NCBI RefSeq assembly: GCF_006345805.1
Contig: NC_043011.1
Span: forward strand, 26,796,464 to 26,860,463
DNA length: 64,000 nucleotides
Source of the DNA: Octopus sinensis
Taxonomy: Eukaryota
Direction: 5' to 3'
Shown: positions 1 to 64,000 of the stretch, one piece after another
How the letters are laid out: every line of letters begins with the position of its first letter
How positions within the stretch are numbered: position 1 is the stretch's first letter
The notes under the pieces: generated by a model
What the model was told of the DNA's origin: nothing
What the model saw: the letters and a program-made list of their open reading frames with translations, nothing else
Database searches by the model: none
Position numbers and translations under genes: made by a program

Positions 1-507
1 ACCTGCTCCTTGTTGTAAGCTTGCAATGAGAACAGATGGTGCTGCAAGCATTCAAGTCAAGTCTCTAATTTCTAGATAACTTCCTTCCACTTTAATAATA
101 GTGTATCTGTTCATTCTTAATATGCTGTGGCAGATTCAAGTGGGAATATCTGATCACTTTTGTTTTTAATATCAGAAGACACCTCCTCCTTTTAAATGAT
201 GTGTTTTCATAACACACACAATTCACTGGTGCAATGAGACTTTAAGACACTGGTGTTTTGACCTAATTGTGCCTCCTCAGTCAAAGCTAACCAGCCACAC
301 TGATGAATCTAACAAGAGCATGAGCTCTTATTTATAAAAATGAACAAACAAATTATTTGTGGAGGTTTGCATCTTTTCCCCTTATTCCTTGATTTCAAAT
401 TCAAATTTATAATCCTATCAAATGTTATGATGAGATGATTATCTCACATGTACTAACTGGAAACTAAGTGGTCTCCACTTATAAAATTCTTTTCTCAGTT
501 GTCTTAC

Positions 508-605
508 CTATTTGAGACTCCATTTCCTGTTTGCAATTTTCAAACTGGTTTCTGTGGTTCTCTTCAATTTCTTTGATAACTCTGGTGTGCTCTTCTTCAA
601 TTTTA
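508..605 (-). CDS. FLACC1: FLACC1-like coiled-coil protein, most 3' exon found (KIEEEHTRVIKEIEENHRNQFENCKQEMESQI)
   Basis: Acceptor ttttctcaag and donor ag|gtaaga. 98 nt, phase 2 in and phase 1 out, matching the exon at 1720-1781. Coiled-coil composition. Confidence 0.8.
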
Positions 606-1229
606 CTTGAGAAAAATTAAGGAAAAATAATAACAGCTTTTACTAACAGTGACTTCTGGTTGCCTGAAAAGAACAGTTAACAGTAGTAGTAGTAGTAGTA
701 GTAGTAGCAGTAGCAGCAGCAGCAGCAGTAGTAGTAGTATTATACAGCAGCAGCAGTAGTAGCAGCAGCAGTGGTAGTACAACAACTACTACTTGGGGAT
801 GTAGACTTAATCTATTTGATAGGCAGAAGTTCTGTCATGTGAAAGTGCTTGTGTTCCTATGATGATGATGATGATGATGATATGCATGTGCACGTGCATG
901 TGTGTCTATGTGTGTGTGTGGTGTGTGTGTGTGTGTGTGTGCCTGGACAGTTTGAAATAGTTGCAATTGAGTGTATCTATCATACAAACGGTGTCCCTAA
1001 TTTCCAGTATTCTGCCTAAACATGTCTGGCTCCTGGAAAGTATTACATCGCTTGGAAACAAGTGAAGGCTGGTGACAGGAAGGGTACATGACAGTAGGAA
1101 ATCTACATCAACCAACTCGGTCCAATGCATGCATACATGAAAAAGTGGACATTAAAATGATGATGAGATGATGATGATAATGAGGGAGACGATGACGACA
1201 ACAATGATATATATGTGTGTGTATGTGTC

Positions 1230-1370
<141 letters not shown>

Positions 1371-1374
1371 ATGT

Positions 1375-1676
1375 GGAGGCGCAATGGCCCAGTGGTTAGG
1401 GCAGCGGACTCGCGGTTGTAGGATCGCGGTTTCGATTCCCAGATCGGGCGTTGTGAGTGTTTATTGAGCGAAAACACCTAAAGCTCCACACGCCTCTGGC
1501 AGGGGTTGGTGGCAATCCCTGCTGTACTCTTTTGCCACAAATTTCTGTCACTCTTTCTTCTGTTGGCCTGCTCGCTTAGCCAGCGGGGTGGCGTCATTTG
1601 GAGGCTAAAACAATGCGAAGCGCATTGTGACCAGTGATGTGTAGCAACATCTGTTAGCCTAGTCGGTTACGGTGAT
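1375..1676 (+). mobile_element. tRNA-derived SINE, family A (second copy at 43142-43330)
   Basis: A box tggcccagtgg and B box ggtttcgattcc, followed by a non-tRNA body shared between the copies. Confidence 0.85.
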
Positions 1677-1719
1677 ATGTATATATATATATATATAAAA
1701 CACTAGAATAAAGACTGAC

Positions 1720-1781
1720 CTGATTTCATCCTGATGTTGTGTCTGCAGTTCTTTGACTGTGTCATTGAGAAATTGCTCTGC
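1720..1781 (-). CDS. FLACC1: FLACC1-like exon (AEQFLNDTVKELQTQHQDEI)
   Basis: Acceptor tttaatttctactgtag and donor ag|gtcagt. 62 nt, phase 0 in and phase 2 out, joining both neighbours in frame. Confidence 0.85.
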
Positions 1782-3073
1782 CTACAGTAGAAATTAAAAG
1801 CAAAAATAGTGGTGTTACGAAAAAAAGTCCCGTTTTGTAAATATAAATTGACTAACAACTGTGATCAGCTGAGGTCAGTTTAACTTCTTAATGTGTATCT
1901 CATATCTCCCTCTTGCTATCTCTCCCCCACATCTCCTCATCACAGCCTTCACCCATCTCCCCACTGTATTCACTTTAACCCCCCACACACACACACACTT
2001 ACCGCAACCATCTGTTGACTGTCATGGTTCAGGGTGTCTGCAATAGGTGATCATACAGCCACTTGTTTGGACCACCTCAGGCAGTTCAACTAAGAATGCC
2101 TGGACAATTGAACAGGGTTATTGCTATATTATGTTATTTCTAGCACAATAGATATTGTCTCATATTTAATAATGGCATTTTTCTAAAATACATAAAACTA
2201 TATATATATATAGGTGCAGGCATGGTTCCAGGTTCAGTACTCATGACAGAACACCTTAGGCAAGTGCCTACTACTATACCCTCAGGCAAACTGAAGCCTT
2301 GTGAGTGGATTTGGTAGGCAGAAACTGAAAGAAGGTGGCGAGCTGGCAGAAATGCTTAGCCGTATTTCGTCTGCCATTACGTTCTGAGTTCAAATACCAC
2401 TGAGGTTGACTTTGTCTTTCATCCTTTCAGGGTCGATAAATTAAGTACCAGTTACGCACTGGGATCGATGTAATATATATATATATATATCATATATATA
2501 TATATAATCAAAATAAGCAACAAGGATATCCAGAGGTAATGCAGTACGATCATTTCATGCAACTCCATTTAATCGAACAATGCAATCATTACATCAATTT
2601 AAAATGTAGAGCAATCTTCAGTTGTACAAAGACATAGAATTTAATTAAATTAGAACAGATGGACACATTAGTATAATTATACCTAAAATTTCCAAGAAGT
2701 TAAGGAGATAAACAAAGAACATGCTGTCTCACTCCAGTTTAGAAGTTACTGAATTTTCAAGAAGATATACATTGTTACAGACTCTGCCTGTCACTGATTT
2801 TTTTGTTTTTATGGGGTCAGTTTTAATTTCTAGACTAGTTTATCAAATCCCCTGTATATCTAAGGCTGAGAGAACAGAGGGCAATATCTGTTAGGGGTAG
2901 GGCTGAGGGAGCAGACAGACATCATAGTTGGTATAGTCATAAAAATCAAGATTTATTAGAAGCAATATCATGAGGTTTAGTAAAGGAAAACTTAAAACAA
3001 GATGTTAGCTGATAATTAAGGGGGCCGCTCACTAGCAGACCATTGATATATATATATAATATATATATATAAT

Positions 3074-3120
<47 letters not shown>

Positions 3121-3122
<2 letters not shown>

Positions 3123-3530
3123 CAAATAAGAAAATGGAGAAACACATTAGTTGGTTAATCAGCTTTAGGATATTAGAATGTTGCCTTATTTAATCATCAA
3201 AACTACAACCATAATAACATACATATATACAGCATAAAATTCAATACATTTAAGACAAGAATACAAGTAGTTATTAAAAACATGATAAGTATAGGCACAA
3301 AAAATTACTTTTTTCCATAGGCTGAAACAGCTGTAAGTGATTTTAATGATTCTAACAATTTATATTAATGTTTTTAATAACTACTTGCATTCTTATCTTA
3401 AATGTATTGAATTTTATACTGTATATATGTATGTTATTATGGTTGTAGTTTTGATAATTAAATAAGGCAACATTCTAATATCGTAAAGCTGATAAACCAA
3501 CTAATATATTTCTCCATTTTCTTATTTGTA
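3121..3530. mobile_element. Fold-back element with ~110-bp inverted ends, inserted in (TA)n
   Basis: tacaaataagaaaatggaga... at 3121 mirrors ...tctccattttcttatttgta at 3530. A related end occurs at about 63880. Confidence 0.8.
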
Positions 3531-3702
3531 ATATAAATTAATGGTGAAATATTTCTTCACCTTCACCCATTTAATACAATAAGTGAGTTTGTTGCATTGC
3601 AATTAAAAACACTTGTGCATTAATAATTTGGGTAGTATACCAACAGTATATTGGATAAGTATTATCCCTTAGAGGGTTGGATCTACAACCCCCAACTTAC
3701 TT

Positions 3703-3749
<47 letters not shown>

Positions 3750-3931
3750 TGTATTTACTTGTGTATAAATGCACCATTTTCCAATTCTCTTTTCCTTCAT
3801 TGTTTTATTTTTGCTTTGTGTATTTGTGCCACCCAGATTTTTCAGTTAAAATCAAGTGTAAAATAGTGCAACTTGTACACATATAAATACAATACAGATA
3901 TACAATACACAATACTCACACACACACTTGT

Positions 3932-4028
<97 letters not shown>

Positions 4029-4034
4029 GCTGAC

Positions 4035-4128
4035 CTTTACTTTGCTTTGCATGTGTTTGTATCGTTCTTCCTCAAGGAAAAGCTTTAAATCTGCAATCTG
4101 TTGATGTAGCTTCTCCAGGAGGATGTCT
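4035..4128 (-). CDS. FLACC1: FLACC1-like exon (DILLEKLHQQIADLKLFLEEERYKHMQSKVK)
   Basis: Acceptor tatatttcag and donor aag|gtcagc. 94 nt, phase 2 in and phase 0 out. Resembles the recalled human FLACC1 segment RTNIISDLEEQISELTAIIEQ (from memory, no search run). Confidence 0.85.
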
Positions 4129-5439
4129 CTGAAATATAATGCATTTTTTTTTCTCATTTTCTTGGTCCATCCATTTGTTTATACATTTTCCCCTCTTTTC
4201 TTCCCTCTCAGTTTTATTCAATAGTAAACACGTGACTGTGCTGGTCTTAATAAATAATACATTGATAATATAAAAAGCATTAACATTATTATTATTATTA
4301 TTATTATTATTTTAATTATTAGGCAGCAAGCTGGCAGAATCATTAGCGTGTTGGGTGAAATGCTTACCGGTATTTTGCCCATCACTACATTCTGAGTTCA
4401 AATTCTGCTGAGACCGACTTTGCTTTTTATTCTTTCAGTGTTGATTAAATAAGTACCAGTTATGCACTGTGCCAATTGTGGAAAGGATTATTATGCACTG
4501 GGGTCAATGTAATTGACTTAATCTCCCCCCACCCCAAGTTGCCCTTGTAGCAAAAATTATTATTATTATTATTATTATCATTATTATTATTATTACTACT
4601 ACTACTAAGGTGGTGACCTGGCAGAATCATTAGCACAGCAGACAAAATGCTTAGCAGCATTTCATCTATCTTTGCATTCTGAGTTCCAATTCCACCAAAG
4701 TCAACTTTGCTTTTCATCCTTTTGGAGTTGATGAAATAAGTGCCAATTGTGTGCTGGGGTCAATGTAATAAACTAGCTCCCTCCTCCAAAATTTTAGGCC
4801 TTGTGCCAAAAAGTGTAATTACAGCAACATTCATCCTAAACCAGGACTGTCATGTTATGTTGGCAAACAATCTTTACTACAGAATATTTGCTGTAGCCCT
4901 TCTTTTATACCAAGACAAAACATGTAGATGATAATACTTCTAATCAGTTAAGATGAGAAACCATGAGAACCAGTGCCTGGTATTGCATCAGGGCATTTAA
5001 TATTATTCTTCCTATTGTTATTGTTGTTGTCATCATCCTCATCATCATCATCAGTTTATTCTGCTGAGGTCGAATTTGCCTTCCATCTTTTTAAGGTCGA
5101 TAAAGTACCAGTTGAGTACTGGGGTCAATATAATTAACTAGCTCACTCCCCACAAATTTCAAGCCTTGTACCTTTAGTAGAAAGGATCATTATTGTTGTT
5201 GTTGTTAACAACAACAACATGCATTAAAAAAAAGAATGCTGCATTTCAGGAAAGAAGTAGTAGAACATAAAGCCTTGTAGTATTTATATTTATATTTATC
5301 ATTAACTCTCTGAAAAGTCCTGAGGAGGTGGCAGTCATCTTTGATTCTATCCTTCCATCTCAATAGATTAAGTACCATTCATGTACTGGAGGTTAACATA
5401 GACTTCTATCTATGTTGAAAATCATTAATACAATTCTAA

Positions 5440-5840
5440 CTAGAAAAGCACTTGGTGAGCACAGACCTCTGCCAAGCAGCTCATTTTAAGATAGATATGC
5501 GAGTAAAATTACTAATAGAGAAACAAAAATAAACTTTGGAAACAGCAGCGCCACCATAGGTTACGTGGAAAGGATGAACATGTTTTCAAGGGAGATAATC
5601 AAAGAATGTAGCTAATACTACATGTAAAGTAAATATAATAAATGAAAAATCCTTCAAGAATCCATAAAAATTCGCGGATCACAACCAAAATTTCACGATC
5701 TGTTTCTTGTGTCATCACCAACTTTTCCTGCAAGTTTCATCAAATACTGTTCCCAATTTTTAAAATTATTTTTCACACAGTCGGACACACGGACAAACCA
5801 ATGCCGATGAAAATATAACCTCCTTCCTTGGCGGACGTAA
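5440..5840 (+). mobile_element. Helentron/DINE-like non-autonomous element
   Basis: Subterminal inverted motifs ctctgccaag (5') and cttggcggac (3') with an adjacent 3' hairpin. Family is inferred. Confidence 0.5.
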
Positions 5841-5876
5841 AAATAAAGGGTCAATAAAATAGTTCAAAAATCTTAC

Positions 5877-5903
5877 CTTTCAGGATTCTCAGGTTCCTTG
5901 TTC
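5877..5903 (-). CDS. FLACC1: FLACC1-like 27-nt microexon (NKEPENPE)
   Basis: Acceptor tatttatcag and donor aag|gtaaga. Phase 2 in and phase 2 out, open in the expected frame. Confidence 0.75.
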
Positions 5904-7083
5904 CTGATAAATACATAAGCAAAATGAAATTATAAGTATTAGGCTTGGACTTGTTTGGATGATTTATATTTACATCCATTTTGTTATTTACTTTTGTTTA
6001 TATATCTTGGGTATGCATTGCATGCCCTGCAACTATATATTTCTCCATTTTTGGTTTAGTCTCCTAAGTAACAGAAACAGTCTGCTGCTTTTAGAGAGTT
6101 TTCTGGATGTTTGAAATATTTTGTTTGATGGGAGCTCATTTGCTACATATGAATCTTTTCTTTCTCATCAAAATATATTTAAAACAAAACCAAATTGAAA
6201 TGACTGACTCCTTTCAATGTAAGATGTTAGATATTACAGGTATCAATTTGAGACAGAAGAAAGATGGCAGCACATTCACAAACAGGACATGAATTTTGCT
6301 ATTTTATACATAAGACAAATTTTAATCATGGCTGTGAGGTCGAGAAGTTCAATTTGTGACCACTTAGAGTTTCAGGTTCAGTTCTACTGCATAGCACCTT
6401 GGGCAAGTGTCTTCTGCAAGAGTTCTATACTGCCCAATGCTTTTTGAGTGAATTTGGTAGACTGGAAACTGTGTGGAAACCTGTCATATATGTATATGTG
6501 TGTGTGTGCATGCGCACGTGTGTGTGTAAGGTAAGGTAAAGTTACCTTCTCAAGTCATATTGACTCATAAGGGTCAGTTTCCTGATTTCCATAGTGTATG
6601 GATTTCCCACCTGGTCCGACACAGGATTACTCATTTTTGCCGGCTGAGTGGACTGGAACAATATGAGATGAAGTGTTTTGCCCAAAAACACAACACACCA
6701 CCGAGTCTGAGAATCGAAACCAGAATCTTATGATCATGAGTCCAACACCTTAACCACTAAGCCATACACCCCCCACTATGTGAGTGAGTGTTTGTATGCA
6801 TGCTTGTGTGTGTGCATGTGTGTGTGTGTGTGTATGTGAATGTCTTGTATTTATGTTTGGTCCCTGCCACCACTTAACAACTGGTGTTGGTTTGTTTACC
6901 TCTCCATATATGCAAAATTTACCAGCAGAATAAGTACCAGGCTTTGAAAAAAGTACAAGGGTTGATCTGTTCAACTAAAACCCTTCAAGACAAAACCTTG
7001 GTATGACTTACAATCCAGTGACTAAAGTAAGTAAAAATTAAAAGATAGTTGTTATAAATAGAAAATATAACAAAAATATTTAC

Positions 7084-7205
7084 TCTTCAGTATCTTCTGC
7101 TTGTATTGGATTAAAAAATTCTCCAGTTTTTATCATTGCATGATACTTTGATTTATTCTTAGATAAAATATAACCTGGAGAGACAACCAGAGGAACCATT
7201 GGATC
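7084..7205 (-). CDS. FLACC1: FLACC1-like exon (DPMVPLVVSPGYILSKNKSKYHAMIKTGEFFNPIQAEDTE)
   Basis: Acceptor ttttgtaattccag and donor ga|gtaaat. 122 nt, phase 0 in and phase 2 out. The VSPGY motif matches the recalled human FLACC1 VINVSPGYQLVRNR. Confidence 0.85.
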
Positions 7206-7371
7206 CTGGAATTACAAAAAAAGAAGTCAGTGTTTTCATTTTAAAATTTATTCTTAGGAGAACATACCTAAATATAACTGATGGAGTTTGGGTGACAGCT
7301 ACTGTAGGTTATCTACATCATAAACATAATAATAACTATGTGATGTTTATTGTAAGATATCTCACTTATGA

Positions 7372-8274
7372 ATGACAATGACAACGAAACTAGAACAGCA
7401 ATGGATCATGATAAAACGATGGCAAGAAAAGTCCCTTCATGGCAAATACTGGGCTAAACTAAATGCAAAAGAAATAGACAAAGCAAAATCCCAGCAATGG
7501 CTGAGAGGCTCAGGACTCAAAGCAGAGACTGAAGGATTTTTAATTGCAGCACAAGACCAAAGCCTCCCCACCAGAAATTATCAAAAACATATAATGAAAA
7601 GAAACATAACAAGTAACTGCAGAATATGTGGAGATGGACAAGAAACAATAAATCATATTGTCTCTGGCTGTCCAGTCCTGGCTAAGAAGGAATATATTCA
7701 CAGACACAACAGTATTGGGACCTACATACACTGGAAGCTATGTCAACACTATGGAATAACAACAGAAAAAAGGTGGTATAGGCACATGCCAGAAAAGGTC
7801 ACAGAAAAGGAGAAAGCCACAATACTATGGGATATGCCAATACACACATAGAGAAATTAAGGCCAATAGGCCAGATATAGTTGTCAGAGATGATGAAGAG
7901 AAAATGCTTTCTAATTGATGTATCAATATCAACAGATGACATTTCTTTAAAAGAAATAGAGAAACTTTCAAAATACAAAGACCTGAAAATAGAGGTAACT
8001 CAAATGTGGAGTCTAAAAACAGAAACAATTCCTATCATAGAAGGCACATTAGGTATGATAAAAAAATATTCAGACAAATACATAACAAAAACACCAAGTC
8101 TAACAAATATATATAACATACAGAAAATTGCACTACTGGACACTGCACACATCTTACGCAAAACACTTTCAATACAGTAACCATAAGAGCATCACAGTAA
8201 ACCACAACACATACCCAAGACACACAGAGCTGCACTCAGTAGTGCAGTGAAAACATGTTATAAAAATAAGACTA

Positions 8275-8314
<40 letters not shown>

Positions 8315-8330
8315 TAATAATAATAATGGT
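7372..8330 (+). mobile_element. 5'-truncated R4/Dong-like non-LTR retrotransposon (CCHC finger and REL endonuclease), frameshifted
   Basis: LKAETEGFLIAAQDQSL, CRICG..ETINHIVSGC, ANRPDIV, LIDVS and EKLSKYKDL motifs, then a (TAA)n tail. Confidence 0.9.
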
Positions 8331-8340
8331 GGTGGTGGTT

Positions 8341-8384
<44 letters not shown>

Positions 8385-8589
8385 CCTTTCTATTATAGGC
8401 ACAAGGCCTGAAATTTGGGGGAGGTGGATAGTCGATTACATTGACCCCAGTACTCAACTGGTACTAATTTTATTGCTCCCGAGTGAAAGAAAGGCAAAGT
8501 CAACCTCAGCAGAACTTGAACTCAGAACGTAAAGACAGATCAAATACCACTAAGCATTTTTCCCAGTATGCTAACGATTCTGCCAGCTC

Positions 8590-9025
8590 AGAACCTGAAG
8601 CAACACCAGATGGATGACACAGCTGGTAGGCAACACAAACTGAGTAAGAAACTGCACTCAATCTCAAAGGGGGAATGTAAAAACAGATGAAAGCTTAACC
8701 TCCCTGATTATGATGATGATAAGGAGAGGACACACCATCCAGTAAGGCAAGAAAAAAATGTGAAAAAGAAAAGCCAAACAGGAAAGCTTGAAGGAAATAT
8801 TGAGACTGGCAAGAAAAACCATTGCATGCACAATAGCCCAAATGAATTGGGGAAGCTGATGTAGATATAAGAAGAACCAATCAGTGGCTGCAGAGTGTTG
8901 GTTTGAAAGCCGAAACAGAAGGATTTATCCTAGCAGCACAAGATTAGAGTCTCTTCACCCAGAACTATCAAGCTAATGTCCCGCACAATGAGGTAGACAC
9001 AAAGTGTAGGCTCTGCAATGACTAA
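8590..9025 (+). mobile_element. Second degenerate R4/Dong-like fragment
   Basis: Translates to WLQSVGLKAETEGFILAAQD*SLFTQNYQA...KCRLCND, with stop codons. Confidence 0.8.
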
Positions 9026-9102
9026 AAAAAAAATAATCCTAAATTTCCTAAATCTAATTTTTCCCTGTAAGTTTGGATATACTCCCTATTATTATTATTA
9101 TC

Positions 9103-9134
<32 letters not shown>

Positions 9135-9166
9135 TTTATAATAGGATTAGCTCGTATACGAGTAGG

Positions 9167-9976
9167 TATATATTTGTAAAAAATGAAGTTCGAAAATGCT
9201 GCTATATTATACAATTTTTAATTTTTATATATACATTATAACATGTTTCAGTTCCTGAAATGAACCTTATCAAAAAAAGTTATATATAAAAAAAGACAGC
9301 TCATGCCGTCAAACACAAGAAATTCATTTATAATACACAACGGAGTCAGACATCTTAGAGTTCATGTATAGTTGATATATAGTTTGAAGTAAGTTCATTC
9401 ATGCTATATGTTCAAAGTGTTCGATGCAGTGGCCCACGGTGGCGATACGTATTCAATACAAAAAACAGATCAAAGTGGTGGAAAGCAGTCAATACAGAAG
9501 ATTGATGTTTCCGAAAGAGCGAGGAATTCATTTTTACCTTAAGCAATTGTGATGACCCATGGTGGGTGTTCGCTGCGAACACCCACCATGGGTCATCACA
9601 ATTGCTTAAGGTAAAAATGAATTCCTCGCTCTTTCGGAAACATCAATCTTCTGTATTGACTGCTTTCCACCACTTTGATCTGTTTTTTGTATTGAATATG
9701 TATCGCCACCGTGGGCCACTGCATCGAACACTTTGAACATATAGCATGAATGAACTTACTTCAAACTATATATCAACTATACATGAACTCTAAGATGTCT
9801 GACTCCGTTGTGTATTATAAATGAATTTCTTGTGTTTGACGGCATGAGCTGTCTTTTTTTATATATAACTTTTTTTGATAAGGTTCATTTCAGGAACTGA
9901 AACATGTTATAATGTATATATAAAAATTAAAAATTGTATAATATAGCAGCATTTTCGAACTTCATTTTTTACAAAT

Positions 9977-9981
<5 letters not shown>
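9167..9981. repeat. 815-bp near-perfect palindrome (407-bp arms, 1-nt centre at 9574)
   Basis: Centre gtgttcgc-t-gcgaacac. The arms match base for base apart from one mismatch I noticed (gatacgtatt versus gatacatatt). TA-rich flanks. Confidence 0.95.
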
Positions 9982-10011
<30 letters not shown>

Positions 10012-10048
10012 GAGCTGACTTGAAAAAGTAAAACAACTGACAACCAAC

Positions 10049-10160
10049 CTCAAGATATTTTTGCTGTGCAGGCTTGTTCTTTTTAATTGGAAGATGATTC
10101 TGAAGGGCTTGTTGACACACGGGTTCTTCAAATACTTTTGGTTTGACATTATTTCTAGCA
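10049..10160 (-). CDS. FLACC1: FLACC1-like exon (ARNNVKPKVFEEPVCQQALQNHLPIKKNKPAQQKYLE)
   Basis: Acceptor ttttttacaattag and donor gag|gttggt. 112 nt, phase 2 in and phase 0 out, compatible with both neighbours. Confidence 0.75.
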
Positions 10161-10299
10161 CTAATTGTAAAAAAGAAACAATTCACAGTCAATTAAATGA
10201 GTACTTTACAAATGTATTAATCATTAAATGAGAGAAATATTTCTTGATGTCTTTAGAATCAATCCATGGTTCAAGGCAGTGAACCACAAGTCAACAATT

Positions 10300-11150
10300 T
10301 TAACGCTTTAGCATTTAAACTGGCCATATTCAGCCTAAATATCCTACCTATTTTAAAATAAAAAATAATGAAATTATTGTATACAGTGCTCAGGTGCACC
10401 ACAACTTTCACTTTACATGCAAAAAGGCCAGATCCAGTTTCTCATGCCTACCCTACAATGGCATTCTAAAAATACACGATCACATTATCAAAATCTCAAA
10501 GTTATTTGATAATCTATTATATAAAATCCGTTCTGTCTGTCTGTGTGTGTGTCTTCTAGGATCTCGGGCATCCTCCATCTGATTGCGCTCAAATTTGATA
10601 TGTAGATACCAACGGTATCAGGGCATGCATAAGTCTTGAAAAAATTACAAAAATCGATTCCAGGTGAGAATACGATCAATAAAGCCGTGGGAACGTGCAT
10701 TTGTACATGCAAGTACATCAGCTGTTGCGATCAATACTACACATACACGAGAAAAATGCACGTGCAGTTTGTGCAAAAAAAGCCGACTGGCTTGAAATAA
10801 TGCCACAAAATGCAGTATATTTAGGAGACCAAAAACATAAGATGCAAAAGAGATATTTTCTTCAAACTTTGCATGAAGGAAGGAAAGACTATTTGGTTTC
10901 TCAAGAAGTCTTTTCTTTTGCCTCAACTTTGTTTAACACAACCAAAAATTCTATTGAAATAAAGGCATGCTTAATTATTTTTTTAATGAAAAGAAAACAC
11001 TGATTGCTTTTTATTCAGCAGATATGATTCAGCACTGTCCATTGGATGGGGGGGGGGGAAGCAGCGTTTTACTCATGCATAAATAATTCAAAACAATGTG
11101 AATGAATAAGCATTGCATTTAACAGAGTAATCTGAATGGTAGAGGGTTAA
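10300..11150. mobile_element. piggyBac-like MITE with a nested Helitron-like piece
   Basis: TTAA at both ends and degenerate TIRs cgctttagcatt / aatggtagaggg. Confidence 0.55.
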
Positions 11151-12214
11151 ATCATGCTGCCAATACATTTCTATATGGATCTTGATCTAAGGGCTATAGA
11201 TAGATAACTAATCTTTTATTATTTTATTATTTAGGCACAAAGCCAATTATTGTTGTTTTTTTATCCTAAGGACAAACTTGATCTACAGGCCTATGATTAA
11301 AAGCATTCCAACCATGACTATCTCATCTTATTTTGTTTTTATCAAATATACTGTATCTGGGATTACATTGTTCAATGCACTTTTCCTCTTTTAAACTGAT
11401 AGGGTTTGAATTAAGAAAGATCTGGCTACTATATCTAGCCAGTCAATCAGCTGTATATAGATTCCTTTACTTGCTTGTAAGGCTAAGGTGTTGAAGAAAA
11501 TGGGCAAATAGCTAGCCTTTAAATTGTTTTCTTATTCAAGCATAAAACCAATTGTTGTTCATGTTTATCCCAAGGGTAACCCTGATCTAACAAACCTATG
11601 ATCAAAAGCTTTGAAGTCAATAGGGGATGATTTGAAAGCAGTTTGCTGCAATTTCTATCAGGTTGAACAATTACATACAAGTTCCCTTGTTAGCGCAAAA
11701 ATAGAAGATGAAGCCATATCTCTTATTATAAAAGGCAGATTTTATCTCTTATTATAAAAGGCAGATTTTATCTGCCTCCCTTTGTCAGTTATAGAAATCT
11801 ACAATATAGGATTTCTTCAATTACAATTTACCTAGCATTTTTAAGAGTAGAATGCATTGGGTCATGCCAGGTCCAGTTTTTAAAATTTAAACTCCAATTA
11901 AGCAAAATTTACAGAAAACTCACATTCTGGTGTGTATGTCAAATGCTTTTCTTAATGTGGTTTACACCACACGCACACACACAGTGTGCAACGAATAAAA
12001 TGAAAGTAATTCACTGTGTGTGTGTTGACAGGTAGACAATAGATGGCGATGGCGATGTAATATTTGTTTCTGTCTATCACGCTGATAGATACATGAGTAA
12101 AATGTATGGCAAGCTAAGAGATAAGAGTGAGTGAAAATGTTCTTGGAAGAGAGTAAATAGCGAGAGTGATTTGAGGAAGACTTTACATTAAATAACCGTA
12201 GTGGCTTGTATATA

Positions 12215-12485
12215 TATATATATACATACATAAGACAGTAAGGTGTGATTTGAGGGAGATTTGGCTGCTATTTCTACCATGTCTAGCTGCCATGTAGGGG
12301 TCTCCCTCATAGGCTCATATATACATAGATAAGACAGTAAGGTGTGATTTGGGGGAAATTTAGCTGCTATTTCTACCAGGTCTAGCTACCATGTAGAGGT
12401 CCCCCTCATTGGCTCATATATATATACATACATAAGACAGTAAGGTGTGATTTGAGGGAGATTTGGCTGCTGTTTCTACCAGGTC
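12215..12485. repeat. ~100-bp tandem repeat, about 2.6 units
   Basis: taagacagtaaggtgtgatttg starts at 12231, 12330 and 12433. Confidence 0.9.
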
Positions 12486-12846
12486 TGTTAGGCCTTCTCA
12501 TGTAAACTCAAGCTTTCTCATGCCTTGAACATAAGACCAAAGCAGAGAATGTATTCTTTTATTCTTCTGCTTTTTCCAGCCATTGGTCTGTGGCCATGCT
12601 GGGGCAATGCCTTGAAGAATTGTAGTTTAATGAATCAACTCCAGTTTTATTTTTGTAAGCATTGTACTTATTCTATCCGTTCCTTTGTCAAACCACTAGG
12701 TGACAGGGATGTAAACAAACCAACATTCGTTGTCAAGCAGTGGTGGAGGACAATCACAAGCACAGACACGCACACACACACACATACATGCATACACATA
12801 TACACACATACATACATACATATATATATATGTGTGTATATATATA

Positions 12847-13170
12847 TTGCAGCGTGGAAGGTGTTTGTAAGCCATTTAAGAAACACACAAAAACCGTTAG
12901 ATTCACTTCAACATTTAATTTAATTTGCCAAAATATTTTCCTCGCTTTGAGACCGCGACCTGTTCACTGACAAAAATATCGTGCTAACAGGTCACGGTCT
13001 CAAAGCGACGAAAATATTTTGACAAATTAAATTTAAATGTTGAAGTGAATCTAACGGTTTTTGTGTGTTTCTTAAATGGCTTATAAACACCTTCAACGCT
13101 GCAACTGTTTTCGTTCCAGCACACGATCTCAGATCAAGTCACTTGCTATGCAAGTACATCTCTGTAACTA
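12847..13170. repeat. Palindromic repeat (arms within 12847-13104); a single-arm copy lies at about 42657-42870
   Basis: ttgcagcgtggaaggtgtttgtaagccatttaagaaacac... and its reverse complement flank a short spacer. Confidence 0.85.
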
Positions 13171-13270
13171 TATATATATTTATATATATATATATATATA
13201 TGTATATTGGTAAAAACAGTAAGATAACAAAAGAAAGAAAGAGACCTCAATATTATGTAAATAGAGGAAA

Positions 13271-13665
13271 TCTTTATATATAAAAGTGAGGTTGTGTGTC
13301 TGTCTCCTACGATTTAGATTCCTAACTACTCCCACATTTTGCGGTGCAGTTTAACCAAAACTGGGTATCTTATAGTCGTGATTCATATCGAGACCGTCTG
13401 GGTATTAGCGCGCGTCTACGATGAGTCTACGATTTAAAAAAAAATTTACCATCAATTTTTCCCATTTTCAATCCATTTTTGACATATATAAGGGAAGTAA
13501 CTCTCTAAAATTTATTATTAAATCTCAGAACGTAAAAAGCTACAGTAACACCCCTCCCCCTTTGTGGTTAGCCATATTGAGATGGCTATTATACTTTACA
13601 TCTCTAAAAATGCTTATATAATTATTTCCCTTACAAACCCGAGCAATGCCGGGCGATACTGCTAG
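13271..13665 (+). mobile_element. Non-autonomous Helitron
   Basis: 5' TC, subterminal hairpin cccgagcaatgccggg, 3' CTAG, inserted between A and T. A second Helitron-like family starts immediately after 13666. Confidence 0.8.
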
Positions 13666-14309
13666 TCTCTCTATATATATAAACGGCAAAATGTCTGTCT
13701 GTGTGTGTGTATCCTTTATACAAATCCACAATTTTTCGGTTAGAGGGCTCGCACTTTCTATGGTTATTCAAAACTGTCCAAGGGTGGTCGTGAACATCTT
13801 TACATTTCCCCAGTCACTCCACAAAGCCATTAAAAAATCAATAGAAGTGACTTTTTTGTGAATTTTCTATCCAAAACCCAATCAAAATGCCTGAAACTCG
13901 ATACGCCAATTGAATGCCAGCTAGCTTTATGTGATTGGTCAGAGATTTGGACAGTACTTGTGTGTATGTGCGCATGCATGCAGCTGTATATGCATGCACT
14001 AGCACTATGACCCAGCAACGCCAGGTCATAATGGAATGGTCATTGCTGGATGGCTTTGATAAACATTTGCCAGTTTGATAAAGGTTTAGCATGAAGCTAA
14101 GCAACAACTGTTGTAATTGTTAATTAATAAAAAAACATATTGGATAATTCACATACATACATATAAACATATATGCATGCACACACACAAACACACACAC
14201 ATACACACACAAACACACACACACACACACTGTTTGACAGCTTGAATGTCTCTGATTATAAATCTGCAGGATCAGGATTTACCAGAGAATATTCCAAAGA
14301 GTTGCTTAC

Positions 14310-14405
14310 CCATAAAATTCCTTTGAAGCATCCAATGGTCCAGTTTCCAGTATTTCCATATTGTAGTCAAAGTTCTTACCTAAATCAGGATTTGCACGTG
14401 AACTT
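14310..14405 (-). CDS. FLACC1: FLACC1-like exon (SSRANPDLGKNFDYNMEILETGPLDASKEFY)
   Basis: Acceptor gatttacag and donor tgg|gtaagc. 96 nt, phase 2 in and phase 2 out, open frame. Confidence 0.7.
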
Positions 14406-16429
14406 CTGTAAATCATCAATATATAGGGAACATTTTAAATGAGATTTCCTTTTGTATAAGTGTGCACATACACGGGTATGTGTGTGTGTGCATGTGTGTG
14501 TGTGCATATGCATGAGAAAAAGGGAAAGAGAGGATATTTATATACATACATACATACACACATCTCTCTCTCCTTCTCCCTCTCTTTCTCTCTGTATACT
14601 CTCTCTTTTACTCTTTTACTTGTTTCAGTCATTTGACTGTGGCCATGCTGGAGCACTGCCTTTAGTCGAGCAAATTGACCCTGGACTTATTTTTTGGAAG
14701 CCTAGTATTTATTCTATCATTCTGTTTTGCCAAACCGCTAAGTTACAGGGACGTAAACACACCACCATCAATTGTCAAGCGATGATGGGGGGGGGGGGAC
14801 AAACACATACACACATATAAATATACATATATATATACATATATACGACAGGCTTCTTTCAGTTTCCATCTACCAAATCCACTCACAAGGCTTTGGTTGG
14901 CCCATGTATGTGTATGTGTATACATCTTTCTCTGTACATACACATAGACACACTTATATGTATATGTATATCGAAAAGGTAATTATTTCTACGCCTGCTG
15001 CTATGTTTGTTGTTTTGTCTCATTTGGTCTAAAGTCGTATGACAACCACCGTTATATTATATTTTGTTTAACCGTTACCGTTTTCAATTTCGTTTTCATC
15101 TCTCGTATTTACATCCGTCTCGTGCGTTTACATTCGTGTCTTCTACCAAGAAATCTAATGCTTACAGCTTAGTTTTTTTTCTTGGGGCTGGCCGAGTTGG
15201 AGCAAATATCAGAATTGAACAGCCGAAATTTGCTATGATGATTCGGTGTCTGACTGAAGATTGAAGGCTTCGAATGATTTGTCTGTGTTCCGTGTTTGTC
15301 CCTTCCTGTATTTCACGTTCTTTATATATAAAACATTTATTCTTATATATATATATATATATGTAGGATCTGACAAGACATGTAAAGTTAAGTATTTTAT
15401 GGACATGAAACTCTGAGTTACCGAATGAACTGGTCATAATAATCTTTTTCTAAATATATATGTGTGTGTGCGTGTGTGTGTGGTGTGTGTGTGTGTGTAT
15501 CTCTCTCTATATATATGTGTGTGTGGTGTGTGTGTGTGTGTGTGGGTATATATATAGATATATACATGTACACATTCACAATGTGATGTGTGTGTGTGCG
15601 TGTGTGTGTGTATGTATAGATCTGTATGTGTTTGCTTGTATTATGAAAATATAAGTCTCTTATTCACCACCAAAGATAAGAACTTGCTCAGTAAAAATAA
15701 TTTTTTGGTAACAGGTGGGGCTATCTCATTAGCTTCCTGTAGATGTTGATTGATAGCAAGCTAAAGGACACCCCGTTGAGAAAGTGCTTAACAACCAATT
15801 CAATGAAATATTTAAGGTAGAATAGGCTGGAAAACAGCCAAAAGCCATGAATAAACACAGCAATAAAAATTGTATGATTGTGATTTCTGGTACTAAAATT
15901 AACAAACATGCTTGGTGGATAAGGTAGGTTTTTTTTTTTCTGTTTAGTTATTTTTCATTTCTTTGTTGACAGGGAGAGGGCATGGTGGTGGTGGTGGTGG
16001 TGGTGGTGGTGGTATAACAGGTATTATTATTTTTGGCGGAGAGCTGGCAGAATCGTTAGCACGCTGGGCGAAATGCTTTGTGGTATTTCGTCCGCCGCTG
16101 CGTTCTGAGTTCAAATTCCGCCGCCGAGGTCGACTTTACCTTTCATCCTTTTGAGGTCGATAAATTAAGTACCAGTTACACACTGGGGTCGATATAATCG
16201 ACTTAATCTGTGTGTCTATCCTTGTTTGTCCTCTCTGTGTTTAGCCCCTTGTGGGTAGTAAAGAAATAGGTATTATTCTTTATGCTGGTGGTGGTAGTAG
16301 TGGTGGTTTTGATTGGAATGGTGGTGGTGATGGTGGTGGTGGTGTGGTGGCAATGCTGGTGTTGATGATGTTGTTAGTGTTGTTGGAGACAGAAGTGCTA
16401 GTGGTGTTGTTGCTGCTATTGTCATTAAT

Positions 16430-17195
16430 TGTGGAGGTAACCTGTGGAAGAGGCAGACCCAGGAAAACCTGGGACGAGGTGGTGAAGCACGACCTTCGAA
16501 CTTTAGGTCTCACTGAGGAAATGACTAGAGACCGAGACCTCTGGAAGTGTGCTGTGCGCGAGAAGACCCGGCAGGACAAGTGAGTCCACAACCCGTGGCC
16601 TTCTACATGGGATGGAGCCAGCCTACGTATGCATACCTTCCCTTCTTGGGACACAAAACTCTACTTGTGAAGACGTGTTGAGGCAAGTGAGGATCAGAAT
16701 CAAAATCGATCAATGGAAATTGCGGATGTGCTACCAGTGCCGGTGGCATGTCGAAACTCTGCTTGTGAAGACCCATTGAGGCAAGTGAGGATCAGAATCG
16801 AAATCGATCAATGGAAATCGATCAATGGAAATTGCAGATGTGTTACCAGTGCCGGTGGCATGTAAGAGAACTTTCCGTTTCGCGACCGTTGCCAGCACCG
16901 CCCCGTTTCGTGTCCGTTGCCAGCCTCGCCTGGCCCTCGTGCCGGTGGCACATAAAAAGCACCATCCGTTCGTGGCCGTTTGCCAGCTCTGTCTGGCACC
17001 AGTGCGGGTGGCACGTAAAAAGCACCTACTACACTCACGGAGTGGTTGGCGTTAGGAAGGGCATCCAGCCGTAGAAACACTGCCAGATTTGACTGGGCCT
17101 GATGAAGCCTTCTGGCTTCACAGACCCCAGTAGAACCGTCCAACCCATGCTAGCATGGAAAACGGACGCTAAATGATGATGATGATGATGATGAT
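16430..17195 (+). mobile_element. 5'-truncated RTE LINE (RT C-terminus, 3' UTR, (ATG)n tail)
   Basis: TCGRGRPRKTWDEVVKHDLRTLGLTEEMTRDRDLWKCAVREKTRQDK*. Same family as 53425-56640. Confidence 0.9.
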
Positions 17196-18578
17196 GTAGT
17201 TGTAGTAGTGGTGGTGGTGGTGGTGCTGGTGTTTTTGTTGGTGGCAGCCAGTGTTGGAGATGGAAGTGTGAGTGTTGTAGGTTGTTGCTGTAGTCAGTGG
17301 TGGTGGTAATGTTGCTGTGGAATAAGGGTTAAGAAAAAAGAAATTGAGAAGGTTTATCTCTGGAGGTTCACATATCCAGAAAATTAAAGGTGCAGTGGTA
17401 GTAGTGATGGCGGTGGTGGCGGTGGCGGCAGTGGTGATGGTGGTGGTAGCGGCGGCAGTGGTGATGGTGGTGATGCTGCTGATGGTAGTGAAGGTGCTGA
17501 TAGTGGTAGTGGTAATGTTAATGGTAGTGGAAGTAGTATTAGTGGTGTCTGTACTTCTGCTCTGCTGCTGGTAATGGTGATGATGTTTACGATCACAGAA
17601 TAATCATAAACCTAGACTATTAGCACTGTTTGTCGCTGCTGTCATCCTGATGATGACAACCACAACCATGACCACCACCACCAATTCTCACACTATGACT
17701 ATCCACCACCACATTCCCTCTACTATTATCAACCCTATCACCAGCCTTCTATTCAAATATCTGTCATTACCCTAATTTCTGAATAATATAATCAATTAAA
17801 TCAACAAAATTGTTGTTAAGTTGTTAATACTTGTCAAATCCTGGATTAGGTTAAATTTCTAAATGCTAACTAAGACAAGCTACAACCTGTGGGCCATTCC
17901 ATTTTCATCAGTAGGGGTGAAGTGGAATGAGGCATGGTGGCAGTTATAACAGTCAGTAGGCTGGCAAGGATAGAGTGTTCCCAACTAAGATCAAAAACCA
18001 TGACTACCTCCATCACAGAATTACCCATTGATCAAAGTACAATCATCATCATCATCCTCATCATCATAATTTAATGTCTGTTTTCCATGCAGTTTGACTG
18101 GATCTGGTAAGCTGGAGAGCTGCACCAGGTTCTAGTCTGATTTGGAAGGGTTTGTACAGCTAGATTCCCTTTCTAATGCCAAACACTCCAAGAGTGTAAT
18201 GGGTGCTATTTACATGCCACTGGCAATGGCCACAACTATGGTTCCACTTGGTGAGTCTTCTCAAGCACAACAATATTGCCAAAGGTCTTGGTCATTTGTC
18301 ATCGCCTCCACTGAATATTCCACAGATACTTAACATAAATCTTCAGCCAGATTCAGCTTGGCACTTTTTCTGATAATGTTGAACATAGGAGCAGGAATAG
18401 ATGTGCGGTTAAGAAGCTCACTTTATAACCACTACTATAACCATGTGATTTCTAGTTCGGTCACACAGCACAGCGCCTTGGGTAAGTGTCTTCTCCTATA
18501 GACTCAGGCTGACCAATGTCTTATGAATGAATTTGGTAAACAGAAACTATGAGGAAGTCTATCAACAACAACAACAAC

Positions 18579-18630
<52 letters not shown>

Positions 18631-18826
18631 TTAGGGAGTATAACTCCAAACTTACAGGGAAAAATTCAATTTAGTATTGAATCAAATTTCACAATATAAA
18701 TGTATAATATCCATTTTTTTGTACTTTTGTGATCTAATTATATGTTTTATAATATATTTTATTTTTTCTTTATGATTTGGTTTATGTCTATCATTGTTTG
18801 AATTACATAATAGTGGCTTTTCTCTA

Positions 18827-18874
<48 letters not shown>

Positions 18875-19144
18875 TGATGACGATGATGATGATGATAATA
18901 TATATAACTTAAAGAAAATGAAACATGAAAGATTACTCATTAGTTTGAGTTGGTTTCTCCACATTCTGTTTGCTTAGCCATTTCTCAAACTGTGTTTGAG
19001 TGAAATCAAATGTACCAAGCATTTTTAGAGGTATTTGCTGTTGAAACACACTAACATATCAAGGATGTTCTTTTAAGTCCAATATAATCTCTTGATTTTA
19101 ATTTTATGAGTAGTCTATCTTTTATATGTGCTTTATATTCTTAC

Positions 19145-19242
19145 CCTTTATATGTGCCATTAAAACATTTGAAACTCCATGGCACCAAAGGTGTGTAATT
19201 TTCTCTTTTAACTGCTGATGATTCTAGCCAATAATTTGCTTT
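19145..19242 (-). CDS. Candidate upstream exon of the FLACC1-like gene (KANYWLESSAVKRENYTPLVPWSFKCFNGTYK)
   Basis: Acceptor cgctttaatgtag and donor agg|gtaaga. 98 nt, open frame, phase 2 out fits exon 14310-14405. No homology support. Confidence 0.45.
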
Positions 19243-20964
19243 CTACATTAAAGCGAAGTATAAGTAGGAATTTGTTAGTATTTGATGCCATCAGGACAAG
19301 AAAAAGGCAAAAGAGAAGACACCTTAATTTCATGAGAAGTCTAGGCATACATAGTAGATATTTTCAAGAATGAAGAAAAATGATGTAACTTCTCATTAGG
19401 GGACTAATTCTACACACTGTATTACTCAACACTGATCCTAAACAGAAGTTCAGAACTAATGTCCATCAGCTGTCATAAGTAGAAATTTTTGATTGATAAG
19501 CCAAAATATTCTGCTGAGTCAGCCAAATTGATGCCATATATCACAAGATCATCATAACAGCAGTTAAATTTTATTTTCTGAGTTAAGTTCAAAAGATGCA
19601 AAGTCACATTGTAATCAATATTATATTTCAGTCAAATACTAACCTTGGTCCCCTCATTTTCTCTATGGTTTGAGCATAACAGAGAGGATAATTGAACTTG
19701 CTTTCCTTTTTGCATAGATATTTTCAAAATGAGTTAAGCAGTAGATCATTATCTGGAATCAAATGCAAACATATATTGCAACATAAAACAATCTCATACC
19801 AACACAAAATCTAAAAAAATTGCATAGATTCAAGAGGTTTGTTCATTAATCCAATAAATATATTGGATCTTCAAGATCCCGAAGATTAGGTGAGAAATCA
19901 TTAACCTGATATGAAATACTTCTTTTTTCTTTTCTTTTTTTTTCATAAGACAAATAGATATGTAAAATGACTTACACATGAAATATAGCTCTGGAAGAGA
20001 ATGCATGGAAGAGGAATGATCTATCATGAGTAGATCTTACAAACAGAGTGAGACAAGCTATTAAACTTGACAGTTATATAGTCAAAAGTGAGATGAATTA
20101 TATGAAGGCAAGGAAAAGCAATTGAAATCAGAAATAGTTGTTGAGATGCACTAATTTCTGGCATAGTCAATCAGGAAATGCAGGTAGGTATTGTTCCCCA
20201 TGACTCAACATAATAGTATCATTGCCAACAGCTACAGGGGTAAAGGAAATGATCTAGAAATTAACAATTATTATTTTATTGAAAGGTGGGTGAATGTCGG
20301 AAGAATGGCCAGTATGAACGGACCAATTCTGAGGTTACACCTGTAACAAAAGAGGTAAATATTAAAGGAGAAAGGGGCTCTCTATCTCCCTTTTGACCAG
20401 GGTCCTGTGGATTTTATGGGTTTTTCCACGAGTAACCTTTCGAAGTGCCTCCCTCCTATTGGAAGTTTTAATTGTTACATATTTTTGTTGTTAACTTGCA
20501 TTTGTACACGGACTTTTCAAATGGACAAAACCCTTTTTGTAACTTTCATCCTGTATTTTGTCCCTTTATGTTTTATCTGATTTTTGTTAGCCCTTGTGGC
20601 CAATAAACGAATTAATTATTATCATTATTATTCTTTTCTTCTTCTTCCTCATCATCCTCATCATCACCACCACCACCACCACCACCACCATCATCATTTA
20701 ACATCGATTTTATTACGCATGTATGAATCAGATGGAATTTGTTGAGGCAGATTTTCTATGGCCAGATGTCCTTCTTGTCACTAACCCTCACTTCTCTTCT
20801 ACCCGAGTAATATTTTTCCATAGCCAGACATATTTTTCACAGAAGACTGGCAATGAACAACCTTGCTTGTATGATGATGATGATGATGCACATTTAGAAC
20901 CATCATGCAATGTCTAGACAAATGTGCATGCATACACACACATATATATACACATACACACACA

Positions 20965-20998
<34 letters not shown>

Positions 20999-21064
20999 CA
21001 TATACTGAACCAGGAACCATGTAGTTTGGAAGCAAGCTTCTTACCACACATCCACTCCTATACT

Positions 21065-21114
<50 letters not shown>

Positions 21115-21537
21115 CTCTTGTGTCCATCTCATGTTCTTGCCTTTAGGCTTTCACTTTATACATGCCAGCTCAATATGATTCATTCTCAGTCGAAAGACGC
21201 CTGTTGTAATTTCTTATTGTTTGTATTCATAATTGTGTACCATGTTCTCTATATTTTTTGTTTGTCCTTTTTGTCTTTGTTGCCATACACATTTGCTAGC
21301 TTTCTTACTAAGGGGTCTAATGCTCTTAGCTTAGACTTTTTGGGGGCAACCAGATCAAATCATCTCAAGTGTAACTGCCTGAAATGGTCATGACTTCTGG
21401 GACTTGACTGATGAAAGGAAGCCAAGTATTACCAGTCTTTTTTTGCCTGTCCCTCTAATTGTTTCTCTTGTCCATCTTTGTATCGTCTGTTTGTCTGAAC
21501 GTTTTAATGCCCTCTATTGTATTTTTGTTCCATTTAC

Positions 21538-21540
<3 letters not shown>

Positions 21541-21581
<41 letters not shown>

Positions 21582-21690
21582 ATGTATGTATGTATGTATG
21601 TATGTATGTATGTATGTATGTATGTATGTATGTATGTATGTATGTATGTATGTATGTATGTATGTATGTATGTATGTATGTATGTATGTA
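21541..21690. repeat. (TG)n(TATG)n microsatellite
   Basis: Directly visible. Confidence 0.95.
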
Positions 21691-23869
21691 TTCTTTTATT
21701 CTTTTACTTGTTTTGATCATTTGACTGTTTCAGTTTCTGTCAATCAAATCTACTCACAAGGCTTTGGTTGGTCCAGGGCTATAGTAGAAAACACTTGCCC
21801 AACGTGTCATACAGTGACACTGAATCCAAGACTACATCTGAAGTGTATTTGTTGAAAATTTCATGAAAAAATATCCATTTTTCTGAAAGTTATGAGGAAA
21901 CAAAGTCAGGGGTGGGCACACATACGTAGTTATGCCCTTGATTGTTCAGCTCAGTCGAGCACATGGACCAATGTTATACACACTCACTGATGACGTCATA
22001 GACTTTTAACGAAAAATAGTTAAAAAATACAGTTTTCTGAAAATTATGAGCAAACAAATTCGGGTGGAGAGGGGGACATACTTGTATAAGTACGTCAAAG
22101 AGAAAATAGGATGTTCATACTTCTCCAAGAATATTAACGAAGTAAATGAAGTGAAATGGCAACAAATGGGATACGAAAAAAAAAACATCATTTTTCGAAA
22201 TTCGTTTTTTGGTGATCCTTCGGTATACGTACAGTAAGTACCGGAAGTGGTTTTGTTTACATTTCTGAAGATAACAGAAACCCTTTCCTCCCCCCAACCC
22301 TAATCCCCCCCACCCATATATATAAAAAAAAACACTTTGTTGAAATGTATCCGGTATTTCCGGATATATATACCGAAGTTACGCCCGTTTTTTTTTTTCC
22401 TAAGAAGATAGTCCAGGGTATTTCTAAGGGCACCGTGAAAAAAAAATCTGAATAAACCCCGACAAAACGGAGAAATTGCAACTTGGTGCTTCCTAAATCC
22501 GACGTCCGTCTTTAATCTTACTCAGCTTTTCGCTACCTTTACTTCAAAACCAACATGTCAATAATAGAAGTTTTATGAAAAGTAATACATGAAAAAGAAG
22601 AAAACACACCAATTAATTAAAAAAAAAAAGAGCTTATAAAAGTCATTACTTACGAGCATATCATATCTCTTCTCTACGTGTTTCTCGTAGAATAATTTTG
22701 TGTTTAAGTAGATCTGCTTTAAGGTGGGAGCGTAGGGCCTTGGTTGTCAAGGACACCTTTGGAATTTATCAAAAGTAAACGAACCCAAGTATTTATGACT
22801 GACTTGACACAAATATAGCGTGTAAATACCCTCTTAATTGGAATCGTATTCTGCAAATGCCAATGAAATGAAGGACCATTTCGTTACTATATGGCTCTCC
22901 GACTGTTGAGAGATAGCGTGTTAAGACATGTTTTATTGGCTTGAACAAATTTCGTCGATAATTTTTCATTTTTATTTATTCATTTATTTATTTTTCCTAT
23001 GCATTTAATTTCTTATTCATGGACTTCTTTATATTTTATGAAATTTAAGAACACACGAAAAACGTGCTTTCTCTCCCTCTCTCTCACACACATACACAGG
23101 CACTCAAAACATGGTAAGACAGACTGACAGACATAAACAGATGTGGTGATGATATAATAGAGAAAAAAGAGACGACTGGGTTGCTTGAAAGAATAACAAA
23201 ATTGCAAGCCTTTATATGTATGGATGTAAATTTAAATATCTACATACATAACATCAACCTACCTACCTGCCTACCTACCTACCTACCTACCTATCTGCTT
23301 GTCAACTTATCTACCTACCAATGTACGTACGTACCTACCTACCTACCTAAATACATACATACATGGGCCTGGGACCCCCTTCGGTCACGACACTGACCAT
23401 GGGCTTGCACCTAGAAAGTTACCCTCCTAGTCACAAGTCTGGCCAAGGTAGTTTATGGAAGACCAGTAGTCACCCATGCATACCGGCCTCCTCTCGCCAC
23501 GCCACCAGTGTTATCCAAGGGAAAGGGAAAGGCCGATACAGCTTGGCACCCGTGACGTCGCATCTCATTTCTACAGCTGAGTTACTGGAGCAACGTGAAA
23601 TATAGTGTCTTGCTCAAGAACACAACACGCAGCCCGGTCCGGGATTTGAGATCACAACCTCACGATCGTAAGCTCGACGCTCTAACCACTGAGCCATGCG
23701 CCTTCACTACATACATACATACATACATACATACATACATACATACATACATACATACATACACACAATCAGCTGCCCAGCGGATGTTAACATAAGCTAA
23801 AGATCTACGAAAAAGAAAATACCTACGCCGAACTATTGAGGGATCTACAGCTACTCTATTCAGATTTAT

Positions 23870-24390
23870 ACCTGTAATTATTGGGGCACATGTATCACGG
23901 CAAAAATTTCTCCAATCTGTTACGGTTACATTTGCTATACGACATTCCTGTGTTAGTCCCTTTGCTAAATCTTCTTTTGCCCAATAATATAATATATCAA
24001 TAATTTGTTCACTAATGACCACCACTACCACCTCCACCACCACCGAAACCGCGCGTAATTCAAAGTTGTTCACTTTGATATCATCACGTGCGAAAAAATT
24101 TTCAGTAAGGAATTAATCACCGCGATATTGCCATCGCTACAACAGCAGATAGTATTAATTGGCTTAAGAGACATGGACTTTTAAATACCCAGAAAATATG
24201 TACATCGTGTGGAACTAGCATGAGGGATGTAGCTAAAAAAAAATTGTCGGATGGAGTGATATGGTTATGTGGAAGGCCTTGTAGAAAAATGGTTTCAATT
24301 AGAAAAGGAACATTTCTAGAAAATAGTAAATTGAAGTGTGAACAAATCATTTATATATTATATTATTGGGCAAAAGAAGATTTAGCAACT
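23870..24390. mobile_element. Merlin (IS1595/ISXO2-like) transposase N-terminus, split into two opposite-strand pieces
   Basis: Plus 24121-24388: CTSCG..M..DGVIWLC..C.K.VSIRKGTF..SKL..II.ILYYW. Minus 24012-23870: EQIIDILYYWAKE..TVTDWRNFCRDTC. Confidence 0.8.
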
Positions 24391-25611
24391 TACAGAGACC
24401 TTACAGAGTATAAGTATCTACAGAGCATAGGTATCACATTTATTTTAAAACTTAACTTCAAACTTCATTTGTTTTATATTTTGATAAATTCTCTCTGTTG
24501 AAAATTATATTTTTATATTCTAAATAATTTGCAATTTCAAAGAAATATTAATTTTGCGTCTTTTAATTTGATAAATTCTACGGAATAATTTTGCGCGTTT
24601 TTTGATAAATTCTACGGAAAGAATTTAGCCTGACAGCTAATTCCGTAGTAGTGCCAAAAAATTTATACATTTGTGTGAAGAAATTAATTTATTAAGTTTA
24701 ATAAATTATATACGTCTGTGTAAAAGAAAAAAATAATTAAGTTTCAGAAATTATATACGTTCGCGTTTGTGTAAAAAAAATTATTATTTAAGTTTTAAAA
24801 ATTATTTACTTTGTTCAAAAAATATTATTAATATTAATTAATTTTCAAGAATTATTTAATTTATATAATTAATTCATTAATTTTATTCTGTAAAATAGTA
24901 ATTAATTCATTTATCTGTAAATCCGCGAGAGAATCGCTATGTTGTCACTCAGGCAGCTAGAAATAGCAGCCAGATTTCCCTTCAATAACACCTTATTGTC
25001 TTAAAAAGCAGAAAGGTATCTAAAAAATCCGAGTTTTCTCGGGAGCTCTGGGCAAAAACTTGTGCATCCTCGGCACACAAGTAATGTGTGAGGAAAGTTT
25101 GGTGAAAATCGGTTGAAAACTGTAGAAATACATACATATTACACACACAGACATCCTTTGTTTTATATATATAGATTTCCCAAAATAATAACTGTGAAAT
25201 TTGTCATCAGCATGCAAAACTATATCAAAAGTACATTTCCTGAAAATTTTCAGATTAAGATTTGTGGTCGGAAGAAAATGAAAAATACCCGATTTTGTTA
25301 ATTTTTCTTTGAGCCACTTGAAGTATTTCAAATTTCTAGCAGATTATTTTTTTTAAATGTAGTTTTCAAGACCCAAAACTGCTACTAAACCAGATCAATG
25401 TTTGCTAGATCCATGACCACAACCCTTAATCAAATTTAGACAATCTTGTCTCTTTGGTTTCCACCCGAGAGATGCTCTCATTGGTCTTTTCATGGGCATG
25501 TGAATACACATACTTGTTCATTATTTCATTACAAATGTCTATTTATATTGGAAACTATTGTTTAATACCTTCGTATTATTTTCATTGTTATTATTATTAC
25601 TAAGGCGACGA

Positions 25612-26905
25612 GTTGGCAGAATGGTTAGCATGCCGGACAAAATACTTAACAGCATTTCTTCGTCTTTACTTTCTAAGTTGAATTTCCGCCGAGGTCAACT
25701 TTGTTTTTCATACTTTCGAGATCGATAAAATAGGTACCAGCTGAGCCCAGGGATCGATACAATCGACTAGCCCTTTCTCAATAAATATTCTCTTATAGAA
25801 GCAGGTACGACTGTGGTTAAGAAGCTCGCTTTGCAGTCACGTGGTTTTGCATTCAGTGCTACTGCGTGACTTCTGCTATCGCCTCGGACCGACTAATACC
25901 TGGTCGGTGAAATTGGTAGAGAGAAACTGCGGAAGGCCTCAATGTATATATGTGTGTGTGTGTAGAGGAAAGCGAAGTCCTCTATCTCTCACTGTTGTGC
26001 ACGCGAGGATAATAAAAATTACATTACTTTCAAACTCAATCGCGTATGTATTTGTCTTTTTTTGTATATATGTATGCCTACCTATTAATAAAATTGTTAT
26101 AATGAAAACTGATCCGTTTAGCCAACATTATGAATTGGAATAGTCTATATCCGCTCCGCGAATCAACTTTAATCTGATAGAGTAAAGCAAATGGGTTTGA
26201 AATTGAAGTCTTTTTGGCTCCAGCTCGGGCACAATCGAATGAAGTAAATAAATATATTTGTACACAGATTATATCATCTCATGTATTGATAAAAATCAAG
26301 GATAAAGTAAAAATGGAGAGGAATATTCAGTCTGTTCTTTGTTTGATTTACGGGGTGAGCGCGAACGCAGACCCCACACTTAGAAATAGCGCACCCGAGT
26401 CGCCCACATTTGGGGCGATCGCAAAGGTCAACCCAACCGGAGTGCAATGGAAGGGCCTCACTCTGGGAGAACCACCTAGCTGATCATGGTTTACCCCTGT
26501 GCCAGGTAAGTATGATTATGCTAGTTGACATTTTTATTATATACATTTAATGGCAAAATCATTGACTGATTTTATATAAACAATATATTCCATTCTATTA
26601 TTTACACTAAAAACAAATAAGAGAATTTATTAAGTATTTTATTTAGTTTATCATTTATTATTGTTTGATATAAGTACTTTTATAGAATTTGCTTTTCTTG
26701 TCTATATTTTACAAATTTAACAATTAAACTTTCTTTCGTAACTGATTTCTCCAAGAATACGTCATTATTCAAGGGAGGTAATTGAGCAATTTCTTCTATT
26801 AATGAGTTTTAGTAAATCTTTGTTGATGTTTTCATTCTTAATTTCCTCTTATCTTATCTTATGTTTGTTTGTTCTGTTATATTATCATAATTCAACACAG
26901 CTTAA
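25612..26905 (-). repeat. Left arm of the ~1.3-kb inverted duplication carrying U1
   Basis: Reverse complement matches 33338-34627 with only scattered substitutions and small indels. ORFs 25841..26143 and 34096..34398 differ at two residues. Confidence 0.95.
26351..26513 (-). ncRNA. U1: U1 spliceosomal snRNA, variant, copy 1
   Basis: Starts ATACTTACCTGG. U1A loop ATTGCACTCC, SLIII loop AAATGTGGG and terminal GCG-TTCG-CGC tetraloop are present. 163 nt, identical to copy 2. Confidence 0.95.
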
Positions 26906-27782
26906 GGATCTTTTGTTTAGTTACCTAGGAAAATCTGGCCTTCAAAAGAAAAGATCCAAAAGATCTTTTTTTTATATATGGGGGGGGGGTTAGGGGTAGG
27001 GGTAGGAGAAAAGAGTTTCTGTTATCTTCAGAAATGTAAACAAAGTCACGTGTGTACCTATACCGAAGGTTCGCCATCTTGAGAAATTAGGCTTCTCAAA
27101 ACCAGAAAGGAGAAAGCTGATTCGAAGACTACAGATCCAAGCCATCATTGGCGCTGTCAAAATCTGTAAAACTTTCCAGAAGTTTATCATTTAAGTATAT
27201 AATGAGCATGTCTAGACATGCAACTATATGCATGATAATACATACATAAAACAAAACATATAAATCTGCACACATACATACATACATGGTGGCTGCCCCC
27301 TCGTTATCGAGTATGACCATTGCACGAAGCTTAATCAATGTTGTTATCGTACAATGCCTGTGCAAGAAGTTTTTTTTTAAGTGAGGAAAGGCTGTGCACT
27401 GAGTCAATCCCACTCACTAAGCAACAGCAGCCATAATCCGAAAAGAAGAACAAGTCAACATCATCGGTAACCACTGAGCCGCAGTTTATGTCGGAGTTAT
27501 CCCAGTTACCTGAGTTACCTTTTCCTAGAAGGATGCCCTAACAAAGGCTAGGAGTCCTTCACTCCCAATGGTTTAACTGCGCGATCGGGTATTCAGTCCT
27601 ATTATTTCTATGTCCCCGCGCATGATACAACCTTAAGACAATTATTGGATGGCCGTCGACTCTCAAGAGTTTCTCTGCCTTTTGACGGGTTTTGTTTTTC
27701 ATCCCGCAAGGTGTCCAATAAACACCCTCCTCACCAAACAAGCTTGATAGTGTTGCCGGTTTGGTCGCCGACGACTCGACCA

Positions 27783-27814
<32 letters not shown>

Positions 27815-29755
27815 CATACATACATACATGTTTACTCAGTAGAGAAGACCATCATGAGATGAGGCAACGAACACCTAAACAATTAATCTGAGGGCACAGC
27901 TGTTCCATGTGAACCAAGGATGGCTGGACTCACCTACTTAAATAGAGACTTGGAAGAAAATATTCATTATATCACCAGAAAGTTATGCATGGGTACATGT
28001 TCAAGCAACATTGACAGGAATAATAACTTCTGGAACTGTGATAAGTACGTCATATCTCGTCTTCTCTCTAAGAATTGGAGATAGCTACTTAATACATTTT
28101 AACGGTGTAGGTATAAAGTCTTCCTTGGTTTTACTACGAAATCTTGCATGCCATTATGTAACATATGTTACGTGTTCACTCGTGAAAATAGTACAAGAAA
28201 CGAAGTTTAAAAACAACAGCGTAACTTTATTCTTCGTTAAATAATACAGTGGGCAAAATAAACACATCACGAATTCTGGTTTTATAGTTAATCCATCTTT
28301 TGGATAATTCAGCTTTGGCCGTCGTTGGTTGCATGTGTTCCGTTATATTAATTCTGTTCTGTTGCATAACGACAGGAAAATTACATGATTCGCCTTCATG
28401 AAAATCGCTCACCCCTCTATCCGAGATGATTTGTTAGACCTATATAGAGACAGAAGAAGGTAGGCTCCAGCTCAGGTTCAGATTAGTTGTTTGAAAATGT
28501 ATTGCGATCCGTGTCTCGCGCAATCAAATTACAGGACTCTACCAATGTTCTAAACTCACGTGATAGGTAAGACAACCAATCATTACAGATTAACATGGGG
28601 AACCTATAAAAGGTTAGTCGATTTCAATATCACAATAGAAATTGGTCTCGCTACAGCATAATCAGCAAAAGAGATATGGATGCTCCTGAACCCCTACGCT
28701 TTGATAATGTCTACTATGAGACATGACATTGTTACCAAAACTTATTATTATTATTATGCAAGAAGGATCTTTTCTGTTTAATAAACGATGCTGTGGCATT
28801 GTTCTATGGTAGATTCATATCTCTGTGAATGTATGTGGCACGGGTGATATGAAAATTGTGATTTGTTCGAGAAATTGATTGAATGCATTTTAAATATTCG
28901 TTTTCAATTTTTAAAATATTTGATTTATAATTCACTATTTTGTTTTTAGATAAATCTTTTTAAGTTCGTACTAATGCTTAAGTGTATTTTTTAAGCATAT
29001 TTAATTTGTAATGTTTTGCTTCGTATCGCATGTAAAGCGTTGTTTATCGCATTTAATACATATTGAATGCTTAAAACTACAAAAGACGTATTGTTTACTC
29101 TTTCTTTTCTTTTTCTTTTTTTGACATTGAGGTGGTTGTGAGGTGTGCTGAAAACAACAGCTAAATAACGTTTTTGGGATCTTTTCGGTTTGACCGGCAG
29201 TTTTTAAAAATAATTTCCACGTAACTAACCACTTTTATACTTCGAATACTGGTAGAATGTCTTTTTCTCTCGGCTTTATTGGGAAAATTCTATAGTTTGT
29301 AAGATATTTGTTGTTTTTTCTTCAATTTCTGCAATTTCAATGACGTCTATTGAGGTGAAAACATTCTGTGCCGTATGAATATGCCTCTAGTTTAAGAAAC
29401 AGATTGGGTTTATTTACATTTCTGAAGAAAAAAAAAATATACCCTTTCCCCCACCCCAACCCTAGCTAACCCTAACTATAACCCTAAAACAGATTGAAAT
29501 CTTTTAAGTTCGTGCTATCGCATTAAATGCATATTGAATGCTTCAAACTACAAAAGACGTGTTGTTTACTCGCTTTCCGCGTGTAGAATATAAATATTGA
29601 CAACCCGTGCTATTTTCAGGATGTTGATGACAAAATGTGCAGTCACGCACAAAATGACAGCTTCCAAATCCTGTTTCTTGACTGGGTGAAAATGATCAAA
29701 CTTTGAACCTCTGTAACTTTTTAAAAACATTTTTCTGGAAAAAGTGAAATAATTC

Positions 29756-30741
29756 TGTAGAACGACCGTGCGAAAAGGAGATGGTGACGAATGAATGACT
29801 CCTTTAAACACCGCACGGTCGCATTACAATAAAAGCCAAAATATGGATAAATGAATACAAGTGCCAAGAAGGAATAAGAAGACGACACAACCGTAGAATG
29901 TAAGAGAAAGGTTTTATTCAGGTGTTGACATGTGGGTAGCAGAGTGTGTGTCTGTGTGTTCGACATAAGTACATATATAATAAGAACAATAATAATAGAC
30001 AATAGACAGGCCGTAAATGCATACAATAATGCGTATGTGCGCTACAAACAAGGTGTTTGCGTGTGGGATAAAATACAGAGCATAGAAATGAGTCTATCAG
30101 GACACTAGAAGAAGATCTGACACAAGATGGAGATAAATACCAGTTCGTAGTAATGAACGCAATAGTTGTAGTTCTGTACAAGTGGTTGAGGTCACAAAGT
30201 AGAGCCGGTTGAAACTCATGTTGAGTAAGCGGTTGTGGATGCTATGCTGTGCTGGGTTACTTGATGCAGAAAGTTCTCGCAGGTTGAGCTAGCTATTAAC
30301 CTTGGTGAGTATTCACAAACAGCGTGAAGTTAAACCTAGGTGATGTTGCTGTGCATGTATTGATGTTGGTGGCGACGTTAAGGTGAGGGCGACTGTGGTG
30401 AAGGCCCTGAAATGCTGCTAGTGGTGTCGCGGTCGCTGGAACATGGCTGTGTCGCTGGATGCTCTGTGGTCAGTGGTGAGAACCAAAGACAAGCTCGATT
30501 CGATGAATCGCTGGGTTTTATAGCAATCTAGAGGCTCAAACGAGCATTAGAAAAACAGTGTCACGGGACCTTATCAGAAGGTTGCGATTGGTTGGCTTGC
30601 ACATTGGCGCGAAATAAAGCAAGAGATAAACTGCACCAAAACCAACCAATCAGAGTAGTGGACACAACTAGGCCTAAGCGGCCGAAGGCTAACTGTTATC
30701 TGCTACGTAAGAGAAGATTAATTTCACTAAGCTCCGCTACA
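29756..30741 (-). mobile_element. Solo LTR (986 bp) with TGTAG...CTACA ends and a 4-bp target-site duplication ATTC
   Basis: ATTC at 29752-29755 and 30742-30745. CCAAT boxes and TATAAAA lie near the 5' end and AATAAA near the 3' end on the minus strand. The 3' end resembles 39170-39331. Confidence 0.85.
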
Positions 30742-30896
30742 ATTCCAACAATTCAGCTTGGAAAACTACATTAATGTGCCAAATTTTGACAGCCAAACAG
30801 AAAAGACCCCGCAAGAATTGTTTCGATGATCATACTAAATACATACCAGGACCAGAGAGTAATTGCACCTTTAAAAATAAAGAATACTACTGGAAT

Positions 30897-30985
<89 letters not shown>

Positions 30986-32182
30986 CAGCAATTCAGTGTA
31001 AGCCCAATAGGTCATATGTGGTTGCATGGAATAGGAAGAAAAACACTCTGTTACATAGACAAAGGAACCGTGAAAATTAAATAGATTTTATTTTTAGAAA
31101 AGAATTTAATGAAAGCAAACAAGATGTATACGCAACCGACTTTGTGGCATCATAAGTTCCAGAAAAAGGAATACTTTTTAACGAAACTTTCAACTAAAAA
31201 TGCTGAGATCCTGTAGATTGAGTGTTTGTGAAGATTTGGTGGAAGAATTTTTCCGAGGGGTTGGGGAAAGGAATTTCGGAAAATTCACGACTCGACATTT
31301 CCCCCTTGTAACTTTCAGGAAAATGGGTATTTTTTAATGAAATTTTATACAAATACCTTTCAAACGGTGTAGATTACATTTACAAAGAAATTTGTAAGCA
31401 AAATCTTTTGGGAGCGGGGGGGGGGGTAGTTTCTGGAAAACGGAGTCTCAGATCAGACGGCCCACATAAGTAGGAATTTCTCCGTTTGGACGGAGATTTT
31501 TGCCAATTTTTTTTTCAGCACAATCTTCGGAATGACGGGAGGGACCTTTTCACGAAGAAAAGAAAAATTTAAAAAAAAAGTTTTTTACTTCTGCCACCCC
31601 CTCACCATCCCAGCCCAGACCGATTTTGGCCTACTCATTTTGGATCTTTACCTTTTGACCGACATATTTATTCAGCTGAATAAAATTACTGCCATTGTTT
31701 GTCAACAACTATCGGCGGTGTATTTTTCGTTTGTCACTGTTATTTATGACATCGTTCGTGCGTTTGTACTGGTTTTAGCTTTAAGGTTTTAGGGTTAGGG
31801 TTGTCAAACAACAGTGGCAAACGAAATATACACCGCTGGAAGTTCTTGTTGACCAAAGCAGTAGTATGCACGTCATTGATTGGTTGAAATTACCGAAATA
31901 GGGCAACTTTAACGTGAGATAAATTCGTAAATATAAGTTTTTCTCTAAAATGCTAAGAGTAAAAGATGTTTTATATGACACATTCTACCAGTGTCCGAAG
32001 TTTGAAAGAGTATCTGTCGGTCAAAAGGTAAAGATCATTTTCATTGAGAATTTTAAAATCTTCGAGTGGTTGGAAGAAACGAAAAGAATCCAAAATTACC
32101 GTTACATCGTGTGTGATGCGTTTATGCATTTGGGAACTTACACAATTTATCTTTTGTTTTGACTTGTAGAGCTGTCACCTGC

Positions 32183-32428
32183 GTTCGTTAATTCCCGTAA
32201 AAATTTGTTTTAAAATGAAAGAGAAGAGAAAGTGTAAGATATATGTACGTGTATATGAAATGGATGTGTGTGTGTGAGAGAGAGAGAGAGAGAAAGAAAG
32301 AGAGAAGAAGGGAGAAAAAGAATGACTGAGGGGTGTGTTGTGATATATACGTATATACATCAATACATATGCATACATCTTTTTTGTATGTACATGTGCG
32401 TGTGTGTGTGTGACACTGAATCGGCCAT

Positions 32429-32459
<31 letters not shown>

Positions 32460-32699
32460 TACATTCAGACATACATATACACATATACCGAGTAAATAAT
32501 TACACTGAATCGGCCATACATACACACACACATACATAGATACATACACACACACACACATACATACATATACACATACACCGAGTAAAAAATTTCAGTT
32601 ATCTCTCTCTTTCACACATTACTCTCTCTGTCTCTTCACACACACTAACAGAAGCACTTCACTTACACAACATACTGTCTGTCTCCCACACCCCATCAA

Positions 32700-32730
<31 letters not shown>

Positions 32731-33004
32731 CATCAATGCTTCGGGGACTTCAAAAGAAATTCCCTCGTCATAAAATCGCTTCCTCTTAGTCTCTTTCGCT
32801 CTCATTACTTCAAATGTTCCCGCAAACCCATATGTAAAAAAAAAAAGTTTTTTACGGAAATCATCGACGGAAACGTGCTACTACAAACGAAAGATCGCCG
32901 CACTTTCTTTCACACACACATACACATACACGCTCGTACATCTTTCACTTTCTCCTCTCTTTCAAAAATAAATAAATAAAAATAATTTACGGAAATTAAC
33001 GAAC
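32183..33004. mobile_element. Fold-back MITE with internal tandem ~60-bp units
   Basis: Inverted ends gttcgttaattcccgtaaa / tttacggaaattaacgaac. The unit ccgagtaaataattacactgaatcggccatacata is repeated internally. Confidence 0.7.
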
Positions 33005-33337
33005 AAAACAGCTGATACGGATGACAGTTCGTTGACAACTTTGAGAGTTATAACGAAACATAGCCTACGTTTGCATTATATTCTAATAATAATCGAGAGT
33101 AAAGTTACGTATTGAATATTTATACAGAAATGACTCGGCGTCCGAGCGCGTTCGCGTTTGCGTGTGCATTTGTCCGTCCGTGCGCGTTATTCATTCATTT
33201 CGTAACTGAGCGTGAGAAAAATAAAGAGAAAAGTTACTCGAAATGACAATCGAAATAAGGTCGCGAAATTCGGTTCGCTAAAATATATTTTTAACGGCAG
33301 GAGAGACCCATGAATGTAGCAGTAAACAGTATGACAT

Positions 33338-34652
33338 TTAAGCTGTGTTGAATTATGATAATATATCAGAACAAACAAACATAAGATAAGAGGAAATTAA
33401 GAATGAAAACATCAACAAAGATTTACTAAAACTCATTAATAGAAGAAATTGCTCAATTACCTCCCTTGAATAATGACGTATTCTTGGAGAAATCAGTTAC
33501 GAAAGAAAGTTTAATTATTAAATTTGTAAAATATAGACAAGAAAAGCAAATTCTATAAAAGTACTTATATCAAACAATAATAAATGATGAACTGAATAAA
33601 ATACTTAATAAATTCTCTTATTTGTTTTTAGTGTAAATAATAGAATGGAATATATTGTTTATATAAAATCAGTCAATGATTTTGCCATTAAATGTATATA
33701 ATAAAAATGTCAACTAGCATAATCATACTTACCTGGCACAGGGGTAAACCATGATCAGCTAGGTGGTTCTCCCAGAGTGAGGCCCTTCCATTGCACTCCG
33801 GTTGGGTTGACCTTTGCGATCGCCCCAAATGTGGGCGACTCGGGTGCGCTATTTCTAAGTGTGGGGTCTGCGTTCGCGCTCACCCCGTAAATCAAACAAA
33901 GAACAGACTGAATATTCCCTCTCCATTTTTACTTTATCCTTGATTTTATCAATACATGAGATGATATAATCTGTGTACAAATATATTTATTTACTTCATT
34001 CGATTGTGCCCGAGCTGGAGCCAAAAAGACTTCAATTTCAAACCCATTTGCTTTACTCTAATCAGATTAAAGTTGATTCGCGGAGCGGATATAGACTATT
34101 CCAATTCATAATGTTGGCTAAACGGATCAGTTTTCATTATAACAATTTTATTAATAGGTAGGCATACATATGTACAAAAAAAGACAAATACATACGCGAT
34201 TGAGTTTGAAAGTAATGTAATTTTTATTATCCTCGCGTGCACAACAGTGAGAGATAGAGGACTTCGCTTTCCTTTACACACACACACATATATACATTGA
34301 GGCCTTCCGCAGTTTCTCTCTACCAATTTCACCGACCAGGTATTAGTCGGTCCGAGGCGATAGCAGAAGTCACGCAGTAGCACTGAATGCAAAACCACGT
34401 GACTGCAAAGCGAGCTTCTTAACCACAGTCGTACCTGCTTCTATAAGAGAATATTTATTGAGAAAGGGCTAGTCGATTGTATCGATCCCTGGGCTCAGCT
34501 GGTACCTATTCCATCGATCTCGAAAGTATGAAAAACAAAGTTGACCTCGGCGGAAATTCAACTTAGAAAGTAAAGACGAAGAAATGCTGTTAAGTATTTT
34601 GTCCGGCATGCTAACCATTCTGCCAACAGTTTTTGCCCAGAGCTCGAGAAAA
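33338..34652 (+). repeat. Right arm of the inverted duplication carrying U1
   Basis: Mirror of 25612-26905. The last 25 nt (34628-34652) additionally mirror 25034-25060. Confidence 0.95.
33725..33887 (+). ncRNA. U1: U1 spliceosomal snRNA, variant, copy 2
   Basis: Same hallmarks as copy 1. Followed by AAAGAACAGA, which resembles the 3' half of an snRNA 3' box. Confidence 0.95.
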
Positions 34653-35299
34653 GAGGTTCCTTTTCTCATTCTCTCTTGCTCACACATATTCTCTCTCACC
34701 CTCTGCAACAGTTTCTCTCTTTTAGTCTATGTCTTCTTTCCTTTCTTTTTCCCTCCTCCCTCTTTCTTTTTTCTTTCTCCCTCTTTCTTTCTTTCGTTCT
34801 TTCTTTTTTCTCTCTCCCTCCTTCTTTCTTTGTTTCTTTCTCCCTCCCTCTTTCTTTCTTTTTTCTCTCTTTCTCCCTTCCTCCTTTTTTCTGTCTTTCT
34901 TGCTTTCATTCTGTTCGATTAAAGGCGGTGCTCCAGCATGGTCACAACCAAATGACTGAAACAAGTAAATGAATAAAGAAAAACTATGCCATTTTAATCA
35001 TGAGTAACGCTGGGTATCTGCTACTAAATAATAAACAAGAGCATTAAAAGTTGCATATGAATGAATTTTAAGCCTCTGTGCTCACAAAGGAATCCAAAAC
35101 TGCTTGTTGTCATGGAAATTCTGCTAATGACAGGTAAGTTTTTATAAAGAACTAGAGATCGGTGCGATTACAAAAATTATTTGCAGAAGCTCTATGCAGA
35201 CGATTATTTTCTTTTCGCCATACCATGCCGAGATCGTAATACATTCGAAGAATGCATTCGTCTATCAAATCTACAGGCAACAACTATTATGTATATAAT

Positions 35300-35330
<31 letters not shown>

Positions 35331-38300
35331 TATATATATATTATATATATATATATATAAAAGACGATGTAGAAGTGTTCAGCTCTTGCCGAACGACCCG
35401 AACAAATGATTTGTTAAATCAACGTTGTCTGAAGAGGTACGCAGTGTTATTAAAATCACTCTGAATAAATCCTAGCAATAATCTTTTCAGGCTTTCCAAT
35501 ATTTTAAAATTATATAAACAGAAACAATCGGGGGCAGGAAGTGGGGCTAAAAAATCATGGATTTTCAAATTTTTGATTTTTTTTATAGCATAAATATGCT
35601 TATGGAGGAAAATATTGCAAAACAATCATACATATTTGAGCGAGAAAAAAAAAAAAAAAACTAGGGTGGTCTTGCGATGTGCTAGAAACAACAGCCAAAT
35701 CTCAGATTTTCCTCTGAAATTATTAACATTTTTTAAAACCGAAAATATTTCTCTCGCGGGATTTAAATGCATAGTGAAAAAATAAAATAGACCAAAATCG
35801 GTCCGGGCGGGATAGTGAAGGGTGGCAGAAGTAAAAAAAAAATTTTTTAATTTTCTTCTTTTCTTCGTGAAAAGGTGCCTCCCATCATTCCGAAGATTGT
35901 GCTGGAAAAAAATTGGTAAAAATCTCCGTCCAAACGGAGAAATTCCTACTTATGTGGGCCGTCTGATCTGAGACTCCGTTTTCCACAAACTACCCCCCCT
36001 CCTTTAATTTCCGTTAAAACATTTTCCGTAAAAATTTGTTTTAAAGTGAAAGAGAAGAGAAAGTGAAAGATATATGTACGAAATGAATGAAAAACGCGCA
36101 CGGACGGACACACACGAACGCGCTCGGACGCGGAGCCATTTCTGTATAAATATTCAATACGTAACTTTACTCTCGATTATTAGAATATAATACAAAGGTA
36201 TTACATACAACTTCGACCATTTTACTTTGTTTATTTAATGTTTTCTTTGGAAAGAGAATCTAGCTATAACAAAAAAAAAAACACTACAAAAAGTAAAGTA
36301 AAATAAAACAATTTAGTAGAGTTTCGGGTCAAGACGTTTGATGTCCTAGAAACAACAGCTAAATATCCCTTAAAACACACAACTTTGCGTCTGAAAATAT
36401 TTTCATTAAATAAAATTTTTTTTAACGAATTTGTTGGGTAGCAAAGTTCTATCACACACACACACGACGGGTTTCTTTCTGTTTCCTTCTACCAAATCCA
36501 CTCAGAAGGATTTGATTGGCCCGAGGCTATAGTAGAATATAGAGCAAAAACAAAACAACGGGCCAAAATCTGTCTGGAGTGAGGTATAAAGGGAGGAAGG
36601 GTGAAAAAAATCATTAATTTTCAAAAATAATTTTCATAGTTTTCATCATATCGGAGACCGGCGTGGATAAAAAAAATTGGAAAAATCCCCGTCAAAACGG
36701 AGAAAATCCAACTTACGTTGGCGTCCTGATCCGAAACTCTGCCCAGAACTTGTTTAAAGTTTTCAATTTTTTTTTACATATAAAACGGTGGTAAGTTGGT
36801 CTCGCCTTTATTCTTGCCATGTATAATTACCGTTATTTGGAGGGTTTTTTTTTTCGATTTATTTAATCTACAATTTCTCTAATAATTTATGATCAACAAT
36901 TATGAAAAAAAAAAAATACTTAAAATTTTGAAAAAAAAATCTTGAGATTCGTAATCTCAGTATTTTTAAACATTGGCTCCCACACAAGCAAAAGAGGAAA
37001 ACTACTAGCTAAGCACAGAATACGGGGTAAAGTGGGAGTGGGTAAGGAAAAACCCCCCAAAAAACAACGGGACAAAATCAAACAGGATTAACAGATCACA
37101 CAGTAAATAATAAAAGGGGAATTTATTTAAAATTCAAATAATTTTTGTGAACGCTTTCAGTTTGTGATCATAAGTTAAAAGTGCTAATATTGATACTATT
37201 CAGCAATGTTCAGCTGGATGTATGCAGTTCCCACCGTTTATTAGAATCCAGGTAAAAAAAAAAAAGTTACGGTAATAAAGTCACAGGAAAAAAAAGTGAT
37301 GGGGGTTTTGACCTTGGGAGTTTTGTCTGGATCCCATAAATTAATTGCGACTTTTTTCCTGTGACTTTATAAACGGCCACCGTTCATTATATAAGTAAAA
37401 TAGCTTCTCAAAGTTTTAATTTTCCTCTTTTGCTTGTGAAAATAACAGTGACAAACGAAAAATACACCGCCGATAGTTGTTGTTGACAAACAACGGCAGT
37501 AATTTTATTCAGCTGAATACACGTCATTGATTGGTTGAAATTACCGAAATACGAGAACTTGAACGTGAAATAACTTCCTAAATATAAGCTTTTCTCAAAA
37601 ACGCTAAGAATAAAAGATGTTTTATTTGACACATTCTACCAGTGTCCGAAGTTTGAAAGTGTTTAGTTACAAAAGATTATTTTTTAAATCTCGGTCAAAA
37701 GGTAAAGCTCTCCAAGTGCCATTGACTGAGTTTGAGCGCGAACCTCTACGTGTAGACTCATACACACGAATGCATGCGCATAAATATTTAAACATACCCT
37801 TGACACATACATTTTGCTTTCTTTCTACACAGCGTACGACTGTTACTGTAAAGGATACAATGAAAGTTGTAGGGTTTAGAAAAAGGAGACGACGACGAAG
37901 AGGTCAGTCTGCGAGAAGTGTTCACTTAAAGTGACCGACGGGCCTGGGGACAGCTAGAAAAGGTGGGCTAACAACACTTGGAATTAGCTTGTTATAAGTG
38001 AAGTAACATGACATGGTATTACATCACAAAACCCCCATTCACGCTGTTTCATTGAAAAAAGGTAATCCACTTCCCACGATGTTTCTATAATTCAATTGGC
38101 GTCGTTTTACGTCAATTAAGCGTTAAACCCAACATTTCAAAATGGAAGTGGAACGCTCCATTAGTCAGGCTGGAGTTACTTCCCGTGGTCACGAGGGAAA
38201 GCCGAATAATGAGTTGCTTCCCCTTAAACAGCGAAGAAATCCAGTTGTGCGTTTCTTTATAGGGAAAGGTAATAAACACAACGTGTTGTTTCCTTTGAAA

Positions 38301-38475
38301 TAGGGAAACACAATTTGCTGATGACATTCGCCATGACGGCGGACATCAAAGAAATGAATCCGATGTTGCCATCCATGGTTACACTTTCTATATCGGAGAA
38401 GCTGTTAAGACAGCATCGACTGACAATTCTCGCCAGGTGATGCAATACATAAGACTTCTTCCCTTTTATTAAGGA

Positions 38476-38985
38476 CTAGCAGTATCGCCCGGCGTTGCTC
38501 GGGTTTGTAAGGGAAATAACTATATAAGCATTTTTAGAGAGTTACTTCCCTTATAGATGCCAATTCGGGCTTTCTTAGTCATTTCTGTTTTGGTGTCTTC
38601 AAGCCACGAAGTCGTTGTTCTAAAAGAACGCTGGTCTCCTTGACAACGCATTACGACGTTGATTTCTTTACACTCCCTTCCCCACAGCTTCACGAGGGAG
38701 GGAAGGGGGAGAAGCAAACAGGTGCAGGTGTGAGCGTGGACGCCAACTCTGCCGCCATCGACACACGAAAAATTATGCATTAAAATGGAATAAAAAATGA
38801 TGTTAAATTATTTTTAAAATCGTAGACTCATCGTTGACGCGCGCTAATAGCCAGACGGGCTCGATATGAATCACGACTATAAGATACCCGAATTTGGTTA
38901 AACTGCACCGCAAAATGTGGGAGGAGTTAGGAATCTAAATCGAAGGGGACAGACACTCACACAACTAGAGTTTTATATATATAGA
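38476..38985 (-). mobile_element. Non-autonomous Helitron, same family as 13271-13665 but with a different internal segment
   Basis: TCTATATATATAAAA start, cccgagcaacgccggg hairpin, CTAG end, A/T target. Confidence 0.8.
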
Positions 38986-39009
38986 TTAGGGTTAACCTAC
39001 AATTACCTA

Positions 39010-39331
39010 TGTTATGGCTACAAAACCAATAAGTACACGAAATGAATATATAAAAACATAATGTACAACTACTGTTTATTGTATCAAACCTTTGTCCGTC
39101 ACTGCTGTACCACGGGCTGGAGTTCGACGCTCTTATTCTCTTATTGTACACTTCTGTAAATAAAGTCTTCTTCTCTCAAACAGTAGAACGGTTGTCGTCC
39201 TCATTATTCCTTTGGCACTTTATTCTTTATACCATGTATCGTGGCTATATATTTTTGTTAGGGGCGATCATGCGGCGTTTAAAAGGAGACACTCCGTCAC
39301 CAACTCCTTACGTACGGTCGTATTCCCTACA
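39010..39331 (+). mobile_element. Short related solo LTR
   Basis: TG...CA ends, TATATAAA and AATAAA. The 3' half aligns by eye with the 3' end of 29756-30741. The target-site duplication is imperfect. Confidence 0.55.
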
Positions 39332-39591
39332 ACCTGAAGATCTATTACACAGACTTACGTACGTACATGCGCATATATCTAAGTGGACACAGCTTTTCAA
39401 TTTCCTTAACGCATTCATTTTGCATTGCGGAGACTTGTGGTTTAGTGGTTAGGGTACTGGACTCATGATAGCAAGATTGTGGTTTCGATTCCTGAAACAG
39501 GCGACTCGTATTATTGCTGCTGGCAAAATGAGTAATCCTGCGACGGATCGGTGTCCCGTCCAGGTGAGGAATATATACGCCATGAGGGCGG

Positions 39592-39980
39592 TGAGCTGGC
39601 AGAGACGTTATCGCGCCGGGCGAAATGCGTAGCGGTATTTCGTCTGCCGTTACGTTCTGAGTTCAAATTCCGCCGAGGTCGACTTTGTCTTTCATCCTTT
39701 CGGGGTCGATAAATTAAGTACCAGTTACGCACTGGGTCGATATAATCGACTTAGTCCGTTTGTATGTCCTTGTTTGTCCTCTCTGTGTTTAGCCCCTTGT
39801 GGGTAGTAAATAAATAGGTATTTCGTCTGTCGTTACGTTCTGAGTTCAAATTCCGCCGAGGTCGACTTTGCCTTTCATCCTTTCGGGGTCGATTAAATAA
39901 GTACCAGTTACACACTGGAGTCGATGTAATCAGCTTAATCCCTTTGTCTATCCTTGTTTGTCTCCCCTATGTTTAGACCC
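39592..39980 (+). mobile_element. Tandem tRNA-derived SINEs, family B (other copies at about 2337, 4322, 4611, 8400-, 16047, 25605, 34460-, 47820, 49060- and 59061-)
   Basis: Recurring gagctggcagaa...ctgagttcaaattccgccgaggtcgactttgcctttcatcctttcggggtcgat. Confidence 0.9.
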
Positions 39981-40799
39981 CCGTGGGCAATTAAGAAATA
40001 AATATATACGCTATGAAACCGGGAAACCGACCCTTGTGAGTCGGTATGACTCGAGAAGGTAGCTTTACCGTTACTTTATATATTTTGCTTTCACCGCACA
40101 CAGCGTGGGACTAGTAGGGAAATGGAGAAACAACGAACAAAGAAAACTAGTATAGATTACTTTGCACCATGTCTTTACAATAAGTTATTTGTAAGTATTT
40201 AAGAAGGCGCATGGCTTAGAGGTTAGAGCATCTGGCTCACAATCATGTGGTGGTGAGTTTGATTCCTGAACCAGGCTGTGTGTTGCATCGTTGAGTAAGG
40301 CTCTTCATTTCATGTTGCTCCAGTTCGCTCAACTTAGCTGTGCAAGCATCCAATCAAGAATATAGCATTCAATCCATCCTCTAATCTATTCAATCATCTG
40401 TCGATCCATCAATGTGTCTCTCACTAGCTATGCTTCCATCTGTTAGTTCGTACATCAGTCTATCATTCTGTCCGTCAGTCTATCCATCTATCCATCCATC
40501 CGTCCGTCTGTCGGTTAATCAGTACGACTGTCTATGGATCATTCAGACCATCCACGCGAACATTTATCAATCCAGCCTTACAGCTGTTCATCCTTCAGTC
40601 AATTAATTCCTCAATTCATCTGCCGCTCTATCCATCATCCATTCAAACAAGCACTCATCTACCCAAACATCCAGTTCTTCCCACCGTGCATTAGTCTCTC
40701 TATCCATCTGTTATCCCATTCACCCGTTCTTCCAGCCGTTCGCTCAGCTATACGGCCGTCTATTCCCCAGCTCATCCCACCCACCTTCTTGTTGTTTGT

Positions 40800-41041
40800 G
40801 AGTTTTCCATCCATCCATCCATCCATCCATCCATCCATCCACCCGTCCGTCCGTCCGTCCGTCCATCCATCCATCCATCCATACATCCGTCCATTCGTCC
40901 ATCCATCCGTCCATCCGTCCATCCGTCCATTCGTCCATCCGTCCGTCCGTCGTCCGTCCGTCCGTCCGTCCGTCCGTCCATCCGTCCGTCCGTCCATCCA
41001 TCCATCCATCCATCCATCCATCCATCCATCCATCCATCCAT
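40800..41041. repeat. (CCAT)n/(CCGT)n compound microsatellite, with a decayed extension back to about 40370
   Basis: Directly visible. It is the source of the MDGW ORFs. Confidence 0.95.
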
Positions 41042-42650
41042 CAGTTGTAGGGAATTAGTAACGAATGGAATAACATGGTCACTATAAGTAAAGAGAAGTC
41101 TGTGATGTACGATAGTGCGTAGTCGTCGTCAATCGCTCTGGTGTTGTTGTATTTGTGTTCGCTCCATGTGAGTTGTTGTTCTGTTATTTTGTTGATTTGC
41201 TGTATTGTTGAAACCGTCTTTTTCTGGAATTGTGGCAGTTGTTTTGTTAACTGACTTGTTTTTCTACTGGATTGTTTTTTTCTTCCCCATTTATGGGTGG
41301 AGTAAGAAATAGAAGCGTCGTGGAAGGGAGACAAACAGGAAGCTATGCTGCGGTGACCGGTTGGGGCCTGGCAGAGGAGGCACTGCGGGTCCACGAAATT
41401 CAATTGAGAGACACAAATTATAAAAAGTGTAGCACTTTGTTGAAGAAGGAGTGCTGGAAAGGACAGAAGAATAAGAATAAGTGCTGGACAGGACAGAAGA
41501 GAGAACTGTAATTTGCAGAACATTGAATGTGTTAACAAGGAAAGTGGAGGTGGCAGCAGAGGAAGAAGTAGAAGAGTGCCTTCAAGAAATAAAAGACAGT
41601 ACGACGGTTTACACGAGAGGAAGGAAGTACGGCACAGTGGAGGTGCGCTTCAGAAGTGAAGAAGAAGCGAGGAAACACTCCACTGTGCCTTTGAGATCAG
41701 ACAAGTGGGCACTCATACCTTCTTACTGCGGCAAATGTGCGGCCAAGGTAAGGATGGGTAGGTGCTCCCAGAAGTCGATGAGGTGTGGCTGGTAGCAACC
41801 GTCCTATGTAGCTCGCAGGAAGACGCATAGGTGTTGAAGTTGTCCCAAACGACGGAGGTGAACTGATGGGGATATGGACTGGGGGCTCTGATCCATATTG
41901 GCCTGCCAGACCTTCATAAAATAGCAGAAGAGCTGGTGCTGGCTGATGATACGAGAATGCGGATCGTTGTGGCGAGGGAGACCTCCGGTATGCGGGATAA
42001 GGGTACACATGAAAGCAAAGTGTCCCCAGAAATGCGAACGGGAGGAGGCGGAGAAGGAGAGAGTCGGCAAGAAGAAACTACAACTGCAGAGGAGGAAATG
42101 GAGGAGTATACAGTGGTAGAAAGAAAGAGAAAGAACGTGGAATCTCCACCTAAAAAGAAAGGAAAGGTGAAGGAAAATAAGAATGAAAATGGTACCAATG
42201 GAAGAACGAACGCAAAGACCGGAGTCTTCAACTAGTAAGGCGGAGGAAAGTAGGAAGAAGAGACTTGAAAGTGAAAGTGAGAAGGAGGAACAAACAGAGA
42301 CGGAAATACTAGCAACAGTGGTAGAGAGTGAGGTGCTACAGCCGAGAAAGCCACCGAAGGGATAACACGAAAGAGTGATGGTTTGTTATGGAAAGAGCGT
42401 GGAAGTAGAGAAGAGAATTTCCAAAATGAAAAGCGTTATAAGGCTCAAACTGGCCGACAAGGAGGAGAACCGAAATCAGAAAGCGGTTTTGTTGGAGGAT
42501 GATAGAGCGGGAAGGTTGAGAGAAATATTTGGAGATAGAATAGAGAATACAGAACTTCGATTTCGATATGACGAATTGCCATCAGTTCGAGGATTTGATG
42601 GATTTTATGGTATGACATTGCGAACACGATACAAACTGATAAAATAATTA
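41041..42650 (+). mobile_element. Tx1/L1-like retrotransposon 5' region and frameshifted ORF1
   Basis: Purine-rich broken ORFs (YGTVEVRFRSEEEARKH, an E/K-rich low-complexity tract, ending YGMTLRTRYKLIK). Family assignment is inferred from style and from the nearby ORF2. Confidence 0.6.
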
Positions 42651-43390
42651 CTGAGATGCAGCACGGATTTTTGTCAGTGAACAGGTCGCGGTCTTAAAGC
42701 GATGAAAATATTTTGACAAATTAAACTTAAATGTTCAAGTGAATCGAACGGCTTTTGTGTGTTTCTTAAATGGCTTACAAACACCTTCCACGCTGCAATT
42801 GTTTTCGTTTCAGCACACGATCTCAGATCAAATCACTTGCTATGCAAGTACATCTCCGTAATTACTTATTTTAAAAACAGTAAAATGGAACTTCCTACTT
42901 TGTGGGGTAGAAAAGCCATTCAATTCTCATTATTTTCATATTCATTCGTTATATGTTTGCATGTACCTCATGTATTATTTTGTCTGTCCTTGTGGTGACC
43001 CCTTTTTATAAAGGCCATTTACCTAAATAAAAGAAATCAGTGCGTAGTTGGCGGTCAGTAGTTGTGTCTTTACTGGTTTTACTAAGTATACTGAATACCA
43101 AAGTGAGCGTTGTAACAAGGATTATAACAGTGGAGACGAGTGGAGGCGCAATGGCCCAGTGGTCGTAAGAACGCGGTTTCGATTCCCAGACCGGGCATTG
43201 TGAGCGTTTATTGAGCAAAAACATCTAAGTTCCACGAGGCTCCAGCGGGGAGGAGTGGTGAACCCCGCTGTACTCTTTCATCACAACTTTCTCTCATTCT
43301 TTCTTCCTACTTCTGCCTTCTGGTGGCTTCTTCAAGTTGTCACACACATTCTTAGTAATTAGAGTAGGCTCGAATTAGAGATTATTCTAA

Positions 43391-44240
43391 TGGCGTGAGT
43401 CCTGATTGGAAGAAGAAGAAGAAGACAACATCTGAAAGAACAACAACAACAGATACAATTGCAAGAGCAACATCAGAAGCAACAATAACAAATAATATTA
43501 CGGCAACAAATGCAGCAATTACTGAAGTCATCAGGAAAGTCAGAAAAAAGTGTTCTCGCCAAACCATGTCACGAACTCCATAACAGAGTCAAATATGAAC
43601 CAGACGAAGGAGTTACCTTCGAGGCATACTACAGAAGATACTTAAATCCCAGATTTAATGGACTAGCAGAACGCTTTGTCGATACCTTCAAAAGAGCCCT
43701 AAAAAAATCGAATAAGGAAGTCACGGATGATGAAGCTCTGCAACAATTTTTAAGAGTGTACCGTGTGACACCAAATCCAAATACACCAGCAGGTAGCTGA
43801 TATTTTTTGAAATAAAATCAGTCTTTGATAAATTGCTACCTGGCAAGAAAAGAAAAAGTGCCAGGGAAGACATAGCAAGATTCTTTAAAGTTGGAGAAAA
43901 TGTGTGTATGAGGGCATACAAGAATGGAAAGCAGTGTTGGGAAGATGGTGTAATTACCAAGTGCATAGGTAAAATGATGCATTGGGTAAAAAGTAGAAAA
44001 GTCATGCAAAAGAAACATAGGAACCAACTGAAAAAGAAATTCGTGGAAAGCGAACCAAAGAAGTTGGAGGAACCGATGGAATGGTTGTACGATACGTTCC
44101 AAGTAGCAACGCTACTGCAGGTGATTGGACCCTGGCGTATAAGTAAGAGGAAAAGGAAACAGATAGAGTTCCTGAAAATAGATGCCAAGCGCAAATAATA
44201 TTAAATTGTACGAAAACAAAACCTCAAAAAAGGGAGCTGG
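43391..44240 (+). mobile_element. Internally deleted Gypsy LTR retrotransposon (gag N-terminus fused to integrase C-terminus)
   Basis: PBS-like TGGCG at 43391; YEPDEGVTFEAYYRRY joined to NGLAERFVDTFKRAL..FLRVYRVTP; purine tract aaaaaagggag near 44226. Confidence 0.8.
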
Positions 44241-44299
44241 GGTAAATAAAATGAAATTTTGCTCAATAAAATAACACTTCCTAAGAAAAACTAGAAGAA

Positions 44300-47140
44300 G
44301 CTAACGAAGTATCAAAGAATACAGAAAAAGTTCCCCCTCCCGGCGACAACATGGAGGTCGTCGAAAAGGAGGCGGAATTTCAAGTTATTCCCCGGAAAGA
44401 AATATTGTGTCCCCATCTCCCTCCCAACCCACAACCCCAACAAAAAACGCACCATAACTTTGAATCTCGCCCCTTCACCCACACGACCCCTGTAGACAGA
44501 CCTGCGTTTGTTAAGTATAATGACAGAGATGCGTACTTACAGGAAATTGTAAGTAAACATCATTTAACTAAACGTTTCAAAGGCGCGAACTACTCCCGAA
44601 TAGAAGAAAAACTTTTCAGGCAACTGAAAGATAGAAGACTGGAGGACATCCACAGGTTAAGTGAGATGCCCAAATTAATAGACCCGCCGCCAGAAACCGA
44701 CGAAGAAAGAGAAAAGAACAAGGAGGAGGGGAGTTCAATAACACTAAGAACGATCCCCTTTTTGCGTTTGAATGTCTGTACTGAACTTGGTTTGTTTAAA
44801 TGTGCGTGGCCTGAGTTCGAAGTGGGAGCAAACTTGTTTCTGCGACGACCTCAAGTCACATGGCTTGAGACTACTAGCCTTCTCGGCTCTCCTGAATGGC
44901 TATGAGAAAATCATGTCTCCTAGCCAAACAGGAGGCCGAAGAGGGGTAGTGGTCTTGCTCCGAAAAAGCTTGGCTCTGCAGACAAGTACAGTCTTTGTAG
45001 ACCCAGAAGGTGGGCTAGTCGTTCTCAACTTAAAGTACAGAGATAAGGCTTTCAGATTGGTGGGCGTTTATGCGCCGAGTTATAAAAACAAACAGACTGA
45101 TTTCTATCGACGCCTAGAGACATTGAAGACATTAGTGGTGTCAGGAGATTTTAACGCAATCCTGGATGCACGCCAGGACTGTGTTGGCTCAATCCACAAG
45201 AAGAAAAACTTACGCCTCACCGATCTGCTTAAGCGGTTTCAGCTGGCAGATCGTTACAGACTTGTTCACTCGAGCGTCCCAGTGTGGACCTGGAGTAACG
45301 ACGACGAGTCGTTCAGATCTTATATAGATAGAATAATAATTCGTACTAGCGATAAGTCTAGTTTTAATTATTCAGAGTTTGTTCTTGTCTCCTACACGGA
45401 TCACAAACTAGTGACGTGTAGGATGAACATAGAGAAAGTACTTAGACAGAGATCCGGCTACTGAAAGCTAAACAAGACTATTTTGTTTTGTGAGGCATAC
45501 CATAGTCCGATTAAGGAGTTAGCCACGAGGGCATTAACCGGCACGAGTCGATTAAATTTAGCCAGGAGCTAAGTTCAGATAGGACTAGAATAGAAAGGGA
45601 TCTAGTTAAGGACTTAGAAACAGCTTTAAGTTTGGGCTATGTATTCCAAGTTTTGACAATGAGATCGCCCTTGGACCGACACCTCAGAGCCAAATACGAG
45701 GTATGTATAGTTCAGGTTAAAATACGTACATTAGGCTGTGAAAGAATTAACGTTGCCGGGTGGGCCCGCACGTTAGAGACCCATAATGGGAATGATTCCA
45801 CTATTGGGTCTTTGGTCGATGAACAGCAGTATTTGATCGAAGGACAAGATGAGATGCGTGAGGTCTATTACAAGCATTTTGTCGAGTTGTTCGGGATGGG
45901 CGAGGCGCTGGACTGTGGAGAGTCACTTCGCGACGTCCTGCCTGGTGGCCCGCGTCTTTCGACACGAGAGAAGCTGAGTGCTGGGAATGACTGATCACGG
46001 CTGAGGAGGCCATGAAGGTATTGTCCGAGTGCACCCGGGAGAAGTCGTTGGGACTTGATGGTCTACTCTATGAGTTTTTCAAAAGTATGCCTGACTTGTT
46101 CGGGCACCTACTGTCCAGGGTTTATGCCAACTAGCAGCAGAATAGGAGAATTCCCAATGCTGCTAGCCGGGTGGTGGTAACGCTGATCAGAAAGGACTCG
46201 AACAAGGGGAACATTATAAGTAACTTTAGGTCCATAACTCTGTTAAACACAGAGTTAAAGATTTTGGCCAAGGTGCTAGCAAAGAGGTTGGCATGGGTCG
46301 TGGGTAGCCTTGTTGGGGAGGCGCAAACAAGCGTCATCCCCGGCAGGACGATACCCGACAATCCCCATCTCATACCCTACATCTTAGAGCGGGTGGATAA
46401 AATTTCTGGCAAAGGTGGGGCACTGGTACATTTAGATCAGTCTAAAGCGTTCGATAGGGTTGACCATCGGTACCTGGCGGCGGTTCTCGGGGCGGCCAAG
46501 CTGGATCGCTGCTCTTTACAACAACATCGAGTCTATCGTCCGGATGAATGGTTTCTTTTCGAAACCGTTCGCCAGGGATGTCCCCTGTCTCTGCTTTTGT
46601 ATGTGTTGGCTCTTGAGCCGTTACTGCGAAGGTTGGAGGCTTTAGTGGGCATTTCGCATGATCTAAGCTATGGAAGAACTGTAACCGCGTATGCGGATGA
46701 CACCACCATCATCGTGTCGGATGAAGGGCAGCTATCTTGTGTAGAAAACGTTATCAGAAGATACGAAGCAGTGGCAAGAGCAAAAACTAACCAGGATAAG
46801 CCAGTCGGCTTGCAATTCGGTACCTGGAGGGGCAAGTCGATGTCGTCCAATAACGTCGTGGGGCGTACGACGGAAGGTCCGGTTAAGATGCTGGGGGTAT
46901 GGTTTGGTCTGGATCTCCAGGTAGAGAAGAATTAGAATGAAGTCACAAGCAAGGTAACTGTCCTAACCCAGATTTGGTCTGGAAGGACGTTATCACTGCT
47001 AGAGATGACGGAGGTGGAGCAGATGTACATAGCATCTGTTATCACCTACTGCCTGACCGTCGTGCCCTGCTCCGATTCGTAGCTGAGCAAGTTGGAGCGT
47101 CTCCTCTTCTGCTTTTTTGTGGAGAAGGGCACCACTTGTA
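44300..47140 (+). mobile_element. Tx1/L1-clade LINE: ORF1 C-terminus and degenerate ORF2 (endonuclease and RT), 3'-truncated
   Basis: CLNVRGL, VYAPS, SGDFNA, SYIDRI and TDHKLV endonuclease motifs; NFRSITLLNTELKILAK, LDQSKAFDRVDH, RQGCPLS and YADD RT motifs. Confidence 0.92.
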
Positions 47141-49377
47141 AGTTTTAATACGTCTTACAAACTAAGAATATTTTGTACACGTTTACTTCTCGTTAAACAT
47201 ATTATGACTGAAAGGGCAATAATTTTCCGCTGGTTTATCATCATTGTTGATTAATTTGTATATTTTAAGCTTCTCCCCCCGGTAAATATTAGATGATAAT
47301 TCTTTAGTAGTAGAGGAATATACCAAAATGGAAAGAATAGCACATGCAGCTTACGAAAAACGAGTTTGGATTATCTAATATCATAACAGTTTCATAAGAG
47401 AGAATTATTAATTTTATAAAAGTTTGAAGCTTTTTCTGTTACCATTCCTTCACCACCCAAGAACTTTTTCACGATTTGATGCAACACTTCAGCAAGAGTT
47501 TTGTAACAGTGAAGGTGCATGGTTTAATGTTTAAAGTATTCGGCTCTCGATCGTAAGGTCGTGAGATCGATACCCGACGGCGCATTGTGTCCTTGAACTA
47601 GACACTTTATTTCATGTTGCTCCAGTTCACTCAGTTGGCAAAACGAGTAGTACCTGTATTTCAAATGGCCACCTTGTCACATCCTGTGTCACGCTGAATA
47701 TCCCTGCGAACTACGTTAAGGGTACACATTTTTGCCCGTTGATATTTTTTTTTTACGAGCAGGTTATTGTTCATTGTTATCTAAAACACACATACAAACA
47801 TTTCACAAGTAATATCAGTTGGCTGAATTGTTAGCACACCGGGCAAAATGCTTAGCGGTACTTCGTCCATCTTAACGTTCTGAGTTCAAATTTGACCGAG
47901 GTCGACTTTGCCTTTCATCCTCTCGGGATCGATAAAATAAGTACAAGTTGAGCACTGGGGGGTCGATGTAATCGACTTCACCCCTTTCCCGTAATTGTTG
48001 GTATTGTGCCAAAATTTAAAGCCAATATTAATTGGCTTCTCCAAAATTAAAGAGACTTCGGTGCATAAACAGAAATGTTTCTATCCACTGATACTATCAT
48101 GTTAACCCTAACAAAGATTTTATTTTAAAATGTGTTTAAAATATAAATATTGTATCTGGTTGAAATATTAAATTTTTAAGAAAAATCACACCGTTCTATA
48201 TAGTCGATCGTCAAATTTGCTATTCACTGTGAACTCACAAAGGCTCCAAGGGTATTGTCGCTCAGGTTAAGAATCACAGTTTTAGATGAAAAGGTCCATC
48301 CTGAAAGTCCATTCATTTTGTTCTCTCAGGGCCGGTTTTAAGCCAATAAAATAGATTAATTCAAATTGGGCCCCGCGCACACACTCGACTTGTAATAAAA
48401 CATTAAAACCTTCATATGAGTTCTCAATTTTTTATATATTTTTTGTTGTTGCTAATAGTGGAGCCCCAAGCCCTCAACGGTTTTTACCTGGGACTGGTGT
48501 ACTACACGAAATATAATACACCAATCTTCGGTTTCTGTAGAGTAGAGGGTTTAATTGGGTCTAATTCTCTAATCAGATTCCGTACTTCCGAGCGCCAGCC
48601 CTGTCTCCTCCTAACGGCATATCAATGTATTGAAACTCACCAGCTTTACCTTATAATTTATGCCGATACGGACCACCGTCAGTTTCTTCGGATTCTGTTT
48701 CTCTTTTTATGCGCAATTAATTTATTTTTCAACTTATTTAGATTACTGTTTTTGCTATTTACTATCAAGCAGTACATTTGTTGTGTTACATTGAATGACA
48801 CCTGACAGATGGGAAAACTTAAACAATTTTTAAGGACAGACTGGCGTAAGTTTTATAGGTTTGTCAATAGGCAAATATACTTTAACGTCTCTAACTTACT
48901 CGATCGATTCTATACACTTACTCTATTAAAAATAAAATTGTAACTAGTTAAACGAACTACTACTACTACTTTCTTTATTGGTCACAAAGGCTGCAAATAT
49001 AACCACTAAAAACCAATAACAATAGTCGGGGAAACGCCACGCAGGCAACCCTGGTTTCAAATTATGACACAAGGCTAGCAATTTCAAGGGAGGGAGATAG
49101 TCGATTACACCTACCCCACTGCTCAACTGGGTCTTATTTTGTCGACTCCGAGAGGATGAAAAGTGGAATTTGAACAAAGAATATTTTGAGTCCGAAGGTA
49201 GACCGCCACGTATTTTTTTCCGACACTCTAACAATACTGGTAGCTCGCTGCCTCAGCAAAGATAATAATAATAATGAACAAAGAAAGAGAGCATAAGGCT
49301 TTAAATGTAAAATTAGAATTTTATTGACAGCTTGTATGAATCGATAGTCAATAGCTCCTTTAGTGTCAATTAATCAG

Positions 49378-49385
49378 TGACGTCA
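49378..49385. promoter_or_regulatory. CRE palindrome TGACGTCA about 230 bp upstream of the RUN-gene ATG
   Basis: Exact consensus in unique, CpG-containing sequence near a first exon. Function is inferred. Confidence 0.4.
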
Positions 49386-49616
49386 CCGGTATCAGGGGAA
49401 GCTACTCTAACGGAGGAAAATCAACAAGCGGATAAACGACGAATGATAAAAAGAGGTTTTGCCATCCAACTTGTGTAACTACTTTTAAACTGATTATTTG
49501 TTTGAAGCAACAATTAACAGGGGAATTAGTAAAGCTAAACGACCTCTTTCTATTGTTGCTATGTGTTCCGCTTGCACTTATCGTAAAGAGTTGGTGTTGA
49601 AAGTCCCACTTCGCAA

Positions 49617-49653
49617 ATGTCTGTGAGCGATCCACTACTAAAACAACTGAAAG
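49617..49653 (+). CDS. RUN-domain protein, coding exon 1 (MSVSDPLLKQLK)
   Basis: ATG followed by 12 codons and donor aag|gtaaat. Phase 1 joins exon 62186 to give ...LKQLKALILEF. Confidence 0.7.
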
Positions 49654-52296
49654 GTAAATCCTTTAAATTACTGCTTTGTTTATTATTTGCGTCCAGGTGA
49701 GAGACTTCTACAATGAAATACACAACATTTACATAAAAGCTTCGATTCACATTTTTTGTCTAAAAATTCATCTTTAATTTACTTCAATAGAATAAAACTG
49801 AGCGCAAAATGCAATTATTTTTACCGAGATAAAATTACACGATTCAGGTAAATTTTTATTGGCAGTAAATGGAAAAAATAGTTATTTTTTGACAAGGCTC
49901 TTGTATTCATTTGCAAGAGCGTCCGCTGATTCTATATTTTTTTTTGTTAGTATATTTGCATATCGACACATTTTTCTGAAAGAATTGTACACTAACATCT
50001 CTGCTTTTTTGAAAACCATTCGACTTAATATTGTCACACCTTCTCCTAAGGTGTGTCGTTTTGAGTAGATCATTTTCGATCTTTGTTTAGGCTTCTACCT
50101 TTTGTTTAATTGTAGTTCGTTTAGATGTCTGCTTATCTGACATTCCCTTTATGTGCGAAGTTAATAAAATGCTTAAGAGACTCGAACCTATTTAACTTCT
50201 TTTATCTTTTATTTGAGACTAATGCAATGTGAGAGTATCTACTTGATCGTTCAACCTGCAAGAATTAGAAACTAAATTTCCTTTCGCATCACACCCTGCT
50301 GTGTTAAAAAGAAGAATGAACATTGCCTAATGTAGTCCAAAGTACACTGTGGGGGAAAAACAAACACACCGGATTGTCAAGTCGAAATACTTGTGATTGT
50401 AGGTCTGTTTGATCAGGGCTAACCTGGGGATGAACCTGAAAACAACCGAGATAATATAAACCTAATTATTTTTCTCTTTCCTCTGGATTTGATACACTGG
50501 GTGGGATTCACCAACTTATTTAAGCGAACTGACTAAAAAAACAGAACAAAACAAAAAACAATTCCAGAAACCATAATGAATGTGAAATTAGTATTTCGGT
50601 AACTATACAAACTAGGATTTAACACCACTAGCCGGGTATTTAGTAACCCAAATTGACAGATAGATAATCACAGCTCCTTAAGTTAAGTATAGTTTAACAC
50701 ATTAATTTAATATGTATAATTTGTTGTGTGACATACATAAATTTTCGGTTGGCTTCACACCGAACAGAAATTAGAACGTTATTAACATTCGGATATATAA
50801 TTATAGTCTGACATATATACACATGCTCACGCTATAACGCGTCATATTTAATAGTGAATAGTGTCAACAGCAAAAGTGCTAGACCACGGTATCTTCACTG
50901 TTTACTGAAAGCAGCGCACATGTCATTATTGTTGAACGAATTGTTGGCTCTTCACATCGCTTGCTTGTTTTGAAATCTTCACATTTGACCTCCCGTTTGA
51001 TTTGATATATTTGTCGGCGTTTTGGTCAACTTATCAACTGAGTTTTTTTCTCTTTCTCTTCTTTTCTTCATTCAGTAAGGATAGAACAAAGTTAGGGAAA
51101 ACAATTTCGAAAGGCAGGGATTCTTTTCTTTTCTTTCTTTTACTTGTTTCAGTCATTTGACTGCGGCCATGCTGGAGCACCGCCTTTAGTCGAGCAAATC
51201 GACCCCGGGACTTATTCTTTGTAAGCCCAGTACTTATTTTATCGGTCTCTTTTTGCCGACAATCTAACATTGTTCGCATATACGCAAGTCCATTAAATAA
51301 TTTTGATTCTTAATCGAATAAATATACATTTTACTGCTCTAACATCGCTCATACCCTTCGGTTACTGTTATTTAACGCTTGGTCAATCCTTATCAAGCAA
51401 ACCAATGATCAAAACCATTCCGGTCGTGACCCATCCTCTTTTTTTTTTTGAGTATCTCAGACAACATTGTTCAATTTGTCTTTCCTTTCTTTTAAGATGA
51501 TAGATACGATTTTAGGGAGATTTGACTGCTTTTACTAGCAGGTCGAAGTTCCTTCAGTGTTATTTGGAGATAAAACAAGTTGTTTATTGAATAAAACATT
51601 TTAGCATACCATATTACTCTATATAATAAATACCAGCTATACACTTAAGTGGGTTCATTATACTAATCTTACAAACTCATGAAAAGCAAAAATGCCTTCT
51701 GTGTAATCAAAAAGAAATTATATCTATTTTATGTTTTAATAATTGATGTGACTCTTATTAGATTTTAGACTATAGAGCAATGATTTTCAACCTTTTGTGA
51801 TTGATTTCACCCTAAATAAGGGACAGAAAGTATTACAGCTTACCACCAACTTTCTAAAAGTTATATTATAAATAAAAATTGTTTTAAAACAGATACATTG
51901 TATTTTCCACAAAGGATTACACAATCACCTGTGTGGAATATTAAAGAACAGTTGAGTTTTCTAAATATTTGGACATTTTCCAGTTTGTCTGAAAAACTTA
52001 TAGCACACCTGCAGATCATATATTGGAATATAAGTGTGCTGGTTGAAAACATCAGCAACAGTCCAGTGATTCTCAAACTTATTTTGGCACAGAATCAACA
52101 TCATTATTTTAATGTCCACTTTTCCTTGCCTTGATGAGTCAGACAGACTTCACTGAGGCAGATTTTCTATATTTACATGACCATCCTGTTGCCAATCTTC
52201 ACTTGTTTCCAGGCAAGGTAATATTTCCTCATGAATGGAAAATTGGAAACAAAACAATGCTTATTTACAACCATCATATATATAAGGACTATCTTA

Positions 52297-52330
<34 letters not shown>

Positions 52331-52358
52331 ATGGGTTTCTTTCATTTTCCATCAACCA

Positions 52359-52603
52359 CAGTGGTTCTCAACCATTTTTTATCTATGAACCCCATTCATT
52401 CCTGTTTTACTTGGGTAGGCCCTCATAGCCATGCAATGTTTAAAAAATCCTATTATATTTTTATGATTAAATATTTTTTAAAATTGTTAAAATATTTTGT
52501 GTATTGTATAAGTATAAACTATTTATTGTGCATAAATTTTAACAACAAAATCTTATATGAACCCCCTTCCAAGGACCATATGGACCCTTGTTGAAAATCA
52601 CTG
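52359..52603. mobile_element. hAT (Charlie-like) MITE
   Basis: TIRs CAGTGGTTCTCAAC / GTTGAAAATCACTG. The 8-bp target-site duplication is atcaacca/atctacca (7 of 8 match). Confidence 0.8.
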
Positions 52604-53424
52604 ATCTACCAAATCCTCTCACAAGGCTTTGGTTGGCTTGAGGCTATAGTAGAAAGAACTTGTCCAAGGTGCTGCACAGTGGGACTGAACCTGAAACCAC
52701 ATAACCCATACCTATACTTAAGGGACAATACCCACCAGCCCAATATAATAAGACATTGCATTAAATAAAGATTGTGTTAGAGAGAGAGAATAAATTCTCT
52801 TTCATAGAAAATGAGAACATATTACTTATTTTGAAAATGGTGGATACCAGTTTTATAAACTACTTTTTTTATTTTATTAAATTTTATAAAATGACTCCTT
52901 AACTTGCAAAACCCCAGTGTTTCTAAAAATAACTGTGTTAGAGTGTCTTGTAGCTGTGTACACACTTATCAGACGGAATGCTTCATATAACTGTCAGGGA
53001 AAATAATTGCTTTTTGTATATGAAGTTATAACTGGAGGAGAAGGGGAAGAGCAATTAACACTTTTATTGTGAGGAATGTAGTATAAATGAAAATAAGGAC
53101 ATACTATTCATTGATAATGTCAGTGTTAATAATAAATGTCAGTTAGAAATGTCTAAAGCTTTAAGTTCATTCTTTGTATTATAATTTCAGGAAAAACATT
53201 TAATGTTTTATTATTGTAGTTTTTACAGAATTATCAGAAATATGTATGAGAAATTTCTTTGATTGTTATTGGTAGTAGACTAATGACTGTCTCATTTGAG
53301 GACAGTTGTCTTACATCTGCTAAATACTGCAGATATAAATACTAAACTCCTAGTCTATCGATTATGAAAGGATATATTTTTATATCTTTGTTTATACTAC
53401 ATATGTTCTGTTGATTTGCATTCA

Positions 53425-56400
53425 TATCATCATCATCATTGTTTAACGTCAGCTTTCCATGCTAGCATGGGTTGGATGATTTGACTGAGGACTGGCAAAC
53501 CAGATGGCTGCACCAGGCTCCAATCTGATCTGGCAGAGTTTCTACAGTTGGATGCCCTTCCTAATGCTAACCACTCAGAGAATGTAGTGGGTGCTTTTAC
53601 ATGCCACCGGCAAGAGGGCCAGTCAGTCAGTACTGGCAATTGCCACGCTCAAAATGGTGTATTTTACGTACCACCTGCACAGGAGCCAGTCCAGCGGTAC
53701 TGGTAACGACCTCACTCAAATGTTTTTTCATGTGTCACCAGCATAAGTGTCAGTAAGGTGACTCTGGTAACGATCACGCTCGAATGGTGCTTTTTACGTG
53801 CTACCGGCATGGAGGCCAGTCAGCTGCTCCGGCAACAATCATGCTCGGATGGTGCTCTTAGCGCTCCACTAGCACGGATGCCAGTCATCGAATTTGATTT
53901 CGATTTTGATTTCACTTACCTCAACAGGTCTTCGCAAGCAGAGTTCAGTGTCCAATGAAGGAAAGGTATGCATAAGTGGGCTGGTTACACCCCTGGCATA
54001 GGCCACGGGTTATGGTCTCACTTGGCTTGCCAAGTCTTCTCAAGCACAGCACATTTCCAAAGGTCTCGGTCATTAGTCATTTCCTTGGTGAGGCCTAAAG
54101 TTCGAAGGTCATGCTTCACCACCTCATCCCAGGTCTTCCTGGGTCTACCTCTCCCGCAGGTTCCCTCAACCTAGGGTGTAGCACATTTTCACACAGCTAT
54201 CCTCATCCATTCTCGCCACATGACCATACCAGTGCAGTTGTCTCTCTTGCACACTACATCTGATGCTTCTTAGGTCCAACTTTTCTCTCAAGATATTTAC
54301 ACTCTGTTGAGTATGCACACTGACATTACACATCCATCGTAGCATACTGACTTCATTCCTTGCAAGCTTATGCATGTCCTCAGCAGTCATGGCCCATGTT
54401 TCACTGCCATGTAGCATGGCTGTTTGTACACATGCATCAGACAGTCTACCTTTTACTCTGAGCAAGAGGCCCTTTGTCACCAGCAGAGGTAACAGCTCTC
54501 TGAACTTTGCCCAGGCTATTCTTCTTCTAGCAGCTACACTTTCAGTGCACCCTCCTCTGCTACTGACTTGGTCACCTAGGTAACAGAAGCTATCAACTAC
54601 TTCTAGTTTTTCTCCCTGGAATGTGGTGGAAGTTGTTCTCTGCACATTTTCAGTATTTATTGCTCCTACAAAAACTATCTTCCCAGTTAGCCTTCCTATG
54701 ATATTGCTGCACCTCTTATGTGTCCATAATTTACACTGGGTACATCTTATAGAGTTTCTACCTACACTTTTTCTACAGGGCCATCTACTGAAGAGATTTG
54801 TGGTTTGTCTGCCTTCATACTATGTTGACTCTAAGGCCCTTTGATTCTAATCCTTGTTTCAACACCTGAAACTTCTCTAGTTCTGATAGTGACTCTGCAA
54901 TTAGAGCAAGGTCATCAGCATAGAGGAGCTCCCAGGGGCATCCTGTCTTGAATTCCTCTGTTATTGCTTGGAGGACTATGATAAATAGGAGGAGGCTGAG
55001 GACTGAACCTTGGTGGATCCCTACCTCTACTCTGAATTCTTCACTTTACTCATTGCCAACCCTCACCTTACTGACAGCGTCCCTGTACATGGTTTGCACA
55101 GCTCTCACTAACCATTCATCTATCCCTAGTTTCCTTATTGACCACCAGATAAGGGATTGGGGGACCCTGTCAAAGGTTTTCTCCATGTCAACGAAAGCCA
55201 GGTGCAGAGGTTTATCTTTGGCTAGGTATTTCTCCTGCAGCTGTCTTACCAGAAATATAGCATCAGTGGTGCTTTTCCCTGGCATGAACACAAACTGCAT
55301 CTCATCTAAACTGACTCTCTCCCTAATTAGTTGGGCTATGACCCTCTCCGTGACCTTCATTACCTGATCCAACAACTTGATACCTCTGTAATTATTTTTC
55401 TCTGAAGCATCACCTTTACCTTGGTAGGAGTTGACTATGGTGCTGCTACACCAGTAATTGGGTATGATTCCTTCGTGTATCACCTGGTTAACTATATGGG
55501 TGACTAAGCTATAGCCGACGCTGCCAGATATTTTTAGCATCTCTGCAGTAATTCCTGATGAGTCGGAGGATTTTCCTGTCTTCATACTCTTAATTGCTTT
55601 ATCTACCAAGGTACTGTCAACTCAGATAGCTGGTCCCTCTGTTGGGTTGATATTTGACAGACTCTCTTTCTCCCTTCATTTTCTTTATTGAGCAACCTTT
55701 CTTAGTGGCCGTCAGCAGGTTGTCCCGTAGAAATCTCCAGTTGTCTTCTACATTGTGTGAAGCTATATCCCCTTCTATTTTGTCAAAGGCTTTGAGTAAT
55801 ATGTCTCTAAATCTCTGTCCATTTGCAGGATCTTTAAGCTTCCAGACCCTTCTCCTCCATGCTGGTCATCTTCTGGGCATCCACTTAGCCCTGATCCTGA
55901 AGTCACTAACTACCAGTCTATGTTGTGGGGTACATTCTTCATCTGGGAAGGTTTTGGCATTTATAAGCACCCGTCTTTCCCTTTTTCTACAGGGATGTAG
56001 TTACTTTGGCTAGTGTGTCTGCCAGAATGGTAGGTGACTAGGTGACTGGCAGGTTTCCCGAAGTTAGTATTGCAAACCATGTCATTTGCATCACAGAAGT
56101 CCAGCAGCCTGGTTCCCTCCTCATTGTGGGAACCAAAACCGTAGCCTCCATGTACGCCATGGAAGCCCCTGTATGTTGTCCAACACATCCATTGAAGTCA
56201 CTAACCAGAAAGAGTAGGTCCCTGTCATTCGTCAACGAGATAGTCTGCAAGAGGGTGTCATAGAATTGGTCTTTCTGTCCATCAGGTAGTCCTGGCTGAG
56301 GGGCGTAGGCCGAGATAATGGTTACTAACCCATGATGAAGCACTAATGTAATCTTAAGTATTCTGTCGCATACTCTGACTACCTCGATTACCTTATCCAC

Positions 56401-56640
56401 TCATTTCTCCACAAGAAGTATACTCACGCTCCTAACCCCATCAGTGTTCCCTGCCCAGAAAATCTTCTACCTGTGTCCTTTGCCTGTGAGGAACCTAGTG
56501 GAACTTCCTCTCCACCTTACTTCTTGGAGGCAGCACATATCAACACATCTCTGTTCAAGCATCTCAACAATCTCACCAGACCTCTTTCAGTGTGCCAACC
56601 CTGAGGGTGTGGCAGGTATGGGCCCGTGAGACCCTGAGAC
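53425..56640 (-). mobile_element. Near full-length degenerate RTE LINE (APE endonuclease and RT) in intron 1 of the RUN gene
   Basis: ISAYAPQ and SDFNG endonuclease motifs; NYRGIKLL, FVDMEKTFDRV and GRGRPRKTW RT motifs; (CAT)n tail at 53425. Many stops and frameshifts. Confidence 0.92.
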
Positions 56641-57599
56641 AGGGGACAGCAGCGTCATGTACCAGAAAAGAAAGCTTGCATTTGGCAGAATTCATAAACA
56701 AACAATAGCCTTCAATTCAACCTGCATACACTACACTATCATATTTTTGCATTATATGATCACCACCTTACATAGGAGATAAACTCGAAGTTGGGGTGGG
56801 GATGGCGTAAAGCCTTTAGAAGTGTTCATGGGAGACAACCAAAGGATGACAGAGGATAGTAACTTCCAGCACAGGTGGAGGGGTGGGAGAGCGGGCATAC
56901 TGTGAACTAGCAAATTTAGACGAGAGCATCTTCTGGATACATATTCCTTTGGCAGAGGTAAAAAAAAAATCAAGTAGGAGAATCCAAGTGCATGCACTAG
57001 TTTATATAGGGTGGTGATGGTGGAGGAAGTCTTGGTGAAGCGAGTGGTAATCGAAAGGGAGAGAGAGAGAGAGAGACAAAGACAGACAGGGTGAGGCAGA
57101 GAGAAAGAGTGTGGGTAGTGGTCATAACACAAGGGAGAAAAATATTCTTTTGGGATTTGTGTAGCACAACTTAATGAGACAGCAAATGTTGATAATAGTA
57201 AAATAGAATTGAAAAATCTGAGAGATTTCGGTCAGCCAATCTAAGACAAAATTAGAGAAATAAGTGACTGTGTGATAAACTTTAATAGATGAATGAATGA
57301 ATATGTTGCGGTTAAGGAAATGCGTGAACTAAGGTTATCTTAAGGCAACAACAAGGAAGATGAAACTATTGAAACTATATTTACATGTTGACATGGTAAC
57401 GAAATAGACAGAATAATGAAAAGAACTAATAAGGGGTTTATGATCTGTGCAGAAATAGAAGAGTAGATGAACAAGGTTGAAAAGACAAAACTTCTTATCT
57501 GAGCATCTTCTGAGATTCGTATTCTTCGGCTGTCTCTGTCTCTCACATAAACACACATATTTGTTATAGATATATATTATACATTTTTTGGTAAGAAAC

Positions 57600-57955
57600 T
57601 TGCTTCCCAACCACATGGTTCCAGGTTCAGTCCCACTGCATGGCACATTGGGCGTCTTCTACTATAGCCTCAGGCAGATCAAAGTCTTGTGAGTGGATTT
57701 GATAGACAGAAACTGAAAGAAGTCCATCATGTATGTGTATATATATATATATATATATATGCATTTGTGTCTGTGTTTGTCCCCCCACTAATGTTGGTGT
57801 GTTTACGTCCCTGTAACTTAGCGGTTTGGCAAAAGTAAGCAATAGAATAAGTACTAGGCTTACTAGTGCTCAGTAAGTCTTGGGATTGATTTGTTTGACT
57901 AAAGGCGGTGCTCCAGCATGACCACAATCAAATGAATGAAACAAGTAAAAGAATT
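57600..57955 (+). mobile_element. tRNA-derived SINE, family C (fragments at about 2213, 6330, 12560-, 14620-, 18400, 34920 and 51120-)
   Basis: ggttcagtcccactgc...cttctactatagcc...gcggtgctccagcatg...gaaacaagtaaaag. Confidence 0.8.
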
Positions 57956-58069
57956 ACATATTTTGTATATCATTACATATATATGTATGTTATACATACA
58001 TTTGTATATGTATAAATATACACTTACACTAATATACACACATGTACACACACTCATGCCAACAAAAAA

Positions 58070-59060
58070 ATTTTTTTTGTGAAACAATTTTGACCTGAGG
58101 TAGGGTTTTTTTGACACACACAGTTGGAAAATGACATCCATTTATTACCATCATGTCAAGATTTTAAGATAATGGATTCATAGTATTTCATTGTTTTTTC
58201 AATAAAACAGCTTATGAGGAACAAGGTGGAACATACTAACATACATAGAAATTAGTTTTTCTTCAAAATCAGATTGTTTTTTTAAAAATTCTAGTAAAAA
58301 GCTAGTAAAAATCTTAAAATTTCTACAGACAGATTACATCATTGTTTATGCCTAATTTCCCAGGATTTTGAATTTAGATAATTTTCTTGAGTGCTAAACC
58401 TCAGAAAGATCATGAGCCAAGTTCTAGCAGTAGTCCACCATCATATGCAAGTCCTATCGACCTTGATACCTTTGTTCCTTTGATTTTATGTCCTGATGGA
58501 AATGTTTGCCCTGTTTGTCACTTGTGTTACTAAGATTTTCAGGTTATTTATCAAGGTGACTGTGGATATAGTGCAAATTTGCTCCTAACTTTTGAAAGTT
58601 TTCCAGCATGTTACTGGCTATTTTTGGCATTGTTAATTACTTGCTTGTTACCCAGAAAGTCATTTGCAACTGTTACAAATGAATTCCATGTTAATGTTTA
58701 AATGCAATTCATTGAATTTTACAAAGTTCCCATCTTTCATCAGTTTTCTGGTTTGAGGCCATCAAATACTCCAGCTTTTATCTTTTCCTTGTTCAGACTG
58801 GGAAATGTGCTGCAGATGTAGTGAAAACATGTTAAAGCTCTTTATCCAGAGCTTTAACAAACTGGTTCATAATGCCAAGTTTGATATAGAGTAGAGGTAC
58901 GATGATTGTTCCTGGCTCTTCAACCACATTAAAAGACTTAGAAACTAATGTTCACTACAACCCTTCTTTGATCACCCAATGTTTTTCCATGGCTCTGCTA
59001 TTCCACATACATTGGATATTTGGTGTATCCACTTTGTTGCCTCAAGAGAAAATTGACCAT
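58070..59060 (-). mobile_element. Degenerate DNA-transposon transposase, probably CMC/Chapaev3-type
   Basis: QQSGYTKYP, PLLYIKLGIMNQFVKALDKE, KIKAGVFDG and HSHLDK*PENLS..SDKQGKHFHQDIK..EQRYQGR. Superfamily assigned from memory of these motifs. Confidence 0.7.
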
Positions 59061-60782
59061 GTATACCTATTTCTTTATTACCCACAAGGGGCTAAACACA
59101 GAGGGGACAAACAAGGACAGACATAGGTATTAAGTCGATTACATCGACCCCAGTGCGTAACTGGTACTTGATTTATCGACCCCGAAAGGATGAAAGGCAA
59201 AGTCGACCTCGGCGGAATTCGAACTCACAACGTAACGCAGACGAAATACTGCTAAGCATTTCGCCCGGCGTGCTAACGTTTCTGCCAGCTCGCCGCCCTA
59301 AAGTCCATGTATACCACCCACTAGTCATTGGTGGGTTGGGGTATTTTGAAATCTAGACACGATGATAAAAAATGGATACCATTTTTGGATTCAGCAGATA
59401 AAAAAAAACCTTGAAATCAGTTAAAAAATGTCCTGACAACAAAATACCTTTTGGATTGTGTAATGTATCAATTCAATTTGGCTATTAACCTTGTAGTTTG
59501 CTTTAGAAAGCCTGTCTATGGGTTTTAGCTATCAGATATGATTTTACAGTGAAAACGGATTGTATTTCTGAAGATGCATCTGGAAATCCATGAATATCTG
59601 TAGAATATATTTAAAAATATTAACAAAAAGAGAATGGATTGAGCAATATGTTTTATTGCATAATACTATAATTGTTTCATTGTCACTTTGCCACCAGATC
59701 ATGGGCAAAATATTGTATAATATATGAAATAATACATCATATTGGTATTATTGGTAAAATATCATGAAGTAAGTTTACTCTGAAATGTTAATATGAATCA
59801 AATGAAACAAGTTTTGTGTAAATCGGTAAAAAGTAGTTTTCAAGCTATTAGAGAATTTCAGGGTATAAATACCCCAAATGGTGCATAATGGAAAAATGTT
59901 CTGAAAATAATCTTCATCCTGAAAGGGAAGAAATTCTTATCTTTCTATCAGACAATGAGTTGACAATGACAAAAAAAAAAAAAAACCGACTTTTTTTTTA
60001 CAATTTCTATTTTTGTTTTTGTTAAAGACAATATTTTAATCATTTACAAATATTTTTAAATGAATGTCATTTCAAAAACGTAAACTGTCTGTACAGTATG
60101 TATATTTTAGCTTTCTTTAAACAATGTTTTAATGTTTTTTAAAATTATTTTCAAATGAATACCATTACAAAAAAATGTTTTTGTCATATTTAAAAAATAT
60201 TCTGAAGTGAAAATGACTTTAAAAATATGGTAGATATTTCATAAAAGTCCCATTCATAAGCTCAATGAGAAATAGTTTTTTTTCGAGTGCATTTAATGTA
60301 TCTCCCCTCCAAAGATTTGGATTCTACTTCTATCACGCTTTGCTACCACGTAACAACTATTTGCGATAAAGGACCTGAAATACCTGTTATGTGGTAGCAG
60401 GGCATGCCAGAAATAGCAGCCAGATCTTTCCAACCCATGAAACAAAGCTGTTGCTGGGAAACTCAAAGTTTCCTGGTGACCTAGTGGGTCATTGGTAGTC
60501 TACTATATATATATTTATAGGTGTTTATTTGTTCTAGAAGGAAAAAATATTGTTATATTTATTGATTAGTTTTCCACAATATAAACCAGCATTTATTTGC
60601 TTCTATATTCCTATATATTACATTTTTTGTGTGTAGCTTAGTGTAGCAATGTTTAAATGATTATGTTCATGAAAGAGAGCTTAGAATTTACTTCAGACAT
60701 GATACACACATCTGTTGCTCAGCTTATTTAAGCTACATTGAATGAATTTTATTCACAATTATAGAGTTCAGTGTGCATGTGT

Positions 60783-60828
<46 letters not shown>

Positions 60829-61209
60829 ATTCTCCTCTGTTTTCAATTATTTGAAGTCTTCCTGTAAAGAAGGAACTGTTTTCTGACGAAGACACAAAGC
60901 TCCATCAGGGGAATGTAGATAACAACAACAATGTCAAATTTTGAACTTGAGAACAGTCTTCAATATTTTTATTGTTCCACTTACAAATTATATTTGTAAT
61001 GTGTGTGATAAGTTGGTTGATTTCTTTTTCTGGAAACACTATCCTATCCAGATTGTTACTTTGGCCTTTACTCACAAAATCAACTGTACCAATTATATTA
61101 TTGGTATAGATGTAAATATATCATCTGGATATTGAAGCAGTTGTCCACAGTTACCCTTTTTCCTTTTTGATCTTCAAAGAGGACACTCAAACATGCACAC
61201 ATATATCTA

Positions 61210-61519
61210 CACACACATATATATATGGATATATAGAAGTATATATATGTATGTATATATATATGTTTGTATATATAGAAGTATATATATATGTATGTAT
61301 GTATATATATATGTCTTTATATAAGTATATATATGTATATATTTATGTATGTATATATATATATATATATGTCTTTATATAAGTATATATATGTATATAT
61401 TTATATATGTATGTATATATGCATATATATATGTATGTATATATGTATATATGCATATATATATGTATGTATATATATATATATATGTATATATGTATAT
61501 ATGCATATATATATGTATG

Positions 61520-61554
<35 letters not shown>

Positions 61555-62000
61555 ATATGCATATATATATGTATGTATATATTTATATATATATATGTAT
61601 ATATGCATATGTATGTATATATGTATATATGCATATATATATAGAGATATATGTATATATGCATATATATATATGTATATATGCATATATATATATATGT
61701 ATATATGCATATATATATATATGTATATATGCATATATATATGTATGTATATATATATATATGCATATATATATATGCATATATATATATATGCATATAT
61801 ATTATGCATATATATATATATATATATGTATATTATATATATATAATATATATATATTATATATATATATATGTATGTATATATATAGCATATATATATA
61901 TGCATATATATATATATATATGCATATATATATATGCATATATATATATATATGCATATATATATATGCATATATATATATATATATGCATATATATATA

Positions 62001-62047
<47 letters not shown>

Positions 62048-62072
62048 ATATATGTATATATATGTATATTCA
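61210..62072. repeat. ~860-bp compound (TA)/(TATG)/(TATGCA) simple repeat
   Basis: Directly visible. It is the source of the YIYI ORFs. Confidence 0.95.
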
Positions 62073-62185
62073 TCTGAATGCTAAAAGGTTAGGAATTGTG
62101 AATAGATGAGGTTAATAGTTTCCAGATATGTTTGCATGAAATACATTAACTTGAGATAATATTCTTAATATTCTCTTTATCTTAG

Positions 62186-62293
62186 CATTGATCTTGGAAT
62201 TCCGTTTGTCTGAAGTTGCTGTCAATGACAAGAACGAAAAACTCCAAACTTTATGTGACATTATAGAAAAGATTTTCCGGAAAGGATTAAAGC
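62186..62293 (+). CDS. RUN-domain protein (RUFY/FYCO1-like N-terminus), exon 2 (ALILEFRLSEVAVNDKNEKLQTLCDIIEKIFRKGLK)
   Basis: Acceptor ttctctttatcttag and donor agc|gtaagt. 108 nt. The pattern [vi]-x-D-x5-L-x2-LC-x2-IE-x-IF-x-KGLK is typical of the start of a RUN domain. Confidence 0.8.
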
Positions 62294-64000
62294 GTAAGTA
62301 TCTTTATTTTCTAATTGTTTGTCATTAGATGAGGCCATGCTGGGGCACTGCTTTGAAGGTTTTCTTTTTGGTAGTCAAATGAATTGACCCTAGTATTTAT
62401 CTTTTAAAACCTGGTACTTATGCTCACCATCAGGCATCTACCATACACTGAACATCTTGCATGCCTAGGCATGGATACATTAAAGCTCCAACGTCTGGCA
62501 ACTGACTTCATAGATCTTTTTGAATTTCATATGTGTAACACTTGTGGACATGCTTACAAAATCAAAAAACAACACAACACCCATGTCTTTTGGAAATGTT
62601 TTTTCACACTCAGAATGAGCTACCTTCATTGCTTGTTTGCTTTTGAGACACTATATCCTTCAAAACTTCCATGCTTCCTGAAATTCGCCAACCCAACACC
62701 TGATGCACCCCTCTCACCTTTTTTTTAAAAAAAATGACTTTCACTGTACATTTTCTGTGCATATTCTGTGTACTGTTCATGCACTTTTGGCTACTTTTTC
62801 TGATGAGTTGTAGTGTATCCCTCCCATTTAAAAGATTTAAAATAAATAGATTTAATTCAATTGACAATCTAAGGGATGCAAATTGTTCCATACTGAGTTA
62901 CCACCCCTTCCATCAGAAATAATTTAGTCTATTATAACCTTTGTTTTCAAATTAGGTATTTTTCATTCTCGCTCCGGTCTTTATGAAGCTACTTTTTCTG
63001 AACAACATTGGGGATAGCTGAGGCAATAACTATAATCCAAATTACTTGGAAATAGCAGGACATTTACCTCATGGCACTTTTAATTTTTGTTACTAACAAT
63101 ATATTCTCTGTGTGTGTGTGTGCATGCACATATATATATATATATATATATATGTATCACACTTAGTCTATATGCACAATTGATAGTCCAGTTACTATGG
63201 TGACCCTCTGATATTTATTGTTTTTAAAATAGCATACTCCATAAGATGTTATCTCAGAATGAATACAGGATTTTTATTTAATACTGCCTCAATTGCATAC
63301 CGTGGATTTTATTCAGTTAGGTGGCTATTTGCAACATCAGTTAATGTTTTATTTACTGCTTCCTATATTGATGGTGACAAATTCTCATTCAAGCCTGTGG
63401 CTGACTGTGAATACATGTCATTGGAAAGGCCTGAAAAGTTAAAAATTCATCTGACATTCTGGTTGGTCACTGCCAGGGTGATTTTTCATCTTCTTCCAAT
63501 ATTTATTGTAGTTTTAACACAACATGTCCATAAGAGGTATAATTTCAGGATGAATGCCATAGCAACTGGCCTATCAACAGTATGTGTGTGAGTATATATA
63601 TATATTGTGATACACAGATGGCCATTTTAATTTAATATTGACTTAATTTTGTATACTGAATATATATCTATCTATATATATATATAATTAAAAGGGCAAC
63701 CTGTTGCCTGCCCTTTTAATTATATTTACTATATACACTGAACTCTACAGAAGTTCCTGATGCTAAAAGTCATATTTACATACCAAAATTTACCGGTAAA
63801 TAATTGTTGGTTGTCTAAAAAACCACGGAAAAATTATTTACCCTTTTTATTATATATATATACATATATATAAATAATTAGAAAATGGAGAAAAATATAG
63901 ATTAACCAATACATTGATAGGACCACATCTAAAGCTTGCTTATTAATACAAAGCAAGACATAACAAAGCTTACAGCTGTTTCTGATCAAAATTCTGAGAA

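What the first reader, a model, noticed from the sequence alone, without database searches (positions are those of the whole stretch)
33725..33887. Structurally conserved U1 snRNA variant with a rewired U1-70K loop and a non-canonical Sm site
Seen: the 5' end AUACUUACCUG, the U1A loop AUUGCACUCC and the SLIV UUCG loop are canonical. The stems pair despite differing from human U1: helix H GCAC/GUGC, SLIII UCGCCC/GGGCGA where human has UUUCCC/GGGAAA, and SLIV GGGGU/ACCCC. Two protein-binding elements differ. The SLI loop is GAUCAGCUAG (33753-33762) rather than GAUCACGAAG, and the Sm region reads CUAUUUCUAAG (33849-33859) rather than UAAUUU(G/C/U)UGG. Established: the 70K loop and the Sm site are near invariant in major metazoan U1, and expressed U1 variants exist in Drosophila and human. 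Inference: changes concentrated in two protein-binding sites, with pairing retained, look more like a specialised snRNP (altered 70K partner, or a role in telescripting or alternative splicing) than random decay.
Basis: partly seen in the sequence, partly recalled or inferred. Interest (0 to 1): 0.82.

Follow-up and report, generated by a model that had tools for sequence, protein, structure and literature searches.

The report
Lineage-typical U1 snRNA gene pair
This is one of two identical, intact genes for U1 spliceosomal RNA; its two odd protein-binding motifs recur in U1 genes from other samples, so it is more likely its lineage's normal U1 than a specialised variant.

Summary
The two lie in a ~1.27 kb inverted duplication.

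Fourteen spurious ORFs in public assemblies turned out to be U1 genes. With one further U1 they gave 11 distinct comparison sequences.
- The Sm region GCGCUAUUUCUAAGUGUGGGG is identical in four other distinct U1 genes, which differ elsewhere, partly by compensatory stem changes.
- The stem-loop I loop GAUCAGCUAG recurs in three others, one of them a tandem array with a canonical Sm site.
- Loop positions 5-8 vary freely across these U1 genes. In the human structure the three changed bases are held by stacking or phosphate contacts.
- The Sm core AUUUNU is invariant.

So the motifs are shared and selected features, not private changes. The gene is not a decayed pseudogene, and nothing supports a specialised snRNP.

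I could not see the rest of the genome or name the relatives' organisms. An old Sm-variant paralogue beside a canonical U1 therefore stays open, at roughly one in five.

The parts
33725..33888 (+). U1 snRNA gene, copy B (164 nt)
   Evidence: Rfam RF00003, 129 bits, E 2.5e-32, model 1-166/166
26350..26513 (-). U1 snRNA gene, copy A, identical to copy B
   Evidence: Rfam RF00003, 129 bits; sequence identity checked
33358..34627 (+). Arm B of the inverted duplication that carries U1 with about 365 nt upstream and about 740 nt downstream
   Evidence: the repeat finder I1 and I2, 98-99% complementary; 12 difference events, none inside U1
25612..26880 (-). Arm A of the inverted duplication
33725..33735 (+). 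5' end AUACUUACCUG, the 5' splice-site recognition sequence
   Evidence: Invariant in all 13 U1 sequences compared
33753..33762 (+). Stem-loop I apical loop GAUCAGCUAG (U1-70K site). It differs from human only at the equivalents of C33 G34 A35.
   Evidence: contact description from PMC4383343
33790..33799 (+). Stem-loop II loop AUUGCACUCC (U1A site), canonical
33850..33858 (+). Sm nonamer UAUUUCUAA, aligned to human A125-G133 AAUUUGUGG. The core AUUUNU is kept; positions 1, 6, 8 and 9 differ.
   Evidence: the surrounding 21 nt are identical in L001, L005 and L006, and L004 has one change just upstream of them
33873..33876 (+). Stem-loop IV UUCG tetraloop
33898..33907 (+). 3'-box-like element AAAGAACAGA, +10 to +19 after the gene end
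   Evidence: The same kind of element (AAAR N2-3 AGAY) lies at the same place in L001, L004, L005 and L006. BLAST alignments to relatives extend about 20 nt into the 3' flank but only 0-4 nt into the 5' flank.
33695..33702 (+). TATA-like element TATATAAT at -30 to -23 (candidate promoter element)
   Evidence: A TATA-like element at -30/-29 is also upstream of the L001 and L004 U1 genes. The flanks are AT-rich, so this is weak evidence.
33671..33680 (+). Candidate proximal sequence element AGTCAATGAT at -54 to -45
   Evidence: Similar 10-mers at -57 in L003 and -58 in L001. By my estimate this is not beyond chance for AT-rich flanks, so it is inconclusive.

Best explanation
The finding is one of two recently duplicated, functional genes for the ordinary U1 spliceosomal snRNA of this organism.

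Inferred from family membership, not shown here:
- The RNA is transcribed from its own upstream promoter and cut downstream at a 3'-box-like element.
- It is assembled with an Sm ring on the core AUUUCU, and with U1-70K on stem-loop I and U1A on stem-loop II.
- It then pairs through ACUUACCUG with 5' splice sites.

The two motifs that differ from human U1 are lineage-typical states, not private changes of a special copy.
- The loop changes fall on the three apical bases, which vary freely among the invertebrate-type U1 genes compared. In the human complex these bases are held by stacking or phosphate contacts.
- U1 also has a U1-70K/stem-loop I dependent route to the SMN complex. That route makes a non-consensus Sm site tolerable.
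For: Shown:
- Full-length Rfam U1 match, twice and identical.
- On 12 distinct U1 sequences the canonical structure gives 89.3% of cells paired. Fifteen pairs change on both sides, against 9.1 +/- 1.5 in shuffles (0 of 500 reach it) and at most 5 when the partners are slid.
- The 21 nt around the Sm site are identical in the window, L001, L005 and L006 (L004 has one change just upstream). These sequences differ from the window at 8-22 of 141 other columns, including compensatory swaps in stem-loop I.
- GAUCAGCUAG is also in L001 and L002, and L004 has GAUCAGCUAC. L002 is a five-copy tandem array.
- Among the 13 sequences the invariant loop positions are G A U C and the ninth A. The invariant Sm positions are A U U U. 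U. The window keeps all of them.
- A 3'-box-like element is shared with L001, L004, L005 and L006.

From papers:
- C33 and G34 are stacked between Arg191 and Lys138, which bind their phosphates. A29-A36 closes the loop. C31 and A32 sit on the RNP phenylalanines. The sixth nonamer base (G130) is not in a pocket (PMC4383343).
- U1 has a U1-70K dependent assembly route (PMC5131779 citing So et al. 2016).
Against: - Only 64 kb of the genome is visible, so a larger family of canonical-Sm U1 genes elsewhere cannot be excluded.
- The organisms behind L001-L017 are unknown. They are metagenome or MAG contigs, so 'lineage' cannot be named or bounded.
- With loop and Sm columns removed, the tree is unresolved and does not recover the Sm-variant set as one clade: 4 changes needed, and the AU test does not reject one clade (p 0.15). 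Canonical-Sm L003 (14 differences) and L002 (15) are nearer to the window than Sm-variant L005 (21) and L006 (22).
- The adenine 5' of the heptamer that Gemin5 prefers is a U here.
- There are no expression data.
- Zero differences in U1 between the two copies is not significant (P = 0.17).
Confidence: 0.65

Rival explanations
1. The Sm-variant U1 is an old paralogue that lives beside a canonical-Sm U1 in the same genomes. It forms a snRNP with an altered core or an altered assembly route, which is essentially the reader's idea restricted to the Sm site. Stem-loop I would then track the lineage's U1-70K in both paralogues.
For: - Characters are mosaic. The window shares its loop and nearly all of stem-loop IV with canonical-Sm L002 (1 difference), and its whole stem-loop II with canonical-Sm L003 (0 of 43).
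- L006 and L003 have the same loop, GAUCCUCAAG, but different Sm types.
- The tree without loop and Sm columns needs 4 changes of Sm state.
- The variant Sm stretch does not vary at all (0 of 14 columns, against 41 of 151 elsewhere, p 0.02). The canonical set varies at 6 of 14. That would fit a specifically recognised element.
- Expressed variant U1 genes exist in human (PMC3561869 and PMC5159530, abstracts).
Against: - No sample or contig holds both types.
- Both copies in the window are the variant type.
- The AU test does not reject a single origin (p 0.15), and a 164-nt constrained RNA is prone to homoplasy.
- The invariance test is partly circular, because the set was defined by that motif.
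- Loop states differ by 3 even between the sister sequences L003 and L008, so shared loops are weak markers.
Confidence: 0.2
2. The two copies are inactive U1 pseudogenes that were duplicated recently.
For: - The Rfam score (129 bits) is lower than for most relatives (118-156).
- The Sm site departs from consensus.
- Identity of the two copies is explained by the youth of the duplication alone (P = 0.17).
Against: - The gene is full length with all helices intact.
- There is no truncation, and no A-rich tail after the gene, as a retro-copy would show.
- The 3'-box-like element is conserved with relatives.
- The same deviant motifs are kept in other U1 genes that show compensatory stem changes, which needs selection.
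Confidence: 0.05
3. The Sm element works like the U7-type site and recruits Lsm10/Lsm11 in place of SmD1/SmD2.
For: Like the U7 consensus AAUUUGUCUAG, the element lacks the G at the eighth nonamer position and is followed by AG (PMC12360213).
Against: - By my position-by-position comparison it matches the U7 consensus no better than the spliceosomal consensus AAUUUUUGGAG: 5 of 11 ungapped for each.
- It lacks the GUCUAG signature.
- L017 has a canonical first adenine but also lacks the G at nonamer position 8 (AAUUUUUUA). Loss of that G is therefore not special to this site.
Confidence: 0.03

Closest known systems
U1 spliceosomal snRNA (Rfam RF00003), for example human U1
   Same: - 5' end AUACUUACCUG.
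- Helix H plus four stem-loops.
- U1A loop AUUGCAC.
- Loop bases G28 A29 U30 C31 A32 A36 G37 of stem-loop I.
- Sm core AUUU.U.
- UUCG tetraloop in stem-loop IV.
- Same length, 164 nt.
   Different: - Loop apex GCU in place of CGA.
- Nonamer UAUUUCUAA in place of AAUUUGUGG.
- Several stems differ from human, mostly with pairing kept (two non-standard pairs each in stem-loops I and II).
- TATA-like element at -30.
Human variant U1 snRNAs (vU1; PMC3561869, PMC5159530, PMC10870369)
   Same: A U1-like gene with base changes in protein-binding sites and an intact overall fold.
   Different: vU1 genes are defined by co-existence with a dominant canonical U1 family and by differential expression. Neither could be tested here. 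The deviant motifs recur in the U1 genes of other samples, which is not how vU1 genes behave.
U1 genes recovered here from public assemblies (L001, L004, L005, L006; L002)
   Same: - L001 differs at 8 of 164 positions and shares both motifs.
- L004 shares both, with one loop base changed.
- L005 and L006 share the Sm region.
- L002 shares the loop and stem-loop IV.
   Different: The upstream flanks are unrelated and base composition differs. The source organisms are unknown.
U7 snRNA Sm site (AAUUUGUCUAG; PMC12360213)
   Same: A non-consensus Sm element without the G at nonamer position 8.
   Different: No GUCUAG, and it sits in a complete U1 body. It is no closer to U7 than to the spliceosomal consensus.

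Membership tests
U1 spliceosomal snRNA (RF00003) | 5' end ACUUACCUG complementary to 5' splice sites | tested here: met
   AUACUUACCUG at 33725-33735; invariant in all 13 sequences
U1 spliceosomal snRNA (RF00003) | Helix H plus four stem-loops (covariance model above the gathering score) | tested here: met
   129 bits against 69.5. The model's structure evaluates to -40.2 kcal/mol on this sequence. Covariation among 12 sequences beats both the shuffled and the slid controls.
U1 spliceosomal snRNA (RF00003) | Stem-loop II loop AUUGCAC for U1A | tested here: met
   AUUGCACUCC at 33790-33799
U1 spliceosomal snRNA (RF00003) | Stem-loop I ten-base loop for U1-70K | tested here: met
   The loop length and the bases invariant across the 13 sequences (G A U C and the ninth A), plus the near-invariant tenth G, are present. 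The three apical bases differ from human but lie within the variation seen. Actual binding was not tested.
U1 spliceosomal snRNA (RF00003) | Single-stranded Sm site between helix H and stem-loop IV | tested here: inconclusive
   The position and the core AUUU.U are met. The flanking A (position 1) and G (position 8) of the nonamer are not met. Sm-ring assembly cannot be tested here.
U1 spliceosomal snRNA (RF00003) | snRNA-type gene signals (upstream PSE, downstream 3' box) | tested here: inconclusive
   A 3'-box-like AAAGAACAGA lies at +10 and is shared with relatives. The PSE candidate is not beyond chance and the TATA-like element is weak evidence.
U1 spliceosomal snRNA (RF00003) | Expressed, TMG-capped and Sm-bound RNA | not testable with these tools
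   No expression or immunoprecipitation data are available.
Variant U1 (vU1-like specialised paralogue) | Co-exists with a dominant canonical U1 family in the same genome | not testable with these tools
   Only 64 kb is visible, and both U1 genes in it are the same type.
Variant U1 (vU1-like specialised paralogue) | Changes are private to the variant and are not the lineage's norm | tested here: not met
   The Sm region is shared with L001, L004, L005 and L006. The loop is shared with L001, L002 and, with one base changed, L004.
U1 pseudogene | Truncation, broken helices, loss of flanking signals, or retro-copy marks | tested here: not met
   Full-length match and intact helices. A 3'-box-like element is present. 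No A-rich tail follows the gene.
U7-type Sm site | Consensus AAUUUGUCUAG | tested here: not met
   UAUUUCUAAGU matches 5 of 11 positions, the same as it matches the spliceosomal consensus (sequence, consensus).

The most novel reading that the evidence does not exclude
A group of animals, the window's organism included, carries two old classes of U1. One has a canonical Sm site. The other has the frozen element GCGCUAUUUCUAAGUGUGGGG, which nucleates a different core or uses a different assembly route. Stem-loop I evolves in step in both classes with the lineage's U1-70K. The mosaic sharing of loop, stem-loop II and stem-loop IV between variant-Sm and canonical-Sm sequences would then be the trace of that co-evolution, or of gene conversion.
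Probability: 0.15. Interest if true: 0.65.

Novelty: new member of a known kind. Interest (0 to 1): 0.25.

Why it matters
As it stands this is an annotation result: two good U1 genes, not pseudogenes and not a demonstrated variant.

Two modest points go beyond annotation.
- The apex of the U1-70K loop is much more variable among these U1 genes than the vertebrate, insect and yeast picture suggests. That fits the crystal structure, where those bases make no described base-specific contact.
- A non-consensus Sm nonamer (UAUUUCUAA) is kept unchanged in five distinct U1 genes. This would make a natural test case for how much of the Sm consensus U1 really needs, given its U1-70K dependent assembly route.

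If whole-genome data showed this type beside a canonical U1 family, it would be a natural example of an snRNP-core variant and would deserve real attention.

Tried and rejected
- Plain MFE folding does not give the cloverleaf: -58.5 kcal/mol, z -0.59, with the 5' end paired to the loop. This is uninformative, so I used the covariance model and covariation instead.
- JGI metagenome scan for the 19-mer around the variant Sm site: 3 hits, none a U1.
- GTDB genome scan for 5' end plus loop: 0 hits. The stem-loop III pattern gave one U1 contaminant in a Sulfurovum MAG (L017).
- IMG/VR scans: 0 hits.
- Peptide search with the reverse-strand open frame of U1: no candidates.
- Literature on cephalopod, octopus or mollusc U1: nothing relevant. 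The assembly accession of L003 appears in no paper.
- Naming the window's organism: the best named relative of its LINE reverse transcriptase is a cuttlefish protein at 46% identity. That is only weak support for 'cephalopod'.
- Naming the relatives' organisms failed. The contigs share nothing with the window beyond U1 and about 20-45 nt of 3' flank.
- A tree of the U1 sequences is unresolved: no starred branch, and the AU tests for a single origin of the Sm variant (p 0.15) and of the AGCU loop (p 0.17) do not reject.
- A sensitive Rfam pass over the window found no further snRNA or U1 fragment, only microsatellite pseudo-hits.
- A U7-like reading of the Sm site was considered and set aside.

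Full report

Yes. Rfam's U1 model (RF00003) matches the stretch end to end at 129 bits against a gathering score of 69.5, E 2.5e-32.

A second U1 gene lies at 26350-26513 on the minus strand and is identical base for base. The two genes sit head to head in an inverted duplication of about 1.27 kb (25612-26880 and 33358-34627, 98-99% identical).

The arms differ by 12 events outside U1 and by none inside it. At that divergence, zero differences in 164 nt is expected 17% of the time. The identity of the two genes therefore says only that the duplication is young. A sensitive Rfam pass found no other snRNA gene or U1 fragment in the window.

**2. Getting comparison sequences**

No tool searches eukaryotic genomes for RNA genes. 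However, one reading frame of this U1 is open for 54 codons. I searched that artificial peptide against the protein collection. It returned 14 spurious proteins, ORFs that gene callers had placed over U1 genes in metagenome, MAG and read-assembly contigs.

I fetched the contigs for ten of them (L001-L013). Rfam confirmed a full-length U1 in every one, at 118-156 bits. A pattern scan of GTDB genomes added one more, a eukaryotic contaminant in a Sulfurovum MAG (L017).

That gives 11 distinct comparison U1 genes besides the window's. Its numbering agrees with Kondo et al. 2015.

**3. What the comparison shows (alignments)**

| Sequence | Stem-loop I loop | Sm nonamer |
|---|---|---|
| window, L001 | GAUCAGCUAG | UAUUUCUAA |
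| L004 | GAUCAGCUAC | UAUUUCUAA |
| L005 | GAUCCAUAAG | UAUUUCUAA |
| L006 / L007 | GAUCCUCAAG | UAUUUCUAA |
| L002 (five identical copies, tandem array, period about 2.2 kb) | GAUCAGCUAG | AAUUUAUGU |
| L008 | GAUCCAUCAG | AAUUUUUGU |
| L003 | GAUCCUCAAG | AAUUUUUGU |
| L009 | GAUCACCAAG | AAUUUCUGU |
| L010 | GAUCCGCAAG | AAUUUAUGG |
| L011-L013 | GAUCAUGAAG | AAUUUUUGU |
| L017 | GAUCCGCAAG | AAUUUUUUA |
| human | GAUCACGAAG | AAUUUGUGG |

Three things follow.

- The loop apex (positions 5-8) is not near invariant in this sample. Only G, A, U, C and the ninth A are invariant, and the tenth base is G in all but one.
- The window's Sm region is not private. The 21 nt GCGCUAUUUCUAAGUGUGGGG are identical in L001, L005 and L006, and L004 has one change just upstream. 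These are different genes. They differ from the window at 8-22 of the 141 columns outside the loop and Sm region. Some of those differences are compensatory, such as ACCAU/GUGGU against ACGGU/GCCGU or ACCUU/GAGGU in stem-loop I.
- The window's loop is not private either. It recurs in L001 and L002, and with one changed base in L004.

On the 12-sequence alignment the canonical structure is well supported. 89.3% of cells are paired. Fifteen pairs change on both sides, against 9.1 +/- 1.5 in column shuffles (0 of 500 reach the observed value) and at most 5 when partners are slid by 1-3 columns. These are genes under selection for the U1 fold.

**4. How serious are the two deviations?**

*The stem-loop I loop.* In the human U1 snRNP crystal structure (PMC4383343):

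- G28 is flipped out and stacked.
- A29 and A36 close the loop with a trans pair.
- U30 packs on Leu175 and hydrogen-bonds.
- C31 and A32 stack on the two RNP phenylalanines.
- C33 and G34 stack on each other between Arg191 and Lys138, which salt-bridge to their phosphates.
- A35 stacks on A36.

The window keeps G28, A29, U30, C31, A32, A36 and G37. It changes only C33 G34 A35 to G C U. These are the positions with no base-specific contact described, and the same positions vary among the relatives. 'Rewired' overstates it.

*The Sm site.* The same paper assigns the first seven nonamer bases one to one to SmF-E-G-D3-B-D1-D2. It notes that the sixth base (G130) is not accommodated in SmD1's pocket. 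G132 and G133 lie in outer pockets.

The window changes positions 1 (A to U), 6 (G to C), 8 (G to A) and 9 (G to A). Positions 6, 8 and 9 vary among the relatives, and L017 also lacks the G at position 8. Position 1 is A in every canonical sequence and U only in the variant set.

[quoted passage not shown] An adenine just 5' of the heptamer helps, and that is lost here (PMC5131779; PMC12360213). U1 also has a separate route to the SMN complex that depends on U1-70K and stem-loop I (PMC5131779 citing So et al. 2016). This gives a plausible reason why U1 can carry a non-consensus Sm site.

**5. Gene signals**

Downstream, AAAGAACAGA lies at +10 to +19. It resembles the snRNA 3' box (my knowledge: GTTT N0-3 AAAR NN AGA, 9-19 nt after the gene). 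L001, L004, L005 and L006 have an equivalent element at the same place. BLAST alignments between the window and every relative run about 20 nt into the 3' flank (about 45 nt for L005) but only 0-4 nt into the 5' flank.

Upstream, a TATA-like TATATAAT sits at -30 to -23, with counterparts at -30 and -29 in L001 and L004. A candidate proximal element, AGTCAATGAT, lies at -54 and resembles 10-mers at -57 in L003 and -58 in L001. In AT-rich flanks I estimate such matches are expected by chance, so I treat the promoter elements as candidates only. There is no truncation and no A-rich tail after the gene.

**6. Best explanation**

This is a functional, lineage-typical U1 gene, present as a recent inverted pair. 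The mechanism (transcription, 3'-box cleavage, Sm and U1-70K/U1A assembly, 5' splice-site pairing) is inferred from membership in the family. None of it was shown here. Confidence is 0.65.

**7. What keeps the variant idea alive**

I could not see the rest of the genome, and I could not name the organisms behind the relatives. The only taxonomic hint for the window itself is a decayed LINE whose reverse transcriptase is closest, among named proteins, to a cuttlefish protein at 46% identity.

The characters are also mosaic. Outside the loop and Sm columns, the window is closer to canonical-Sm L003 (14 differences, stem-loop II identical) and L002 (15 differences, stem-loop IV one difference) than to Sm-variant L005 (21) and L006 (22). 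A maximum-likelihood tree without those columns is unresolved and needs four changes of Sm state, although an AU test does not reject a single origin (p 0.15).

The variant Sm stretch shows no variation (0 of 14 columns against 41 of 151 elsewhere, p 0.02). The canonical set varies at 6 of 14. This test is partly circular, because the set was defined by the motif.

An old Sm-variant paralogue living beside a canonical U1 would explain the mosaic. So would homoplasy in a short, constrained RNA. I give the paralogue reading about 0.2. Pseudogene (0.05) and U7-like ring (0.03) are unlikely for the reasons listed under the rival explanations.

**8. Comparison with what is known, and novelty**

This is a member of the U1 family by every feature I could test, with the Sm flanks as the one open feature. 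It is not shown to be a vU1-like variant. The one testable defining feature of that class, changes private to the variant, is not met.

It is a new member of a known kind. Interest is low to modest, at 0.25. It would rise sharply only if genome-wide data showed this type co-existing with a canonical family.

**9. An unexplained detail**

The loop variant AGCUAG extends complementarity between the U1 5' end and the 3' half of stem-loop I (ACCUGGC with GCUAGGU). The duplex is -13.0 kcal/mol in the window and -10.4 in L001 and L002, against -3.5 to -7.7 for other loop types. It also dominates the MFE fold. L004 has lost it, and three bases pairing by chance is about a 1 in 16 event, so I record it without building on it.

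Noticed in passing
window 26350-26513 (-): A second U1 gene, identical to the reported one, head to head with it in a 1.27 kb inverted duplication (25612-26880 / 33358-34627).
   Followed up: yes
window 9167-9981: A perfect palindrome: two 407-nt arms, 100% complementary, 1 nt apart (I3). It could be a foldback element or an assembly artefact.
   Followed up: no
window 2314-2463, 4322-4471, 4609-4758, 16035-16123, 39587-39736, 47810-47959: A repeat family that looks tRNA-derived (SINE-like), six to seven copies at 62-88% identity (D12/D13).
   Followed up: no
window 44351-46935 (+): A decayed LINE with endonuclease-like and reverse-transcriptase ORFs broken by frameshifts. The best named relative is a reverse transcriptase of the cuttlefish Acanthosepion pharaonis at 46% identity.
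   Followed up: partly
window 61100-62100 and many shorter sites: Long TA/TG/CATA microsatellites. They produce sub-threshold Rfam microRNA pseudo-hits.
   Followed up: partly
window 33731-33737 with 33758-33764: The AGCUAG loop variant makes the U1 5' end complementary to the 3' half of stem-loop I. The duplex is -13.0 kcal/mol, against -3.5 to -7.7 for other loop types, and it appears in the MFE fold. L001 and L002 share it; L004 has lost it.
   Followed up: partly
window 33915-33935; L001, L005, L002 downstream flanks: A C-rich patch followed by a T run about 30-45 nt after the U1 gene recurs in the window, L001, L005 and L002. It may be a termination or processing element.
   Followed up: no
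L011 1-3191, L012, L013: Marine metagenome contigs (Tara Oceans project in two cases) carry a compact cluster of 5S rRNA, U5, U2, U4 and U1 genes, in that order, within about 3 kb.
   Followed up: no
L002 10045-19051: A head-to-tail array of at least five identical U1 genes with a period of about 2.2 kb, on a 190 kb contig of an ENA assembly.
   Followed up: partly
window 12218-12518: Three tandem copies of a 99-nt unit (D18).
   Followed up: no
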